Shown here: in pieces, positions 1-54,079 of the stretch
Numbering within the stretch: position 1 is the stretch's first letter
Layout of the letters: each line of letters starts with the position of its first letter
Assembly: GCA_029856155.1 (NCBI GenBank)
Contig: JAHQWL010000025.1
Coordinates: 1-54,079, forward strand
Length of the DNA stretch: 54,079 nucleotides
Origin: Promethearchaeia archaeon
Lineage (GTDB): Archaea; Asgardarchaeota; Lokiarchaeia; Sigyniarchaeales; SOKP01
Reading direction: 5' to 3'
Translations under genes and position numbers: made by a program
The notes under the pieces: generated by a model
Seen by the model: only the letters and a program-made list of their open reading frames with translations
What the model was told of the DNA's origin: nothing
Database searches by the model: none

Positions 1-55
1 ACTGTTAAAAGGATTAAATTATTAGATTCTATTTATATAGAGTTGAAAATATTAG

Positions 56-1540
56 TCATTGAACCTTTTTTCTTTTCTCTTTTATCACTAAATAACCAAT
101 TCCTGTAATTATGAAAATTGTACTTATTCCTATTTGAAGACTAAAAAGAAACCAGGGATCAGGAATGGGGGGACAATGACTAAAATCTGATTCAGTATAA
201 TTGACTACATGTATATCATAATCTCCTTCTCCGTTACAAGGTGAATTTATGGTAGCAACAAAATTAATTGGTGATTCTGCATATATTCCTTTACAAAAAC
301 TATCCCCTTTTGTACAACCACCACCTTCACTCCTTATATGGTTACCTAAATGATCAAAGACTTTTATAGAATAAGTCAGACTTCCAGGTGCGATCATCTC
401 AAGTGATCCTCCAAAATAGATATTTCCTAAGGGATCAAATGCCAATATTTTAGGATATAAATTATTCGTCATTGATATTGTACGATTCCAGTTTAAATTC
501 CCAGTGTTGTTGAAATTCATCAAATAAGTATCGTAATCAGTCATATTATACCCATAAATAATTGCTGATGTATTAATAAGTTCATTCCCTATAACAAAAA
601 CTTTATCAGAAGGATCTACAGCTAAAATTTCAGTACCTCTTAAAACATTTTGTATACATGTTAGATTCCATTCTAGATTGCCACCATTATCAAATTTTGT
701 AAGATAAGTGTCATTGTAGGATCCAAGAGCATACAAATTATCAGAAGAATCTAAAACTAATTGCTCTATTGGTACATACTTACTATATGAGGTATTTAAT
801 AACAAATTACCCGAAGAATTATATTTCAATAAAAACCACTCTGATCCAGTGATATTTGTATTTATACCAAGAAAAATCTGATCCATAGAATCAATTACTA
901 ATGATAAAACTTCTTCAGATGTTTTGTTAGATTCAGTACTCCAAGTACGGTTCCATTGTAAAGATCCAGAGTTATTGTATTTTACAAGAAAAACGTCACA
1001 ATTAGGATAATTCGTCATTCCAGAAATGTATATATTATCTAGGGAATCAACGGTTATTCCACTGCTAGAAACCAATCCATTCCCGCTCCATATAGTAGAC
1101 CATTCTAATGTAAGATTATTTTTATATTTTAACAAAAACACGTCTTTTACCCCTGGTAAATGACCCGTGCTAGAACCCGTGATGAATATGTTTTCATCTG
1201 AATCTAAAACCATTCCACCAAATTCTTGCTGCATTACATCTCCCCACGTAGCGTTATAGCTAAAAGTTTCATTTATCTTAACTATAAATATATCATTAAA
1301 AGTTTCACTATAACTCCATATTTCACCCGCGATAAAAAAATCGCCCGAAGAATCTATAGTCATATCAGACATTATTTCTTGATTACTTCCACCCCAAGTC
1401 TTTACCCAATCAATTGGAGGAGCAACAATGCATGAATACATTATAGAAAAAGGCATAAGAATAAAACCGGTTACTACTTCCGAAACTATTACTATGATAA
1501 TAATGCGAGAAATAAAATACTTCCTTCTGCTATTTATAAT
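56..1540 (-). CDS. Membrane-anchored beta-propeller protein (SBBP-like repeats); N-terminus probably extends upstream of the ATG at 1456
   Basis: Repeated 'D-S-x-D/G-N-I-F/Y-I-x-G ... D-V-F-L-x-K-Y-N-x-x-G-x-L-x-W' blades and a C-terminal TM helix with a basic tail. The frame stays open to 1564 and encodes a signal-anchor-like stretch (RRKYFISRIIIIVIVSEVVTGFIL) with no ATG/GTG/TTG, so the start shown is tentative. Confidence 0.8.
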   Translation of the reverse strand: MINSRRKYFISRIIIIVIVSEVVTGFILMPFSIMYSCIVAPPIDWVKTWGGSNQEIMSDMTIDSSGDFFIAGEIWSYSETFNDIFIVKINETFSYNATWGDVMQQEFGGMVLDSDENIFITGSSTGHLPGVKDVFLLKYKNNLTLEWSTIWSGNGLVSSSGITVDSLDNIYISGMTNYPNCDVFLVKYNNSGSLQWNRTWSTESNKTSEEVLSLVIDSMDQIFLGINTNITGSEWFLLKYNSSGNLLLNTSYSKYVPIEQLVLDSSDNLYALGSYNDTYLTKFDNGGNLEWNLTCIQNVLRGTEILAVDPSDKVFVIGNELINTSAIIYGYNMTDYDTYLMNFNNTGNLNWNRTISMTNNLYPKILAFDPLGNIYFGGSLEMIAPGSLTYSIKVFDHLGNHIRSEGGGCTKGDSFCKGIYAESPINFVATINSPCNGEGDYDIHVVNYTESDFSHCPPIPDPWFLFSLQIGISTIFIITGIGYLVIKEKRKKVQ

Positions 1541-1695
1541 TCCATCCCTAGTTTTCGAATTGAATTACTTTTAAAACTAAAAGTAAAAATTCTATATATA
1601 CATTAGTGTATACAATCAGATATAATTGAATATCCAGAATAAAGTATTTAATCAATTATTATATTGAGAAATTGAAGCTCTCCAAATAAGATACG

Positions 1696-2190
1696 TTACT
1701 CAATCTGCTTAGGTGTTTTTATATCCAGTATAAATTGGAGTAAAAAGAATGTAATAATTATAATTAAAATTCCTACTACTAAAATCCAGTCTGCAAATTT
1801 TTTATTATAGACGTATTTTGATGCGTAGTAAAGAATTATAAACCCAAAAGAACTTAAGAGCAACAAAATTGAAGCTACAATGCTTTCAATAATAAAAGCA
1901 TCATGAATATTTTCAGGAATTATGAATATTGGTTTATTTTCACCATCTACACCAAACGCGGGGGGTTTTCTAACAATCAAATATACTATCCCTGTTTGAA
2001 GAATAAATAGAATTATGTATAAAGCAATAATGCTTAATGCCCGAAATGGCATCGGAATAGATAACCTTCGAAATTTGATTTTGGGAAAAAGTATTTTCGG
2101 TTTCCTTAATTTATTTCCAAAAATCCATGGTGTTTTTCTTTTAATTTTTTCTGAAACTGTTTCAGACCCAGATAATTCTTGATCTCGCAA
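1696..2190 (-). CDS. Oligosaccharyltransferase subunit OSTC/DC2 (OST3/OST6-family TM module) homologue
   Basis: Three TM helices. The motifs 'TGIVYLIVRKPPAFG', 'FIIESIVASILLLLSSFGFIIL' and the C-terminal 'IKTP' match the eukaryotic DC2 pattern (GGIIYDVIVEPPSVG / [22 protein letters not shown] / MKLP), recalled from memory. Confidence 0.8.
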   Translation of the reverse strand: MRDQELSGSETVSEKIKRKTPWIFGNKLRKPKILFPKIKFRRLSIPMPFRALSIIALYIILFILQTGIVYLIVRKPPAFGVDGENKPIFIIPENIHDAFIIESIVASILLLLSSFGFIILYYASKYVYNKKFADWILVVGILIIIITFFLLQFILDIKTPKQIE

Positions 2191-2217
2191 TATAAATTTC
2201 GTTTTGAGAATTTTTAA

Positions 2218-2277
2218 GTTGATTTAAATTTCGGATATCTATAATGAGTTTATTCTTACCGTTTTATTTAAATCAAC
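2218..2277. promoter_or_regulatory. Perfect 12-bp inverted repeat in a divergent intergenic region
   Basis: GTTGATTTAAAT (2218-2229) and ATTTAAATCAAC (2266-2277), 36-nt spacer. Confidence 0.4.
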
Positions 2278-2484
2278 CAAGATAAAAAACGAATATATTC
2301 ACTTTTTGGATTGATCATTTTATATAAAAGAGGATTAAAATGTCACTAAAGAATGAAAATTATTGAATTCTTTATTGATTTTTTTGACAAAAAAGAATTT
2401 TTTTGAATATATTTATAAAACAAAAAGGTTGAAACATTATTTAAAAAAATCCGATTGTATTAATTTCAGAAGTTTGATGCGAAT

Positions 2485-3528
2485 ATGAAGAAAAGAACTA
2501 ATATTAATCTCATAATTTTATTATTAATAATTTTAAGTTTTATATCAATTCTCAATTATATTAAATCACTTGAAATTGAAAATATTGAAAATCAAAAAGT
2601 AGATTATAATACTGATGATTTTCTTTTTGAAAATATTTATTCTTTAGATACTCATTATGAATTAATTTGGACTCCCTCTGTTAAAGACGTTCCAAAGAAT
2701 GATTTTAATTGTCACTTTAAGGAGCTCTCAGGAAACTACAAAAATTTCATTTATATAATTATTTCTGGTACAATTTTTTCTTTAAAATTATCTGAACTAT
2801 TTACTAATTTTTCAATACAGGAAACATCACAAAAATGTATTCCTCGAGATATAGAAGGAGTTAATTTAACTAAGGTTGAAAGGAAAATCTTTGAAATAGT
2901 TCAAGACTTTCTTAATTCTAATCGGGTATTCAACAACGAAAAGGCAGCATTGTACGTTAAATCAAGATATAAGATCAATGGTAATTTAAATTATAATGGA
3001 ATAAGAATAGTAATTGATTCCCTTATTAAAAAGAATATAATTGTTGAAGGATCAAAATTCACAAGAAAATCTGTATTACTTAATTCAAATAGAAATCAGA
3101 TTTTTAATTTGATTAAACAAAATCCTGGAGTTTATAAGAATATAATATCGAAAAAACTTAAAATAACTCCCTATGTAGTTAATTGGCATCTATCAATGTT
3201 GAAAAAATTTCATTTAATCAGGGAACAAAATTTCGGGAATCAAATCAGCTATTTTGTATTCTCTATGAGTTCAAAAAATGATTTAATCTTCCATACGATT
3301 TCTAAGGATAAATGTAGGAGAATTATTGAATTTCTGAAGAAAAATGAAAAAGGCTGTTCGAAGTATCAAATTGTTAAAGTACTACGAATGCACTATAATA
3401 CTATTACTAAATATCTTAATAAACTAGAGAAATTTAACCTATTGATTAGAAGGAAGGGTTTAAATAAAGATTATTTATTTCTGAATGATGCTAACTTCAA
3501 AAAATTAACAACCAAAGAAAACAATTGA
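2485..3528 (+). CDS. Membrane-anchored winged-helix transcriptional regulator (tandem ArsR/MarR-like wHTH)
   Basis: N-terminal hydrophobic segments; wHTH repeats 'NRNQIFNLIKQNPGV...VVNWHLSMLKKFHLI' and 'RRIIEFLKK...HYNTITKYLNKLEKFNLL'. Confidence 0.8.
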   Translation: MKKRTNINLIILLLIILSFISILNYIKSLEIENIENQKVDYNTDDFLFENIYSLDTHYELIWTPSVKDVPKNDFNCHFKELSGNYKNFIYIIISGTIFSLKLSELFTNFSIQETSQKCIPRDIEGVNLTKVERKIFEIVQDFLNSNRVFNNEKAALYVKSRYKINGNLNYNGIRIVIDSLIKKNIIVEGSKFTRKSVLLNSNRNQIFNLIKQNPGVYKNIISKKLKITPYVVNWHLSMLKKFHLIREQNFGNQISYFVFSMSSKNDLIFHTISKDKCRRIIEFLKKNEKGCSKYQIVKVLRMHYNTITKYLNKLEKFNLLIRRKGLNKDYLFLNDANFKKLTTKENN

Positions 3529-3743
3529 GGTTTTAAAATCTTAATTTCCCTTTTTATTTTACGTATTAAAACATAAATAAAACTCATAACAAAGAATTAA
3601 ATTTCTTTAATATCTTCTTTGAACTAGCTATAAAATTCATCTTATAGTCATAAACACATAGTTATAAATCTGTCACAGATAAGACCACTTTAGTTTTAAT
3701 ATTTAGATATATAACTCAAATAAAAGAGGGATAATGATAATTT

Positions 3744-4856
3744 ATGGAATCTGATGGAAGATACAGAGAAATTATTGAAAATATTGAGGATGGATACTTT
3801 GAAGTTGATTTACAAGGAAATTATACTTATGTTAACAATTATATTTGTAGATACTTAGGAATTCCTAGAGAACAGTTATTAGGAAGGAGTTATAAAGTAG
3901 CAGTAGATAAAGATTCTAAAAAAGAGGTATTTGAAATCTTTAATAATTTATACAAAAATAATCTTCCAAAAGGGACTTTTGAAAGTCAAGTTATAAGAAG
4001 TGATGGAGAAATACGTACTTTTGAAGGATCTTTTTATTTAAGATATAAAAATAGTGGAGAAAAGGTTGGTTTTTATGGATTTACTCGAGATATTACTGAG
4101 AAGAAAGAAGCAGAAAAGAAATTAAAACAATCAGAGAAACAGCTTCGTGAAGCATATGATCGAGCTGAACTCTATAAAGATTTATTTTATCATGATATCA
4201 ATAACATACTTACTAATATAAACATCGCAATAGAACTTAGTGAAAAATACTTAATTGAGCAACAAAAAGAAAGTGAGATTAACGAGTATTATGACATAAT
4301 TAAGAATCAACTCGCAAGAGGAGCAAAAATGGTTGCTAATGTCCAAAAATTGTCTTCTTTAGATAATTCAGAGATGTCTATTAAAGTCATCAATGCTATC
4401 AAATTTCTTAAAGACGCAGTAAATTTTATCTTAGTTAACAAGAAAGTAAGAGAGATTGATATTGTTATTGATTCATTTCAAGATGATATTTTCGTCCAAG
4501 TTAATGATCTGTTAAATGATGTTTTTGAAAATTTATTAATTAATGCAGTAACTTATAATGATAAGCCCAAAGTAGAGATTCTCATAAAAATTTCTAAAGA
4601 AATACAGAAAAACATAAAATTCATTAAATTTGAATTTAGAGATAATGGTATTGGGATTTCTGATGAAATAAAACAAACAATTTTTATAAAAAGATTCAAC
4701 AAAGAAAAAGGTTCAAGGGGAATGGGATTTGGATTAACTCTCGTGAAAAAAATTATAGAAAGTTATAAAGGTAAAATCTGGGTTGAAGATAGAGTTAAAG
4801 GAACTTACTCCGAAGGAAGTAATTTTATCGTTCTAATCCCTGAAGCTGTGAATTAG
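3744..4856 (+). CDS. PAS-domain sensor histidine kinase
   Basis: PAS/PAC domain (ends 'GFTRDITE'), H-box 'FYHDINNIL', N-box 'ENLLINAV', G1 'DNGIGI', G2 'GMGFGL'. Confidence 0.93.
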   Translation: MESDGRYREIIENIEDGYFEVDLQGNYTYVNNYICRYLGIPREQLLGRSYKVAVDKDSKKEVFEIFNNLYKNNLPKGTFESQVIRSDGEIRTFEGSFYLRYKNSGEKVGFYGFTRDITEKKEAEKKLKQSEKQLREAYDRAELYKDLFYHDINNILTNINIAIELSEKYLIEQQKESEINEYYDIIKNQLARGAKMVANVQKLSSLDNSEMSIKVINAIKFLKDAVNFILVNKKVREIDIVIDSFQDDIFVQVNDLLNDVFENLLINAVTYNDKPKVEILIKISKEIQKNIKFIKFEFRDNGIGISDEIKQTIFIKRFNKEKGSRGMGFGLTLVKKIIESYKGKIWVEDRVKGTYSEGSNFIVLIPEAVN

Positions 4857-4934
4857 ATTAATTAATTTTATATTGTATGATATTAAATGACTTATCTTAA
4901 ATAAATCTCTTCAAATAGAAGGGAAGAATAAAAT

Positions 4935-6599
4935 TTAATCAACTCTTCTCAAGAGATTCTTATCAATTGATATTTTGTAAGAATCATAAAAAACAGAGGA
5001 ATACTTTTGGTAAAATTCCTTTTTTTTGGACAGAATAAAATCTTTTTCTTTTACGTCAACTTTTCCATTAGACCAAAAAATTGAACCATTATGACTGAAG
5101 TTGAACTTATTTTGTTTTTTAACAATTTTCCCTGATTTTATAACATATTCAATATTTTGTAATACATTTCTTAATGTATTATAGTCTTTAGAGAGATCTA
5201 TTTCATTAATATTCATATCTAAGATATTTAGATCGCCATCTGCATCTAAACCAAGATTTCCTTTGATATTTGATAAACCTAAGGATTTTGCTGGACTCGT
5301 TCTTGTTAAACATATTAATTCTGAAAAACTCAGTGTTTTATCATCATTGGTTAAAGGATGGTTTTCAAGGAAATCTTTACTCATATCTTGCATAAAATTA
5401 TCGCGAGCTTTCTTACTAACTAACCAAGTCACAATTTCAGGAATATCAGAAACATTAGCATAATTGGGAAAATTTAAAGAAAAACTAACTTGGAATTTAT
5501 TTTTAATATTTAATGCTAAATAGATAGCATTAGCCCATAAGTTACAATTAACATAATTACTTTTGTTGAAATTTCTCATTGAAATAAAATAATCTCCTTC
5601 AAATTCTATAGCTGAACTAATTAATTTGTGCGGATTATCGATTATGTCAGCTGTTAACATCGAATGTATAAGTCTTCTATCTGAAGTTATTAATGGATTA
5701 ATTGGATTGAAGTTTAAAAATGCGAGATCAACATCAAAATCTTGATTCTCATGCAAAAAATTAATTAAATTCTCATTATTCCCATCATGGTTATATGTAT
5801 TAGCATGGGCAATATGAAAAATTTGATCTCTTCTTAGATTTTGATTGGGTTTTAGATTTAATGATTTTAACTTTTCTAAAATAATAAAGAGATTATTTTT
5901 ACCTACTTCATTTTCATAACCTTCAATATGGGCATGAAGGGAATGTGGCATTCCAAGTCTTTCATTACATCTAAGCAAATTTTCATAAACATCTAAAGGT
6001 GAGAAATTGTACAATCGCCCTTGTTGTGTTAAATCATCCCTTAGTTCTCTGAAGTTCCATGTTTCGTTTTCGAATGGATTATAGACTTTCAAACCAAAAC
6101 TATATGTTTTCGATAAAAGATCGGAGAGAAATATTGCCATCTCATCAATCTTTTTTCTCTGAAATTCTAATTCTAGTGGCCATAGATTACTTACATTTAA
6201 TAACATAGCTTTATCGAGTACTGGCAATTGTTTAAAATTAAATATTGTTTCTTTCGCTAAAGAGGGAAAAACATTAGCTTCAAGAATAAATGTGTATCCA
6301 TTTGATATGTAATTTCTTGCAATGTTTTCTAATGTCAATCCCTGCCAATTCTCTTGAAATACTTTATTATTTGAAGCTAATAATCTTGCCCAATTAGTTT
6401 GTTGAGAAGCTACGTGTGTATGAATATCTAGAGCTGCAGGGATAACAGTTTTATTTTTTATATCTATCTCTTTAACATTAGTTTCACTACTGAATTTTTC
6501 TACAATTTTACCAGATTCTATTAAAATATCTTTAATTTCTCCATTAATATTATTAATAGGATCAAAAACTACACCATTTTTGATAATTAGTCTCTCCAT
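4935..6599 (-). CDS. fwdA: Formylmethanofuran dehydrogenase subunit A-like amidohydrolase (divergent)
   Basis: 'LIIKNGVVFDPIN', 'DIHTHVA', 'GYTFILEA', 'GLKVYNP', 'HSLHAH', 'TRTSPAKSLGL..KGNLG..ADGD'; clustered with fwdB/D/G-like genes. Confidence 0.85.
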   Translation of the reverse strand: MERLIIKNGVVFDPINNINGEIKDILIESGKIVEKFSSETNVKEIDIKNKTVIPAALDIHTHVASQQTNWARLLASNNKVFQENWQGLTLENIARNYISNGYTFILEANVFPSLAKETIFNFKQLPVLDKAMLLNVSNLWPLELEFQRKKIDEMAIFLSDLLSKTYSFGLKVYNPFENETWNFRELRDDLTQQGRLYNFSPLDVYENLLRCNERLGMPHSLHAHIEGYENEVGKNNLFIILEKLKSLNLKPNQNLRRDQIFHIAHANTYNHDGNNENLINFLHENQDFDVDLAFLNFNPINPLITSDRRLIHSMLTADIIDNPHKLISSAIEFEGDYFISMRNFNKSNYVNCNLWANAIYLALNIKNKFQVSFSLNFPNYANVSDIPEIVTWLVSKKARDNFMQDMSKDFLENHPLTNDDKTLSFSELICLTRTSPAKSLGLSNIKGNLGLDADGDLNILDMNINEIDLSKDYNTLRNVLQNIEYVIKSGKIVKKQNKFNFSHNGSIFWSNGKVDVKEKDFILSKKKEFYQKYSSVFYDSYKISIDKNLLRRVD

Positions 6600-6616
6600 T
6601 TTTTATATTCCCGTGT

Positions 6617-6991
6617 TTATCTTTCTTTAATTGATTTTAATAAAACTTTTACATTCTTTATTGAATCTCTCGATATTTCCACATTTACCTTTATATTTTT
6701 AAAAATTGCCTCGTTATTCTCTAATCCAGTAATTTGATTGGCCCAAATAGAGACAGGCATGTTGATCATTCCTAATGGAACATTTTCATCTTGAATTGGT
6801 TTTATAATAACACTACCATATTTATTACTTATTTTTAAATTAACATTCGTAGTAAGACTTAGATTTTTAAAATCCTCTGGATTTAGTAAACCAATCGCCA
6901 AATGTTCTGTAAGAGAATTATCATCTCCAAAAGAATACTCCTTTGCTTGATCATAATCCATTATTCTAATTGTGTTTAATATCATTTCCAT
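6617..6991 (-). CDS. fwdD: Formylmethanofuran dehydrogenase subunit D-like (molybdopterin dinucleotide-binding fold)
   Basis: 'LNPEDF..L...VNLKISNKYGSVII...VPLGMINMP..IWAN...FKNIKVNVE'. Start moved from 7015 to the ATG at 6991, which follows GGAGG. Confidence 0.8.
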   Translation of the reverse strand: MEMILNTIRIMDYDQAKEYSFGDDNSLTEHLAIGLLNPEDFKNLSLTTNVNLKISNKYGSVIIKPIQDENVPLGMINMPVSIWANQITGLENNEAIFKNIKVNVEISRDSIKNVKVLLKSIKER

Positions 6992-6995
6992 AAAA

Positions 6996-8300
6996 TCAAT
7001 CCTCCTGTAATCCATTCATAATTTTTATTAGTATTTCTTCATCAGAAAGAATGTTATTAGGAGAACTCACAATTTTTTTTAATTCAATTGGAATATGATC
7101 CAAGCGATAGGCTAATCCTCCGCTTTCAATCCCAGTGATCGCTGAAGGTATTATTATATCTGCTACATAGGAGGTTGCAGATCGTTTATTATCAATAACT
7201 ATTAAAGGCTTTGCCATTAATTTATTACTCAATTGCCAAGGTAAGTGTGAAATTGGATCTGTTCCTACAATTATAGAACAATCAAAATCTTCTTTCTCAA
7301 TTTTTGAGATTATAGTTTCCGTTGATTCACTTAATTGATTATTTTCAAATAATAAGCTATGGTTTTTACCACATATAGATAATGCAACATGGTCAAAACC
7401 GGCCATATTAAAATGACCGCCTAACATAATAACAGAAATACGACCTTTTTGTTGCTTAACATTTATTAATTGCACTAACTCAAGTAACTCTTTAATTAAA
7501 TTAGCACTATTTTCATTACTTATAATTCCTTGACCAATAAAGATTATTCCATTTTCAGCACCAGTCAAATGGAGCAATAATCTTTTTAGATCATCTTTAT
7601 CAATACCCGCGATGCCAGTTTTTGGAATACTGTCTGCTACACAACATTCCTCTTTTAAAACACGGATTAAGTCAATATCCTTTCCTGATTCTATCTGAAG
7701 TGCTATATCTCGTACTCCCATTACTCCAAAAGAAGCGGTTTTAACTGGATCTATTGCTATTAGAGTTTTGATTTCTCGACCAGTCATTCTAAACTTTCCA
7801 CGTGAAAAAAGGACCTTATTTAATAGGCGTGGTATTGATTCTGCTGCATTAGCTCCCCATAATATTAACAGATCTGCCTTATTTATAATTTCTGCAATTG
7901 TTGTTAGTGTTATTCCAGTTTCTTTTGAAGTATTCAAGATTTTCCCTTGACAGATTATAGAATTAGAATCTATAAAGCCATTAATGGTTCTTGCAAGCTC
8001 AATGCCTTTTAATTGAGCTTCACAACTTACAGTCGAAAAACCATATAAAAGAGGTTTAGAGGAGTTTTTAATAAGATTAATGGTTTTTTCTATGGCTTCA
8101 TCCAATGATACTTCCTCTAATTCACCATTTTTTCTAATCAGAGGATTCAAGATACGATTCTTTGCTGTTAACTGGTCAAATCTTTCTTTTCCTTTCAAAC
8201 AGGCTCCAATAACCTCATCAATATATAATCCATCACTTTTAATGATAATATCATCACATAAAAGTGAACAACCTGAGCATATAACGCGGTCACTAACCAT
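6996..8300 (-). CDS. fwdB: Formylmethanofuran dehydrogenase subunit B-like (divergent)
   Basis: N-terminal CxxCxxxCDD...C [4Fe-4S] motif, 'PLLYGFSTVSCEAQ', 'ADLLILWGAN', 'GHFNMAGF', 'VGTDPISHLP', 'GIESGGLAYRLDHIPI'. Confidence 0.9.
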   Translation of the reverse strand: MVSDRVICSGCSLLCDDIIIKSDGLYIDEVIGACLKGKERFDQLTAKNRILNPLIRKNGELEEVSLDEAIEKTINLIKNSSKPLLYGFSTVSCEAQLKGIELARTINGFIDSNSIICQGKILNTSKETGITLTTIAEIINKADLLILWGANAAESIPRLLNKVLFSRGKFRMTGREIKTLIAIDPVKTASFGVMGVRDIALQIESGKDIDLIRVLKEECCVADSIPKTGIAGIDKDDLKRLLLHLTGAENGIIFIGQGIISNENSANLIKELLELVQLINVKQQKGRISVIMLGGHFNMAGFDHVALSICGKNHSLLFENNQLSESTETIISKIEKEDFDCSIIVGTDPISHLPWQLSNKLMAKPLIVIDNKRSATSYVADIIIPSAITGIESGGLAYRLDHIPIELKKIVSSPNNILSDEEILIKIMNGLQED

Positions 8301-8344
8301 TTTTCATGACACTTTTTAAATCAAAATTAATAATATATTAATAA

Positions 8345-8830
8345 TCAAACATAATCAATTTTTATAGCTTCACGAGGACAATACGTCTCGCAAACTCTAC
8401 ATTCTCTTTCTCTACCTTCTGCTTCAATCCTTCGACAATACTTTATAGCTAAAAGTTCACATTTTCCATCCTTAACTTGAAACAGTTGATGTTTTTCGGG
8501 GGGATAATCTGGAGCTTTACCACTTAAGGTTGGAGGGCTATACCTTGCATTAACTGGGCATATAGTCACGCAAATACCACATCCATCACATAATTCTGTA
8601 TCTACATCGATTTTTAGCTCCTTTTCTTTTCCCTCTTCAGAACCTATTAAATCCTTTAAAGCATCATAATTTTTTTTATATTTAGGTTCTAAAAGCGGAG
8701 TACAATCATCAATTTTTACCTTTCCTTGCAATAAATCTAATGCAAAAGCCATACAAGTTGGTTTCCCACACTTTTTGCAGTTGGTTTTAGGTAAAAATTT
8801 ATAGAGCTCCATAAAATTACTTACTGGAAT
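8345..8830 (-). CDS. fwdG: FwdG-like 2[4Fe-4S] ferredoxin with an N-terminal FeS domain
   Basis: 'LPKTNCKKCGKPTCMAFA' FeS domain plus 'CDGCGICVTICPVNA...SGKAP...CRVCETYCPREAI'. First ATG is at 8812; an in-frame ATT at 8830 preceded by AAAGGTG gives MPVSNFMELYKFLP. Confidence 0.8.
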   Translation of the reverse strand: MPVSNFMELYKFLPKTNCKKCGKPTCMAFALDLLQGKVKIDDCTPLLEPKYKKNYDALKDLIGSEEGKEKELKIDVDTELCDGCGICVTICPVNARYSPPTLSGKAPDYPPEKHQLFQVKDGKCELLAIKYCRRIEAEGRERECRVCETYCPREAIKIDYV

Positions 8831-9069
8831 CCAAAAACACCTTTAAAAATTTATTTTTCTTCGCTTTTCAGTAAAGAATAATATTCTGAGATTTATTAAT
8901 TTCTTTAGTTTATGTATTATAAATTTCTCACCATAAGAGTTATAATTATAATTGAAAACTTGGAAAATTTCATAATTTATTAGCGATATAATTAAAGCAA
9001 TTCATTTGTATCACATATTAAATAATAATGAAATAATCATTACTCCATAAAATAAAAGTGATAAGATAT

Positions 9070-9921
9070 ATGTCAGAAGAAGAAATTCCAGATGTAAATT
9101 TAAAAGAAATGATGTTGGATGAGCGAACTAAAAACATTAAAAAGAACATGGAGAAAATAAAACATAAAATTGTTATTATTTCCGGTAAAGGTGGAGTTGG
9201 TAAAACAACAGTAGCAATTAACCTTGCGATGAGTTTAGCTAGCGTAGGATTGAGAGTTGGAATTCTTGATGTAGATATTACAGGTCCGAACGTCATTAAA
9301 ATGCTTGGTGTAAGCTCGGAACTGAAACCAAGAGTAGACAGTGATGCAAAGAGGTTTTATCCTATTGATGGGCCTCTAAAGCTTAAAGTTATGAGTATGG
9401 CATTTTTAACACTAAATCCTGATGAACCCGTAATTTGGAGAGGTCCTATGAAAATGAGTGCAGTAAGACAGTTTTTAGGAGATGCTGAATGGGGTGAACT
9501 CGATTACCTAATATGTGATCTACCTCCTGGAACATCTGATGAGACTTTAGATATTTTACAATTAATACCCGATGAGAATGTTATAATTGTTACTACACCT
9601 CAAGAAGTTGCCTTAATGGATGCGAGAAAAACTATCAAAATGTCTATGGTTATGGAACGAAAAATCCTTGGCATAATAGAGAATATGTCTGGTTTTAATT
9701 GTCCTCATTGTGGAGAATATATCGATTTATATCCTCCAGGTGGTGCGGAAAAAGCTAGTAAAGATTTCAATATTCCCTTAATAGGAAAGATACCTTTTGA
9801 AACTGAAGTTAGTGAACAAGGGGATCAAGGATTACCGTTTATTTTAAAGTATCCTAAAAGTAAATCAGCTAAAGCTTTTAAAGAGACAGTTAATAAAATT
9901 AGAGAAGTTTTAGAAAAATAA
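9070..9921 (+). CDS. mrp: Mrp/NBP35/ApbC Fe-S cluster carrier ATPase
   Basis: 'SGKGGVGKTT', 'LDVDITGP', 'VIWRGP', 'DLPPGTSD', 'ENMSGFNCPHCG'. Start at ATG 9070 or GTG 9058. Confidence 0.95.
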   Translation: MSEEEIPDVNLKEMMLDERTKNIKKNMEKIKHKIVIISGKGGVGKTTVAINLAMSLASVGLRVGILDVDITGPNVIKMLGVSSELKPRVDSDAKRFYPIDGPLKLKVMSMAFLTLNPDEPVIWRGPMKMSAVRQFLGDAEWGELDYLICDLPPGTSDETLDILQLIPDENVIIVTTPQEVALMDARKTIKMSMVMERKILGIIENMSGFNCPHCGEYIDLYPPGGAEKASKDFNIPLIGKIPFETEVSEQGDQGLPFILKYPKSKSAKAFKETVNKIREVLEK

Positions 9922-10128
9922 TAATATAATTTTTTTTTAATAATAACATAATTTATTGTATGTGACACCAACACGAATCTAAAAAACAATATAAACTTGA
10001 TAATCTGGACTAATACCTATTTTCCAGATAATATATCGTATTAATAAAATTATAAATTAGATTCTTTTATTAGCTAAAATTATTTTTATTTACTTAGATT
10101 ACTAATATGATTAATAACAGGGATAATT

Positions 10129-10617
10129 ATTACTGAAGATATTAAGCTCCTGAAAGGCATTATTATATGTAAAGAAAGTGGTGAATACTTACTTGACCTT
10201 ATTTTAGATACGAAAATTAATCCAGTATTACTCTCTTCTTTTGTTGGTGCATTAGGATTATTCGGAGAAAACTTAGGAAAGATTGAAGAGATTAACATTA
10301 AAGGACTTGACGTAGAAATGATTGTAGTATATAAATATAACTTGATCTTCGTAGCAATTCTTGATAAGGAGTTCAAAAAACATGACATAAGAGCAGAAGC
10401 AGAAAAATCATTAGACATGTTTTATTCATTATATCGTACTGAAATTAATGAAGATTGTAATGAAGTTAGTCAATTTTCATCGTTTAAGAATATTTTATTT
10501 ACACAAATTGAAGAATACTTTAATAGGATTAAGGATTCCCAAAAAGGACCCGAAATTGGAGACTTTGGGTTCTTTACTGATGCGATTAAAAAATTAAGAA
10601 CTAATTCAACAAATTAA
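10129..10617 (+). CDS. Longin-like domain protein; N-terminal half missed by the ORF track
   Basis: The frame is open from 10111 and encodes 'TEDIKLLKGIIICKESGEYLLDLILDTKINPVLLSSFVGALGLFGENLGKIEEINIKGLDVEM', a typical longin beta-beta-alpha-beta start. No ATG/GTG/TTG before 10318; start tentatively ATT at 10129. Confidence 0.7.
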   Translation: MTEDIKLLKGIIICKESGEYLLDLILDTKINPVLLSSFVGALGLFGENLGKIEEINIKGLDVEMIVVYKYNLIFVAILDKEFKKHDIRAEAEKSLDMFYSLYRTEINEDCNEVSQFSSFKNILFTQIEEYFNRIKDSQKGPEIGDFGFFTDAIKKLRTNSTN

Positions 10618-11498
10618 AATCCCTTTTCTTTCTTTTTAAATATTAGATCTCCTATCTTTACCCCAAAAATTCGTTCCATTAAATTACATTTAGCTTTTAA
10701 GAGATAATATACATCTTTGTAAGGAATTTCCATGCCATAAAGACTTTCAAAATTGCCTTGTCCCTTAGATAAAATAACACCATTCTGGTTAAAGAAGTAT
10801 TTTTTAAATTCTTCTGACGTATCTGATAAAATAATTCCTGGAGCATCATTCGATTCAATAACTTGAATTAAATCTGTTAAATTAATAAATTTCGCATCTT
10901 CAATGGTAGCATCATTAATTATAGGAGCCGATCTTACTGAATAAATTATCTCTAAATTAGGATATAATTTTTTAAGAATTATGATTAGAATTTTATCGAA
11001 GACTATTTCCCCGGCATTATCTCCTAATATTAGTAATTGATTTGAGTTTTCAAGTGAATTTTGGAACTTCCCATAATCATTAATAGCTAAATCTTCAAGC
11101 TTAAAGTTTTCTAAGTCAGAGATAATATCTATATCATGTTGGCCTGCAAAATCTATAGTATTTCCAAGTGCAGATCCTAAAATAGCCTTAAGTACAGGAT
11201 CTTCTGCTTTTTCAATTAAATTTAAAACATCTTCGAAGTAATTTAATACCAGAAGATTATATTCAATTTTAAGATCATGATAAGGATCTCTATTATCTAA
11301 TAGCTCTGCGATAATATTATAAGTCACTTTTCCAAGAATAGGAGCGGCAACCTCATTTATATTGAAGTTTAAAAGGTATTTCATGAGTTTTTTCTGGGCA
11401 GTAATCACAACTTCACGAGAAATATTGGGGTTTAATAATTCGAATGCTTTTAACACTTGATTAAAAAGACATCCAATACATTCGGGTTCTAGTTTCAT
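10614..11498 (-). CDS. DUF89/ARMT1-like damage-control phosphatase
   Basis: 'CIGC', 'DPY', 'GNTIDF', 'DNAGEIVFD', 'PIINDAT', 'SKGQGNFESL', 'LLKAKC'. Confidence 0.93.
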   Translation of the reverse strand: MKLEPECIGCLFNQVLKAFELLNPNISREVVITAQKKLMKYLLNFNINEVAAPILGKVTYNIIAELLDNRDPYHDLKIEYNLLVLNYFEDVLNLIEKAEDPVLKAILGSALGNTIDFAGQHDIDIISDLENFKLEDLAINDYGKFQNSLENSNQLLILGDNAGEIVFDKILIIILKKLYPNLEIIYSVRSAPIINDATIEDAKFINLTDLIQVIESNDAPGIILSDTSEEFKKYFFNQNGVILSKGQGNFESLYGMEIPYKDVYYLLKAKCNLMERIFGVKIGDLIFKKKEKGF

Positions 11499-11685
11499 AT
11501 TTATTTTTCCTATAATTTTAACACGAGTTCGTCTTTTAATTTTTAAATTGGGTAATAATTCTTAGTTATTTTTATATACAATTTTGTATAATCTTTCTTT
11601 ATAAAATGAAAATTTACTAGATAGATCTTTTAAATACTTAAAGATTTAATAAATAATCAATTATTTACAAAAAATTGGTTAAAAA

Positions 11686-12996
11686 ATGTCAGAAACAACA
11701 CAAAAATTTAATTTAAAGCAAACTACTTTTATTGGATTAGCATTTTTTACAACTGGAATTGCTTGGTCAATGTTCAATACACAAGTGAATATCACTCTAT
11801 TTGACTATCTAGGCTCTTATGGACTTGTAGGAGCATGGATGGCAATGGACAATATCATTGGCGTTTGTATACAACCTATTATGGGTACAGTTTCAGATAA
11901 TACTCGCACAAGACTTGGTCGTCGGATGCCCTACTTAATTGTCGGAATTCCTCTTTCAGCTATATTCTTTATTATGATTTCAACTGTTAATTCCGCCCAA
12001 GATCCTTTATGGCTTTTATTATTTTGGATGTTCTTTTTTAATGTAAGTATGGCATCCTATAGATCACAAGCAGTAGCACTTATGCCAGATTTTGTAGAGC
12101 CTGTAAATAGGAGTAAGGGAAATGCCGTTATCAACTTCATGGGTGGAATTGGAGCTTTGATTGCATACCTCTTTAATAAATTCCTCGTACCAATTAGTTT
12201 ATTTCTAGCATTTTTTGCGGTTGCAATTATTATGGTTGCTTCTTTAATTGTCTTACTGTTTACAATAAAAGAGAAGGAATCTTATAGTTATAAACTAATT
12301 TTAGAAAGGGAGGAAGTAGAAGGGCAAAAAATTAAAGATAGAAAAGACAGACCCAATCTAGTTGAGAGTTTTAAAGACATCTTATCTGAAGAGGATAAAT
12401 CTACACTATTTATGCTTTTCGCAATTTTTTCATGGTTTGTCGGATATCAGGCATTAGAAGCTCTTTATACCGTTTATGGGATGGATGTATTGGGTTTGTC
12501 GCGTGGTGATGCGGGTTTCATGTTGCTTTATGTAGCTATTGCGTTTCTTCTTTCAGCACTTCCAGCTGGGATATTAGGTTCAAAAATAGGTAGAAGGCAA
12601 ACAATTAAAATCGGTTTAATTCTCTTTATTAGTGCCCTAATTATCGGTTTTTCAGTCCAAACGGAGACAGTGATTACAATAATCTTGTTTGTAGCAGGTA
12701 TTGGTTGGGCGTTTATTAATATCAATTCAATTGTTATAGTATGGGAAATGGCTCCTACAAGCAAGAAAATCGGAACTTATACAGGTGTATATTATTTCTT
12801 TAGTTTTATGGCGGCAATATTAGGACCATTTATGGTAGGCTCACTAATAGATGTACTTGGTAATTCTACTTTATTTTTAGTAACCTCATTCTTCTTCATT
12901 ATTGCTCTTGCGTTTATGTTTCTTGTTAAAAGAGGTGAAGCAGAACTAACTGATGAAGAAAAAATTGCTAAAGCAAAAGCAATTCAAGAATTATAA
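11686..12996 (+). CDS. MFS transporter, SLC45/GPH-like sugar porter
   Basis: 12 TM; 'QPIMGTVSDNTRTRLGRRMPY', 'ALMPD', 'RSKGNAVIN'. Confidence 0.9.
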   Translation: MSETTQKFNLKQTTFIGLAFFTTGIAWSMFNTQVNITLFDYLGSYGLVGAWMAMDNIIGVCIQPIMGTVSDNTRTRLGRRMPYLIVGIPLSAIFFIMISTVNSAQDPLWLLLFWMFFFNVSMASYRSQAVALMPDFVEPVNRSKGNAVINFMGGIGALIAYLFNKFLVPISLFLAFFAVAIIMVASLIVLLFTIKEKESYSYKLILEREEVEGQKIKDRKDRPNLVESFKDILSEEDKSTLFMLFAIFSWFVGYQALEALYTVYGMDVLGLSRGDAGFMLLYVAIAFLLSALPAGILGSKIGRRQTIKIGLILFISALIIGFSVQTETVITIILFVAGIGWAFININSIVIVWEMAPTSKKIGTYTGVYYFFSFMAAILGPFMVGSLIDVLGNSTLFLVTSFFFIIALAFMFLVKRGEAELTDEEKIAKAKAIQEL

Positions 12997-13002
12997 TAAT
13001 TC

Positions 13003-13014
13003 TTTTTTTTTTTT
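13003..13014 (+). terminator. Oligo-T archaeal terminator
   Basis: T12 run just after the MFS stop codon, between convergent genes. Confidence 0.5.
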
Positions 13015-13051
13015 AATTTTGGAAGGATTTAAAACTTTTAAAATGCAAACC

Positions 13052-13204
13052 TTACAGGTCAATTTCAATTTTAATGTTTTCGATGTTTTCAGGAACTCCT
13101 TTGGTACTTTTTAAATAGCCCTGAATTATGTTGGACAGCATCTCTTGCATGAAATCCTTTAACGGAATTTTTCTTTCATTTACTGATAATATTACTTTTA
13201 CCAT
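13052..13204 (-). CDS. 50-aa protein resembling the C-terminal domain of MobB (not in the ORF track)
   Basis: MVKVILSVNERKIPLKDFMQEMLSNIIQGYLKSTKGVPENIENIKIEIDL; SD GAGGT upstream; matches the 'V.L.V.G..IPL..F.Q..I.N.I.G...S.KGV...I.I.I' pattern. Confidence 0.75.
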   Translation of the reverse strand: MVKVILSVNERKIPLKDFMQEMLSNIIQGYLKSTKGVPENIENIKIEIDL

Positions 13205-13295
13205 AATTACCTCAATATCAATTAAAATATTAAAATTTTATATTATTTTTTATAAAGATTGGACTCATGGAACTCTTCTTAAAAAATAACTTCTG

Positions 13296-13367
13296 AAATC
13301 CGAAACCGGGCAAGGTAGGTCAGCTTACTACTAACATTTTTTAGCAAGATTCATTCCATTCGGATTT
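13296..13367 (-). promoter_or_regulatory. SECIS-like 3'UTR hairpin (eukaryote/Lokiarchaeia type)
   Basis: mRNA: AAAUCCGAA-UGGA-AUGAA-UCUUGCU-AAAAAA-UGUUAGU-AGUAAGC-UGAC-CUACCUUGCCCGGU-UUCGGAUUU. It has a 9-bp basal stem, an AUGA/UGA core, a short upper stem and an apical A run, and begins at the stop codon of a UGA-containing ORF. Confidence 0.7.
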
Positions 13368-13627
13368 TATATTAAAATTATTGAGAATACATACGATTGT
13401 TCAAGAGTATAATTGACAAGATAATTTATCAGTGAATTTAATATTTGAGGAGGAATTATAAAGCCGCCTCATCCACAACCACCATCAGTTATTTCATTAT
13501 TCAACGCATTGACAAAGAGTATGATAACTATTGTGATTATTGCTGCTAGGCTAATTACACTGAAAAGAATAATTATCAATTTTTTGAAATTTCTGCTCCT
13601 TTTTGGATTTAACATAGCTTCTCTCAT
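13367..13627 (-). CDS. Candidate small membrane selenoprotein, 86 aa, Sec at codon 53 (not in the ORF track)
   Basis: MREAMLNPKRSRNFKKLIIILFSVISLAAIITIVIILFVNALNNEITDGGCG-U(TGA 13471-13469)-GGFIIPPQILNSLINYLVNYTLEQSYVFSIILI*; SECIS-like element directly downstream. Alternative start at ATG 13615. Confidence 0.65.
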
Positions 13628-13717
13628 TTTCATATATTATGAGTAAATTTATTTATTTTTTATTAGTGATTTCTACTTAAAAATTTTAACTTAGCTATTA
13701 ATTCTTTTCAAATTCTT

Positions 13718-14725
13718 TTAAGAGCTTTTTCCTTCATTATGTCTAAAAATAGTATATATTCCAACTATAAGTGTAAAAACCATAAAGAAAATCCACAATA
13801 TTTGGGCTTGAAGTACTAATCCGGGTATGATATCCGCTGGTGGATTAAGTTCTCTTAAAATCTCAATGATCTGAACGATAAGTTTCATTAAAATTATAAA
13901 TAATGCTACTGTATCGGCTCTAAAGATTTTAAGTTTTTCTTTTATATAATCTACTCTATCATAAATAGATCCAATTATGTATAAAAACAGAAGAAAATCA
14001 ATAACAAATGCTAAGAGGTCATAACCAGCAGCATCAAGGAATATAAATTCTGCCCAAAGATCAATAATTATATAGAGAACATAAAAGAATGTTAGTAAAT
14101 TAAAGAATGAGATATATGCCGCAAATTTCTTTGTAAATAATAATCTAATTAATAAGATTCCTAATAATGTTAGGCCTATCAAGAATAGATTAAAAAAGAC
14201 TCTTGCTAAACTTTGAACGTATGGATTAGCAAAACTAAGGAAAAATCTCATGGTTAAAGATGTGAACCACCAGCTTAGAAGGAAAAAAACCACAAATTCT
14301 ATTATCCGTGTTAATATTCTGGAACCTTTTTTACTATAAAAGTAATCGTCAACTTTAATAGAAGTATCCATACAAAATTTAAAGGCGAAAAATGCAGTAA
14401 TAATAATATTAGCTATATAACAAAAAATTGTAAAAATGTTGATAATCCCTCCAAAAATATACATAACAGGAAGAGTCAATACAACTGATATGATGATTAT
14501 AATTACCCCCATCTTATCAATAGGTATAACAAATGAAATAATAAATAAAATGAATGTAAATCCAGCTAAAATCGCTAGGAATATCAAAAAATATCTTTTG
14601 AAGGTAATATTTGGAAACAAATCAATTACAAATGCAAATAAAAACCAACAAACAATAAACAGGATAACAATAACTAATAAAATTCTCTTTTTCGAAAGAT
14701 TCTTTAAACCAGAAATAAATCTCAT
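13718..14725 (-). CDS. Polytopic membrane protein, unknown function
   Basis: About 10 hydrophobic segments; no recognised motif. Confidence 0.8.
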   Translation of the reverse strand: MRFISGLKNLSKKRILLVIVILFIVCWFLFAFVIDLFPNITFKRYFLIFLAILAGFTFILFIISFVIPIDKMGVIIIIISVVLTLPVMYIFGGIINIFTIFCYIANIIITAFFAFKFCMDTSIKVDDYFYSKKGSRILTRIIEFVVFFLLSWWFTSLTMRFFLSFANPYVQSLARVFFNLFLIGLTLLGILLIRLLFTKKFAAYISFFNLLTFFYVLYIIIDLWAEFIFLDAAGYDLLAFVIDFLLFLYIIGSIYDRVDYIKEKLKIFRADTVALFIILMKLIVQIIEILRELNPPADIIPGLVLQAQILWIFFMVFTLIVGIYTIFRHNEGKSS

Positions 14726-14926
14726 ATAAAATCCACAAAGATGTGTTTGATATAAAACTTGTTAATATACAATATGTTAATTAATTTTGTTATATAACCT
14801 CTTATAAGTTCACCTTTTTGTATAATTATGATAAGAAGTCTCCTTAGCGATTTTTAAAAAATTAAAAGAATATTTTTATCCAACAGCTAATTCTTTAACA
14901 TATAAAATTATAATAGCGTTTTAAAA

Positions 14927-16141
14927 ATGTCTGAAAATCAAAAGGTTAGAAATCGTTGGATTGTTGTCATCGGAGCTATACTGATCCAACTGGCACTAGG
15001 TACAATATATTCCTGGGGAACACTTACTATATTTGTCAGTGGTCCATATTTGAATGCAATCGAGGAACTCACTATTTATATTTTTGGTGTTGGATTATTA
15101 TCCTTTGCGATAACGATGATTTTCGCTGGTCAATTACAACAAAAATATGGTCCTAGAAATGTTGCGATTCTTGGAGGGGTGTTAATGGGTGGAGGAGTTA
15201 TTTTATCCTCACTAATGACTACTTTCATTGGATTATTAATCACCTATGGTATTATTTTTGGAATGGGGATAGGGTTTGGTTATGTATGTCCTATTGCTTC
15301 AGCGAGTAAATGGTTTCCAGATAAAAAAGGATTTATAAATGGAATTGCTGTTGCAGGATTTGGCGCAGGTTCATTTGTATTCAATTATGTAATAAGGGCA
15401 CTTGCGATATCTTTTAATATTCCCACAATGTTTATTGTTCTTGGAATAATATACTTGGTTCTGATTATTGGAGGGGCAATGACATTGAGTACTCCACCAG
15501 AAGGCTGGAAACCAGAAGGTTGGGAACCTTCCGCTCCTTCTGAAAAAAGTGGAATTTCTGGACTCGAATTTGAGCGTAAAAATACAATAAAATTACCACA
15601 ATTTTGGATGCTTTGGGTGACTTTTGTTTTAAGTGCAATGTCGGGTTTAATGGTAATAGGATCTTACGCAGCTTTCATAAAAGCATATGCAACTGTTGAT
15701 TTTGTATTAATTGGAAGTTTAGCTGCATTGTTCAATGGCTTAGGTAGAATAGTATGGGGAAAGTTAGCTGATATATTATCTTATAAAAAGGCAATGTTAT
15801 TAATGTTTTCAATTCAAGCAATTCTATTACTTATCTACTTTACAACAAATGTTGACGTGATCTACTTTGGAATCATTACAATCACTATATATTTCTGTTT
15901 TGGTGGGAATTTCAGCTTATTTCCAACAGCTACTGCTGATTTATTTGGATTGAAGAATTTAGGTCCAAATTATGGAATGGTATTTACAGCCTATGGGATT
16001 GCTGGATTTATCGGTGCCGTTGGTGTTAATCTATTAGTTTTAGCATTTGGTAGTTATTTAATTCTATTTATAGTTATGGGCTTAATGTCAGTAGGAGCTG
16101 CTATTTTAGCATATTTAATAAAACCTCCAATTCGTAAATAA
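14927..16141 (+). CDS. MFS transporter, oxalate/formate antiporter (OFA) family
   Basis: 'NRWIVVIGAILIQLALGTIYSW', 'GIGFGYVCPI...KWFPDKKG...GFGAG', 'FNGLGRIVWG', 'FGGNFSLFP...FG.KN.G.NYG'. Confidence 0.92.
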   Translation: MSENQKVRNRWIVVIGAILIQLALGTIYSWGTLTIFVSGPYLNAIEELTIYIFGVGLLSFAITMIFAGQLQQKYGPRNVAILGGVLMGGGVILSSLMTTFIGLLITYGIIFGMGIGFGYVCPIASASKWFPDKKGFINGIAVAGFGAGSFVFNYVIRALAISFNIPTMFIVLGIIYLVLIIGGAMTLSTPPEGWKPEGWEPSAPSEKSGISGLEFERKNTIKLPQFWMLWVTFVLSAMSGLMVIGSYAAFIKAYATVDFVLIGSLAALFNGLGRIVWGKLADILSYKKAMLLMFSIQAILLLIYFTTNVDVIYFGIITITIYFCFGGNFSLFPTATADLFGLKNLGPNYGMVFTAYGIAGFIGAVGVNLLVLAFGSYLILFIVMGLMSVGAAILAYLIKPPIRK

Positions 16142-16251
16142 TTATATACATTTTTTTTTTCATGCTTTTTCTTCTTAACTAGAAAAGAATAAATATAAAG
16201 GTTAGAAAATTAAACCTTTATAAATCTATAAAAATGCTCTAATTCGATAAT

Positions 16252-17052
16252 TCACTTTTTTGAAATTAACGTTATTGCCTTATTAGGGCATTTTGAGACA
16301 CAAGTTCCACATCCAAAACAATGTATTGAATTGAAATGTAATTTATTATTAATAAGATGTCTTGCCCCAAAATAACACCATGTTTCACACGTACCACAAT
16401 TAGTACATTTATTTAAATTAGTGTTTGCGATAAAATCACTTTTAACCATCTGCGGAGAACCATATTTAATAAATTTATTAAGAATAACACAACAACATGG
16501 ACAACAGTTGCATATGATATAGTAAAATTGTGGATTTGGAAAATAAATTAATTGATGAACGAGACCTCTCTCATTGCATTCTTCTAATAAATCAATAATC
16601 TCTTTTTTTGACACTTTTTTCAGATTGTACGATTTAAAGGGTATTTCATAAAGAGACTTCCCAAAACCAAAATGTATACATGTATTTATCGGGTGATCGC
16701 AATTTGGTGCTTCATATTTTCGTTGAGTGGTTCTACAATAGCACCAACTAACCCCCCTTACCGATGAACGCTCTAATATTTTTAATATTTCTTGGGAAGA
16801 TATGAATTTTGAATCATAACTAATATTCTTGTTTAAAGGAATGACTTTTCCACCCCATCTGCCCCTTAAAATAAACTTATTAACAATTCCCATCGTGTAT
16901 ATATTAAATTTCATATCAATTTTTCGAAATAATTCAAGAATCACGCCTTCAGCAAGACCAAACAAACTAGAAAGTAGTTTACCAAGTGCTGGTATTCTTT
17001 TTAGAATTTTGTCAATCCTAGATTCAAATGTTCTATACGGGAAAGTATTCAA
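16252..17052 (-). CDS. 4Fe-4S dicluster Fe-S protein
   Basis: 'CYCR...C.HP..TC', 'GLVH', 'ICNCCPCCC', two CxxCxxCxxxC motifs. Confidence 0.88.
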   Translation of the reverse strand: MNTFPYRTFESRIDKILKRIPALGKLLSSLFGLAEGVILELFRKIDMKFNIYTMGIVNKFILRGRWGGKVIPLNKNISYDSKFISSQEILKILERSSVRGVSWCYCRTTQRKYEAPNCDHPINTCIHFGFGKSLYEIPFKSYNLKKVSKKEIIDLLEECNERGLVHQLIYFPNPQFYYIICNCCPCCCVILNKFIKYGSPQMVKSDFIANTNLNKCTNCGTCETWCYFGARHLINNKLHFNSIHCFGCGTCVSKCPNKAITLISKK

Positions 17053-17165
17053 ATCTTAGATAACTCGATTAATTTAATTAATCGAGAAAATAGTTAAATC
17101 CATTTAATTTTTATTCTAAAGATTAAACTGAAATTTTTTATTAGATATCAAATTCTTCAAGTATT

Positions 17166-17675
17166 ATGATAGAATCAAACGAGCAAATTATTAAAAAGGC
17201 ATTTGAATTAGGAAAAAAATACGAAAAAGAATGTACGGGATGTGCTCAAACTGCTGTAGCGGGCATTTTTGATTCATTGGGGATATGGAATGAAGATGTT
17301 TTCAAAGCAGCAAGTGGTTTAGCGGATGGTTTAGGTTTAACCGGAGATGGTTCTTGTGGTGCCTTAGTGGGCGCTTCGATGGTAATTGGATTCTTGTTTG
17401 GAAGAGAACGTAAAGATTTTAAGGATATGTATAAACCGGAGAAATCATATGAATTAGTCAAGCAATTGCATGATAAGTATATAAAAAAATATGGATCCTG
17501 CAGATGTTATGACGTTCAAGAGAAACTGGTGGGAAGGACATATAATCTCTGGAATCCTGATGAGCGGAAAGAAGCATTTGAATCAGGAATGATAGAACAT
17601 TGTTCTACTGTTGTAGGGAAAGTTGCTAAGATGGCTACCAAAATAATTCTGAATAATGGATTTAAACCTCAATAA
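17166..17675 (+). CDS. C_GCAxxG_C_C family putative redox protein
   Basis: 'GCAQ', 'GSCGALVG', 'GSCRC', late 'HC'. Confidence 0.9.
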   Translation: MIESNEQIIKKAFELGKKYEKECTGCAQTAVAGIFDSLGIWNEDVFKAASGLADGLGLTGDGSCGALVGASMVIGFLFGRERKDFKDMYKPEKSYELVKQLHDKYIKKYGSCRCYDVQEKLVGRTYNLWNPDERKEAFESGMIEHCSTVVGKVAKMATKIILNNGFKPQ

Positions 17676-17998
17676 GTTGTACAAATATTAACAAATCTTC
17701 GAAATAAATAAACAATAGAGTATTTCATTTAATCTTTAATACTGTATTAGGTTTTGAAGTATTCACAAGTCATATCCTCATTTGTATTACCCCTAAGATG
17801 TGAATTTTTTTTATATTTCCTCTCTCTTCTTAATTAGTACAATCAATAAATATCAATTAAATATGTAAAAGAATTTTAATGTTGGTTTTTATTTTTATGA
17901 TAAGTAAATAAGTGATAAAAAGTTGATGTGTTTTTAACGTAAACGTAGTTTTCGAAGAAAAAGTACTGATTAATGCTCAAAGGGCATTTGAGCTTACT

Positions 17999-18412
17999 AT
18001 GCAATGGTTAAATAGTCAATATAAAACTAAAATTAAAACATCAACGCCACATACATTTATTGAAGCTAAGCAAGGAACTATGAGAACTCATACTGGGCAT
18101 GATCCAAACTGGAAAAAGCGAATACTGATTAATTTTTATACTCTGGAAGGAAACCAAACATTAATACGAGTGGATGCGATACCTCTATCTCGAACTATAT
18201 TTAGAGTTGAAAAATTAAAACAATCGTGGTATAATGGTCTTTTCTCTCATTTGTTTTCTTTGCTTAAAACCTATGGAATATCTGCTAGACAGGAAAAAAT
18301 CCCGGAACCTAGCATTATTCAAGGACAAAAAATTAAATATTGCTCCTTTTGTGGAAGTCAAATAGAAGAATCAGCTAAAATATGTCCTAGTTGTGGAATC
18401 GAAAGAGAGTAA
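17999..18412 (+). CDS. Zinc-ribbon domain protein (start may lie further upstream)
   Basis: C-terminal 'CSFCG...CPSCG'; frame open from 17927 (VFEEKVLINAQRAFELT) without a canonical start. Confidence 0.75.
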   Translation: MQWLNSQYKTKIKTSTPHTFIEAKQGTMRTHTGHDPNWKKRILINFYTLEGNQTLIRVDAIPLSRTIFRVEKLKQSWYNGLFSHLFSLLKTYGISARQEKIPEPSIIQGQKIKYCSFCGSQIEESAKICPSCGIERE

Positions 18413-18496
18413 GAATTTTAAGATCTTCAACTCGTAAAATAATTAAAATACTTTTTTCTGAAATTTGTCGGACTCTCTTGATTTATTTGAGAAAAA

Positions 18497-18664
18497 TTGA
18501 ATCTTCTTTTTGTGACAAAATCTTATTATGATTGGGAATTGGATTTAAGAACTAAACCACCCCATATGAAAAAAAAGAAGAATAAGAAAAATGATCTAGG
18601 AATCTCAGTTGAAGACTTCAAAAGTTTCATTAAATTATGGAAAAGTAAAAATATTGTATTTTGA
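18497..18664 (+). pseudogene. Possible gene remnant or 55-aa ORF
   Basis: TTG-led LNLLFVTKSYYDWELDLRTKPPHMKKKKNKKNDLGISVEDFKSFIKLWKSKNIVF; two TGA codons just upstream in frame. Confidence 0.3.
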
Positions 18665-18719
18665 GTTTAATGGGATCTTAAATATTAAATAGTAGCGAAA
18701 AAAATAAGAAAATGTAGAT

Positions 18720-19097
18720 TTAGAATGGTAATATATCGATAGTTACGTGCAATAACGCCCCAATTAAAATGACAACGAGAACATATATTAGGAAAGCTAT
18801 AACAGTTATAACTATTGCACTTAAAAATCCGACATTATGGCTAACACTAATAATTATCCAGGTTAGAATTAATGCCACTAACCATGCGAGCCAAGTTTCT
18901 AGATAAAGAAAAGTTAAAGCAAAAGTTACAGTTATTAAGAATGCTGTCAAAAAGACATGCCCGAAATTAGTGTTTTTCGCTTTACTAAAGAAACTTAATG
19001 CTATGCTCAAAAAAATTGCCATTATCAATAGAACTATAAGATAGAATACCAAAAACCACATTACTTCTTCAAAGGTTTGGAAAATCATTTTAATCAT
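18720..19097 (-). CDS. Small 4-TM membrane protein
   Basis: Four hydrophobic helices. Confidence 0.75.
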   Translation of the reverse strand: MIKMIFQTFEEVMWFLVFYLIVLLIMAIFLSIALSFFSKAKNTNFGHVFLTAFLITVTFALTFLYLETWLAWLVALILTWIIISVSHNVGFLSAIVITVIAFLIYVLVVILIGALLHVTIDILPF

Positions 19098-19212
19098 TAT
19101 TTGAGTTTAATTTAAATACCATAAATTTTAGGAAATATTTATATTATGTGGAACTAGAAAAAAACCATAATATATAAGGTAAATCCTAATGTGATTTTAA
19201 GGAGAAAATATA

Positions 19213-19578
19213 ATGAACTTAAAAGATCCAAAATTAACTGCTCTCCAATTTAATGAATATATCAATAATCAAGATATTCAAGGACTTACTAATCTCATGA
19301 CAAAAGACCACCTATTTATTGATCGTTAAGGAGATCGTTATGGAGACATGGTTAATGGGTGGAAAGAATTTTTCAGAAACTACCCCACTTATAAAAATTA
19401 TTTTAAAAGAGTAGAATCAATAGATAATTTGGTAATTTTAATCGGGTATGCCAAATGGTCTAAAGATTCTTTAGTAGAAGATCATGCCATATGGACAGCC
19501 AAGATTGAAAATGATCTTGTCGCTGAATGGTGTATTTATGAAGATACAGATGAAAATAGAAAGAAATTTAGCTTATAA
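19213..19578 (+). pseudogene. NTF2/SnoaL-like protein with an internal TAA
   Basis: SD GGAG plus ATG 19213: MNLKDPKLTALQFNEYINNQDIQGLTNLMTKDHLFIDR*GDRYGDMVNGWKEFF...; stop at 19327-19329, same frame as the 76-aa ORF in the track. Confidence 0.8.
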
Positions 19579-19589
19579 AGAGTGAAAAA

Positions 19590-19694
19590 TTAAACAAATA
19601 TACCCATAATTATCAATAAAGCAATACATAGAGCTGCTAAACTCGAAAATCCAATTAGACCCAAAAAGATTTCATAAAACTCTTTAAAAGTCAT
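19590..19694 (-). CDS. 34-aa single-TM micropeptide (not in the ORF track)
   Basis: MTFKEFYEIFLGLIGFSSLAALCIALLIIMGIFV. Confidence 0.45.
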   Translation of the reverse strand: MTFKEFYEIFLGLIGFSSLAALCIALLIIMGIFV

Positions 19695-20042
19695 AATTTT
19701 ATATTTTTCGCCTTTAATTCTAATTTATAATTACTATTCAATTATACCTAATCTAGTATATAAAAGTATATATTTAAATGTTATGCCTAAGAATCATTTA
19801 TTCCATTTTAATGCATACTTATGTGTAATAAAAGTTGCATATATATATAAATATATAATTATATTTTTTATCTAATGAAGAGCGTAAGAATAAAAAGAAC
19901 ATTTTTAAGTAATAATTTGTCAATAAACTGTCTAATTCGAGATTAGATAGTTCTTTTAATATTAAGCATAAACGATTTATGTATTCAAATTTTTAACCTA
20001 AATAATAATAATTATTATTTTTAAGAAATTTGTTGAATAATC

Positions 20043-23000
20043 ATGACAAAAAAATCGTGTGAAAAACATAAAAAATTCAATTATTACTGTAAAGATTGCC
20101 AAGCAATAAATAAAGCATATGAATTTCAAAAGAAAGTAGAAAGATTAGAACGAGGAGAATCTTTTGATGATGAACCTCCACAAACTAAACTATTAAAACT
20201 TGGTATATTTCAATCTAAACCGAAAATAAAAAAATATCTAAAGATCTTTTTACCAATTGTAACTATAGTTATCGTTCTTCTATCTATTTTATGGTGGTGG
20301 CCTGCTTGGTTTGGGCCCATTAAACTTAATGCTCAACTATATGATAATAAAGCGGTTGGAAATATTAGTTATTATGAAGTTTATTTTCTTAATTTCTGGT
20401 CAACCAATTTCTTTTTTAATAAAACAGCCTTGATAGGGGCGATAATAGGATGTATCATAATGAGTCTACCACCTAATAGAAATCTATTAACTATTATTGG
20501 TACACGGTTAAGATTTGGTAAACCATCGATATTAAAAGCCTTAATTTTTTGGTGGACCGCGGGTTTTGCTCTATTTTACTGCATAGGCTTTATACTCGAT
20601 ATTGATGGTCAATTTTCTTGGGCTATATACTTGATAGAAAAAGGGGAAATTGGTTTCTCTCCGATTACTGTTTTTACTGATGCTTTCAATGTCTTAATGA
20701 ACCAGAATAATATGAACCTTGATTTTATATTCGTTTATACGAGGGTATATTTACCATTTATTTTTTACATTTTTGCAGTTTGTATTTTTCGATTAATTTT
20801 AAACATTGGAAGTAATTATTACTTGCAAAGAAACGATTATAATATATTAGCAAACGCCCTATTAATAGGTAGTTTGATTTGTGGGATAATCTTTCTTTAT
20901 TTACCTGCTTTTGCTTTAAATGGGGTTGAATTAATACAGATGTGGTCATTGATATTAGCCTTTATTGCCCTTATTGGATTTGGGGTATTGTTTTATATTT
21001 TTGGTCGCCTTAAATCAACGAAAAATCCAAGATCTAAGTTAATCATAAATCCTAAGGAAATGAAAATATGGATAATGACTGGAGTGGTAATAGGGATAAT
21101 AATAGTACCCATGATAATAAGTGTTGGTCCATCAATCACATTAAGTAATACATCAGTCTATTCTACATACGAATGGAATAAAAGAGTTCAAAGAGAAATC
21201 CTATGGACCAGAGAGTGTGCTGGATTAGACATTTTTGAGGAAAGACCAATCGAAAATTTCACTTTATCATCTTCGCCAGCAAACGATACACTAATGATCG
21301 AGCGAATAAGGCAATTTGATCAATCTTTTGCTGTTCAGAGTCTAGCCGCAAAGATTGGTACTACATATGAAGGTTTAGCAGATTCTGATATCGTTTTTTT
21401 AAATGGAACTGAATATTGGGTCGCACCAAAAACAATCAGATTATCACAATTTTCTGGAGATCCAGTGCAAATCTCTACTGAATTATATGATCATATTGAA
21501 GGATTCTTGGCATTGGATACAAACACAGGAGAATTAGTTAATGTAACTTCGATTTTTAATATTGATGAAAATTATCCAATCTTTTTTGGTGAATCTGAAA
21601 GTGAAAAATTTTTAGAGGTACAAGATTCTTATGGTGGTTTAGGTGCTTATGATACAAGTATTTTACTAGGAACTGAATGGAGAGGTGGAATTCCAAATAA
21701 TATATACGTTTATAATGGCGATCCAGATGGAATACTTGAGGGTTTGGAAGCTTTCTGGTATACAGCTAGTTTAGGGCTATGGGGATATGTTTTCCAAGGA
21801 GGAGAAAAACAATTTTTAATTAATAGAAACGTTAAAAACCGAGTAAATAATATACTTTTACCTCAATTAAGAGTAGACAATGATCCTTATTTAGTTTTTG
21901 ATCGTAATAATGAAAAGATGTATTATGCAGTTTCAATTTATACGTCAATAAATATTGGCTCATATTCACGATCTCCAGTATTAAGATTTTTAGGAATAGG
22001 TTTAATTGATGTAATTAATGGTGAAATGGAATTTTATAAAAATCCTAGTTTAATTGAATCGAGTGATGATCCAACTTATTTTGCTTGGAAATATTACATG
22101 GAAGTTTATAATTGGCAAGATTCTCCATCATGGTTAAAAAACCAGTTGAGATATCCCGAAGATTTATTCGAAATGCAACTAAAAGCAAATTACATATATC
22201 ATGTCCAAGATCTAAAATCATGGAAGAGAGGAGATGACTTTCATGAAAGACCGGAAAATGGAGATCTCTTTTATATCGAAACAAATCTAGGAGATGGGAT
22301 TGAATATGTTGGGTTAGATTTAGTGGAGTATCAAGGTACAGAGGCAAAAACATTAGCAGGTATGTATATAATAAGACATGGAGAAAATTTCGGAGAAGCA
22401 CTCTTTTACCACACAAGAAACTTGGCAGAAAATCTAATTGGTCCTCAAACTGCGAGAGATACATATGAAACAGAAGCAACTCAAGAAATTATCCTAATTT
22501 CTGGTGCTAGGAATGGAAATACCCTACTATATCCCCTTGGGGGTTCAGTTTACTACTATATACCTACTTACAGCACTGTTGGTGGATTACAACAATTAAA
22601 ATTGGCAGGATTCGTAGAAGCATTTACTAGAAGAGTAGGCTACGGTGCTGATGCTTTTGACGCCTATAATAATTTAGAAAATTTTAAACCGAGGACATTT
22701 ACTTTAGCAACTGATGCTGATAATCCTGATATTGATGGAGTATTTCTATTAAATTGGACAGAATCTCAATTTGCTGATAGTTATTCAATCTATAGAAACA
22801 ACAGTTTAATTGTAAGTAATTTGCTTAATTCACAAACATCGTATATAATTTCTGAATTAAATTCTGGGATTTATGAATATTTTGTTCAAGCATCTAATGC
22901 ATTTGGTAATACAACAACAAACACAATAATAGTAGATGTTAAAATATATGCTATAGCATTTAATTTTGAAATGGATAACTCAATGACATTACCAGATGAT

Positions 23001-23345
23001 CTCGCACGCTTTAGAATAGAACTCGAGAATTTAAATGAAACTATCACACCTCTGGGATATAACGTTACAGTAAATTTATTATTATATCGAGAAGGAGGTG
23101 GGGTCTTTTCAGTTATAGTACCACCTGATTATTATCCGTTGGAAAATAGATCTTTCAGTTATGGCGTTTATTCTGGTATTAATTTTACACTAATTAATGA
23201 TATTCTTTATTCTGGTGAGGGTTTGATTTTGAATGGATTTATAAATTGTACAACTAGCGATATCATAATAAGATTTAAATGGACTTTAATTGTTGATAAT
23301 GTTATTATACATGTTTCAGAAGAAGATTTTATCTCAGTAACTTAA
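20043..23345 (+). CDS. UPF0182-family membrane protein with N-terminal Cys/His motif and C-terminal FN3-like domain
   Basis: Multi-TM N-terminal half; 'PIFFGE', 'RNVKNRV...DNDPYLV', 'LRYPEDLF..Q...YH', 'GPQTA', 'GNTLLYP...YYIP.Y'; FN3-like 'LNWTES..ADSYSIYRN...YEYFVQASNAFG'. Confidence 0.88.
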   Translation: MTKKSCEKHKKFNYYCKDCQAINKAYEFQKKVERLERGESFDDEPPQTKLLKLGIFQSKPKIKKYLKIFLPIVTIVIVLLSILWWWPAWFGPIKLNAQLYDNKAVGNISYYEVYFLNFWSTNFFFNKTALIGAIIGCIIMSLPPNRNLLTIIGTRLRFGKPSILKALIFWWTAGFALFYCIGFILDIDGQFSWAIYLIEKGEIGFSPITVFTDAFNVLMNQNNMNLDFIFVYTRVYLPFIFYIFAVCIFRLILNIGSNYYLQRNDYNILANALLIGSLICGIIFLYLPAFALNGVELIQMWSLILAFIALIGFGVLFYIFGRLKSTKNPRSKLIINPKEMKIWIMTGVVIGIIIVPMIISVGPSITLSNTSVYSTYEWNKRVQREILWTRECAGLDIFEERPIENFTLSSSPANDTLMIERIRQFDQSFAVQSLAAKIGTTYEGLADSDIVFLNGTEYWVAPKTIRLSQFSGDPVQISTELYDHIEGFLALDTNTGELVNVTSIFNIDENYPIFFGESESEKFLEVQDSYGGLGAYDTSILLGTEWRGGIPNNIYVYNGDPDGILEGLEAFWYTASLGLWGYVFQGGEKQFLINRNVKNRVNNILLPQLRVDNDPYLVFDRNNEKMYYAVSIYTSINIGSYSRSPVLRFLGIGLIDVINGEMEFYKNPSLIESSDDPTYFAWKYYMEVYNWQDSPSWLKNQLRYPEDLFEMQLKANYIYHVQDLKSWKRGDDFHERPENGDLFYIETNLGDGIEYVGLDLVEYQGTEAKTLAGMYIIRHGENFGEALFYHTRNLAENLIGPQTARDTYETEATQEIILISGARNGNTLLYPLGGSVYYYIPTYSTVGGLQQLKLAGFVEAFTRRVGYGADAFDAYNNLENFKPRTFTLATDADNPDIDGVFLLNWTESQFADSYSIYRNNSLIVSNLLNSQTSYIISELNSGIYEYFVQASNAFGNTTTNTIIVDVKIYAIAFNFEMDNSMTLPDDLARFRIELENLNETITPLGYNVTVNLLLYREGGGVFSVIVPPDYYPLENRSFSYGVYSGINFTLINDILYSGEGLILNGFINCTTSDIIIRFKWTLIVDNVIIHVSEEDFISVT

Positions 23346-23380
23346 ATTAACAATTTTTTTTTATTTTATTTTTAATTTTT

Positions 23381-24340
23381 TCAAATAAAAAGTAATAGAA
23401 CACCAAGTAATGTTATTATTACTCCTGAAAATCCCTTTATTGAAATTTTTTCTTTATTTATAATATAAGAGAATGGGATTGTAAATAAGGGCATTGCTGT
23501 GGATATAAGAGACATAAAAGTTGCTCCTGCTATATGAACACCTTCTCCAAAAAATATACTCCCTATTGAATAGCTCAATATGGCAGAAATGAGAAGAATG
23601 ATCCAAGTATTGCGATTTTTAGGTATCGGTGTTCTTGTTCCCTCTATTGCAGCAATTATACTTAATAAAACTGAGGCGAATAGGAACCGTATCATCATAG
23701 CGATCATTGTACTTAATACTCCTAAATTCAATATATGATCAACTTGATTGATTGAATAATCCGTTAAAGCAATACCTATAGCCCAAGAGATTGCAGTAAT
23801 AAGAGCTAAAAGCGTTCCTTTAAGAGTCCTGGGAAGAGAAGTTTTATTTAAATCCTTGTGATTATTAGACATTTGAGATTGAAAAGAATAAGGAGTTTTA
23901 TTATTGAAATTATTGCGTTCCCCTCTTGTTATTATTATTACTCCTATTCCAATTAATATCCCTGAAAAAATCATTTGAATTGAAATTGAGCGTTTTAAAA
24001 AGAAAAATGCAAATAAAATTGTAAAGAATGGTGTTGTAGTAGTTATAGCAAGAGCTTTAGCGGGTCCTAAAATCTTCTGTGATTGAAGATAGGCTGTATC
24101 TCCTAAGATAACCGTAAATGAAATGCTTATCACTAGAATCAATATAAGTATAATGGATAATGAAAATATCTCAAAAAAGACACCAAAGGATACACATATT
24201 ATTAGAAATGTTAAAAATCCAACTATTGATCGTATTGCGTTTTGAAAAATCGGTGTTGCTTCGTTTTCTATCTTTCTAGCTAATACAAATGAAAGCGCAA
24301 ACGAGATTCCTGTAAGAATCGCCATTATTTCCCCATACAT
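23381..24340 (-). CDS. DMT/EamA family transporter
   Basis: Two EamA repeats ('TPFFTILFAFFFLKRSI', 'MPLFTIPFSYIINKEKI'). Confidence 0.9.
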   Translation of the reverse strand: MYGEIMAILTGISFALSFVLARKIENEATPIFQNAIRSIVGFLTFLIICVSFGVFFEIFSLSIILILILVISISFTVILGDTAYLQSQKILGPAKALAITTTTPFFTILFAFFFLKRSISIQMIFSGILIGIGVIIITRGERNNFNNKTPYSFQSQMSNNHKDLNKTSLPRTLKGTLLALITAISWAIGIALTDYSINQVDHILNLGVLSTMIAMMIRFLFASVLLSIIAAIEGTRTPIPKNRNTWIILLISAILSYSIGSIFFGEGVHIAGATFMSLISTAMPLFTIPFSYIINKEKISIKGFSGVIITLLGVLLLFI

Positions 24341-24512
24341 ACCTAGCCTTCTCTCTTTAATGTGTTAAGACATAGATTGTTTTAATTTTCTAATAAATGA
24401 TGAATTTTACTTTTTTCAAAAATAAGTAATCTCTTATACATTTTTAAAGAGATTTGTGTTTTTAATTGTTTATGCTTGATCTTTATTCATATTAATAATT
24501 AAGGACAAATTA

Positions 24513-25292
24513 ATGGTATCTAGTCAAAATAATTTTTACTTGAGAGAAGATAACAATAATGAGAAATCTAATAGAAACCTAGATAATATTTTAATTGAAA
24601 GTGCATATATTTCATGTAATTTTAACAAAATCCCCCCAATATTCGGTTGCTTAATAGCAGATTTACATGGAAATACTCTAATGGTATTTGAATATGATTC
24701 TAAAAATGAGAATGATTATGGATCTATAAAATCATATTTATCTGAACATCAGAAAAGCCTTTTAGAAATTGACTTAATATCAATGTATTTTAGTTCTTTT
24801 AAGGCTTTCGCAGGACAAACCAACATTCAAAATTTATCAAATTTAGAAATACATGGTTCTAATATTAAGGTTCAAATTTTCTTTTTATTTAATAAATATA
24901 TGATCATTTTTTTTCTCAATTCTAAAACAGATTTAAGTTTAAAAGAAAAAAAACAAATTATAGAATACTTTGAAGATAAAATCATAAAATTTGAATTTGA
25001 GTTTACCCATTTTAATGCCGCAAGATCTAGAAAAATTCTTAGTATATTAGAAAACAAGGGAAAAGCTTGGTTAAAAAAATTAAATAAAAACTATTTACAA
25101 ACGTATAATGATTCATATCTAAAGAAACATGAAATATTGAATGTACTTTCAAGCCAAATCGAGCCAATAATTGAAAAAATCCTTAATGAATATTTAGAAA
25201 ATATTGAAGAAGATATTGTAAATAATGTATCAAAAGAAATTAAGAACCAAATCCAAGACAAATTGTTTGGATTTGACCCAAATTCTTATTAA
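24513..25292 (+). CDS. Longin/roadblock-like domain protein with helical C-terminus
   Basis: 'GCLIADLHGNTLM...LISMYFSSFKAFA...LEIHGSNIKVQIF...YMIIFFLN'. Confidence 0.6.
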   Translation: MVSSQNNFYLREDNNNEKSNRNLDNILIESAYISCNFNKIPPIFGCLIADLHGNTLMVFEYDSKNENDYGSIKSYLSEHQKSLLEIDLISMYFSSFKAFAGQTNIQNLSNLEIHGSNIKVQIFFLFNKYMIIFFLNSKTDLSLKEKKQIIEYFEDKIIKFEFEFTHFNAARSRKILSILENKGKAWLKKLNKNYLQTYNDSYLKKHEILNVLSSQIEPIIEKILNEYLENIEEDIVNNVSKEIKNQIQDKLFGFDPNSY

Positions 25293-25369
25293 AATTTAAA
25301 ATCAAAGGATCTAATAAAATTTTGAATATCTTATTGTAGATATTTAGACCAGTGAAGATTTTATTTAAC

Positions 25370-25600
25370 TTAATGATGTAGAAAATTTTTTATCTTTTTC
25401 TTTCTAATTAGAAGAAAACCAAGAAGTAGAAACACAATCTCAAAAAATATATCTTTAACGAGAATGATACTTCCTAAACGTATAAAAAATAAGTTAATAA
25501 CCAATGCAAAAACACTGTAAAAAATAGAAAATAATCCAAATGAAAATAAAAAAACGCCTAAGATTAAATCTAACTCAACTTTTTTCTTCAGTTTTATCAC
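25370..25600 (-). CDS. Small 2-TM membrane protein
   Basis: Two hydrophobic helices with a basic tail; co-oriented with the upstream membrane gene. Confidence 0.55.
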   Translation of the reverse strand: MIKLKKKVELDLILGVFLFSFGLFSIFYSVFALVINLFFIRLGSIILVKDIFFEIVFLLLGFLLIRKKKIKNFLHH

Positions 25601-25670
25601 TTAAGAAAGATTCCAAATCTACTTTATTTCTAAATTTGTAATAAATATATGAAAAGAACTATTTAAGCGT

Positions 25671-26675
25671 TTATTTATGCGAACTTCCAATTGAATCATC
25701 ATATTTTCTTAAATCATTTAAAATTTGCTCAAATTCTTGGTATAAGTCTGGGTAAAATTTAGCAAATACACGATACCAATCTATTCCAAGCATTCCTCCT
25801 GCAATAAAACAAAGAACAACTCCTATTAAAACAAGAGTCTCATGATTAATGTGAAAAATCAGTATCGGAAAGAAATCTGTTCCATGTATAAACAAGCTGA
25901 CTGAAAAGCTATTAAGAAATATCCCAAAAGGATATAACAGTACTCTTGGTGACTTAAAAAAATGTGCAGATTCCGGAGAATTTAGATAGAATATAGATGA
26001 TATATTGTTATTATAAGTGCTTTTTCGACGCTCAATAAATTTGAACGTAATTATATCTCTCCAATCCCTAAAAATTAAAAAACTTCCACTAAATAAGAAT
26101 AAAAATAATAAAATCATCTCAATGGCTAAATAAATTCTTAATTCTGTCCTTAATATTTCATATTGAACCATTACGTTTCGAATTATCCATAAAAAAACAG
26201 CTAAAAGGACAAACAAAATACCTACAAAACCTTCATGAATATGGTAATTTTGAAAAACTTTCCCTTTATTGTCCTGGTTCGAATTATATCTAATGTATCT
26301 AATAAAATTTATGGTTAGTCCAGGGGACATTATAGAAAAACATATAATAGGAACAGCTTCTCTAATAATATTCCAATCCAAAGAACCAAATTCGACTTTA
26401 AAAAGTTCTAAAAAGTAAAGTATGATCCATAACGGGGTTCCAATTAGGATTATTATAAGAAAAATTTTATTGTAATTTTGAAAAGTAATTAAAAATAATA
26501 ATAAATAAAAAAATAAGATAAAATAACTTATAGTGAACATCCAATTAATCTGTAATTCGAGAGAGTACCACTCATATCGTTGATTATAATAATAGAAGTA
26601 ATAAAGGATTATCATACTTGATATGATTAAACAAAAAAACACTATTCCCTTAAAAAAATGAAGATACTTTTTCAT
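25671..26675 (-). CDS. Polytopic membrane protein, unknown function
   Basis: About 8 TM; 'YHIHEGFVG' motif. Confidence 0.8.
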   Translation of the reverse strand: MKKYLHFFKGIVFFCLIISSMIILYYFYYYNQRYEWYSLELQINWMFTISYFILFFYLLLFLITFQNYNKIFLIIILIGTPLWIILYFLELFKVEFGSLDWNIIREAVPIICFSIMSPGLTINFIRYIRYNSNQDNKGKVFQNYHIHEGFVGILFVLLAVFLWIIRNVMVQYEILRTELRIYLAIEMILLFLFLFSGSFLIFRDWRDIITFKFIERRKSTYNNNISSIFYLNSPESAHFFKSPRVLLYPFGIFLNSFSVSLFIHGTDFFPILIFHINHETLVLIGVVLCFIAGGMLGIDWYRVFAKFYPDLYQEFEQILNDLRKYDDSIGSSHK

Positions 26676-26923
26676 AATTCTTTTAAACCTTTAAATTACT
26701 TAAAATGAACTTTAAGGAAACTAAATTCTCTTTTTTTTATAGTATTTTTTTAAATATTTGTTATTTAATATTGTAAAGATTCAATAAAAAATGTTTAAAT
26801 TTTTAGATATAATTTAATAAATATAAATATTTTTTTTCCGCTTGCTTAGAATCAAGAGATAATGAAATTACTACGTAAATAAATCCATTTAATTAAAGTT
26901 AAAATCCAAAAATAAACATAATA

Positions 26924-29554
26924 ATGTCAAAAGACAAGTTAAACCTAATAAAATTGGCAAAATTTGTAAACCAAGAGATTTTTGTAGAAGAATTATTACA
27001 CGCTAGTACAGAAAATCTATTAAAAAAGTTTAATAAAAAGAAGAATCTGCTAAAAATAAAGATCTTAATTACCAAAATATTTTATTCTGTTTTTTTTGGA
27101 ATTCTCCCTGCAATCCCACTTATGACATATTTTCAGATGATTGAGGGAGTTATCACTCAAGGATATCCTATTGAAATAGTTGTATTTAGTGGTAGTTTAT
27201 TATTTTTATTTTTTTTTATCTTACAATTTTTTAATGTTTTTTTGATGGGTATGATTGAAGTAGGAGTAATTATGTCAAATAGCCTATTCTATTGGCTAAA
27301 AACCTTACCCATTTCTACCAAAGAATTACAAAAATTAAAAATTATTAGTGTTTTTCGAACTTTCGATCTTCCATTAATAGTGATAACACTTGGTTTTCCT
27401 CTAGCAATGTTTATTGGAACCTTGAATGTTATGATTTTCTTGATCTGTTTAGGGATTTCAATCCTCCAAAATATGACTACCTTTATTATATTGATAATTT
27501 TTGGAAAAAGATTAAATAGAATCATAGATATAAACGACCCAAATTCAAGAAAAGCGACAATATTACGATTAATAAATATATTCGGCTTTGTTATAATTTT
27601 TTTTGGAAGCATGATTTTTGTGCAGTGGGCAATAACGTCTATAGATTCTTTTTTTAGATCTCCATTGGTTCAGCAAAGTACTGCACTTTTAAATTTGATT
27701 CTCGCAACTATTCCATTTCAATCACCAAGTTATTTAATCGCTTTTCTTACCATCCCGAGTCAATATAATCTTCATTTTTGGATTGGGATATTTTGTGGTT
27801 TGGGGCTATTTATATTATTTACCTATTGGATTTTTACCAAAACAATATCAGGGTTAAAGAAAATAAAGCTTTCCGATGATGATAGTCTAAAGAAACATAA
27901 AAATTCGCATTTAATACAAGAAAAACTTCAAATTAACATTAAAATAAGAAAACCCATCTATTCACATTTTATTAAGGATCTTTCAATAACCTTTAGAAAT
28001 CTCAAAATTTTCTTATCAGCTATAACACCGATTATCATTTCATTTGTATTTACTTTTACATTTAATTTCACAGTGTTACAAGGGCAAACTCCCTTAAATA
28101 CAGATTTTATTTATACTTGGTCAGTAATTTTGGCTTTTCAACCTATTATTTGTGGTATGTTATTATATAACTTAATGAATTTAGAGGAAAGTGGAGATCC
28201 TATCTTTTCATCACTACCAATAATACCTAAAAATCAAGCTAAATCAAAACTTTTGTATTTCATAATAATTCAAACAATTTCTGTCGTATCTCCTTATCTT
28301 GTTTATATGTTTGAACCCAATTTTATAAACTTTCTTCTCTCTATTTTAATTTCGTTACCATTTGCATGGTTTATTCTTATTTCAATGTTTGAAATGCGGA
28401 TATACTTTTTTGGAAGAGCAAAATATCGATTTGTTCTTGAACCAGTTAACCCTGACAATAAAATGAGTAAATGGGTTAGTATTTACATTTTAGAGTACAT
28501 TCTATCCGTTGTAATCATTTCAATGGGACCGATCTTGAGTTATTGGGGACTCCTACATTTCATTTCAATTTATACTTTAATTATATTATGCTGCTATTTC
28601 ATTCTGTTAATTTCTTTTAAAATTCTCTTTTCTCCTTCTCGAAAACCTAAAAAGAAAAAGATACTGAAATTTTCTTTTGATAGAGAGGTATACCAAATAA
28701 TTCCAGACAACACTCACAGAATCATCTTTTCTCCTACTCGAAGACCTAAAAAGGAAAAATCACCTAAATTATCTTTAGATAAAGAGGAATACCAAATTAT
28801 ATCTAAGAACACTTTTTTTATTAAGAATCCATGGAGTTCAATTATTCTATTATTAACATTTAATTTTTTTTTAGTTTCTCTAGGAAATCTTTACTTAAAT
28901 AATCTAAGTAGTTTTCTATCCTATGAATATATTCATGGACAAATAAATCAATTTCAAATTATCTTGTGGTATCTCGTATTTCCTACTTTATTTTTATACT
29001 TTATAAAAATAAATTTTATTCCTAATTTCAAAGGAACTACTGATGATACATCAGATATACGAAATAGTAAATTAGACATCTGTATGTTAGAGATCTTTGG
29101 AATTATTTTCATTTTTGTATTTCACTTTTCATACTCTTCTGCCTTTCCATCAGTCATCTCTTTTTATGGGCACATCCCCCCTGATGTTTATAGAATCTTA
29201 GTAAGCTTTGTTTTTGCCATATGGAATGAAATTCTATTTCGTGGAATTATATTTCCAGTCCTCCTTACAAAATATAGTAGATTTATTTCTCTGATCTTAA
29301 ATGCTTGTATTTTCTATATATATTACTTAATCTATTTTATGACTTTATCTGTAATTCTTAATGATGTCAGTAGAATTTTAATAGCCTTTTTCTATATTTG
29401 TATAGTAAATTTTTTCTTAACTTATTTATTCTCTAAACAAAATAGTATTTACCTCGCTGTTTTTACTCATTTCATAAGTTCTCTATTTGGAGCACTTCCA
29501 TTGTATTATTTTGGATATTCCTACTTTTTTTTCATTCTAATAGTTCATATATAA
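26924..29554 (+). CDS. ABC-exporter permease-like membrane protein fused to a degenerate CPBP (Abi/CAAX protease) domain
   Basis: 'LKTLPIS', 'IKDL...FRN', 'SLPI.PK.QAKSK' permease-like repeats; C-terminal 'WNEILFRG' and 'SIYLAVFTHF'. Confidence 0.75.
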   Translation: MSKDKLNLIKLAKFVNQEIFVEELLHASTENLLKKFNKKKNLLKIKILITKIFYSVFFGILPAIPLMTYFQMIEGVITQGYPIEIVVFSGSLLFLFFFILQFFNVFLMGMIEVGVIMSNSLFYWLKTLPISTKELQKLKIISVFRTFDLPLIVITLGFPLAMFIGTLNVMIFLICLGISILQNMTTFIILIIFGKRLNRIIDINDPNSRKATILRLINIFGFVIIFFGSMIFVQWAITSIDSFFRSPLVQQSTALLNLILATIPFQSPSYLIAFLTIPSQYNLHFWIGIFCGLGLFILFTYWIFTKTISGLKKIKLSDDDSLKKHKNSHLIQEKLQINIKIRKPIYSHFIKDLSITFRNLKIFLSAITPIIISFVFTFTFNFTVLQGQTPLNTDFIYTWSVILAFQPIICGMLLYNLMNLEESGDPIFSSLPIIPKNQAKSKLLYFIIIQTISVVSPYLVYMFEPNFINFLLSILISLPFAWFILISMFEMRIYFFGRAKYRFVLEPVNPDNKMSKWVSIYILEYILSVVIISMGPILSYWGLLHFISIYTLIILCCYFILLISFKILFSPSRKPKKKKILKFSFDREVYQIIPDNTHRIIFSPTRRPKKEKSPKLSLDKEEYQIISKNTFFIKNPWSSIILLLTFNFFLVSLGNLYLNNLSSFLSYEYIHGQINQFQIILWYLVFPTLFLYFIKINFIPNFKGTTDDTSDIRNSKLDICMLEIFGIIFIFVFHFSYSSAFPSVISFYGHIPPDVYRILVSFVFAIWNEILFRGIIFPVLLTKYSRFISLILNACIFYIYYLIYFMTLSVILNDVSRILIAFFYICIVNFFLTYLFSKQNSIYLAVFTHFISSLFGALPLYYFGYSYFFFILIVHI
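28621..28813 (+). repeat. Intragenic tandem duplication, 99-bp period
   Basis: ILFSPSRKPKKKKILKFSFDREVYQIIPDNT versus IIFSPTRRPKKEKSPKLSLDKEEYQIISKNT. Confidence 0.85.
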
Positions 29555-29780
29555 TTATAATATCCTGCTGTGTTGTGTAACAACACCAACCACTGAAATA
29601 ATCATGTACGGTCCTTAAGAACTAATTAACATAAAATTCTGATAAGTTAGGTATTGAAAAAAAATAAGAAGTTATTTCTGCATTTCTGAAAAAATAAGGA
29701 GATGATAAAAGAAAAAATTTAAAATTAATTGTTGCCATATTACCCTTAAATTCAATCCAATTTTGAATTCATACTAAGAA

Positions 29781-30077
29781 ATGCCTTATTGTCCTAATTG
29801 TGGTGCAAAATTAGAGAGAATTGAATACTTCTGTCCTTATTGTGGGAAATTATTTGAGAAAAGAAATAAGGTAAATGAAAATTCTACAGAATCTAAAATT
29901 GAGGTCTTACAGCATGAAGTCAGTTATCTAAAAAATCAATTACATACGCAAAAACCACAAGATAAACCACTATTTATACCCCAAAAAAAGCAGGAATCCG
30001 ACTGCTGGAAATGCTGTTGTATAATTATCCTTCTATTGATGATATTTGGACTCGTCCCATTTACCATTTATTTATGA
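29781..30077 (+). CDS. Zinc-ribbon, coiled-coil, tail-anchored protein
   Basis: 'CPNCG...CPYCG', short coiled coil, 'CWKCCC' followed by a C-terminal TM helix. Confidence 0.8.
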   Translation: MPYCPNCGAKLERIEYFCPYCGKLFEKRNKVNENSTESKIEVLQHEVSYLKNQLHTQKPQDKPLFIPQKKQESDCWKCCCIIILLLMIFGLVPFTIYL

Positions 30078-30135
30078 GTAGCTATTAGAAAGATGAATTT
30101 GTTGTGGATTTAAAATGATAGAATACCCGCTATTA

Positions 30136-30642
30136 TTAATCCTCTAATAACTGTTTTTTGCGAAGGTATTCTTCCTCAGAAATTTCACCATTGATCATTT
30201 TCATTTTCAGTACTTTAAGGGGATCATCAGTGCTAACAGACTTAGCTACTTCGGAAGTTGGTTTTTCTTTTATTTTCTTTTTAGCTTCGTTCAAACTCTT
30301 GATTATTAAAGAAGCCATTGTTGGATTAACCGTCTTTTTAATCATTTTCATCATTAACTTCTTCATTGGTACTCTTTTTAGCAAAAATTCGAATTTATAA
30401 TCATACATCACTTCTACAATATCACCAGAAAGTTCAAAAGCTACAGTAAAACTAAATTGAGCTCCCGAAATAGGTAATAACTGAAAACTCGACCATAATT
30501 TCTCACGAGGCCCAATCTCGATGATTTCCATTTTAGTACCTTGCGACCACATAGTTTGTTTTATTAGAGTATCAGCAAATACATTAAACAAATAGTAAAC
30601 ATCATCGGGCTTTTCTTTTATTGTTTCAATTACTTGAGACAT
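30136..30642 (-). CDS. SHOCT-domain protein
   Basis: C-terminal 'DPLKVLKMKMINGEISEEEYLRKKQLL'; SD GGAGGT. Confidence 0.8.
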   Translation of the reverse strand: MSQVIETIKEKPDDVYYLFNVFADTLIKQTMWSQGTKMEIIEIGPREKLWSSFQLLPISGAQFSFTVAFELSGDIVEVMYDYKFEFLLKRVPMKKLMMKMIKKTVNPTMASLIIKSLNEAKKKIKEKPTSEVAKSVSTDDPLKVLKMKMINGEISEEEYLRKKQLLED

Positions 30643-30899
30643 TTAATAACCTCCATTACTCTCATCATAAGTCATCTTTAATTCGAATAAATGGTGAATT
30701 TCGGATAATAGAGAGCTAATATTAATATTATGTATAATTTATAATTTAAACGTTTCTGTAGTAAAGAGACTTCAAATTTAGTTCTCTCTTTAAAACTTCA
30801 AAATCATTCCAATGGGTTTTATAATATCGTTCTACTGTCATTATATTAAATTTAAATAGAAATACAAATATAAAAATTAAAAAAATAAATGTGATATGA

Positions 30900-31232
30900 A
30901 TGAGTTTTGATGAATTTGATGAAGATTTAGGTGGAAATGAACCTGTAAAATCTAAAACTCCTGCAAGTAAAACCCCTTCTGCAGGAAAAAAATTAACACT
31001 ATATTTTATGTCGACCATAGGCCCTGGTGAAAAGAAAGAAAAATTAACTGTGAATGACAGTAATCACGTAAATGATATTAAGCATACATTAGGAAATTTA
31101 TACGGACTTGATCCTAACGATTTTCATTTATCCTCTGGTGGAGTTACTATGGATGAGAATAGTTCATTAAGAGACTATGATGTTAATAATGGTGATGATA
31201 TTCTTTTAATCCCCGCAAGTACTGCAGGGTAG
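30900..31232 (+). CDS. Ubiquitin-fold protein with acidic N-terminal extension, ending in ...STAG
   Basis: 'LTV..SNHVNDIK..LG..YGLDP.DFHL..GG..MDE..SLRDYDV..GD.ILLI' beta-grasp ubiquitin pattern; terminal Gly. Confidence 0.85.
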   Translation: MSFDEFDEDLGGNEPVKSKTPASKTPSAGKKLTLYFMSTIGPGEKKEKLTVNDSNHVNDIKHTLGNLYGLDPNDFHLSSGGVTMDENSSLRDYDVNNGDDILLIPASTAG

Positions 31233-31253
31233 AATTTTATTCTCAATTTTTCA

Positions 31254-31265
31254 TTTTTTTTTTTT
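31254..31265 (+). terminator. Oligo-T terminator
   Basis: T12 run downstream of the ubiquitin-like gene. Confidence 0.45.
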
Positions 31266-31408
31266 ATGTAATAATAAGATATCAACAATAATTATTCAAT
31301 TAATTAATTAAAATTTAATAGAACCTCTATAATCTTTTTTTAATTGAGAGTATTTTTTTTAAAATCAAAAAAAAAAGATTTTGAATTTTAAGTTTTAACA
31401 CTGTTTTT

Positions 31409-31702
31409 CTAAATCCTAGTATTCACTTTTGAAAACCCTAATATCTTCCCACAAAAAGGACAGTGGAACATTTTCTCACCATCATGTACTTCGCCTATAA
31501 AGCCTTTAACGCGCTTACGACCCTTCTTATCTAATTCCATTAAAAAAAAATCATGTAAATGAAGTTCCTTTTCGCAATATGGACATTTAGGGCTTATTCG
31601 AGGATGTAAAGTAAAATCAAATCCACAGTTGGGACAGATTTGATCATCTATATCTACTCCTCTTCCACATTCTTCACAACCTTTGTAAAAATAAAAAGCC
31701 AT
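31409..31702 (-). CDS. Double zinc-ribbon protein, paralogue A
   Basis: Four CxxC pairs; close paralogue of 32841-33131. Confidence 0.85.
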   Translation of the reverse strand: MAFYFYKGCEECGRGVDIDDQICPNCGFDFTLHPRISPKCPYCEKELHLHDFFLMELDKKGRKRVKGFIGEVHDGEKMFHCPFCGKILGFSKVNTRI

Positions 31703-31726
31703 AATATTCTCAATTTGTTTTATTAA

Positions 31727-31798
31727 TTATTGAATTTCAAATTATTACAACTAAGTATAATGTAACTTCAATTCATATAGATTTTATAAAAATTTTAA
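31727..31798. promoter_or_regulatory. Conserved upstream block, copy A, with TTGAA-T-TTCAA palindrome
   Basis: Gap-free similarity to 33155-33226. Confidence 0.65.
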
Positions 31799-32004
31799 CT
31801 TAATTTATTATCACACTCCTCTTGGAATAAGTAATAGTGCAATGCCAAGCAAGGATTGAGTGCTTAAAAAATCATACATAAATATTTTTATACAAATATC
31901 TTTTTAATATTATATGCAAATCCTTAATTATCAATTTTATTCAATATAATGCTTTTATTTATAAGGATTATAAGATAAAAAGAGGATAAACTAAACGAAA
32001 AGAA

Positions 32005-32682
32005 ATGAAAAAGTACAAACCTATTTTAGTATTGGTTATTGGGTGTCTAATCCCTTTATTATTTACTGCGACAATTCCCTATGCTTTACCTACAAGATTA
32101 CACCTTAATTCACGTAAATCAACAGAACATAGTTGGAGTTTTGAAATTAAATTATATCTAATAAGTTTAGAAGAAGGCTCTCAGTATACAATTGATGTAG
32201 ATATTGACGCATTTTGGGGTATGGATATATCATTAAGAATAGCAGAAACACCTTATATGATAAATGGATTTTCAGTTGATAGTGGATCAAATACAGGAGA
32301 AGTAATGCATTTCACCGCATCTAAAACTGGAGTTTATTATATTCAAATGAAAGTTATGTCTGGTTCAGGGTTTTATGATATAATTGTAGAATCAGGATCA
32401 ACTACCCCCGCTACAGGAGCAACTCTTGAATTTTTTGATATTTCGTATTTATTAGTTCTAATATTACCTAGTATATTTATCATCATCGTAGGATTAATAC
32501 TCCTAAGAAGACGTGCTTCTATGCCAGAAAAAAAACCTATTATTAGTATCTATAAGAAATGGGATAAACCAAAGCAAGAAGTTATAGTTGAAAAAGAAGA
32601 ATTAATGATCTGTGAATACTGTGGAAGTGAAATCAAAAAATCCCTTAAAAAATGTCCACATTGTAATACGACGCTAAATTAA
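32005..32682 (+). CDS. Signal peptide + PPC-like beta domain + TM + cytoplasmic zinc ribbon
   Basis: 'LEEGSQYTIDV...E.MHFTASKTGVYYIQ', TM helix, 'CEYCG...CPHC'. Confidence 0.8.
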   Translation: MKKYKPILVLVIGCLIPLLFTATIPYALPTRLHLNSRKSTEHSWSFEIKLYLISLEEGSQYTIDVDIDAFWGMDISLRIAETPYMINGFSVDSGSNTGEVMHFTASKTGVYYIQMKVMSGSGFYDIIVESGSTTPATGATLEFFDISYLLVLILPSIFIIIVGLILLRRRASMPEKKPIISIYKKWDKPKQEVIVEKEELMICEYCGSEIKKSLKKCPHCNTTLN

Positions 32683-32840
32683 AATAATTTTACTTTATCT
32701 TTTATTATCATTTGTTCGATAAATCAAGTTTAGAATAGGGAAAAAAGGATTTTCATTAATTAATGCCCCAAGTTATACTTACAAGATTTTGTATGAATAT
32801 AGAAAAAAAAATAGAAAATTTAAATTTTAGGTCTTATTTG

Positions 32841-33131
32841 CTATGTTCCCCTAGCTGCATCTGAGAACCCTAATATTTTTCCGCATAAAGGACAATACCA
32901 CATCTTCCTATAAAAACCCATCTTCTCACCTATAAATCCTACAACGCGCATATGACCCTTTTTGTCTAACCTTGTGGTGTAAAAATCATGCAAATGAAGT
33001 TCCTTTTCGCAATATGGACATTTTGGTATTACCTGAGGATGTGAAGAAAAATCATATCCACATTTAGAACAAACTTGGTCCTCAATAGGTACTGATCTTC
33101 CACATTCCCAACAATCTTTTGTAAAAGACAT
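32841..33131 (-). CDS. Double zinc-ribbon protein, paralogue B
   Basis: Shares 'PKCPYCEKELHLHDF', 'LDKKG', 'GFIGE' and 'CGKILGFS' with 31409-31702. Confidence 0.85.
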   Translation of the reverse strand: MSFTKDCWECGRSVPIEDQVCSKCGYDFSSHPQVIPKCPYCEKELHLHDFYTTRLDKKGHMRVVGFIGEKMGFYRKMWYCPLCGKILGFSDAARGT

Positions 33132-33154
33132 TTTTTCTCGTTTTAGTTAATCAT

Positions 33155-33226
33155 TTATTGAATTTCAAAATACTACAAGTAATTATGAAGTAATTTCAAT
33201 TTAAATAGGTTTTACAGAAATTATAA
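33155..33226. promoter_or_regulatory. Conserved upstream block, copy B, with TTGAA-T-TTCAA palindrome
   Basis: Gap-free similarity to 31727-31798. Confidence 0.65.
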
Positions 33227-33332
33227 AATTTCTAATTTTATTCATTACAATGATCTTTTTTTTGTTCATCTGCAAGAACTGTAAGGAATGTTTTTGAAAA
33301 TTATTTAATAATTACTGTATGTTAGTTATTAA

Positions 33333-33743
33333 TTGATGCTAGATATTATTCTTATTCAACATGTTGATACTGGATTAAATCTTCTCGAGTATCACCAAGA
33401 TCATACACAGTTTAATGTAGAACATTCAGCCATCTTTAGTGGCTTTTTAAACGCGATTCAATCTATTATGTCTAAGGAACTTGATATTGGGACTGTTATC
33501 TTAATCTCAACTAAAGGTAAAAGGGGACATAATTGTATAATTATTCCAAGACCTCCTATTAGCGTTACAATTCTCTGTGATCAAGAAGATCCCATTGATC
33601 TCTGGAGAGAATTTGGAGAAGAAGTTGCAGAAAGTTTCTTGGAGACGTATGGCAAAGATTTTAATCAACATAAAGTTGATCAGTTTAAAAAATTCGCAGA
33701 GGTTATAAAGGAAATGTGCATGGGAAGTAAATACTGTGAATAA
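33333..33743 (+). CDS. Longin-like domain protein
   Basis: 'IILIQH..TGLNLLEY...IFSGFLNAIQSI..EL.IG.V..I...VAESFLETYG.....VDQFKKF'. Confidence 0.75.
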   Translation: MMLDIILIQHVDTGLNLLEYHQDHTQFNVEHSAIFSGFLNAIQSIMSKELDIGTVILISTKGKRGHNCIIIPRPPISVTILCDQEDPIDLWREFGEEVAESFLETYGKDFNQHKVDQFKKFAEVIKEMCMGSKYCE

Positions 33744-33803
33744 TTAGTATGCTATTTTTCTAATATTTAGTAGCGGAATTAAAGGTAAATAGAATAACTT
33801 TTT

Positions 33804-34100
33804 TCAATACAAAGATTGTTGAACAAGTACTTTCCACTCTAATAACCAATTTTGGAGTCTCTCGATATTTTGGAAAGGATAATTTGTCTGAATCTAAATA
33901 TATCTATCAGCTATGTCTTTATTGGCTAGCAACTCGTCAATTTGTTCTAAAACTAAAATTGCATCGTTTTTTGACACCTATAGTTTTATTCTCTCCAAAG
34001 TTATATTAAAAAAATCGTTATCACAACCGCATCCTGGATAACAATCAATTGTGGATAACATCAAATCCTATAATGGCAATTTTATCAGATCTTTTGTCAT
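33804..34100 (-). pseudogene. 98-codon frame with three in-frame TAG codons (pseudogene or recoded gene)
   Basis: MTKDLIKLPL*DLMLSTIDCYPGCGCDNDFFNITLERIKL*VSKNDAILVLEQIDELLANKDIADRYI*IQTNYPFQNIERLQNWLLEWKVLVQQSLY(TGA); no frameshift needed; fills most of the intergenic gap. Confidence 0.55.
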
Positions 34101-34197
34101 TATTTAGAGAAATCTAGCTTCATTAAATTTTTTTTATAAAAAACAATTAAAATTTCCGTAATTAAAAAAAAAATAAATAATAAAAAATTTAATAGGA

Positions 34198-34632
34198 TTA
34201 TTCTCTTTTTCTCATCTTAACAAGGATAATGAGAAAGAATATAAAAGCGAGTAGTGAGGGGATTACGCTCCCATAAAACCCTGCCTCAGGCCACCATTCG
34301 TGACCAGAAAATTCATCATATGCAATACCAAGTCCGGCAAGTCCCAATATAAATACTACTAAGGGGAGAATAACTCCAAGTATCATGATTTTTCTATTCA
34401 AACGTTCTGGAACGGCAATCGTAATAAGAGCAAGTAAAGCACATAGGATCATGAATACCGCAGCAACAATAATTAACGAGCCTTGATCTCCCACACCAGC
34501 GACAACGTAAACATAAATTCCATAACCCCAATAAGCGCCAAAAATAGGACTTACAAGCATAAGTATCGCACTAGTTAGGCTAGCAGCAAAAGCCAAAAAA
34601 GCACTAATTCTAATTCCTAAATCTTCAACCAT
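34198..34632 (-). CDS. 4-TM membrane protein
   Basis: Four TM helices, 'WWPEAGFYG', basic tail; SD GGTGA. Confidence 0.8.
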   Translation of the reverse strand: MVEDLGIRISAFLAFAASLTSAILMLVSPIFGAYWGYGIYVYVVAGVGDQGSLIIVAAVFMILCALLALITIAVPERLNRKIMILGVILPLVVFILGLAGLGIAYDEFSGHEWWPEAGFYGSVIPSLLAFIFFLIILVKMRKRE

Positions 34633-34794
34633 ATTGATTTCACCAAATTATAAGATATTTTTACGATAATTAAGATGATATTCTTTAAAAAGGTTTTTTT
34701 AGAGAATTAGTAGGTCGAAATATCTTTTTAAAATTCTTATTGAGTATAATCTTTACATACTATTTTAATTCTTTTTCTTCTTAAGAGATTAATT

Positions 34795-36165
34795 CTATTT
34801 CATATAATCATTGAACTCTGGTATAAATCCTTTTTTCATTAGTATTTTTAATTCCGAATGAGAATTTTCAATTAATTTCTTTGCTGTTGAATACAATTCG
34901 TCTTCTGAAAGTTTAAAACGAGCAATTCCTTGTTCAATCGCTTTCAAACCAGTAGCAACGGCTTCTCTAATGAATAATTCTTCATATTCCATGGTTGGAA
35001 GAATACATGTCTCTATTAAACAACCTTTAATCTCATCAACTAAATTTGCTAGAGCATAAGAAGCCGCAATACACATCTCATCAGTAATAGTTTTTGCACA
35101 TACATCTAAGGTTCCTCTAAAAACTCCAGGGAAACACAGAGAATTATTTACTTGATTTGGAAAATCTGATCGTCCTGTTCCTACAATTCGAGCACCAGCT
35201 TCTAATGCATCCCACGGAAATATTTCAGGAATTGGGTTAGCTAATACGAAGACTATAGCGTCATCAGCCATTTTCGAAATCCATTCCTTCTTAATAACAT
35301 TAGGACCTGGAATACTAGAAGATATAAGAATATCAGCTCCCTCCATTGCTAAACCACAATCACCTTGCAATTGTTCTGGATTACTATAATCAATTAATTC
35401 ATACTTATAATCTTTAGAATCTTCTAAATCGGACCTTCCTTGATATAAAATTCCTTTTGAATCAACAAACAAAAATTTTTTTAAATTGAAACCATCTGCT
35501 TTTAATAATCGATATATTCCGAAATTTGCTGAACCAACTCCATTAAAGACAATTTTCACATCATCTTTTTTCTTTCCTACAATTCGTAATGAATTTATCA
35601 ATCCTGCTAGTACTACACAAGCTGTTCCTTGCTGATCATCGTGCCATACAGGTATTTTCATTTCTGGATCCGCACGTAATCCATCTAAAACAGAGAAACA
35701 TTTAGGTTTCTCAATATCTTCTAAATTAATACCTCCAAATGTAGGCTGAATCATTTTAACAAACTCAATAATTTGTTCAGCCTCACAACATTGATCTTTA
35801 CCAATGCATAAAGGAATGGCATCAACTCCCCCTAAATATTTGAACAACATAGATTTACCCTCCATTACGGGTAAAGCTGCTTCAGGACCAATATCTCCAA
35901 GGCCTAAGACTCTTGTTCCATCACTTACAATCGCTATAGAGTTCCATTTATTAGTATAATCATATACTTTCTGCACATCATTAAAAATTTCATTAGATGG
36001 TGCAGACACACCTGGAGAATACCAAATTGCAAAGTCACTATAATCTCGAATTTGACAACGAGGAAGTATCTGTATTTTACCTCTATAGAACTTATGCATT
36101 TTGATTGCATTAATCCCAGGAATTTTGGATTTTCTTAAAAGATCTTCTTTAGATACTTTTTTCAT
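34795..36165 (-). CDS. mae: NAD(P)-dependent malic enzyme
   Basis: 'YSPGV', '[24 protein letters not shown]', 'GGINLEDI', 'HDDQQGT', 'ANPIPEI', '[11 protein letters not shown]'. Confidence 0.97.
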
Positions 36166-36445
36166 AAGAACAATAAAATTCCTCTAAATTATAATGAATT
36201 TGATTATATTATATAAATTCATTTATTAAATCTATTACTTTTTCACTGATTTAAATACTGAAAGCGTCTTTTGGAGCATAAAGATTTAGAATATTTAGAC
36301 TTTTAATTTGAGTATGGTGCCTCTTCATCATCAAAAATATGTTTAACATTATAGATTACAAAAATAACCAGATTTATTATTAAAATATCATCAGAGAAAA
36401 GAAAATTAGAGAAAAGGTTAAGAAAGACTAAAAATTTTTTTATAA

Positions 36446-36627
36446 TACACACTGATTCTTCATCTTTTTTAAAGTACACACTTAAAAAAAATATGATAGA
36501 TTATGATTAGAGCGCTTTTAATCACAATATTCACATTTTTTCATTATGCAGTACACACTTTTGATCCACAACATTTAAATATGATAGTACACACTTTATG
36601 ATCAGAGAATAAAAAATTATACACACT
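36446..36627 (+). repeat. Five direct repeats of TACACACT (consensus AGTACACACTT); probable operator or centromere-like array
   Basis: Copies at 36446, 36475, 36552, 36588 and 36620 (spacings 29, 77, 36, 32), all in the same orientation. Confidence 0.8.
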
Positions 36628-36672
36628 CAAAAAAAATATTAAAAAAAAATAAAAAAATGGTGGAAAAAAAAA

Positions 36673-36756
36673 ATGGAAAATAGTTATGAATCTTATAAGA
36701 ACGTTAAGGCCCATTTTGACGCGAAAAGAGCGGATATTGGTAAAATGTATTTCTAA
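36673..36756 (+). CDS. 27-aa micropeptide (not in the ORF track)
   Basis: MENSYESYKNVKAHFDAKRADIGKMYF; SD-like GGTGG upstream; T-rich tract downstream. Confidence 0.5.
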   Translation: MENSYESYKNVKAHFDAKRADIGKMYF

Positions 36757-36853
36757 ATACAATTTTTTTTATTTTTTTATCACAATAATCAAAAAAATTA
36801 AATTATTATAAACTTAAGATTTGGAAAAGAAGAAATAATTGGAGGTTAAAAAA

Positions 36854-36952
36854 ATGAATAAAACAGAAAGTAAAGAAAAAGGATATATAAATATTAAAGC
36901 CATAAAAGCCAAAATAAACACGAAATCAGGGTATTTTAGACTATTATTTTAA
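36854..36952 (+). CDS. 32-aa micropeptide (not in the ORF track)
   Basis: MNKTESKEKGYINIKAIKAKINTKSGYFRLLF; strong SD GGAGGT 7 nt upstream; ends 11 nt before the bactofilin start. Confidence 0.55.
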   Translation: MNKTESKEKGYINIKAIKAKINTKSGYFRLLF

Positions 36953-36963
36953 ATAATAAGGAG

Positions 36964-37659
36964 GTGGGTAAAAATAATATGAAAATTTCTGGATCAGGAA
37001 CACTTTCCGAGGGAAAAATAAATGATGAGATAAGGATTTCAGGTTCCGCTAAAATAAAGGGAAATTTTGAATGTAATGGGTTTGATTCATCTGGTTCTAT
37101 GAGGGGCGCAGGGAATTTGACAGTTCATGGTGATATCGCAAATTCTGGGTCATTTAGACTTATAGGAAACCTTTATGGAGATGGCAATCTCAAATCGTCT
37201 GGCTCAATGTCAGTTGACGGGGAAGTGTTAATTAAGGGAAAACTTCATAGTTCAGGTTCATTTAGAGCAGGAATGAAGGTTGAAGCTATTGATGGTTTTA
37301 AAAGTTCAGGCTCAGCAAGAGTTCAAGGTGACCTTTTAACTCTAGAAAGTGTAATTATTTCAGGTTCAAGCACAATTTATGGAAATGTTAGTGGAACTGA
37401 TGTGATTATTGGTCGTCGAGGGTTTGGTATCAATATATATAAACATTCTAATAAAGTATCTGGTACCATATTAGCAAGAAATAATATTGAGCTTATGAAA
37501 CTTCTTGTTGATGGGGACGTTAAAGGTCGAGATGTGATAATAGGTAGAAATACAGAGGTTTTGGGAACAGTATACTATGTTGATAGTATTGACATTCATG
37601 ATAAAACCATTTTAGTGAATAAACCAGTTCAAATTAAGGAAGAGGATTTGCATTATTAG
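36964..37659 (+). CDS. Bactofilin / polymer-forming cytoskeletal beta-helix protein (YhbE/YhbF-like)
   Basis: Repeated 'ISGS..I.G', 'SSGS...G.L' beta-helix rungs; C-terminal 'V.GRDVIIG.NT.V...VYY.DSI.IH'. Confidence 0.85.
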   Translation: MGKNNMKISGSGTLSEGKINDEIRISGSAKIKGNFECNGFDSSGSMRGAGNLTVHGDIANSGSFRLIGNLYGDGNLKSSGSMSVDGEVLIKGKLHSSGSFRAGMKVEAIDGFKSSGSARVQGDLLTLESVIISGSSTIYGNVSGTDVIIGRRGFGINIYKHSNKVSGTILARNNIELMKLLVDGDVKGRDVIIGRNTEVLGTVYYVDSIDIHDKTILVNKPVQIKEEDLHY

Positions 37660-37700
37660 AAATTAATAAAAATTAAGCATTAAAAAAAGAAGGAATCAAA

Positions 37701-38624
37701 ATGTCGAATGAAGAAAAATGGAATGAAAAAGAAGAAAGAGAAGAAGAGAGGAGTAAGGTTAGATGGGAGTTAAATGATCTTCGAGATGAGCTTATGTTTG
37801 AGTTAGACGATTTACATGATGATTTAAAGGATGTAATTGACGATTTAAAAGATGAAGCAGAGGATATTAAAGATGATTTAAGGGATGAACTGGAAGATCT
37901 TATGGAAGAACGAGAATCCTTACTTGATGAAGTCGGTAATATAAAAGGAGATTTAGAATATTACGGAGATGATGCAAGAGAGCAAATTGATCATGCAAAA
38001 GAGAAGCTTGAACGATTAAAAGAGAAAATTGAAAAACATGAAGCGAAATTTTCCGAAAAAGTTAGAAAAAAAGTGGAAAAAGCAAAAAAGAAAGCAGCAA
38101 GGATAAATATTTCTGTTGATCCTGATATGAGTGAAGAATGGAGAGGTTGGGCAGAAGGATTAGGTGCTTCAGTATCAGAGTTGGTTCGAAAGTCAATGAA
38201 ATTTGTAAAAAATAATATTGGTGATATCGGAAAATTAGAAAGGTTAGGTAGCAAATTGGAGCTAATGGGAGAAGATATAGAAAAAGCAGTAAAAAATTCT
38301 GGTATACAGGAAATTGGGGAAGAACTTGAAAAAAAGTTTGGAAAAAAGAAAGGTAAACCAAAAATGAGGATGGCAATTAATCTGGAACCTGATATTAAAG
38401 AAAGGATTAAAAAGAGGGTTATTGGATTAGTCAAACTCCACAAAAGTTTACCCCTCGATAAATTTGCTCAAGCATTAGATAAATCAAAGCAAGATGCTGA
38501 GAATATAGTTTATGAGATGGTAGCGGATGGTATTGAGGGTACTTTAGAGGAAGGTGTATTCAAATTCACGAGCACATCAGAAGAAGTTATTTCAAAACTG
38601 AGTGAATTAATTGATAAAATATAA
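37701..38624 (+). CDS. Acidic coiled-coil + ribbon-helix-helix + PCI/winged-helix-like protein
   Basis: D/E/L heptads over about 130 aa; RHH 'RINISVDPDMSEEWRGWAEGLGASVSELVRKSM'; C-terminal 'SLPLDKFAQALDKSKQDAENIVYEMVADGIEGTLE'. Confidence 0.75.
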   Translation: MSNEEKWNEKEEREEERSKVRWELNDLRDELMFELDDLHDDLKDVIDDLKDEAEDIKDDLRDELEDLMEERESLLDEVGNIKGDLEYYGDDAREQIDHAKEKLERLKEKIEKHEAKFSEKVRKKVEKAKKKAARINISVDPDMSEEWRGWAEGLGASVSELVRKSMKFVKNNIGDIGKLERLGSKLELMGEDIEKAVKNSGIQEIGEELEKKFGKKKGKPKMRMAINLEPDIKERIKKRVIGLVKLHKSLPLDKFAQALDKSKQDAENIVYEMVADGIEGTLEEGVFKFTSTSEEVISKLSELIDKI

Positions 38625-38668
38625 AAAAAGAGCAAATACTAAAATAATTAGGAAATTAGGGGATATTT

Positions 38669-39931
38669 ATGGCAGAATTTGCAGACGGGCACACGTTTAG
38701 GAGTTATATGTTTTTTTGGTCAGGACAGTTATTTTCATTGTTGGGGTCATTAGTGGTTTTTTTTGTAATATTTGTATGGATTACAGACGTGACTGGAAGT
38801 GCATCAATGTTAGCGTTAGGCAATTTTATCTTTTTGATTCCTATGTTAATTATTACTCCTTTTGCGGGAGTTATATCAGATCGTCATAGTCGAAAGACTA
38901 TTATTTTAATTGTAGATTCATTACAAGCATTTTTTACATTTATTTTAACTTTGATTTTTATATTCAACGCTGCTGAAGTATGGATTGTGCTTATTTTTAT
39001 AGGTATAAGGAGTGTATTTCAATCATTTCATTCACCAGTAGTAGGGGCAATAATGCCTTCTATGGTACCAAAAGATAAGTTAGGTAGAATAAATGGTATT
39101 AATTATTTTTTTACAGGACTTATTCAATTAATAGGACCTGCAGTTGGAGCAACATTATTATTCTTTTTCCCAATACAGATAGTCTTATGGGTCGATGTAA
39201 TTACCTACTTTATTGCCCTCTTCCCACTGTTACTAATTAAAATTCCTAGTGTTCATATTAATTTAGAGGGAGATGAGAGGAACTCGTTTTTCAGAGATAT
39301 GAAGGAAGGATTTGCAATATTAAAATCTATACCAGGACTCTTAAAAATTATGTTAACTGCGATGCTATTAAATATGTTACTTCAACCATTGATTGTTCTG
39401 ATGCCATATTTTATAAAGATTATACACAGTGGAAGTAATTTTACTTTAGCTATATTAGAGATGATTTTACAAGGTGGTATGATTGTAGGAGCAGTAATTC
39501 CTTCAATTAAAAAAAAATGGAATAATTCAATTAGAACCATGTTTATTGGAATTGTGATTATAAATATTGGGTATTTAATGTATGCGATTGCTCCAATTGG
39601 ATTTTATCCCGTGATAGCTTCAGGAGCTTTTGTTGTGGGTTTCATTCTACCAATTGTAAATACAATAGTAATAACAGTTGTACAAAAAACAATCCCCCAG
39701 AATAAAATGGGGAGAGTTTTTTCAATTCTTAATACGCTTTCTATGGTTGCTTCGCCTATAGGAGCAATTTTCTCAGGACCATTAAGTGAAATCTTTGGAG
39801 TGTCTTGGTTGTACTTTTATTGTGCAATGTTAGGAATAATGGTTTCACTCTCAGCCTATTTGTTCACTAATCTTCGACATATAGATTATGATAAAGAAAT
39901 AAATGGTAATAATAAAAACAAAAACGATTGA
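38669..39931 (+). CDS. MFS exporter, DHA3/MefA-like, paralogue 1
   Basis: 'FWSGQLFSLLGS', 'AGVISDRHSRK', 'MVPKDKLGRING', 'MGRVFS'. Confidence 0.93.
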   Translation: MAEFADGHTFRSYMFFWSGQLFSLLGSLVVFFVIFVWITDVTGSASMLALGNFIFLIPMLIITPFAGVISDRHSRKTIILIVDSLQAFFTFILTLIFIFNAAEVWIVLIFIGIRSVFQSFHSPVVGAIMPSMVPKDKLGRINGINYFFTGLIQLIGPAVGATLLFFFPIQIVLWVDVITYFIALFPLLLIKIPSVHINLEGDERNSFFRDMKEGFAILKSIPGLLKIMLTAMLLNMLLQPLIVLMPYFIKIIHSGSNFTLAILEMILQGGMIVGAVIPSIKKKWNNSIRTMFIGIVIINIGYLMYAIAPIGFYPVIASGAFVVGFILPIVNTIVITVVQKTIPQNKMGRVFSILNTLSMVASPIGAIFSGPLSEIFGVSWLYFYCAMLGIMVSLSAYLFTNLRHIDYDKEINGNNKNKND

Positions 39932-39977
39932 ATTAATAAAAATTAAAAAAAAAAATTAGGAAATTAGGAGATAGAAA

Positions 39978-41243
39978 ATGGAAATTATACCTACACAAAA
40001 AACATTCAGAAGTTATCTTTTTTTCTGGTCAGGACAATTGTTTTCACTGTTAGGATCTATGATAGTTCATTTTATACTGATCTGGTGGATACAATTAGAA
40101 ACAGGAAGCCCATTATTTCTCTCATTAGGGCAAACATTTTATATGGTACCTATGTTAATATTCATGCCTATTGCTGGAGTGTTTTCAGATAAGTTAAACC
40201 GAAAAAATCTTATTCTTACTGTGGATTCTTTACAAGCGTTTACTACATTTATTCTTATAATGTTCTTCATATTCGATATTGTAAATATATGGATAATCTT
40301 TCTTTTTATCGGTTTACGGAGTATTTTTCAAGCTTTTCATCAACCAACTGTAGCTGCGATTATTCCAACAATGGTTCCAAGAGAAAAATTAGGAAGAATA
40401 AATGGAATTAATTATTTATTTATAGGTCTAATTCAACTCCTTGGACCAGGGTTCGGTGCGCTATTAATGCAATTTTTTACTCTTAGAGATATTTTATGGA
40501 TAGATATAATTACATTTTTCATTGCCTTTATCCCTTTAATTATAATTAGTATTCCTATAGTAAGAGACAAATCTGAGGTAAAGCAGAAAAATGGGTTCAT
40601 CAAAGACTTTAAAGTAGGATTCATTGTTTATAAATCAATTCCAGGGTTGATAATTCTTTTATTTATGGGAATGTTAGTGAACTTTTTTGTTCAGCCTTTA
40701 GGCACTCTATTACCCTATTTTATTAATACTATTCATGGTGGATTAGAATTTGAGTATGCTTTAGTTCTAATATTTTTGCAGGCAGGTGTAATGGGAGGAG
40801 CAATAATAGCTTCTGTTAAAAAGGAGTGGAAACATAAAATTAATGTAATGTTTATCGGAATTGGGATTATAGGTATTGGATATGCATTTTTAGCAACTGT
40901 TCCTACTGGATTTTTTATTTTAATAGGATTTTTGCTATTAATTGTGGGAATCACTTTACCAATAATAAATACTATATTTCAAATTATTTTACAAACAAAT
41001 GTACCCTCAGATAAACTAGGAAGGGTAACATCTATTGATAGTACTCTATCGACGATAATATCGCCTTTGGGGACAATTATCGCAGGACCAATTACTATTC
41101 TAATTGGGATACACAGCTTATTTCTCTTTTGTGCTATTGCAGTTTTAGTAGTTACACTTATAACATACTTTTTCACTGGAATCCGGCATGTCGATTATAA
41201 TGGAAAAATTTCAATAGAATTGGAATCTAATGAATTAAAATAA
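39978..41243 (+). CDS. MFS exporter, DHA3/MefA-like, paralogue 2
   Basis: Same motifs as paralogue 1. Confidence 0.93.
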   Translation: MEIIPTQKTFRSYLFFWSGQLFSLLGSMIVHFILIWWIQLETGSPLFLSLGQTFYMVPMLIFMPIAGVFSDKLNRKNLILTVDSLQAFTTFILIMFFIFDIVNIWIIFLFIGLRSIFQAFHQPTVAAIIPTMVPREKLGRINGINYLFIGLIQLLGPGFGALLMQFFTLRDILWIDIITFFIAFIPLIIISIPIVRDKSEVKQKNGFIKDFKVGFIVYKSIPGLIILLFMGMLVNFFVQPLGTLLPYFINTIHGGLEFEYALVLIFLQAGVMGGAIIASVKKEWKHKINVMFIGIGIIGIGYAFLATVPTGFFILIGFLLLIVGITLPIINTIFQIILQTNVPSDKLGRVTSIDSTLSTIISPLGTIIAGPITILIGIHSLFLFCAIAVLVVTLITYFFTGIRHVDYNGKISIELESNELK

Positions 41244-41317
41244 CAAATTAAAAAAATATATTTTAAATAAAAATAGAAAAAAGTATTAAAAAAAATTAGG
41301 AAAATAGGGGATATTAA

Positions 41318-42604
41318 ATGGAAGAAATTGCAAATAAAGAAACATTTAAGAGTTATTTATTTTTTTGGTCTGGACAATTATTTTCTTTACTTGGTTCGAT
41401 GGTTGTATTCTTCGTAATAACGTTTTGGATTGCGGATGTTTACAATGATCCAATGATAAGCGCTTTTGCATCATTTTTATATGTACTAATGATGACACTT
41501 TGTATGCCTTTAGCGGGTGTTTTTGCAGATAGGATTAATCGGAAAATGTTGATTTTAACGGTAGATTCGTTACAGGCATTAGTTACATTTGCATTGATAC
41601 TTTTCTTTCAACTCGGGATAACAAATCTTTGGATTATATATTTTTTTATTAGTTTACGTAGTGTTTTTCAAGCGTTCCACTTGCCTACTGTCAATGCGAT
41701 CATTCCAACGATGGTTCCTAAAGATAAACTATCAAGAATTAATGGAGTTAACTTTTTATTTACAGGTGTAGTTCAACTTTTATCACCATTTCTAGGGGCA
41801 ATATTATTAGTATTTCTCTCAGTGTATATGGTTTTATGGATAGACATTATAACATTCTTTATTGCTTTAATACCATTATTGCTGATAACTATACCTTCAG
41901 TTAAACTAATTAATCATAGTGAAAACAATGTTGAAAAGAGTTCCTTTATAAAAGATTTTAGGTTAGGCTTCAAAACATTAAAAATAATTCCGGGATTAGT
42001 TATAATGGTAATCTTATCGATGCTACTTAATTTCTTAATCCAACCTATGAATGCCCTTATGCCTTTATTTATCCTAGATGTTCATGGAGGGGAAGCAGGA
42101 CATTTAGCACTAGCTGAAATGATTTTTACAGGGGGAATGATTACAGGAGCTCTAGTGACCTCGATTAAGAAGAGTTGGGAAAATAAACTTCGAGTGATTT
42201 TTATTAGTATCGTAATGGCGTTGATTGGATACATGATATTTGCTTTAGCACCTATAGGAAACTATTACATTATGGGTTTGGGTGGAGTCATTCTGGGATT
42301 CAATTTACCAATAATTAATTCTCTTTATCAAACGTTTTTACAAACTACAGTACCCTCTGATAAATTGGGTAGAGTAAGCTCAATTGACCAAGCATTATCT
42401 TCAGCAATCTCACCAATAGGATCATTAGCGGCGGGGCCATTAGCATTAATATTAGGTATTCCTACATTGTTTTTCTACTGTGGGTTCCTTGGTGTGATAG
42501 TTACAGTTGGTTTTTGGGGCTTTACAGGTATTAGAAAAATCGATATTGATAGTAAAGGCGCACTCGAAGAAATTCATGGAAAAATAGAAAATATTTCAAT
42601 CTAA
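41318..42604 (+). CDS. MFS exporter, DHA3/MefA-like, paralogue 3
   Basis: Same motifs as paralogue 1. Confidence 0.93.
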   Translation: MEEIANKETFKSYLFFWSGQLFSLLGSMVVFFVITFWIADVYNDPMISAFASFLYVLMMTLCMPLAGVFADRINRKMLILTVDSLQALVTFALILFFQLGITNLWIIYFFISLRSVFQAFHLPTVNAIIPTMVPKDKLSRINGVNFLFTGVVQLLSPFLGAILLVFLSVYMVLWIDIITFFIALIPLLLITIPSVKLINHSENNVEKSSFIKDFRLGFKTLKIIPGLVIMVILSMLLNFLIQPMNALMPLFILDVHGGEAGHLALAEMIFTGGMITGALVTSIKKSWENKLRVIFISIVMALIGYMIFALAPIGNYYIMGLGGVILGFNLPIINSLYQTFLQTTVPSDKLGRVSSIDQALSSAISPIGSLAAGPLALILGIPTLFFYCGFLGVIVTVGFWGFTGIRKIDIDSKGALEEIHGKIENISI

Positions 42605-42641
42605 TATATTTCTTTCTTTTTTTTAAAGATTAATTATAGAT

Positions 42642-43961
42642 GTGGTGAAGAAAATAACTGAAGAATTAGCAAATAACCAAACTTTTAAGAGTTATATCGT
42701 TTTTTGGATGGGACAGTTATTTTCAGTGTTAGGATCATCAGTTTCGCATTTTGCAATTATTTGGTGGATAACTGACACAACAGGGAGTACAATGCTTCTA
42801 TCATTAGCAAGTTTCCTTTATGTCTTACCGATGACAATAGTTGTCGCTTTATCTGGCGTAGTAATTGATAAATGGAATCGAAAGACGATTATTGTGGTAG
42901 TAGATTCTCTCCAAGCATATGTAATGCTTCTGATAATAATAATCTTCAATCTTGGAGTGGCAAATCCAATTTTAATAGTTGCAATAATGAGTTTATTTGG
43001 AATATTTCAAGGGTTTCATATCCCTACAGTAACTGCTATTGTTCCTACGATGGTACCAAGGGAAAAATTAAGTAGAATGAATGGGGTTAATTTTTTCTTT
43101 AGAAGTTTTACTCAAATCATAGGTCCAGTAATAGGTGCTATGTTATTCTCATTTATCCCACTTAAAATCATACTTTGGATTGATCCACTTACATTTATCA
43201 TTGCGTTTATTCCTTTGTTAGTAATTAAAATCCCTAAAATCAAGAGGGAAGTTTCAGCTGTTAAAAAGAATTCATTTCTAGAAGATTTCAAAATTGGATT
43301 CCGTACGTTGAAATCAATTCCAATTGTTTTTATGATGCTTCTAATATCAATGTTCATTAACTTTCTATTTGTTCCACTTAATATCTTAATGCCGTATTTC
43401 ATCAGATATAACCATTCAGGCGATCCTTCAAATTTAGCATTTGTTATAGCTTTTATGAATGGGGGTATGCTTTTAGGTGCATTGTTAACTTCAATAAAGA
43501 AAGAGTGGAAACATGCTCTTTTCATATACTTTGGACTTGAATTCATCTTAATGATGATTGGTGGTATATTTGCCATAACTCCATATCGATTATTTCTAAT
43601 GATGGGTATTGTAGTTGGTATCGCTGGCATAACTATTCCTATCCTTAATACAATTTATTTAACAATTATGCAACTAAAAGTTCCAACAGATAAAATGGGA
43701 AGGCTATCTTCTCTTGATTGGGCGATTTCATCAGCTATAACTCCAATTGCAACTATAATAACAGGGCCTTTATCTGAGATGATCGGAGTGACCAATTTAT
43801 TTCTTTCTTGTTCTATTATTGGAATGATAATAACTCTTATTTTATGGTGGGTTGCGCACATTCGAGTGAATAAAAATAATAATAGGAAAGAACTTGAAGA
43901 AATTGAAATGAGTATTGAAAGGGCATCAAAAGAAAAATGGAAAAAAAGTAAAAAATGGTAA
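42642..43961 (+). CDS. MFS exporter, DHA3/MefA-like, paralogue 4
   Basis: Same motifs as paralogue 1; GTG start. Confidence 0.93.
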   Translation: MVKKITEELANNQTFKSYIVFWMGQLFSVLGSSVSHFAIIWWITDTTGSTMLLSLASFLYVLPMTIVVALSGVVIDKWNRKTIIVVVDSLQAYVMLLIIIIFNLGVANPILIVAIMSLFGIFQGFHIPTVTAIVPTMVPREKLSRMNGVNFFFRSFTQIIGPVIGAMLFSFIPLKIILWIDPLTFIIAFIPLLVIKIPKIKREVSAVKKNSFLEDFKIGFRTLKSIPIVFMMLLISMFINFLFVPLNILMPYFIRYNHSGDPSNLAFVIAFMNGGMLLGALLTSIKKEWKHALFIYFGLEFILMMIGGIFAITPYRLFLMMGIVVGIAGITIPILNTIYLTIMQLKVPTDKMGRLSSLDWAISSAITPIATIITGPLSEMIGVTNLFLSCSIIGMIITLILWWVAHIRVNKNNNRKELEEIEMSIERASKEKWKKSKKW

Positions 43962-43967
43962 TTTTAT

Positions 43968-44210
43968 TTATTCTCCTTTTAAAAGTAATTGATCTTCAGA
44001 AATAGTTCTCGCTTCTGGCAAATCTTTTCTAAGTTGTTTGTAATTCCTTGTTGTTAGTCCATATATTAAATGTGCTGGAGGAGAATTTAAACTATTAAAT
44101 CCAGGAATGTACATCACCATTACGACATCTCTGTTTCTTTCCTCTTTGCCAGCAAGAAGGATGATAAGTTGTATTAACAGAACAAATGAATAATACCTTT
44201 TATTAGAAAT
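43968..44210 (-). CDS. Hypothetical 80-aa protein (50 aa if started at ATG 44120); not in the ORF track
   Basis: (I)SNKRYYSFVLLIQLIILLAGKEERNRDVVMVMYIPGFNSLNSPPAHLIYGLTTRNYKQLRKDLPEARTISEDQLLLKGE; the ATT overlaps the upstream TAA (TAATT) after AAGGAAGGA. Confidence 0.45.
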   Translation of the reverse strand: MSNKRYYSFVLLIQLIILLAGKEERNRDVVMVMYIPGFNSLNSPPAHLIYGLTTRNYKQLRKDLPEARTISEDQLLLKGE

Positions 44211-44728
44211 TAATTCCTTCCTTTCAAATTTTTGTTATGTCTCTTGATCAAATTTAATAATTCTTTACTTTTCTTTGGGAAATTATAAGAGATTATTTTT
44301 TCAGCAATTCTCTTTACATCGGGATCTTCATCTGAAAGAAGACAATTTTCAAGAACACTGTATGCTTTGTTGCTTTTAAGTTCTAAAACCTTAAATGCAA
44401 GAATACTAATCTTTCTAATTTCACTATTTTCACTATTTTCGATAAAATAATCTAATAAATCAATAGCTTCAGCTTTATTCATCGATTTAGTAGTAACATA
44501 TTCATATATTTTAGCTACTGTTAACTCTTTACTCACATATTCTAACGCATCTTCGTAAATTAAAGGTGTTATATCTCGAGAATTTGTATCAATTCCTTTT
44601 TTTCTTAAATCAAAAGCGCACTCATGATTTTCTGGTAACCTATGCTTATTACAAAATAGCATACCACAAAATTTACACCGGTATGGGATATCTTTTATTA
44701 AAATTTCACAATAATAGCACTTTGTCAA
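44210..44728 (-). CDS. AN1-type zinc finger + HEAT-like repeat protein
   Basis: 'CYYC...YRCKFCG..FCNKHRLPENHEC'; 'LENCLLSDEDPDVKRIA'. Confidence 0.88.
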   Translation of the reverse strand: MTKCYYCEILIKDIPYRCKFCGMLFCNKHRLPENHECAFDLRKKGIDTNSRDITPLIYEDALEYVSKELTVAKIYEYVTTKSMNKAEAIDLLDYFIENSENSEIRKISILAFKVLELKSNKAYSVLENCLLSDEDPDVKRIAEKIISYNFPKKSKELLNLIKRHNKNLKGRN

Positions 44729-44847
44729 ATTTTTTCTCTTTTAAAATAATAATAAATGGTCTATATTAATCATATAAATATAACAAAATCAAATATAAAT
44801 AATCAACAAAAATATTTCAACCTTTTTAAACTAATTAGTCTGAGAAG

Positions 44848-47253
44848 TTATAGATTATGTTCCAATCTATCAATAATGTCATTTTGAATTGGCGCTCCAA
44901 GATCGATAAAAGTAGCGTTATAACCTCCAACTTTTACAATTAAATCAGGATATTTTTTGGGATTCTTCTGAGCATCCTTAAGTGTTTCAGTTGAAACTGC
45001 TGTTGGTTGTACCTGCATCCCTCCGTTGGCAAAATATCCCTGCAAAAGATAATAAAACTTTTCTATATTTTCCTCACTCATAAGGTTTTGTGGATGAATT
45101 CGAATATTTAATGCAATACCATTGGTAGCATAACAATAATCCAGTTTCGCTACTGAATTTAAAATCGCGGTAAGGCCTTCTTTTTCGACGTTATTTACAG
45201 GAGACAAACTGTTTGAGATTGCTTCCATTGCTTTTCTCCCATCTGCTGTTGGTTGTGTAAAGAATCCTTCCATAACATGAATTCCCATAGAATATGCTCC
45301 AGCACTATATCGTCCACCTCTAATTGGTTTATACTTTACAACTTCCATACAAAATAATTCCCATAGTTCATTTGCAAAGGAATCTATTTCTTCATTATCA
45401 TTTCCCCATTTCTCATATTTATTTTTTAATCTTTGGCGAAGTGTTTCTTGTCCTTCAAAATTGGAGTTTAATATCTTAATAAGCTCTGGTAGAGTCATTA
45501 AATCTTCTTCATAAACAACTTTTTTGATATTGTATAATGAATCAACTAATGTTGCAAAACCATAAGCCGTAATAGAAGAAAAATTATATTTACAGCCTCC
45601 ACATACATAATCTATTCCATTTTCCATACATCCCTCTAAACTTGCTGAAATGAATGGATGTTGCATAAATTTAATTGCTTCCTCATCTCCTATTTGTGCG
45701 ATTTTTACTGATTTTTCAATATTAAATTGCATTTGCTTTTTAAAAGCATTAAAGAATTTATCATAAGTAGTAAAAGTAGTTGGATCTCCTGTTTGTAAAC
45801 CATCAACCATTTTCGACAGATTACTATAACCATTGTTCAAAACTAATTCCAGAATGCCTGGTAAGTTCATAAACATGCGACCAGTAGCTGCAAAGCTATT
45901 GCCTTGACCAGAGGGTTCTACACATCCTATAATAACATAATTTCGAGCATCTTCTAATGTATAACCAGCTTTTACTAAAGCAGGAATATGTACATCATCA
46001 TTATAAAATGCAATACCTGAAGTTGATCTGAAAACTTTAATTGCTGCTTTTATAAATTCTTTTGGTGTATCTTTATGAATTCTTACAGATAGATCTGTTG
46101 TAAATACTTTTAAGTTTTTATAAGCTTCGAGGAAGAGATAAGAGAGTTCATTTGTAGCATCTCGACCGTTAATATCCATGCCTGATATTGTAATTGTTTG
46201 AGTATTTTGACCGAGAGCATTAGCAACCATTGTAAAATCCGTTGGTAATAGAGTTAAATTCCAAGTTAATTTTAAATTTAATTCTTCTATTAATTCTAAA
46301 GCAAATTTGCTTGTTAAATTATGTGATGACATATCCTTTTGATAGTATGGCCACAAAAGTTGATCTAGCCGGCCTAAAGCAAGAACACTACGTTGATATA
46401 TAATATTTGTTATATTTTGTGAAAACCATATGTGTTGTATAGCTTCATAGAAAGTATTTGGAGGGTTTTCAGTGAATTTTTGCATCATCTTACTAATAAC
46501 TTCTAGTTCAACTTTTCTAGCATTGTTTGTTTCATTTTTAGCTAGATTTGACGCCAGATTCGAATATCTTTTAGAAAATTCTATTGCGGCATTATAGTAA
46601 ATTTTGATAGCTTCATAAAAATTGTATTTATCTTGAAAATTATCATCCTTTTTATTGAGTTGTTTTTGATAGAATTCTGCTTCTTCAATAATACCTTTAT
46701 ATCCTAATTTCAAAAGCTTTTCGTATCCCGCGCATATGTGACCTTCAGTTGCTCCTTGATGTATGGCAATATTAGGTGCTAGTGATTCAATCTTTCCTGT
46801 TCCTGTAATTAATCCTTCTGTTAAGAGTCTTTTATTAATTTTATCAGCAACCAGAGATTTTCCTTTCCAGAAAGGAATCAACTCTAAAAGCTCATCACGT
46901 TCATCATCTTCAATAAAAAAAGGTTGTAGTTGTCTTCTCGCTAATTTTTTGTACATACTTGGTTTATCTAAACTATTATCATATCTAAGTAAATCTAGGT
47001 TAATTTTTTCACCTAAATTTTTGCTGGTTTCATTCCCTACTAGTAATTCATCATTCCTGATGAAAATTGTCATGTACTTTAGAGTATGAGCTATAGCTTT
47101 TGCTCTTTTTATAATTTCTGGATCATTAGGATATTTTTTATAAATCTCAGTAAAATATCTCATACGTTCTATGCATAATTCATACTTGCTTGAAAGGAGG
47201 TTATTTTTTAACTTTTGAGTTCTCCCAGATGATCTGTTAGTTATTGAAATCAT
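44848..47253 (-). CDS. Glycyl-radical enzyme (PFL2/eliminase-like), substrate unknown
   Basis: 'ELLVGN', 'GRLDQ.L.PYY', 'GCVEP' active-site loop, 'KWGND', 'TADGRKA', C-terminal 'LIVKVGGYNATF'. Confidence 0.93.
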   Translation of the reverse strand: MISITNRSSGRTQKLKNNLLSSKYELCIERMRYFTEIYKKYPNDPEIIKRAKAIAHTLKYMTIFIRNDELLVGNETSKNLGEKINLDLLRYDNSLDKPSMYKKLARRQLQPFFIEDDERDELLELIPFWKGKSLVADKINKRLLTEGLITGTGKIESLAPNIAIHQGATEGHICAGYEKLLKLGYKGIIEEAEFYQKQLNKKDDNFQDKYNFYEAIKIYYNAAIEFSKRYSNLASNLAKNETNNARKVELEVISKMMQKFTENPPNTFYEAIQHIWFSQNITNIIYQRSVLALGRLDQLLWPYYQKDMSSHNLTSKFALELIEELNLKLTWNLTLLPTDFTMVANALGQNTQTITISGMDINGRDATNELSYLFLEAYKNLKVFTTDLSVRIHKDTPKEFIKAAIKVFRSTSGIAFYNDDVHIPALVKAGYTLEDARNYVIIGCVEPSGQGNSFAATGRMFMNLPGILELVLNNGYSNLSKMVDGLQTGDPTTFTTYDKFFNAFKKQMQFNIEKSVKIAQIGDEEAIKFMQHPFISASLEGCMENGIDYVCGGCKYNFSSITAYGFATLVDSLYNIKKVVYEEDLMTLPELIKILNSNFEGQETLRQRLKNKYEKWGNDNEEIDSFANELWELFCMEVVKYKPIRGGRYSAGAYSMGIHVMEGFFTQPTADGRKAMEAISNSLSPVNNVEKEGLTAILNSVAKLDYCYATNGIALNIRIHPQNLMSEENIEKFYYLLQGYFANGGMQVQPTAVSTETLKDAQKNPKKYPDLIVKVGGYNATFIDLGAPIQNDIIDRLEHNL

Positions 47254-47396
47254 TATTTAATTTTGAATTAAGAATATTAGGTTAAATATGTTTATTTAAT
47301 CATTAAATATTAAATTACTTTTTATGGATTTTTAAGTTAATTAACCTTATGTAATATATCTAAATAAGATTATTATATCCCATTGAGGTTTGAAAT

Positions 47397-48248
47397 TTGA
47401 AATTTGAGACAATAAAATTTGAATTGACAGAAGAGGGTATTGGAATTTTAACCTTAAATAGACCTGATAATTTAAATGCAATGTCATTCCAAATGTTTGA
47501 GGATTTGCATAAATTATTTGATAGTTTAATGATAAATTTGGATTGTAGAGTTCTGATTTTAAAAGGGGAAGGTAGAGCTTTCTGTGCAGGTTTAGATTTG
47601 AAAGAAGTAAATCTATTAAATATGAAGAAAAAACCGGATGATTATAAAAAATTTTATTATCTAAATATTCCCGAAGTACTAAAAAACAGAATGTATTTCC
47701 AATGGCGTCTTAGTCAAGTCATAATAAAGATGAGGAAAATAAGCCAGCCTATTATAGCCATAGTTCATGGATCTGCTGCAGGAGGGGGTTTTGCTCTTAC
47801 ATTAGCCTCAGATATTCGAATTGCTGGTGAAAAGGCACGATTTAATAATGCTTTCATCAAATTGGGGCTCTCTGGGTCCGATGTAGGTACTAGCTATTTC
47901 CTTCCCCGACTTATTGGTATGTCTCGAGCGGCCGAAATATTATATACTGGTCGTTTTATAGATGCTGAGGAATCTGAAACAATAGGACTTGTTATTAAAG
48001 TAGTAAATGGGGATAAAGATAAGTTACTAGATGAAGCACTTAAAATAGCAGAAAATCTACTTACTAAGAGTCCTTTAGGGCTACGAATGACAAAAGAAGC
48101 AATTAACATTTCACTAGATTCCCCTAGCTTAGAAACCATTATTCAATTAGAAAATCGAACGCAAACTCTATGTGGATCATCAATAGATATTAAAGAAGGC
48201 GTATCTGCTTTCTTTGAAAAAAGAAAACCAAAATATCCTTTGCTTTAA
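47397..48248 (+). CDS. Enoyl-CoA hydratase/isomerase (crotonase) family, paralogue 1
   Basis: 'LTLNRPDNLNA', 'AFCAGLDL', 'GGGFALTLASDIRIA', 'AFFEKRKP'. Confidence 0.95.
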   Translation: MKFETIKFELTEEGIGILTLNRPDNLNAMSFQMFEDLHKLFDSLMINLDCRVLILKGEGRAFCAGLDLKEVNLLNMKKKPDDYKKFYYLNIPEVLKNRMYFQWRLSQVIIKMRKISQPIIAIVHGSAAGGGFALTLASDIRIAGEKARFNNAFIKLGLSGSDVGTSYFLPRLIGMSRAAEILYTGRFIDAEESETIGLVIKVVNGDKDKLLDEALKIAENLLTKSPLGLRMTKEAINISLDSPSLETIIQLENRTQTLCGSSIDIKEGVSAFFEKRKPKYPLL

Positions 48249-48290
48249 AAATTGTAAAATTAGATTAGAAAACTAAAATAAATTTAAAAA

Positions 48291-49160
48291 ATGATGAAAA
48301 TGGAATTCGAAACTATTAATTTTGAATTGAGAGAAGATGGTATTGGAATTTTAACCCTAAACCGTCCGGATAAATTGAATGCTTTGAATTTTCAAATGAT
48401 TGAAGATTTGCATTCAGTTTTTGATGAGTTAATGATTAATTTAGATTGTCGTGTGCTTATTTTAAAAGCTGAAGGCAAAGCTTTTTGTGCAGGATTAGAC
48501 CTAAGAGAATCCACAGTCCTTCAGTCGAAAAAAAAGCCAGAGGAACTCAAAAAGAAGTTTTTCTTCATGAGAGCCCCAGATAAAGATACTATTAAAGCAA
48601 AAATTTACGCACAAGGCAGGGCTAGTCATTTAATTATTAAAATGAGGAAAATTAGTCAGCCAATAATTGTTATTATCCAAGGTCCAGCAACGGGAGCTGG
48701 TTTTACTCTATGTTTGGCAGCAGATATAAGAATTGCAGGAGAAAATGCAAAATTGGCAAATTCATTCATTAATATTGGATTTTCAGGTTCTGATTTAGCA
48801 AGTAGTTATCATTTACCTCGCTTAATTGGTATGTCTCGAGCCGCTGAGATATTATATACAGGGCGTTTTGTGGATGCTAAAGAAGCAGAAGAAATTGGGC
48901 TTATCCTAAAAGTTATAGAAAGTGACGAGATTAAATTATTCGATGCTGCAATTTCAATTGCCGAAAATTTACTTACTAAAAGTCCACTTGGTCTTAGAAT
49001 GACCAAGGAAGCTATTAATATTTCACTTGATTCACCTAGTCTTGACACAATAATGCAAATAGAAAATCGTTCACAGATGCTTTGTTCAACTTCTATGGAT
49101 TTATTGGAGGGAATTAATGCATTTTTTGAAAAGAGAAAACCACATTATCCAAAATCATGA
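48291..49160 (+). CDS. Enoyl-CoA hydratase/isomerase family, paralogue 2
   Basis: Same motifs as paralogue 1. Confidence 0.95.
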   Translation: MMKMEFETINFELREDGIGILTLNRPDKLNALNFQMIEDLHSVFDELMINLDCRVLILKAEGKAFCAGLDLRESTVLQSKKKPEELKKKFFFMRAPDKDTIKAKIYAQGRASHLIIKMRKISQPIIVIIQGPATGAGFTLCLAADIRIAGENAKLANSFINIGFSGSDLASSYHLPRLIGMSRAAEILYTGRFVDAKEAEEIGLILKVIESDEIKLFDAAISIAENLLTKSPLGLRMTKEAINISLDSPSLDTIMQIENRSQMLCSTSMDLLEGINAFFEKRKPHYPKS

Positions 49161-49185
49161 ATAACTGAAAAAAGGGTGAATATAT

Positions 49186-50031
49186 ATGAAATATGAAACG
49201 ATCAAATTTGAAATGCGAGAAAATGGCATAGCAATTCTAACCTTAAACAGACCTGAAAAATTGAATGCAATCTCATTTCAAATGGAAGAAGAACTCCATC
49301 AAGTATTAGATGAATTAATGGTGAATTTAGATTGTCGAGTATTGATTATACGAGGGGAAGGAAGAGCTTTTTCAGCAGGAACAGATTTACAAGAAGGTCT
49401 AATCTTGAATTCGAAAAAAAATCCAGAAGGATATGAAAAATTTTATTTCTTGAATACATCAGAGCCCCTAAAAAAATCATTTTATCATCAACAGCATATA
49501 ACTCAAATCATCATGAAAATGAGAAAAATTCCACAGCCAATCATAGCTGCTCTTCATGGTGCAGTAGCGGGAGGTGGATTTGGATTTGCATTGGCTTCTG
49601 ATATTAGAATTGCTAGCCAAGATGTTAATTTTATAAACGCTTCCATTAATATTGGTTTAACCGGTGCGGATATGGGAAGTAGTTACTTTCTTCCTCGTCT
49701 TGTTAGTCTTTCAAGGGCTGCTGAAATAATCTATAGCGGGAGGGCTGTATCTGGAAAAGAAGCTGAGAAGATTGGATTTATTCTAAAAGTAGTAGATAAA
49801 GAAAGATTATTAGACGAGGCATTTAAATTAGCTGAAGAATTATTAACTAAAAGTCCTTTAGGTTTGCGTATGACAAAAGAAGCCCTTAATTTATCACTAG
49901 ATTCTCCAAGCTTAAACAATATATTACAATTTGAAAATAGTTCGATTGTTATAAGTTTCTCATCTAAAGATGTAAATGAGGCGGCAAGTGCCTTCTTTGG
50001 AAAAAGAAATCCTAAATATGGATTAAGATAA
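49186..50031 (+). CDS. Enoyl-CoA hydratase/isomerase family, paralogue 3
   Basis: Same motifs as paralogue 1. Confidence 0.95.
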   Translation: MKYETIKFEMRENGIAILTLNRPEKLNAISFQMEEELHQVLDELMVNLDCRVLIIRGEGRAFSAGTDLQEGLILNSKKNPEGYEKFYFLNTSEPLKKSFYHQQHITQIIMKMRKIPQPIIAALHGAVAGGGFGFALASDIRIASQDVNFINASINIGLTGADMGSSYFLPRLVSLSRAAEIIYSGRAVSGKEAEKIGFILKVVDKERLLDEAFKLAEELLTKSPLGLRMTKEALNLSLDSPSLNNILQFENSSIVISFSSKDVNEAASAFFGKRNPKYGLR

Positions 50032-50117
50032 TTAAACAATCTTAAAGAATACTTTAATGTGGAATATAACAAAAGAAATTTTAATTTTTAAATAATAATA
50101 ATTATGGCGATTATTAT

Positions 50118-50633
50118 ATGGAAAGTAAAAAAGTATCAGAATCAAGAGTCGAAATAGCACAAATTATGTATCCTGAACATGCAAATCCTGCAGGAAATGT
50201 TCACGGGGGTCATATTCTTAAGCTAGTAGATCAAGCCGCTGCGATAGCGGGAGCAAGACATACACATCGCAATGTAGTTACTGCTTCGGTAGATAGAATG
50301 GATTTTATATCTCCTGCTTTTATTGGTAATGTTATCTTCGCAAAAGCTTCAATTAATTATACTGGAAAGACATCCATGGAAACAGGTGTTAGAATAGAAG
50401 CAGAATGTTTGAAAACAGGAATCCATACACATATAGGCTCAGCATATCTTACTTTTGTTGCTCTTGGTGAAAATGATAAACCAACTGAAATTCCTCAAAT
50501 TATTCCAGAGACCGATGAAGAAAAACGTCGTTATGAAGATGCTAAAAAAAGGAGAGAATTAAGATTACAGCAAGCAAAAAAGCACCGAGTTGTAGTACAA
50601 CCATGTATAGTCAGATCTGAGAAATTAAAGTAA
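50118..50633 (+). CDS. Hot-dog-fold acyl-CoA thioesterase (YciA-like)
   Basis: 'ANPAGNVHGG.ILK.VD', 'VVTASVD.MDF..P', 'TGKTSME'. Confidence 0.93.
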   Translation: MESKKVSESRVEIAQIMYPEHANPAGNVHGGHILKLVDQAAAIAGARHTHRNVVTASVDRMDFISPAFIGNVIFAKASINYTGKTSMETGVRIEAECLKTGIHTHIGSAYLTFVALGENDKPTEIPQIIPETDEEKRRYEDAKKRRELRLQQAKKHRVVVQPCIVRSEKLK

Positions 50634-50736
50634 TTAACCAACTATTTTTTTAAAGAAAGTGCTGAAGATCACTAACAATAAACTATATTTTTTAATATTG
50701 AAATAATAATTATTTATATTTAAAAAGTGATTTATC

Positions 50737-52068
50737 ATGGAAGAAGTTAGAAAAAAGCCTAAATTGAAACGCAGAGTTTCCTTATTTGCACTTACTGCAT
50801 ATGGTGTAGGAAATGTTTTAGGAGCTGGGATATATGCATTAATAGGTGAAGTTGTGGGGATAACTGGAAACCTATCATGGTTATCATTTATATTAGCATC
50901 AATAACTGGTGCCTTGACTGGTTTGTCTTATGCTGAACTTTCTGCAATGTATCCTAAAAGCGCAGCTGAATTTGTGTATACAGAAGAAGCATTCAAAAAA
51001 CGAATTTTGTCATTTATTTTAGGATGGATAATCATTTTTTCAGGTATATTGTCGGCAGCTACGGTTGCTCTAGGTTTTGCTAATTATCTATCCAACTTAA
51101 TTGGCATAGCTTCAATCTTTTTGGTAATTGTATTCGCAGTTTTACTTGTTATCATTCTAAGTTTAATTAATTTTGTCGGTATAAAAACCTCAACCAGAGC
51201 TAACATTATATTTACACTAATCGAAGCTACGGGTTTGATTTTTATAATAATAATTGGTATTCCCTATTTCGGTTCGGTTAATTATTTTACGCTTCCTCCA
51301 GCATCAGCTCCTGTTGTAATTTTTTCTTCTGTTGCTCTAATATTTTTTGCGTACATCGGTTTTGAAGATATTGCTAATATTGCTGAGGAAGTTAAAGAAC
51401 CACATAAAAATCTACCTAAGGCTATCGTTTATTCAATAATAATAACCACAATCCTATATTGCCTTACAGCTATTTCAGTTGTTAGCATCTTGCCTTATAA
51501 TATAGTTGCCACTTCTGAAGCCCCCTTGAATAGTGTTGCTACAGAAGTATTAGGACCTGCAGGGGGTATTATTATGTCACTTATTGCATTATTTGCAACT
51601 GCCAACACAGTTCTTATTATGCTAATAGTTACTTCTCGTATGATGTATGGTATGGCAAGGGATAAAGCACTTCCAGAAGGTTTGAGTAAGATCTCACCTA
51701 AATTTAGAACGCCTATGCTATCCATATTAATTACCATGCTCTTTACTATAATTCCAATTTTCTTCGTTGATATTTCAATTATTGCACACGCAACAGTATT
51801 TGGGGTTCTTATTAATTTTATTTTGGTAAATGTTAGCCTAATAGCTTTAAGAAAAAATAAACCAGATGCGGAAAGACCATTTAAGCTTAAACCAAGTATA
51901 AAGTGGGTGCCTGTGATCGCATTATTAGGAGCGATTGTTTGTATTGCCTTATTATTTACTTTTGATTGGTTAATTATAATAATCCAATCGATAATAGTAC
52001 TCTGCGGAATTGCTGTGTTCTATGGTATGAAATCAAAAATCGAAACCAAAACAATTAAAAATCGTTAA
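50737..52068 (+). CDS. APC-family amino acid permease
   Basis: 'GNVLGAGIY', 'SYAELSAMYP', 'FFAYIGFE.....AEEVKEP.KNLPKAI', 'SRMMYGMARD'. Confidence 0.94.
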   Translation: MEEVRKKPKLKRRVSLFALTAYGVGNVLGAGIYALIGEVVGITGNLSWLSFILASITGALTGLSYAELSAMYPKSAAEFVYTEEAFKKRILSFILGWIIIFSGILSAATVALGFANYLSNLIGIASIFLVIVFAVLLVIILSLINFVGIKTSTRANIIFTLIEATGLIFIIIIGIPYFGSVNYFTLPPASAPVVIFSSVALIFFAYIGFEDIANIAEEVKEPHKNLPKAIVYSIIITTILYCLTAISVVSILPYNIVATSEAPLNSVATEVLGPAGGIIMSLIALFATANTVLIMLIVTSRMMYGMARDKALPEGLSKISPKFRTPMLSILITMLFTIIPIFFVDISIIAHATVFGVLINFILVNVSLIALRKNKPDAERPFKLKPSIKWVPVIALLGAIVCIALLFTFDWLIIIIQSIIVLCGIAVFYGMKSKIETKTIKNR

Positions 52069-52810
52069 CTTTTATATCATTAATATTACTATAACCGACT
52101 ACATTATCCCGAATAAATATACCAAAAGGAAATTTTGATGTTTTATAACGGTTAAGAATGTTTAGTAAAGTAATATGTTCAGGTATATAATAAATCTCTT
52201 TATATTTTTTTCCAACATTTTCTGAATATTGATATTGCTGTAAAACAAAATTTCCTCGAAAATGAGCTTTTTTAAGAAAGGCAATAATCTTATATATATC
52301 CTGAGGTTTCATTAAATTTCCAACATATGTTGTTCTTATTTCAAAATCGATCTCTTTTTGTTTATTCACAAGATTGATAGTCTGAATTACTAATTTAGGA
52401 TCAACTACACTCCCAGTGATCTGTTTAAGTTTTTGAGGTTTTAAAGGTCCTTTTAAATCTAAAGCAATCCTATTAATATAGGGAAAGAGTTGCTTTATAA
52501 TTTGTGGATTTGTGCCATTAGTGTCAATATTTATATATTTTCCAAGCTTTTTAATTTCTTTACATAAATCTAGTAAATCATTTTGAAGTGTGGGTTCTCC
52601 TCCACTTATACTTACTCCGCTTACTAATAAATTACTTTTAACATTATCAATTAATTCATTTATTCCAATTTCACGTCCAACATCCCTATTTAGTAAATGT
52701 TTATTATGACAAAATCCACAATTTAAATTACAACCAACTGTAAAAATAACCATTGCCGATTTTTGAGGAATATCCTTTGTTGAGATATCAATTATTCCTC
52801 CAACCCTCAT
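52055..52810 (-). CDS. nrdG: Radical SAM glycyl-radical activase, anaerobic ribonucleotide reductase activating-protein type
   Basis: 'IFTVGCNLNCGFCHN', 'GVSISGGEPTLQ', 'IDTNGT.P', 'EIRTT', 'LQQY'. Confidence 0.82.
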   Translation of the reverse strand: MRVGGIIDISTKDIPQKSAMVIFTVGCNLNCGFCHNKHLLNRDVGREIGINELIDNVKSNLLVSGVSISGGEPTLQNDLLDLCKEIKKLGKYINIDTNGTNPQIIKQLFPYINRIALDLKGPLKPQKLKQITGSVVDPKLVIQTINLVNKQKEIDFEIRTTYVGNLMKPQDIYKIIAFLKKAHFRGNFVLQQYQYSENVGKKYKEIYYIPEHITLLNILNRYKTSKFPFGIFIRDNVVGYSNINDIKVNDF

Positions 52811-52817
52811 ATTAGAA

Positions 52818-53729
52818 TCAATACTCCTTTTTAATTAATTCTTCGACTTGATACAACGGTAGCATGAAAGGCCCTGGGTGCTCTAATTTAAGAGATGTAA
52901 GAGCTGCGGCATACCTCAAGGATTCTTCGGGATTCTTAGTTAATCTCGAACCCAAATAACTAATGAATGCAGTATCTCCCCTCCCAGTTCTTCCTTCTGA
53001 TTTTTTGTTTTTCCATGGAAAAAAATATGAATTAGTAAATGAATATAAAGAAATTCCCTTCTCATGAGTAATTAGAATTTCATTTGGTCCAAACTCCGCT
53101 AATATTTTTGCAGCTGTATCAATATTATTTTGATGAGTAAGAACTTCCGCTTCTTTCTGATCGAGTTTTAATATTTTCACTTTTGTTAAAATTTCTTTCT
53201 TATCATTTTCTGGAAGATCCTGGTAAAAAATTTCACCCTGTTCCCTTACCCTAATAAAACCTTGAATATCCAAACATAACTTTTCTGAATATTTCTCATA
53301 CAAATAATTAAATAATTTTAAGTTAATTTCACCTGCAACAATTGGACCAACAACAAAATACTTAGCATTTACATTTGGAATCTCTTCTTTTTTAAATAAT
53401 CCTGCAAATCCGAGTGGCTCATAGGTTCTAAACTCCATATTGTTTGAAGAATAAATATTTTTTAAGCCTGAGGTTTCCTCAGAAGGATATGCATAATATT
53501 TAACTCCATTTTTTGTAAAAATACTTAATAGTGAGAAATCTTCTTTTTTCAATCTTGTGATGATGGTTATTTTAAGACCCATATGACTGCCAGCAATTCC
53601 ACCATAGTACGTGGCACCACCTAATGAAGTTGTACTAATCCCATCAACTTCAATAATATCTTTAGCTAAATGACCAAGAATTACAATATATGATTCAACA
53701 GTCATAAATATATTTATTAAAAAAATCAA
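52818..53729 (-). CDS. PfkB-family carbohydrate kinase
   Basis: 'GHLAKD', 'LGGATYYG', 'LDIQGF.R', 'GRTGRGDTAF'. Confidence 0.88.
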   Translation of the reverse strand: MIFLINIFMTVESYIVILGHLAKDIIEVDGISTTSLGGATYYGGIAGSHMGLKITIITRLKKEDFSLLSIFTKNGVKYYAYPSEETSGLKNIYSSNNMEFRTYEPLGFAGLFKKEEIPNVNAKYFVVGPIVAGEINLKLFNYLYEKYSEKLCLDIQGFIRVREQGEIFYQDLPENDKKEILTKVKILKLDQKEAEVLTHQNNIDTAAKILAEFGPNEILITHEKGISLYSFTNSYFFPWKNKKSEGRTGRGDTAFISYLGSRLTKNPEESLRYAAALTSLKLEHPGPFMLPLYQVEELIKKEY

Positions 53730-53828
53730 GAATTAAGAAATTATCGATATAGTTTAGAAAAAAAAGAAAGAGAACTGAATTAACTTACTTTTTAATTATG
53801 ATGGAATTGTAATTTTCCCATTTATTAA

Positions 53829-54079
53829 TTACTTTATAGTATTGATAAAACTTTCCAAAATTCTCTCTTTGATCTTATAGAATTTTAATTTGGGAATTTC
53901 ATAGATTTTACTATCACTTTCCTCAATACTTTGCACTAAAATTGAACTAATATTTAAGTTTTTAACATCACCTCTATTTATTTGTTCATTTAATTGTTCT
54001 CTATTCATTATAGAATTATAGAGATTTATTCTATTTAAACTTTTCCCATCATTTTCCCACCCATCCAAATAAATAATAG
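53829..54079 (-). CDS. 3' end of a hypothetical protein truncated by the window edge
   Basis: Frame is open to the end of the window. Confidence 0.6.
   Translation of the reverse strand, partial: IIYLDGWENDGKSLNRINLYNSIMNREQLNEQINRGDVKNLNISSILVQSIEESDSKIYEIPKLKFYKIKERILESFINTIK

Follow-up and report, generated by a model that had tools for sequence, protein, structure and literature searches.

The window, meaning the whole 54,079-nt stretch of DNA analyzed here (29% G+C), probably carries a genuine selenoprotein gene on its minus strand. The combination of UGA recoding driven by a lokiSECIS element with a small membrane protein was the best explanation for the data. Taken separately, insertion of selenocysteine (Sec) at the in-frame UGA is highly likely because the TGA codon is conserved among homologues, the frame and the protein similarity continue beyond it, and a covarying lokiSECIS is located at the stop codon. 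The original prediction had read the UGA in this way. Judged from the sequence, the product is very probably a one-helix membrane protein of 86 to 88 residues carrying selenocysteine.

The translated frame was MKMREAML...DGGCG-TGA-GGF...IILI-TAA on the minus strand, with the TAA stop at 13369-13367 and 33 sense codons between the TGA and the TAA. The predicted layout, consisting of a basic N-terminus, one TM helix, DGGCG-TGA-GG, 33 further codons and a TAA, was present in full and in place. The description of the ORF as unannotated held only beyond its N-terminal 54 codons: public protein collections contain the 54-aa product cut at the TGA, with no name or domain, and only this form. Gene callers cut this tiny gene short at the internal UGA. 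Residues are numbered throughout from the first ATG (13633), yielding 88 residues and Sec55. Met3, encoded by the ATG at 13627, was nearly invariant and aligned with the start Met of most orthologues, so the product probably has 86 residues, with Sec at position 53. The coordinates of the gene, its RNA element and the upstream gene are summarized in Table 1.

Table 1. Features of the putative selenoprotein gene and its surroundings. Coordinates are those of the window. A3, 30-member protein alignment; AF2, AlphaFold2; CM R1, covariance model described in the text.
Feature	Coordinates	Strand	Basis or remark
335-aa polytopic membrane protein, co-oriented, upstream	13718..14725	-	Present in 21/30 loci; no Pfam match
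Selenoprotein frame, including TAA	13367..13633	-	88 codons from ATG 13633, 86 from ATG 13627
Predicted transmembrane helix, residues ~19-41	13511..13579	-	Kyte-Doolittle mean 3.15; preceded by 7 K/R; AF2 helix
Gly-rich loop T-D-G-G-C-G-U-G-G-F with Cys53 and Sec55	13460..13489	-	Sequence; AF2 pLDDT <50 for residues 51-58
In-frame UGA, very probably read as selenocysteine (Sec55; Sec53 from second ATG)	13469..13471	-	Sole invariant column of A3
Predicted C-terminal helix, moderately amphipathic, residues 62-87	13373..13450	-	AF2; hydropathy 0.0-1.2; hydrophobic moment 0.35
lokiSECIS, whole	13296..13367	-	Sequence; covariation; CM R1, 85 bits; definition in PMC4989117
Basal stem AAAUCCGAA/UUCGGAUUU	13367-13359/13304-13296	-	9 perfect pairs; starts within TAA
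K-turn C-stem UGG/CCU, 3 bp, covarying	13358-13356/13319-13317	-	Sequence
AUGA (loop AAU of AAUGA)	13354-13351	-	Sequence
Helix II AUCUUGCUA/UAGUAAGCU	13350-13342/13330-13322	-	9 bp, one U.C mismatch
Apical loop AAAAAUGUUAG, 11 nt	13341-13331	-	Begins AAAAA, ends AG
GA	13321-13320	-	Sequence
Side mini-hairpin, 3' side	13316-13305	-	Sequence
T6 run, possible archaeal transcription stop	13281..13286	-	10 nt past the SECIS; tentative assignment

The RNA element had been predicted as a hairpin starting at the TAA, with a perfect 9-bp basal stem, an AUGA/GA core and an apical run of A residues. These parts were all found at the expected positions. The upper stem, given as 7 bp, has 9 bp in reality, and the element contains in addition a kink-turn core with a 3-bp C-stem and a mini-hairpin on its 3' side. 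The derived structure comprises the 9-bp basal stem, the 3-bp UGG/CCA helix, an AAU bulge, tandem G.A/A.G pairs of the AUGA and GA forming the kink-turn, the 9-bp helix II closed by an 11-nt loop, and the 3' hairpin. As defined by Mariotti et al. (2016, PMC4989117), a lokiSECIS has an AUGA, a 9-bp stem, an 11-nt loop in which the first five positions prefer A and the last is G, usually preceded by A, a GA, and a location near the stop codon. The window element agrees with this published definition on every point.

Covariation was evaluated using an alignment (A2) of 13 orthologous 3' regions, taken from the stop codon on and covering ~80 aligned nt. The AUGA and the GA were invariant in all 13 elements. 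Compensatory changes within 13367-13296, which the original prediction had proposed looking for, occurred in 15 of the 26 pairs. Overall, 84% of the cells were paired, none of 500 shuffles was as good, and slid controls reached 30-56%. Helix II was 90% paired across the orthologues, with compensatory changes at 5 of its 9 pairs. The folding energy of the single sequence was not significant (z = -0.9), and it is the covariation among the aligned sequences, not energy, that argues for the hairpin. Searches of Rfam in both gathering and E-value modes returned no SECIS match; sub-threshold matches were to C/D-box models only, the best being snoR21 at 24.2 bits (cut-off 45, E 0.2). Rfam contains no Loki model, so the missing match is no evidence against a SECIS.

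A covariance model built from A2 (R1) was then used to search the 4.1-Mb genome. Nine matches were obtained, all of them after frames with a TGA. Apart from the window element, these followed three VhuD/FrhD-like genes, one HdrA gene, one Prx-like U-x-x-C gene and three other small TGA-containing frames. The nine paralogous elements had all four helices in common and covaried at 23 of 26 pairs; their alignment was fitted to the model, a procedure that biases it toward the structure. The distance from the stop codon to the AUGA was 11-21 nt in 26 of 28 loci. The UGA-to-SECIS spacing was 117 nt in the window gene and ranged from 96 to 117 nt in the genus, even where the frame ended early. We considered whether the protein tail exists to keep the UGA and the SECIS at a fixed spacing. 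In a second genus, however, just 13-20 residues follow the Sec, so the spacing there must be much shorter (by estimate roughly half), and the idea is not general. An oligo-T terminator after the SECIS was likewise rejected, as T runs occurred in only 17 of 28 loci, no more than AT-rich DNA gives.

The distribution of the family was investigated at increasing taxonomic depth. When 24 sampled genomes of the same genus were searched in six frames with the read-through protein, 14 yielded a homologue, and each of the 14 matches contained exactly one TGA. A profile built from these single-query homologues (A1) matched 71 of the 154 genomes of the order; the same genus contributed 44 of its 53 genomes and the second genus 18 of 42. 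Nearly all of these matches had one TGA, or one TGA plus a stop where the tail was shorter. Among 400 genomes searched across the phylum, weak matches, mostly to the helix alone, were obtained beyond the taxonomic family. Two short forms from another family of the same class, TM-DGGGGU[GV]C followed by 8 residues, were exceptions. Cys-rich TM proteins of other Asgard classes (L060, L061) were considered as relatives and were not counted, the match being to the helix only.

Two expectations attached to the original prediction bear on the identity of the codon: conservation on both sides of the TGA, and TGA/Cys exchange in orthologues. The former was borne out. The TGA was kept in 48 of 48 members examined, the Sec codon was the only invariant column of a 30-member alignment (A3), and the family alignment continued past the Sec to a conserved ...LI C-terminus. 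The latter was not observed: a profile search of 1.84 billion representative proteins gave 31 matches, none of them a Cys form. All 31 were cut at the TGA except five, which read W there. Cys homologues usually accompany selenoprotein families but are not a requirement. With no cysteine-containing relatives, this family is unusual, and selenium looks indispensable to the role of the protein.

The stretch after the TGA behaved as a coding frame. In 30 loci, the frame in phase with the upstream part had a median of 32 open codons after the TGA, compared to 3 and 19.5 in the other two frames, and the open frame together with protein similarity ran 24-33 codons past the TGA in 27 of the 30. Values of pN/pS were 0.3-1.25 after the TGA, similar to the 0.3-0.8 before it; the counts are small and the comparison is not decisive. 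Selection on the tail appears weak on these small counts.

The genome possesses the components expected for Sec decoding, whose presence the original prediction had suggested confirming. A tRNA-SeC (62 bits, anticodon UCA) adjoins a SepSecS gene (386 bits), and an EFSec-like factor is encoded ~4 kb away on the same contig; its score of 239 bits is just below the bacterial selB cut-off of 242. SelD (183 bits) has an in-frame TGA of its own. A protein of the KTI12/PSTK family (106 bits) could be either PSTK or KTI12.

Two explanations without Sec were weighed against these data. In one, the UGA is a true stop that ends a 54-residue membrane peptide, and the downstream RNA is something else, such as a C/D-box sRNA or a terminator. 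This reading is hardly credible. It fits the 54-aa form given by gene callers, the best sub-threshold Rfam models and the non-significant folding energy, but frame and similarity persist past the TGA in most loci, the element directly adjoins the stop codon in almost every locus, no position other than the Sec codon is invariant, and the same element follows bona fide selenoprotein genes. Furthermore, AUGA and GA flank a 9-bp helix that covaries, unlike the guide regions of C/D sRNAs; a C/D-box sRNA identity was rejected on account of this covarying helix between the boxes and of the snoR21 score, which was below the gathering threshold. The other explanation, genome-wide reassignment of TGA to Trp or Gly, would suit the five public full-length entries that read W at the codon. 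We regard its probability as practically negligible: TGA is an ordinary stop in the window, where it terminates 11 of 42 long open frames, and in one orthologue (L034) a TGA is the true stop at the conserved C-terminus, beside the SECIS. The genome, moreover, is 97% complete under the standard code and has a dedicated tRNA-SeC.

Hydropathy analysis of the protein indicated one membrane helix and a tail too polar to span the membrane. AlphaFold2, run on A3, predicted a helix at residues 10-48 (pLDDT ~80), an unstructured loop at 49-61 and a helix at 62-87, with a low-confidence mean pLDDT of 66. The loop looks flexible in the model, given the pLDDT below 50 at its centre. On the N-terminal side of the helix, every member had 3-7 K/R, with a median net charge of +2.5, and the C-terminal side was about neutral; the window protein has no K/R beyond residue 18. 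By the positive-inside rule, applied to charge alone, this distribution would place the N-terminus inside, the C-terminus outside and the Sec loop at the outer membrane surface. Across members, the Sec was located 12-16 residues past the helix and was followed by 7-33 residues. Sequence searches of Pfam, NCBIfam and the PDB with the family returned only helix-driven noise (MauE, TMEM192, FliL) and no significant relative. No thioredoxin fold was found.

A cysteine was present within 3 residues of the Sec in 46 of 48 members, and only 5 other Cys were found in the 3,534 residues counted. Specifically, the Cys was at +2 (U-x-C) in 39 members, at -2 (C-x-U) in 6 and at +3 in 1, and was absent from 2. 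The six C-x-U members constitute the clade of the window gene. The C-x-U motif of the original prediction is therefore correct for the window gene but not for the family, whose motif, as read from the aligned members, is G-G-x-G-U-x-C; C-x-U appears as a derived variant in which the Cys switched sides at the same spacing. A change of side with the spacing kept suits a Cys that reaches the Sec, as in a selenenylsulfide; a fixed structural role would explain it less readily.

Based on established Sec biology, the SECIS would recruit an EFSec-type factor carrying Sec-tRNA(Sec), UGA55 would be decoded as selenocysteine, and translation would continue for 33 codons to the TAA. The predicted product would have a basic N-terminus, one TM helix, a flexible Gly-rich loop bearing Cys-Gly-Sec and an amphipathic C-terminal helix. 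With the N-terminus in the cytoplasm and the Sec loop at the outer membrane surface, the Sec and the Cys two residues away could cycle between a selenol/thiol pair and a selenenylsulfide. In mammalian thioredoxin reductase, a C-terminal Gly-Cys-Sec-Gly forms a selenenylsulfide. The window protein resembles it in having Sec near Cys in a flexible, Gly-flanked segment, and the enzyme's tail serves as our working model for the mechanism of what may be a small, membrane-tethered redox centre. The two differ in that one residue separates Cys from Sec in the archaeal family, on either side, and in that the Sec is tethered to a membrane helix rather than belonging to a flavoenzyme; there is no homology between them.

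We tentatively favour a selenenylsulfide redox centre at the membrane surface as the function, ahead of two other roles for a real selenoprotein; the three are not mutually exclusive. The absence of a thioredoxin fold and of a conserved redox partner counts against it. Two members have Sec and no Cys, and a strictly intramolecular selenenylsulfide cannot account for them. Metal binding would still be open to such Sec-only members (U-P-G), for instance through dimerization, which is one attraction of a second reading: that the Sec/Cys pair binds a soft metal or metalloid (Ni, Cu(I), Hg, As or Se/S species) and the protein acts as a chaperone or sensor at the membrane surface. The flexible all-Gly loop would offer two chalcogen ligands two residues apart, and bacterial lists include MerT-like and metal-binding selenoproteins (PMC13188914). 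The window gene sits between two MFS transporter genes; these neighbours, however, were kept only in the closest relatives, and neither a metal transporter nor a metalloenzyme recurs beside the gene from genus to genus. A faint match to PF12669 (E 0.14), a family with a TM-plus-Gly/Cys-tail architecture, was insignificant and confined to 1 of 30 members. On balance, we consider soft-metal binding somewhat unlikely.

A third reading, which we judge quite doubtful, is that the selenoprotein is an accessory subunit of the upstream 335-aa membrane protein, the helices docking so as to place the Sec near Cys118. That Cys is the one nearly invariant Cys of the 335-aa protein, in the motif AFFAxKxCxDxS; the nearest atlas clusters of the protein are from Promethearchaeota. 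Of 30 loci, 21 contain the 335-aa gene, in most cases on the same strand and 84-104 nt upstream of the small gene, and a SECIS followed the 335-aa gene in 23 of 30 independently fetched loci. Against this, every linked pair belongs to a single genus, in which common ancestry can account for the gene order. The closest orthologue (L039) has no 335-aa neighbour, one subclade of the genus and the other genera have different neighbours, divergent 335-aa homologues occur without the small gene, and the small gene is apparently preceded by an AT-rich region of its own. Loci of another genus have a TrmB-like regulator and an FGGY-type kinase beside the gene. Comparison of gene contexts between genera revealed no neighbour conserved across the whole family.

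The original prediction also noted a likeness to SELENOK and SELENOS. These are single-pass selenoproteins of the ER membrane, small, with one N-proximal TM helix and with the Sec in a stretch that is rich in Gly and probably disordered. The window protein is similarly small, with one N-proximal TM helix and its Sec in G-G-x-G-U-G, and the likeness stands as an analogy. It does not extend to kinship: a scan of 30 members at E values up to 10 listed neither Pfam SelK/SelG nor Selenoprotein S among its matches, and the Sec of the window protein is followed by 33 residues rather than one or two. In SELENOK and SELENOS, the Sec is among the last few residues of a cytosolic Gly/Pro-rich tail; in the archaeal family it is not at the extreme C-terminus (7-33 residues follow), the tail is hydrophobic or amphipathic, and a vicinal Cys is usual. 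The predicted N-in/C-out orientation is also opposite to that of SELENOK. There is a very slim chance that these membrane microproteins are obligate-Sec, have no Cys variant anywhere and represent an Asgard forerunner, or at least the first prokaryotic counterpart, of SELENOK/SELENOS, providing a site at the membrane surface for selenol redox chemistry or for acyl or metal handling. The FeoB-associated Cys-rich membrane proteins (PF12669) are likewise tiny, with one TM helix, a Gly/Cys-rich tail and a possible relation to metals; they differ in having no Sec and a different charge layout, quite apart from the single faint match. No relative of the protein family was found in the PDB.

With respect to known selenoproteins, a survey of more than 400 Asgard genomes based on homology to known families listed seven: SelD, FrhA/VhuU, HdrA, FrhD/VhuD, Prx-like, AhpF-N-like and DsbA-like (Huang, Xiao and Zhang 2024, PMC11227280). 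A 2026 review gives the same list (PMC13188914), in which all seven are soluble enzymes or subunits (PMC11227280, PMC13188914). Mariotti et al. (2016, PMC4989117) obtained no additional family from their original lokiSECIS scan, and Sun et al. (2021) reported HdrA, Prx and MvhD only. The window protein had been predicted to be unlike the known Lokiarchaeia selenoproteins. Indeed, it is membrane-anchored by prediction, lies outside the seven listed families, and showed no significant homology to any of them in Pfam or NCBIfam. It very probably represents a new selenoprotein family that uses a known recoding system and that is absent from the archaeal lists in the literature searched. That literature yielded no archaeal membrane selenoprotein, and on our reading of the published lists this family would be the first membrane-anchored one in archaea. 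It shares its recoding with the Asgard genes that have a lokiSECIS or type I eSECIS-like element (HdrA-VhuD, VhuU, Prx-like; PMC4989117, PMC11227280), and one covariance model detects the element on this gene and on the VhuD, HdrA and Prx-like genes of the same genome; it differs from these genes in being membrane-anchored, in having fewer than 90 residues and in having no Cys-form relatives.

As a minimal natural test case, with ~260 nt of coding sequence and a 72-nt SECIS, the gene may be useful for studying how a eukaryote-like SECIS functions without SBP2. Searching for the SECIS first reveals further selenoproteins that are specific to a lineage and that gene calling truncates at the UGA: of the nine type I SECIS matches in this single genome, four were on unlisted small proteins.

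A small hairpin on the 3' side was present in all nine type I SECIS elements of the source genome, that is, in the window element and the eight others aligned with it (alignment A5). This mini-hairpin follows the ACCUU-GCA-AAGGU pattern, and its variants, CCCAU/AUGGG and GGAG/CUCC among them, are compensatory. Because it separates the kink-turn arm from the basal stem, the SECIS contains a three-way junction. No description of the mini-hairpin or the junction was found in PMC4989117, from whose text the term 'three-way' is absent.

The spacing between the Sec codon and the SECIS, together with the length of the protein tail, was evaluated using loci L014, L031-L059 and L112-L129. Within the genus, the UGA-to-AUGA distance was 96-117 nt in 27 of the 28 measurable loci. 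In L057, the frame stops early, yet this distance was 116 nt. Tails were much shorter in the second genus, at 13-20 residues past Sec, and the real stop was sometimes a TGA located a few nt 5' of the AUGA core.

Five full-length family entries in the public collection, P0006-P0009 and P0013, carry W at the Sec codon and were evidently called under a TGA=Trp code. The remaining public entries of the family are all truncated at the TGA. In one orthologue, L041, the sequence is G-G-G-G-U-P-C-U, and another in-frame TGA lies three codons past the first. Either this family member has two Sec residues or the sequence is a variant introduced by sequencing or assembly.

An inverted repeat, TTAGGAA-n4/5-TTCCTAA followed by TAATAA, is conserved ahead of the orthologues in L033, L038, L044, L049 and L051, about 35-55 nt upstream of the start codon, and is a possible operator or promoter element. 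The window version is degenerate. The neighbouring 335-aa protein had no match in a Pfam search, and its closest atlas clusters are from Promethearchaeota. At 47-81% identity, its conservation is far above that of the selenoprotein; a Cys in the motif AFFAxKxCxDxS is nearly invariant.

Features of the window and of other loci discussed in the text
Feature	Position	Strand	Locus or source
SECIS 3'-side mini-hairpin, between kink-turn arm and basal stem	window 13305-13316		alignment A5
Degenerate inverted repeat	window 13650-13690		
335-aa polytopic membrane protein	window 13718-14725	-	
Two-TGA orthologue	G081:C124:47246-47485		L041
102-aa one-helix membrane candidate	G000:C74:5790-6095	-	L025:1552-1857, outside window
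75-aa frame, V-S-U-R	G000:C103:54554-54778	-	L028:1586-1810
Frame with two adjacent TGA codons, D-S-G-C-U-U-E	G000:C26, about 63530-64121	+	L030:994-1585

Small proteins with a matching basic N-terminus and helix occur in other Asgard classes (L060, G193:C20; L061, G234:C72). After the helix, these contain C-x-x-x-C repeats, such as CANACGTACSNSCNDAC, and lack the TGA. They may be Cys-based analogues, but their resemblance is confined to the helix.

Three further frames come from the source genome (G000). Of these, the 102-aa protein is a second one-helix membrane selenoprotein candidate outside published Asgard family lists. In this protein, an acidic stretch precedes C-F-U-H, and the stop codon carries a lokiSECIS. 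The TGA is conserved in six further genomes of the genus; one weak match has no TGA across the matched stretch. The 75-aa frame looks like a two-helix membrane protein, and a lokiSECIS scoring 50.7 bits comes immediately after it. A search of 53 other members of the genus yielded no relative, making this frame a candidate orphan. In the frame with adjacent TGA codons, no membrane helix is evident and a SECIS lies at the stop codon.

Follow-up and report, generated by a model that had tools for sequence, protein, structure and literature searches.

A candidate RHH regulator, box-flanked micropeptide promoters and a long bactofilin in a gene module of Loki-type Asgard archaea

The DNA-binding protein BacR (YhbD, DUF4004) and the bactofilins BacE and BacF of Bacillus subtilis were reported in 2026 as a system in which BacE/F bind BacR, lower its DNA binding and retain it at the membrane (PMC13649987). 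Long bactofilins of the BacEF-like type form a '13-winding' cluster, archaeal members included (PMC11459167). Here we present a locus of a Loki-type Asgard archaeon that resembles the Bacillus system in that a dedicated DNA-binding protein (here predicted) shares an operon with a long bactofilin. BacR differs in its N-terminal helix-turn-helix, lacks the RHH segment, the PCI-like winged helix and the long acidic coiled coil of the Asgard protein, and has no defined operator, whereas the Asgard module has sharply defined boxes and, unlike BacR, archaeal-type micropeptide promoters as its predicted targets. The initial annotation of this DNA had called the combination of genes undescribed, which holds for archaea but no longer for function, BacR-BacE/F being a functional analogue. 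In the PadC-BacNOP-ParABS system of Myxococcus xanthus, a bactofilin scaffold is reportedly joined to a DNA-binding system by an adaptor; the Asgard locus differs in having no ParA or ParB genes and in that its DNA sites are promoter elements. A type Ib/II partition system (ParG, omega) was considered and rejected, as no ParA-type ATPase gene is adjacent.

The locus occupies positions 36446-43961 of the window, i.e., the 54,079-nt stretch of contig JAHQWL010000025.1 analyzed here, and its genes all have the same orientation, with gaps of 26-97 nt. The five direct repeats, the co-oriented micropeptide genes, the bactofilin, the coiled-coil RHH protein and the four MFS genes described in the initial annotation were all recovered. 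The repeats, after which it let the gene run start, belong to the promoter of the first micropeptide gene (micro-ORF A), and a predicted T8-A-T7 terminator sets that gene apart from the remaining ones. We favor, with a probability of about 50%, an order-wide Lokiarchaeial module in which the RHH protein binds the boxes as regulator, with the bactofilin as its partner and the MFS transporters as added outputs.

The repeat, TACACACT, is present in five exact copies on the + strand, starting at positions 36446, 36475, 36552, 36588 and 36620 (36446-36627 overall), against 0.62 expected in the window; none of 100 shuffles attained five copies, and no further copy was found anywhere else in the window. 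Genome-wide (4.1 Mb) there are 63 copies, clustered at two places only, namely here and at 9347-9481 of contig C83, where the same boxes sit ahead of a paralogue of peptide gene A; both clusters thus precede paralogous 27-codon genes. The two distal boxes (36446-36482, +) are exact matches; after that at 36475 comes a degenerate version of the promoter core (AAATATGATAG...TTATGATTAGAG), and a distal box 76-78 nt 5' of box 1 was seen again when spacings were compared in relatives. Box 1 (36552-36559, +), whose position is retained in most loci of the genus, lies directly 5' of a predicted archaeal promoter core (36566-36581, +) composed of the BRE-like CCACAACA and the TATA box TTTAAATA (36574-36581), which are assigned this role because they match the established archaeal consensus. 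Box 2 (36588-36595, +) lies 6 nt 3' of the TATA box, before the predicted transcription start, and is replaced by an inverted box (AGTGTGTA) in some relatives; box 3 (36620-36627, +) falls in the predicted 5' leader. The block ACAACATTTAAATA is kept in nearly all related loci, and the order box, ACAACATTTAAATA, box, leader box was found repeatedly in different loci and families. Of 41 related genomes, 14 contain strict box pairs, whereas a reversed control pattern yielded none in 40 of the 41 and two in the remaining one. Every extra box locus examined is located 5' of a peptide gene, and box promoters serve two to three dispersed peptide-gene loci per genome. Judged by their positions, TACACA(CT) boxes lie on either side of a promoter's TATA box and predicted start site, and those of the window are promoter elements bracketing the TATA box of micro-ORF A, not a free-standing array.

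Micro-ORF A (36673-36756, +) comprises 27 codons, is preceded by a GGTGG ribosome-binding site (36659-36663) and ends in Met-Tyr-Phe; a Pfam search with its product gave no match. The oligo-T tract T8-A-T7 (36763-36778, +) is the predicted archaeal terminator of its transcript. All related loci have T-tracts 3' of their peptide genes; in the run from the bactofilin gene through the RHH gene to MFS1-3, no intergenic T-tract was found, in keeping with an operon. A conserved block, ATCACAATAATCAAAAA (36779-36797, +; TATCACGATAATCAAAAT in relatives), follows and could serve the downstream operon as promoter or operator. Micropeptide gene B (36854-36952, +), with 32 codons and a GGAGG ribosome-binding site, ends in Leu-Leu-Phe, and its position holds a small ORF with a ribosome-binding site across the genus. 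The peptide genes of the module have 22-39 codons, and nearly all encode an aromatic or hydrophobic last residue.

The candidate regulator (37701-38624, +; 307 aa) is encoded by a single-copy gene and belongs to a family represented in 66 of the 121 genomes of the order, every member of which is annotated as hypothetical. It is predicted to begin with an acidic coiled coil (residues about 4-133) and an RHH segment (about 133-170), which a helical linker connects to a PCI-like winged helix (about 230-307). The RHH call of the initial annotation is weak on the protein itself (RHH_1, 13.8 bits, below the Pfam cut-off of 20.5; E 0.06) and draws its support from the orthologues: of 19, RHH_1 is matched by 13 (best E 2.6e-6), RHH_5 by 11 and RHH_3 by two. 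CopG is the best PDB match of the segment (E 0.24) and aligns end to end (residues 2-42 of 45). The strand-helix-turn-helix signature is present as RINISVD, MSEEWRGWAEGL, a G-A-S turn and VSELVRKSM, with R134, I135, N136, W147, A151, S157, S159 and R163 invariant in 19 sequences; the predicted DNA-facing strand R-I-N-[IF]-[ST] is kept throughout the order wherever the TACACA core occurs. The low confidence of the segment in the monomer model (pLDDT 38-47) is expected of an obligate dimer. With CopG, Arc, MetJ and omega of pSM19035 this protein shares the signature of a strand with alternating polar residues (here R-I-N-I-S), helix A, a G-x-S turn and helix B, and short direct or inverted boxes surround a promoter here too. 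The Asgard regulator differs from them in its size (307 aa), in the acidic coiled coil of 130 residues before the RHH segment and the PCI-like winged helix after it, and in its boxes, which are 32-77 nt apart and do not abut as in the sites of short-repeat RHH repressors. Homology to BacR was also considered and rejected: DUF4004 (PF13171) was absent from the Pfam scans of the regulator and its orthologues up to E 10.

The PCI-like winged helix at the C-terminus of the regulator was not part of the initial annotation. Pfam PCI (PF01399) scores 29.8-30.6 bits (cut-off 22) and is matched by 18 of 19 orthologues; the match covers only profile positions 17-67 of 84, i.e., the winged helix, the helical-repeat part being absent. 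The top Foldseek rows for the regulator model were DDRGK1 chains (8qfc_D, E 2e-3, 20-22% identity, 192 columns); CSN and Rpn PCI subunits came next, as did winged helices of the MarR type; the DDRGK Pfam family gave no match in the regulator. The likeness to DDRGK1/UFBP1 and to the winged helices of PCI-domain proteins (CSN, proteasome lid) is thus confined to the winged-helix subdomain and to weak E-values, a long helix followed by a winged helix being a generic arrangement. The winged helix could be the DNA reader instead of the RHH segment.

The gene preceding that of the regulator (36979-37659, +) encodes a long bactofilin-type protein of 226 aa, with a beta-helix over about 200 residues and a PF04519 score of 35.5 bits (cut-off 27.9). 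Its homologues score 37.7-50.2 bits, and the database homologues among the matches listed all carry PF04519 and bear the name polymer-forming cytoskeletal protein. A search of the genome for the family in six frames did not pick up the bactofilin because its score is spread across several weak stretches. The AlphaFold2 model (pLDDT 94.4) is all-beta and aligns with right-handed beta-helices over 200-217 residues (Z 16-17.6, rmsd 2.3-3.2 Å), whereas left-handed hexapeptide folds align no better than at an rmsd of about 12 Å, so that by the model the fold is a right-handed beta-helix. The structural matches listed include no solved bactofilin structure; BacA (2n3d) gave E 0.012 against the bactofilin profile. 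Like the BacEF-like proteins, the Asgard bactofilin has a right-handed beta-helix of roughly double the length of the canonical six-winding domain, but it differs from the '13-winding' cluster in an estimated number of about 10-12 windings and in having no obvious N-terminal membrane-targeting peptide. In favor of a partnership with the regulator, the bactofilin/RHH gene pair is seen in either order, and in G025 and G032 the two genes share 4 nt.

In the favored reading, the RHH protein is the putative box-binding factor of the peptide promoters and most likely represses them, since the boxes overlap the region of RNA polymerase recruitment. It may also control its own operon, via terminator read-through or the block after the terminator; the strong predicted terminator that separates the box promoter from the operon counts against such autoregulation. 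The initial annotation had proposed an autoregulated peptide or drug export/resistance operon, in which the acidic coiled coil would sense cationic ligands; of this proposal, which is partly supported, the operator geometry of the boxes around the TATA box stands, as does their travelling with the RHH gene. The immediate target is instead a micropeptide gene with a predicted terminator of its own, and the genome has another promoter of this kind elsewhere. The adjacent bactofilin is the predicted protein partner of the regulator, and its filament would keep the regulator off DNA, yielding a filament-to-transcription switch by analogy with Bacillus BacR-BacE/F, and by analogy only, because BacR is not homologous to the RHH protein. 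The module thus looks like a new archaeal relative of the regulator-plus-filament switch recently described in Bacillus. A more far-reaching joint reading, in which the module is a peptide-gated cytoskeleton-transcription switch specific to Asgard archaea, with a feedback loop and kinship to eukaryotic adaptors, is decidedly doubtful. If it were true, the aromatic-tailed micropeptides would bind the regulator (at the acidic coiled coil or the PCI-like winged helix) or cap the bactofilin filament and would set the split of the regulator between filament and TACACA operators, closing a feedback on peptide synthesis; the regulator, with its long charged helix and PCI-like winged helix, would be related, from the prokaryotic side, to eukaryotic scaffold adaptors.

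Four tandem MFS_1/MFS_3 paralogues (Pfam; 38669-39931, 39978-41243, 41318-42604 and 42642-43961, all +) complete the locus, whose neighbors include genes for a malic enzyme, a small membrane protein, a zf-AN1 protein and a glycyl-radical enzyme. The paralogues show 39-54% pairwise identity and score 102-135 bits with MFS_1 (cut-off 33.4). All four align at full length with models of DHA3 efflux pumps (Mef, EntS, Tet(V)), the best NCBIfam model being TIGR00900 (DHA3), followed by Mef and EntS; formal DHA3 membership was rejected at 218-240 bits against a TIGR00900 cut-off of 319.6, and no substrate can be inferred from scores so far under the curated cut-offs. Relatives have one to five MFS copies. 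The duplicated DHA3-type transporters would extend the operon of the genus as co-expressed outputs, together with the M29 aminopeptidases whose genes are interleaved with MFS genes in relatives. The same genes would suit a locus for production and export of extracellular peptides of the pheromone or bacteriocin type, with abundant precursors and, behind a leaky terminator, lower levels of regulator, aminopeptidase and exporter. The gene order (precursor, terminator, then regulator and transporters) fits this, as do the orphan additional precursor loci with the same promoter, the MFS gene that several genera belonging to family f1 have directly 3' of the RHH gene, the M29 peptidases, and the divergence of peptide sequences between clades under a constant regulatory frame. 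Such a function is nevertheless unlikely: the peptides have neither leader/core organization nor a Cys-, Ser- or Thr-rich core, the locus encodes neither an ABC nor a peptidase-domain exporter, the known substrates of DHA3 MFS proteins are small molecules and not 3-kDa peptides, M29 enzymes are general aminopeptidases, and in family f2 and genome G055 boxes, peptides and RHH gene are retained without a nearby MFS gene.

Gene order in relatives indicates that the module is present across Loki-type Asgard archaea, with boxes, peptide gene(s) and RHH protein as its constant core in the order and the bactofilin and MFS genes as frequent, dispensable additions. Genomes G010, G012, G014 and G055 and genus g15 have no bactofilin beside the RHH gene, several lineages without it keep boxes, peptides and RHH gene, and the bactofilin is thus not essential to the core. 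Alternatively, a gene outside the locus could supply the factor that reads the boxes, and bactofilin, RHH and MFS proteins could be coincidental neighbors with unrelated roles, which would agree with the variable gene content around the RHH gene. This is improbable, as boxes and RHH gene occur together in at least two families (f1, f2) and further genera while their other surroundings change, the box-peptide promoter always lying just 5' of the single-copy RHH gene. Moreover, a deletion in G014 has joined the start codon of the peptide gene to the RHH body immediately 3' of the boxes and leaves exactly boxes and RHH-wH part, and the four genomes of the genus without the RHH gene (G015, G016, G021 and G023) are also without box pairs.

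The predicted box-promoter transcripts, about 150 nt long, terminated and A/T-rich, might alternatively be small regulatory RNAs with untranslated small ORFs, for which an Rfam search without match is uninformative either way. This is very improbable in view of frame-specific selection: pN/pS in the peptide genes is 0.36 and 0.35 in frame and 0.55-1.43 out of frame (peptide A, 0.36 versus 1.12 and 1.43), the ribosome-binding sites are retained with correct spacing, and the length of the peptide A ORF is fixed at 27 codons in all 10 homologues. By these substitution patterns micro-ORF A is coding and under purifying selection; the signal of micropeptide B is weaker (0.66 in frame versus 0.96 and 1.40).

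The second model of the initial annotation, a DNA-to-filament tether with centromere-like boxes, an RHH adaptor, a bactofilin anchor and no ParA-type ATPase, has established precedents in the RHH centromere binders ParG and omega and in the PadC-BacNOP anchoring of ParB in Myxococcus, and agrees with the 4-nt overlap (translational coupling) of the bactofilin and RHH genes in G025 and G032, but is the least probable of all, as the boxes flank peptide-gene TATA boxes at dispersed loci, bactofilin-free lineages retain boxes and RHH gene, and no ParA-like gene was found among the scanned neighbors of this or related loci. Bactofilin homologues of family f2 carry an additional repeat block and a poly-acidic N-terminal tail, and in one relative the block after the terminator contains five TATCA copies at a 9-nt period.

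The module described here is real and conserved, and it joins parts of known kinds in an arrangement that is undescribed, as the initial annotation had surmised; its functional steps are all ones that we infer. According to the best-supported reading, which draws on geometry and association, the RHH-winged helix (RHH-wH) protein encoded at 37701-38624 would bind short direct repeats (boxes), thereby controlling the peptide promoters, probably as a repressor.

Five copies of the box TACACACT, all on the + strand, lie at 36446-36627, and none occurs elsewhere in the 54-kb window; the shuffled window held 0.62 copies on average and never reached five. The five repeats and the co-oriented gene run behind them, both noted earlier, are confirmed by these counts and shuffles and by gene calls. 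The whole 4.1-Mb genome contains 63 copies, fewer than for 8-mers of the same composition, and only two clusters, namely the window locus and three copies on contig C83 (C83:9347-9481). Read in sequence context, the three proximal boxes flank a textbook archaeal promoter on the + strand: box 1 (36552-36559) lies 5' of the predicted promoter core CCACAACA-TTTAAATA (TATA box at 36574-36581), box 2 (36588-36595) six nt past the TATA box and box 3 (36620-36627) in the leader. A GGTGG ribosome-binding site and the ATG at 36673 (+ strand) begin the first micropeptide gene (ORF A, 36673-36756), and immediately 3' of it stands a T8-A-T7 terminator (36763-36778, + strand), a tract of the usual archaeal form. 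Archaeal repressors usually act at sites over the TATA-to-start interval, which the boxes are predicted to cover; the start itself is a prediction, expected roughly 25 nt past TTTAAATA, with transcripts of ~150 nt and some read-through at the T-tract.

An alignment of the promoter from 25 related loci revealed identical architecture across the whole genus. Family f2 has a variant with two boxes directly after the TATA box, the box past the TATA box is inverted in some relatives (AGTGTGTA), and the distal box recurs 76-78 nt 5' of box 1. The C83 cluster, outside the window, has the same layout as the window locus and comprises three TACACACT boxes with a TATA box, a paralogous 27-codon peptide gene and T-tracts (C83:9347-9620); no co-oriented gene follows this peptide gene within the next 1.5 kb. 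A TATA box and box upstream of a RadA-like gene (C15:7225) were set aside as a probable chance occurrence with one box only. A literature search for the box motif found nothing relevant. Just past the terminator of ORF A, a block TATCACGATAATCAAAAT is conserved (36779-36797 in the window), and at its position one relative carries five TATCA copies with a 9-nt period (L019:2090-2140). The RHH-wH protein possibly controls its own operon too; a strong terminator intervenes, and the block may be the operon's own promoter or a second operator.

ORF A has 27 codons, exactly the same length in all ten homologues, and its pairwise pN/pS is 0.36 in frame versus 1.12 and 1.43 in the other frames; for a second peptide type, which occupies the same slot in other species, the values are 0.35 versus 1.21 and 0.55. 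Regarding ORF B (36854-36952), position and GGAGG site are kept across the genus and the coding signal is weaker (0.66 versus 0.96 and 1.40). On this evidence, the small ORFs are genes. A small-RNA reading of the same stretches was also considered. The window gave no match to Rfam (at gathering scores), which speaks neither for nor against that reading, and none in a tRNA scan. The peptides vary between clades, nearly all being basic, 22-39 residues long and aromatic or hydrophobic at the C-terminus; they matched no Pfam family, and a literature search on Lokiarchaeial small proteins yielded nothing relevant.

The genes 3' of the boxes share the + strand and are spaced by 26-97 nt: the two small ORFs, the bactofilin gene (36979-37659), the gene of the 307-aa coiled-coil RHH-wH protein and four MFS transporter genes (MFS1-4, 38669-43961). 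Co-transcription of the bactofilin, RHH and MFS1-3 genes is plausible, as no T-tract intervenes; a T8 run lies upstream of MFS4. The spacers before MFS1, MFS2 and MFS3 (38625-38668, 39932-39977 and 41244-41317) share AATTAGGAAA(T/A)TAGG(G/A)GATA, a trace of tandem duplication that took in the ribosome-binding site as well. This gene order fits a secreted-peptide locus with export of the peptides by the MFS array, but the size of the peptides does not fit MFS export. In family f1, several genera have 1-5 MFS genes after the RHH gene, often with M29 aminopeptidase genes among them; in family f2 and genome G055, no MFS gene follows the RHH gene. One or two Peptidase_M29 genes lie between the RHH and MFS genes or are interleaved with the latter in many relatives (L013:3952-5061, with equivalents at L014-L017, L019, L024-L026 and L053); the window has none. 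A nitroreductase-family gene between peptide promoter and bactofilin was found in two relatives only (L014:10159-10887 and L015:9996-10727); the insertion is lineage-specific (genomes G003 and G008), which led us to abandon a RiPP-type reading.

Within the genus, 19 of the 24 sampled genomes carry the RHH-wH family; across the order, 66 of 121 genomes and 12 of 23 genera do. Where the sequence extends far enough upstream, the RHH gene or the bactofilin-RHH pair is in nearly all cases preceded by TACACA-type boxes that surround a TATA box, with one to three terminated peptide genes behind them. Of 41 related genomes, 14 contain strict box pairs; the reversed control pattern yields none in 40 of the 41 and two in the remaining one. 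Every extra box locus inspected precedes a peptide gene. Box pairs are absent from all four genus genomes that lack the RHH gene (G015, G016, G021 and G023), a count among related genomes and not a statistical test. In genome G014 a natural deletion (L032, G014:C44, oriented position ~880-1000) took out the bactofilin, the coiled coil, peptide B and all but the first three codons of peptide A; these codons are now fused to the RHH body, and the gene of a 191-aa RHH-wH protein stands directly behind the boxes. The distribution across relatives and this deletion together define the constant core as boxes, peptide gene(s) and RHH-wH protein. Bactofilin adjoins the RHH gene in most loci of the genus, in genus g14 and in family f2 (genera g2 and g9), the order in f2 being sometimes reversed and the genes overlapping by 4 nt; none lies beside it in G010, G012, G014, G055 and genus g15. 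A less likely alternative is that the genes are coincidental neighbours. In the conservation check proposed in the initial annotation, boxes, peptides and RHH-wH protein are constant, and bactofilin and MFS genes vary.

The candidate box-binding protein has 307 aa in four parts, i.e., an acidic coiled coil (residues ~4-133), an RHH-signature segment with residues invariant across orthologues, a helical linker and a C-terminal winged helix that was modeled confidently (pLDDT ~85). The best PDB match of the RHH segment was CopG, aligned end to end but with an E-value of 0.24; the protein itself scored below the Pfam RHH_1 cut-off, and 13 of 19 orthologues matched RHH_1 (best E 2.6e-6). The winged helix scored above the Pfam PCI cut-off, matching only the winged-helix part of that profile. 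Foldseek with the regulator model (m279561df4a35) placed DDRGK1/UFBP1 chains of UFL1 ligase complexes first (E 2e-3, 20-22% identity), followed by CSN and proteasome-lid PCI subunits and MarR-type regulators, all with weak E-values; the DDRGK1 match may be generic to a long helix plus winged helix. A fold search with the full-length model was dominated by coiled coils (Z ~7) and uninformative. Compared for co-variation, RHH strand and box sequence are both simply conserved, which is consistent with their pairing and not discriminating.

The 226-aa bactofilin scored above the Pfam cut-off, and its all-beta model (pLDDT 94) superimposes on right-handed beta-helices with an rmsd of 2.3-3.2 Å over more than 200 residues, versus ~12 Å for left-handed ones. 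Foldseek gave zero matches at E <= 0.001; the fold was established by a wider structure search. A six-frame search of the genome with PF04519 gave no match and thus missed the gene; by tblastn, the bactofilin and RHH genes are each single-copy, and the database relatives are all hypothetical proteins from Lokiarchaeota/Promethearchaeota metagenomes. The model suggests ~10-12 windings (estimated from ~18 residues per turn), which would place the protein close to the BacEF-like long bactofilins, some of which are archaeal (PMC11459167). In many genomes of the genus, a second long-bactofilin paralogue adjoins the ribosomal protein S10 gene (L039:3569-4327, L040:3275-4033); tblastn did not find it in this genome. 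It has no RHH partner, and a general bactofilin-RHH pairing is therefore unsupported by it. In genome G025 a weak SepF-like ORF (L030:2954-3253; 23.8 bits, below cut-off) is convergent to the bactofilin gene.

On the role of the bactofilin, the sole experimental guide comes from work published in 2026 on BacR (YhbD) of Bacillus, which is encoded together with BacE/BacF and binds them, loses its DNA binding in complex with them and relocates to the nucleoid upon their depletion (PMC13649987). By analogy, the archaeal bactofilin would hold the RHH-wH regulator; an analogy it is, because the regulator is not homologous to BacR. The DNA tether suggested in the initial annotation, with the RHH protein linking repeats to a bactofilin filament, fits least, as the boxes are promoter elements at several loci and bactofilin is dispensable.

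Among cultured organisms, Loki-type Asgard archaea are most closely related to eukaryotes; to our knowledge, almost nothing is known of their gene regulation and use of non-actin filaments. The module offers a sharply delimited operator motif and a candidate cognate factor, together with a putative overlooked peptide gene family and a putative bactofilin partner. About half of the sampled genomes of the order carry it, among them closed ones (including G055, G032 and G038), possibly of cultured strains, and its predictions are therefore directly testable. Should the bactofilin indeed hold the regulator, the module would be an independently evolved archaeal counterpart to the BacR-type switch of Firmicutes, which would point to the coupling of filaments to transcription as a general use of bactofilins.

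A 110-aa ubiquitin-like protein (window 30900-31232; L014:11438-11770; also L016, L017, L019 and L025), assigned by Pfam to ubiquitin and not Ufm1, reaches 96% identity between genomes in which the RHH proteins share only 79%. At least five relatives have its gene immediately 5' of the box promoter; in the window, ~5 kb including a malic enzyme gene lie between them. All ten type-A peptides end in (M/L/I/R)-Tyr-(Tyr/Phe/Asn) (36745-36753 in the window), the first position being hydrophobic in nine; this tail, absent from other peptide types in the slot, resembles, as an idea only, the HbYX tail of proteasome activators.

Follow-up and report, generated by a model that had tools for sequence, protein, structure and literature searches.

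Examination of a stretch of 54,079 nucleotides (hereafter, the window) from a Lokiarchaeial (Promethearchaeota) metagenome-assembled genome of 4.1 Mb and 30% GC revealed an intergenic region of 800 nt, with a GC content of about 22%, flanked on one side by a malic-enzyme gene on the minus strand and on the other by a run of co-oriented genes. This run begins with a bactofilin gene (36979..37659, plus strand; Pfam PF04519), followed by a gene encoding a 307-residue acidic-helical/PCI protein, referred to below as the regulator (37701..38624, plus strand; Pfam PCI, 27.6 bits), and by four tandem MFS_1/MFS_3 transporter genes (38669..43961, plus strand), of which the first two were assigned by Pfam and the others by similarity in the ORF list. 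Within the intergenic region lie two micro-ORFs, both on the plus strand and both with an intergenic-like GC content (about 22%), namely, p1 (36673..36756; 27 codons plus stop), assigned to a group termed type A, and p2 (36854..36952; 32 codons plus stop), assigned to type B. Each is preceded by a Shine-Dalgarno (SD) word, GGTGG at 36659..36663, 14 nt 5' of the p1 ATG, and GGAGG at 36841..36845, 13 nt 5' of the p2 ATG. The two SD-led small ORFs and the T-rich tract (36763-36778) between them that a first-pass annotation of the window had described were thus located, in both the sequence and the ORF list, where that annotation had placed them.

To consider whether these ORFs are genes, bactofilin orthologues from genomes of the same genus were taken and their flanks were searched for micro-ORFs. 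Conserved small ORFs were found in the relatives upstream of bactofilin genes, where the first-pass annotation had proposed to search, with p1 recurring at full length and 44-81% identity upstream of bactofilin orthologues and p2 recurring more weakly. Type-A ORFs are exactly 27 codons long in 23 of 24 copies, and type-B products comprise 29-35 residues. The ATG, the frame and the position of the stop codon are retained in all 22 of the other type-A copies, at nucleotide divergences of 2-36%; when neutral evolution was simulated, 3-9% of copies stayed intact at 20-30% divergence. The selection test also proposed earlier gave a pN/pS of 0.29 for type A (p=6e-10; pooled over nine non-overlapping gene pairs) and of 0.53 for type B (p=0.002; pooled over six non-overlapping pairs). 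In the nine type-A pairs, 47 of 120 differences are synonymous, as compared to 16% expected, and third codon positions account for 44% of type-A differences. Of the other frames, +2 and -1 are closed in all type-A copies and +1 is closed in 11 of 23.

The translation signals behave similarly. An SD-like word (GGTGG, GGTGA, GGAGG or GGTAG) is found at the same distance (-14) in each of the 23 type-A copies listed, and TGGAGG precedes p2 in seven of ten aligned loci, with a one-base variant in the remaining three. Across the host genome, SD-like words precede 9% of 2338 long ORFs, against a background of 3%, and peak at -16 to -11, such that the SD words of both micro-ORFs fall within the modal position. 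The 3' end of the 16S rRNA was looked for in the assembly and not found. At the RNA level, the transcript yielded a folding z-score of 0.05 and an RNAalifold consensus energy of -0.71 kcal/mol with no covariation, and no conserved or alternative RNA structure was found in it. Given the selection, the intact frames, the codon-position pattern and the lack of conserved RNA structure, p1 and p2 are very probably real microprotein genes that would be translated, with the support drawn from sequence comparison being strong for p1 and moderate for p2.

Other frames in this region were considered and rejected. A 41-residue overlapping frame (36686-36811) corresponds to the +1 frame that holds stop codons in 11 of 23 copies. 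For a 72-residue antisense frame (36544-36762), which remains open, the base that varies most would fall on codon position 1. A 32-residue 'ORF' (36503-36601) is merely the translation of a near-invariant promoter block, hence its conserved appearance, and serves as a caution for ORF-conservation screens in the region. Finally, an upstream ATG that would add five residues (M-V-x-K-K) and that is the gene-caller start in relatives was rejected as the start of p1, being out of frame in the host genome and in one other (G007) and missing in some copies; all type-A copies share just one start, namely, the ATG of the 27-codon frame. In most relatives, the upstream ATG is in frame and gene callers give 32-residue forms. 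In the host genome, the poly-A run between the two ATGs (36657-36675) has one base more than that of most relatives, and so the upstream ATG is out of frame there, as in G007. The extra base reflects either polymorphism in homopolymer length or a fault in the assembly.

In total, 40 distinct peptides were gathered, 24 of type A and 16 of type B, with one to five copies per genome, often in tandem. A profile built from 16 peptides found exactly three copies in the host genome, namely, p1, p2 and one on another contig (C83). At E<=0.01, the profile matched 20 of 154 genomes of the order, the host genome counted, including 17 of the 53 same-genus genomes that remain when the host genome is left out; two matches outside the genus are weak. 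The family was thus nearly confined to a subset of a single Lokiarchaeial genus. When 1.84 billion representative proteins were searched by profile, 18 matches were obtained, each of 29-56 residues and belonging to the same family, and hence no larger protein contains the sequence. Searches of the peptides against Pfam and NCBIfam gave nothing meaningful, Rfam gave no matches, and look-alikes in the ESM Atlas scored 0.80-0.81, which is chance level. The exact p2 sequence is present in public protein sets, unnamed. By contrast, p1 was not in the public protein collection searched, since it falls below usual gene-caller limits, and has probably never been annotated so far. A literature search returned no paper on the peptide family or on the cassette described below.

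The relation between the two peptides was next considered. In a family alignment of 39 members, p1 and p2 fall into one register over their whole length, with Tyr5 of p1 aligned with Tyr11 of p2 and an invariant Lys two helical turns further on. When a profile of type-B peptides only was run against 100,648 six-frame genomic ORFs, the best non-self matches were p1 (E=1.6e-3) and the C83 copy (E=4e-3). In the reverse direction, a profile of type-A peptides only recovered seven of 15 type-B peptides at E<0.01 and missed the divergent p2 of the host genome. A natural chimera, type A at its head and type B at its tail, also exists. On the strength of these alignments and profiles, p1 and p2 are true paralogues, as the first-pass annotation had thought they might be. 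The caveat given there, that the similarity could be chance, does not hold in light of the type-B profile match; the ORFs themselves, intact in all 22 other type-A copies, are likewise more than chance would give. The pattern on which that annotation had based its proposal, Y-x-N-[VI]-K-A, is literally present in both peptides; it is, however, three residues out of the family register and arises from a K-A-x periodicity and not from homologous columns.

Relatives without types A and B (L009-L013, L015 and L016) have, at the same positions, conserved micro-ORFs of two additional types. One encodes 23-25 residues with a central E-L-I-I-I-K motif; the other encodes 28-32 residues, starts with M-K-I-T and resembles a distant type B. 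The cassette is therefore headed by what can be described as a fast-evolving micro-gene array behind a conserved promoter.

The peptides of the family are basic and rich in Tyr and Phe, with four to seven aromatic residues per peptide and a net charge of +1 for p1 and of +6 for p2. Their N-terminal and central regions are the most conserved, and their C-terminal tails vary, being hydrophobic or aromatic. AlphaFold2 predicted p2 to be a single helix (residues 3-31; pLDDT 75). The observed helical hydrophobic moment is reached by 43-88% of shuffles, and therefore the peptides are not amphipathic in the manner of detergents. No membrane or signal-like segment was found in them.

Upstream of p1, five TACACAC boxes (36446..36626, plus strand; starts at 36446, 36475, 36552, 36588 and 36620) surround a TATA box, TTTAAATA, at 36574-36581, an element found 81-104 nt 5' of the ATG in most type-A copies. 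From archaeal promoter geometry, transcription would be expected to start at about 36600-36610. Three boxes thus lie 5' of the TATA box, one between it and the expected start site, and one in the 5' leader, positions that are kept in relatives. Alignment of 24 copies revealed a near-invariant promoter and leader block (36560..36640, plus strand) that is, at the nucleotide level, more conserved than the ORF itself. Indeed, a promoter block of some 100 nt is nearly invariant between species whose bactofilins share just 57-78% identity. Every type-A copy follows one layout, in which the promoter block, with its three to five TACACAC boxes, gives way to an A-rich leader, the SD word, 27 codons and a U-tract. 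Arrays of at least three TACACAC boxes occur just twice in the 4.1-Mb genome, in both cases before type-A micro-genes. The single heptamer is under-represented in the host genome, with 170 occurrences on both strands as compared to about 415 expected from base composition. A scan for sigma-70 promoters and hairpin terminators gave nothing above shuffles, these models not being applicable to an archaeon.

The tract that follows p1 (T8-A-T7; 36763..36778, plus strand) would serve as the archaeal terminator of the p1 unit, given that U-tracts are described as the termination signal of Archaea (PMC8716108; PMC10450193). Across type-A units, this element takes the form of T7-11, one other base and T6-9, and its T run starts 6-10 nt past the stop codon (within about 12 nt) in all 23 copies listed, as judged by eye. 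In the host genome, T runs of at least eight follow 10% of long ORFs, against a background of 1.1%. Where type-A genes are duplicated in tandem, each duplicate has its own SD word and terminator. Judging from this arrangement, the U-tract of p1 can limit read-through, and the layout allows for peptide output well above that of the downstream product. At internal U-tract terminators of archaeal operons, as described in the same two reports, the first product would likewise exceed that of downstream genes; the differences are that the first unit here is a 27-codon gene and that its terminator is predicted. As for p2, no terminator lies behind it and its stop codon is 26 nt before the bactofilin ATG, such that p2 can be taken as the first cistron of a bactofilin-regulator-MFS operon. 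A moderately conserved A/T block some 45 nt before the p2 ATG, seen across ten loci, may include a second, weak TATA-like element for this operon (36798..36813, plus strand).

Turning to the neighboring genes, the regulator contains a block of 40 residues, beginning R-I-N-I-S-V-D, that is invariant over 14 species. The order of its elements (extended, helix, helix) fits a ribbon-helix-helix (RHH) fold, with the AlphaFold2 monomer reaching a pLDDT of about 40 there, and no sequence match to the block was found in Pfam or the PDB. The C-terminal winged helix is confidently predicted (pLDDT about 80) and shows weak PCI and MarR fold matches; no TPR domain was seen in the protein. In eukaryotes, PCI-like winged helices are typically found in lid and signalosome complexes. 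The N-terminal 130 residues (37701-38100), which are acidic and were modeled by AlphaFold2 as a long helical hairpin, resemble apolipoprotein A-I/A-IV/E repeats, both in Pfam (31 bits, below the cut-off) and in a PDB profile search (E=2e-6), a likeness that is probably compositional.

In most loci, the micro-genes precede the orthologous bactofilin and regulator pair. The gene behind the orthologous bactofilin always encodes the acidic/PCI protein, and paralogous bactofilins lack both that protein and micro-ORFs. One to four MFS genes lie behind the regulator gene in the host genome and in many relatives, and no MFS gene was found directly downstream in three orthologous loci (L010, L012 and L016). 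In four of about 22 loci, and not in the window, an additional gene or ORF separates the micro-genes from the bactofilin gene. In one (L006), this is a nitroreductase-family gene (PF00881); in the other three (L007, L038 and L044), it is an ORF of 243-249 codons, equated with that gene by position and size.

Micro-genes are also found away from the bactofilin gene. The third copy in the host genome (C83:9347-9627; positions 1420-1720 of locus L022) encodes 27 residues and displays the same TATA/TACACAC promoter, a GGAGG word and a U-tract; no bactofilin, regulator or MFS gene lies nearby. Some 170 nt downstream of this copy is an orphan gene of 77 codons, the product of which is 79% identical to that encoded behind an orthologous micro-gene in another genome (G081; L056), such that a role in cis is possible there. 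The orphan was considered as a relative of the regulator, a candidacy that was rejected as no relation was seen and no family was matched. Moreover, three genomes, G001 (L067, C98), G085 (L068, C48) and G084 (L069, C318), hold a second cassette consisting of a box array, a type-A gene, with or without a type-B gene, and a short regulator. These short regulators, of 179-183 residues, start exactly at the invariant 40-residue block and keep the C-terminal winged helix; the second cassettes contain no bactofilin gene, no acidic coil and no MFS genes. In a fourth genome, G014 (L070, C44), boxes come first, then a short regulator and then an MFS gene. Taken over all four loci, the short paralogues span 179-191 residues and each lies behind a TACACAC array, with micro-genes in three and bactofilin in none. 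In another family of the order, two loci (L065, G032:C1, about 3451700-3452100; L061, G025:C66, about 450-700) present ACACAC boxes, a 26-codon ORF, an acidic regulator and then bactofilin, in that order; about 20 nt before the ATG are conserved and the peptides are very different.

From this synteny, the minimal conserved module has three parts: the operator array, one or more micro-ORFs and the gene for the regulator. Across cassettes, the gene for the RHH/PCI-like regulator appears to be the only constant gene partner, with the MFS genes, the acidic coil and the bactofilin gene, a frequent partner, being optional. At the level of whole genomes, the regulator was detected in 17 of 18 peptide-carrying genomes but also in 43 of 54 genomes of the genus; with the regulator in 80% of the genus, such co-occurrence is uninformative. 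The exception, G089 (92% complete), carries a peptide copy, and no regulator was detected in it.

As array and regulator gene are the only partners present throughout across genomes, the peptides can be considered as microproteins that act in trans within the cell and that are put out by a feedback cassette under the control of the regulator. What the sequences show is the anatomy of the genes, their conservation and paralogy, purifying selection on them, their synteny and the uniqueness of the box arrays. Onto these, the proposed circuit would add translation of the peptides, the predicted transcript ends, binding of the RHH/PCI-like protein to the TACACAC boxes and contact between peptide and regulator. 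In such a circuit, the p1 promoter would be controlled through the TACACAC array, to which the regulator presumably binds, and the U-tract would set a high ratio of peptide to operon product. That the invariant, putatively DNA-binding block of the regulator parallels the near-invariant boxes is in line with such binding, and the C83 copy, unlinked yet furnished with its own promoter, boxes, SD word and terminator, counts for action in trans. The sequence comparisons give a function tied to the regulator cassette about an even chance of being correct. The additional step, in which the peptides would also directly modulate the regulator, whether as ligand, co-repressor or anti-repressor, is put forward more tentatively. 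A predicted complex of bactofilin, regulator and p2, run with no controls, scored 0.00 and speaks neither for nor against binding.

Small archaeal proteins acting on larger ones have been described in Methanosarcina mazei, for instance the 23-residue sP26, which acts on glutamine synthetase (10.1101/2020.05.06.080432; PMC11456600). Those proteins are reported to be shorter than 50 residues, to arise from short independent transcripts, to have been missed by annotation and to act in trans on a larger protein, features that the peptides considered here would, in part by prediction, share. They have no sequence relation to the Lokiarchaeial peptides, which are predicted products of tandem paralogues behind a unique operator array beside a regulator gene.

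An alternative reading is that the peptides are signals or antimicrobials, exported without a signal sequence by the neighboring MFS_3-type transporters and sensed by the regulator. The first-pass annotation had similarly linked the peptides to four DHA3-like MFS exporters. Such export would fit with the presence of MFS genes behind the regulator gene in the host genome and many relatives, G014 included, with the adjacency of the peptide and regulator genes, the regulator's presumed operator lying on the promoter of the former, and with the variable hydrophobic or aromatic C-terminal tails and the several peptide types and cassettes per genome. There is also a precedent in PSM-alpha/PmtR/PmtABCD of Staphylococcus aureus, where short, helical peptides without a signal control their own exporter via a repressor, such that peptides, repressor and exporter are joined in one regulatory logic (PMC5080381). 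PSMs are, however, strongly amphipathic and surfactant-like, which the hydrophilic, basic Lokiarchaeial peptides, with hydrophobic moments not above those of shuffles, are not. The PSM system, moreover, relies on an ABC exporter and a GntR regulator, as opposed to the optional MFS proteins and the RHH/PCI-like regulator seen here, where the peptide genes lie inside the cassette. Furthermore, MFS genes are missing downstream in L010, L012 and L016, at the three short-regulator loci with micro-genes and at C83; the loci examined showed no importer, protease or receptor-type TPR domain; and conservation is highest in the N-terminal and central parts of the peptides, not in a C-terminal mature peptide. 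The link to the exporters as originally drawn, faced with peptide loci devoid of MFS genes and peptides devoid of a signal-like segment, is thus not supported, and export in any form is considered unlikely.

Less probable again is that p1 and p2 are leader ORFs acting in cis, with p1 tuning termination at the U-tract, p2 tuning bactofilin translation by coupling and the peptides themselves having no function. Bacterial attenuator leader peptides, such as pheL and trpL, are encoded by short, aromatic-rich ORFs at the head of an operon with a terminator at once behind. The aromatic-rich p1, with its strong U-tract 6-10 nt past the stop codon of type-A genes, resembles these, and the stop codon of p2, as noted, lies close to the bactofilin ATG. 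Internal terminators that grade operon expression are also reported to be common in one archaeon (PMC10450193). Unlike at pheL and trpL, however, no terminator/antiterminator RNA or alternative folds were seen, and the terminator is an archaeal U-tract. In addition, purifying selection extends over the whole peptide and not over Tyr codons alone, and the terminal residues vary (Y, F, N, L or I), so that there is no fixed run of sensing codons. Tandem duplicates that each carry an SD word and a terminator, together with the unlinked C83 copy, further argue against such a role. Of the earlier proposal that the peptides are attenuation leaders, the strong U-tract after p1 therefore stands, whereas the RNA structure, the whole-peptide selection and the C83 copy speak against the remainder.

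Could the peptides instead be structural or assembly partners, such as capping or bundling factors, of bactofilin or of the acidic helical hairpin? In most loci, the micro-genes directly precede the orthologous bactofilin gene, they are not found at the paralogous bactofilin, and basic peptides beside a very acidic helical region would be suited to such pairing. However, the cassettes of three genomes have peptides with neither bactofilin nor the acidic region, and the C83 copy is linked to neither. The absence of the acidic coil from the short regulators encoded behind peptides argues against the coil, for which the first-pass annotation had suggested docking or binding tests, as an essential partner. 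As such, a partnership of this type is improbable.

An extension of the export reading was also considered, whereby the cassette would be an archaeal switch akin to the RRNPP systems, with the peptides being precursors of pheromones exported, where MFS proteins are present, by these and sensed by the array-binding regulator, and the peptide types corresponding to pherotypes. In RRNPP-type cassettes, such as SHP/Rgg, PapR/PlcR and AimP/AimR, the gene for a cytoplasmic regulator has a very short peptide gene as its immediate neighbor. The Lokiarchaeial cassette shares with these a regulator that combines a DNA-binding domain (here putative) with a helical protein-binding domain, an operator (here putative) on the peptide promoter and diversifying peptide types. 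It differs from them in having no TPR receptor domain, no secretion signal and no genes for processing or Opp-type import, and in belonging to an archaeon. Such a switch would seem very improbable.

That the peptides are precursors of RiPPs modified by a nearby enzyme, as the PF00881 gene in L006, the like-sized ORFs in L007, L038 and L044 and the Tyr-rich peptides might suggest, is highly improbable, given that this extra gene is confined to four of about 22 loci and that the loci showed no genes of the YcaO, radical SAM, lanthipeptide or protease kinds. It is equally hard to credit that p1 and p2 are frames open by chance within a conserved regulatory region, for although their GC content is intergenic-like, conservation of their promoter and leader exceeds that of the ORF and the promoter block does yield a spurious 'conserved ORF' at 36503-36601, the excess of synonymous differences, the fixed length and SD distance, the low fraction of copies expected to stay intact neutrally and a third-position peak of variation in this frame only all speak against it.

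The reading in which the peptides are trans-acting microproteins in feedback with the regulator would therefore present a small-protein gene beside a regulator gene, an arrangement with precedents; its novelty lies in the peptide family, in the operator array and RHH/PCI partner that accompany it, and in its occurrence in an archaeon. Hardly any work has dealt with the small proteins of Asgard archaea, and the cassette offers a testable case, in which a promoter with a genome-unique operator array is joined by one or more micro-genes and by a regulator that links a putative DNA-binding block of prokaryotic type to a PCI-like winged helix. Should the peptides be merely abundant small proteins, they would be lineage-specific markers that annotation pipelines should call. 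Should they modulate the regulator, they would form part of a compact archaeal feedback or signaling circuit, open to reconstitution in vitro from four parts. Were the very improbable RRNPP-like switch to prove true, it would be the first peptide-based cell-cell communication in Archaea, and in Asgard archaea at that.
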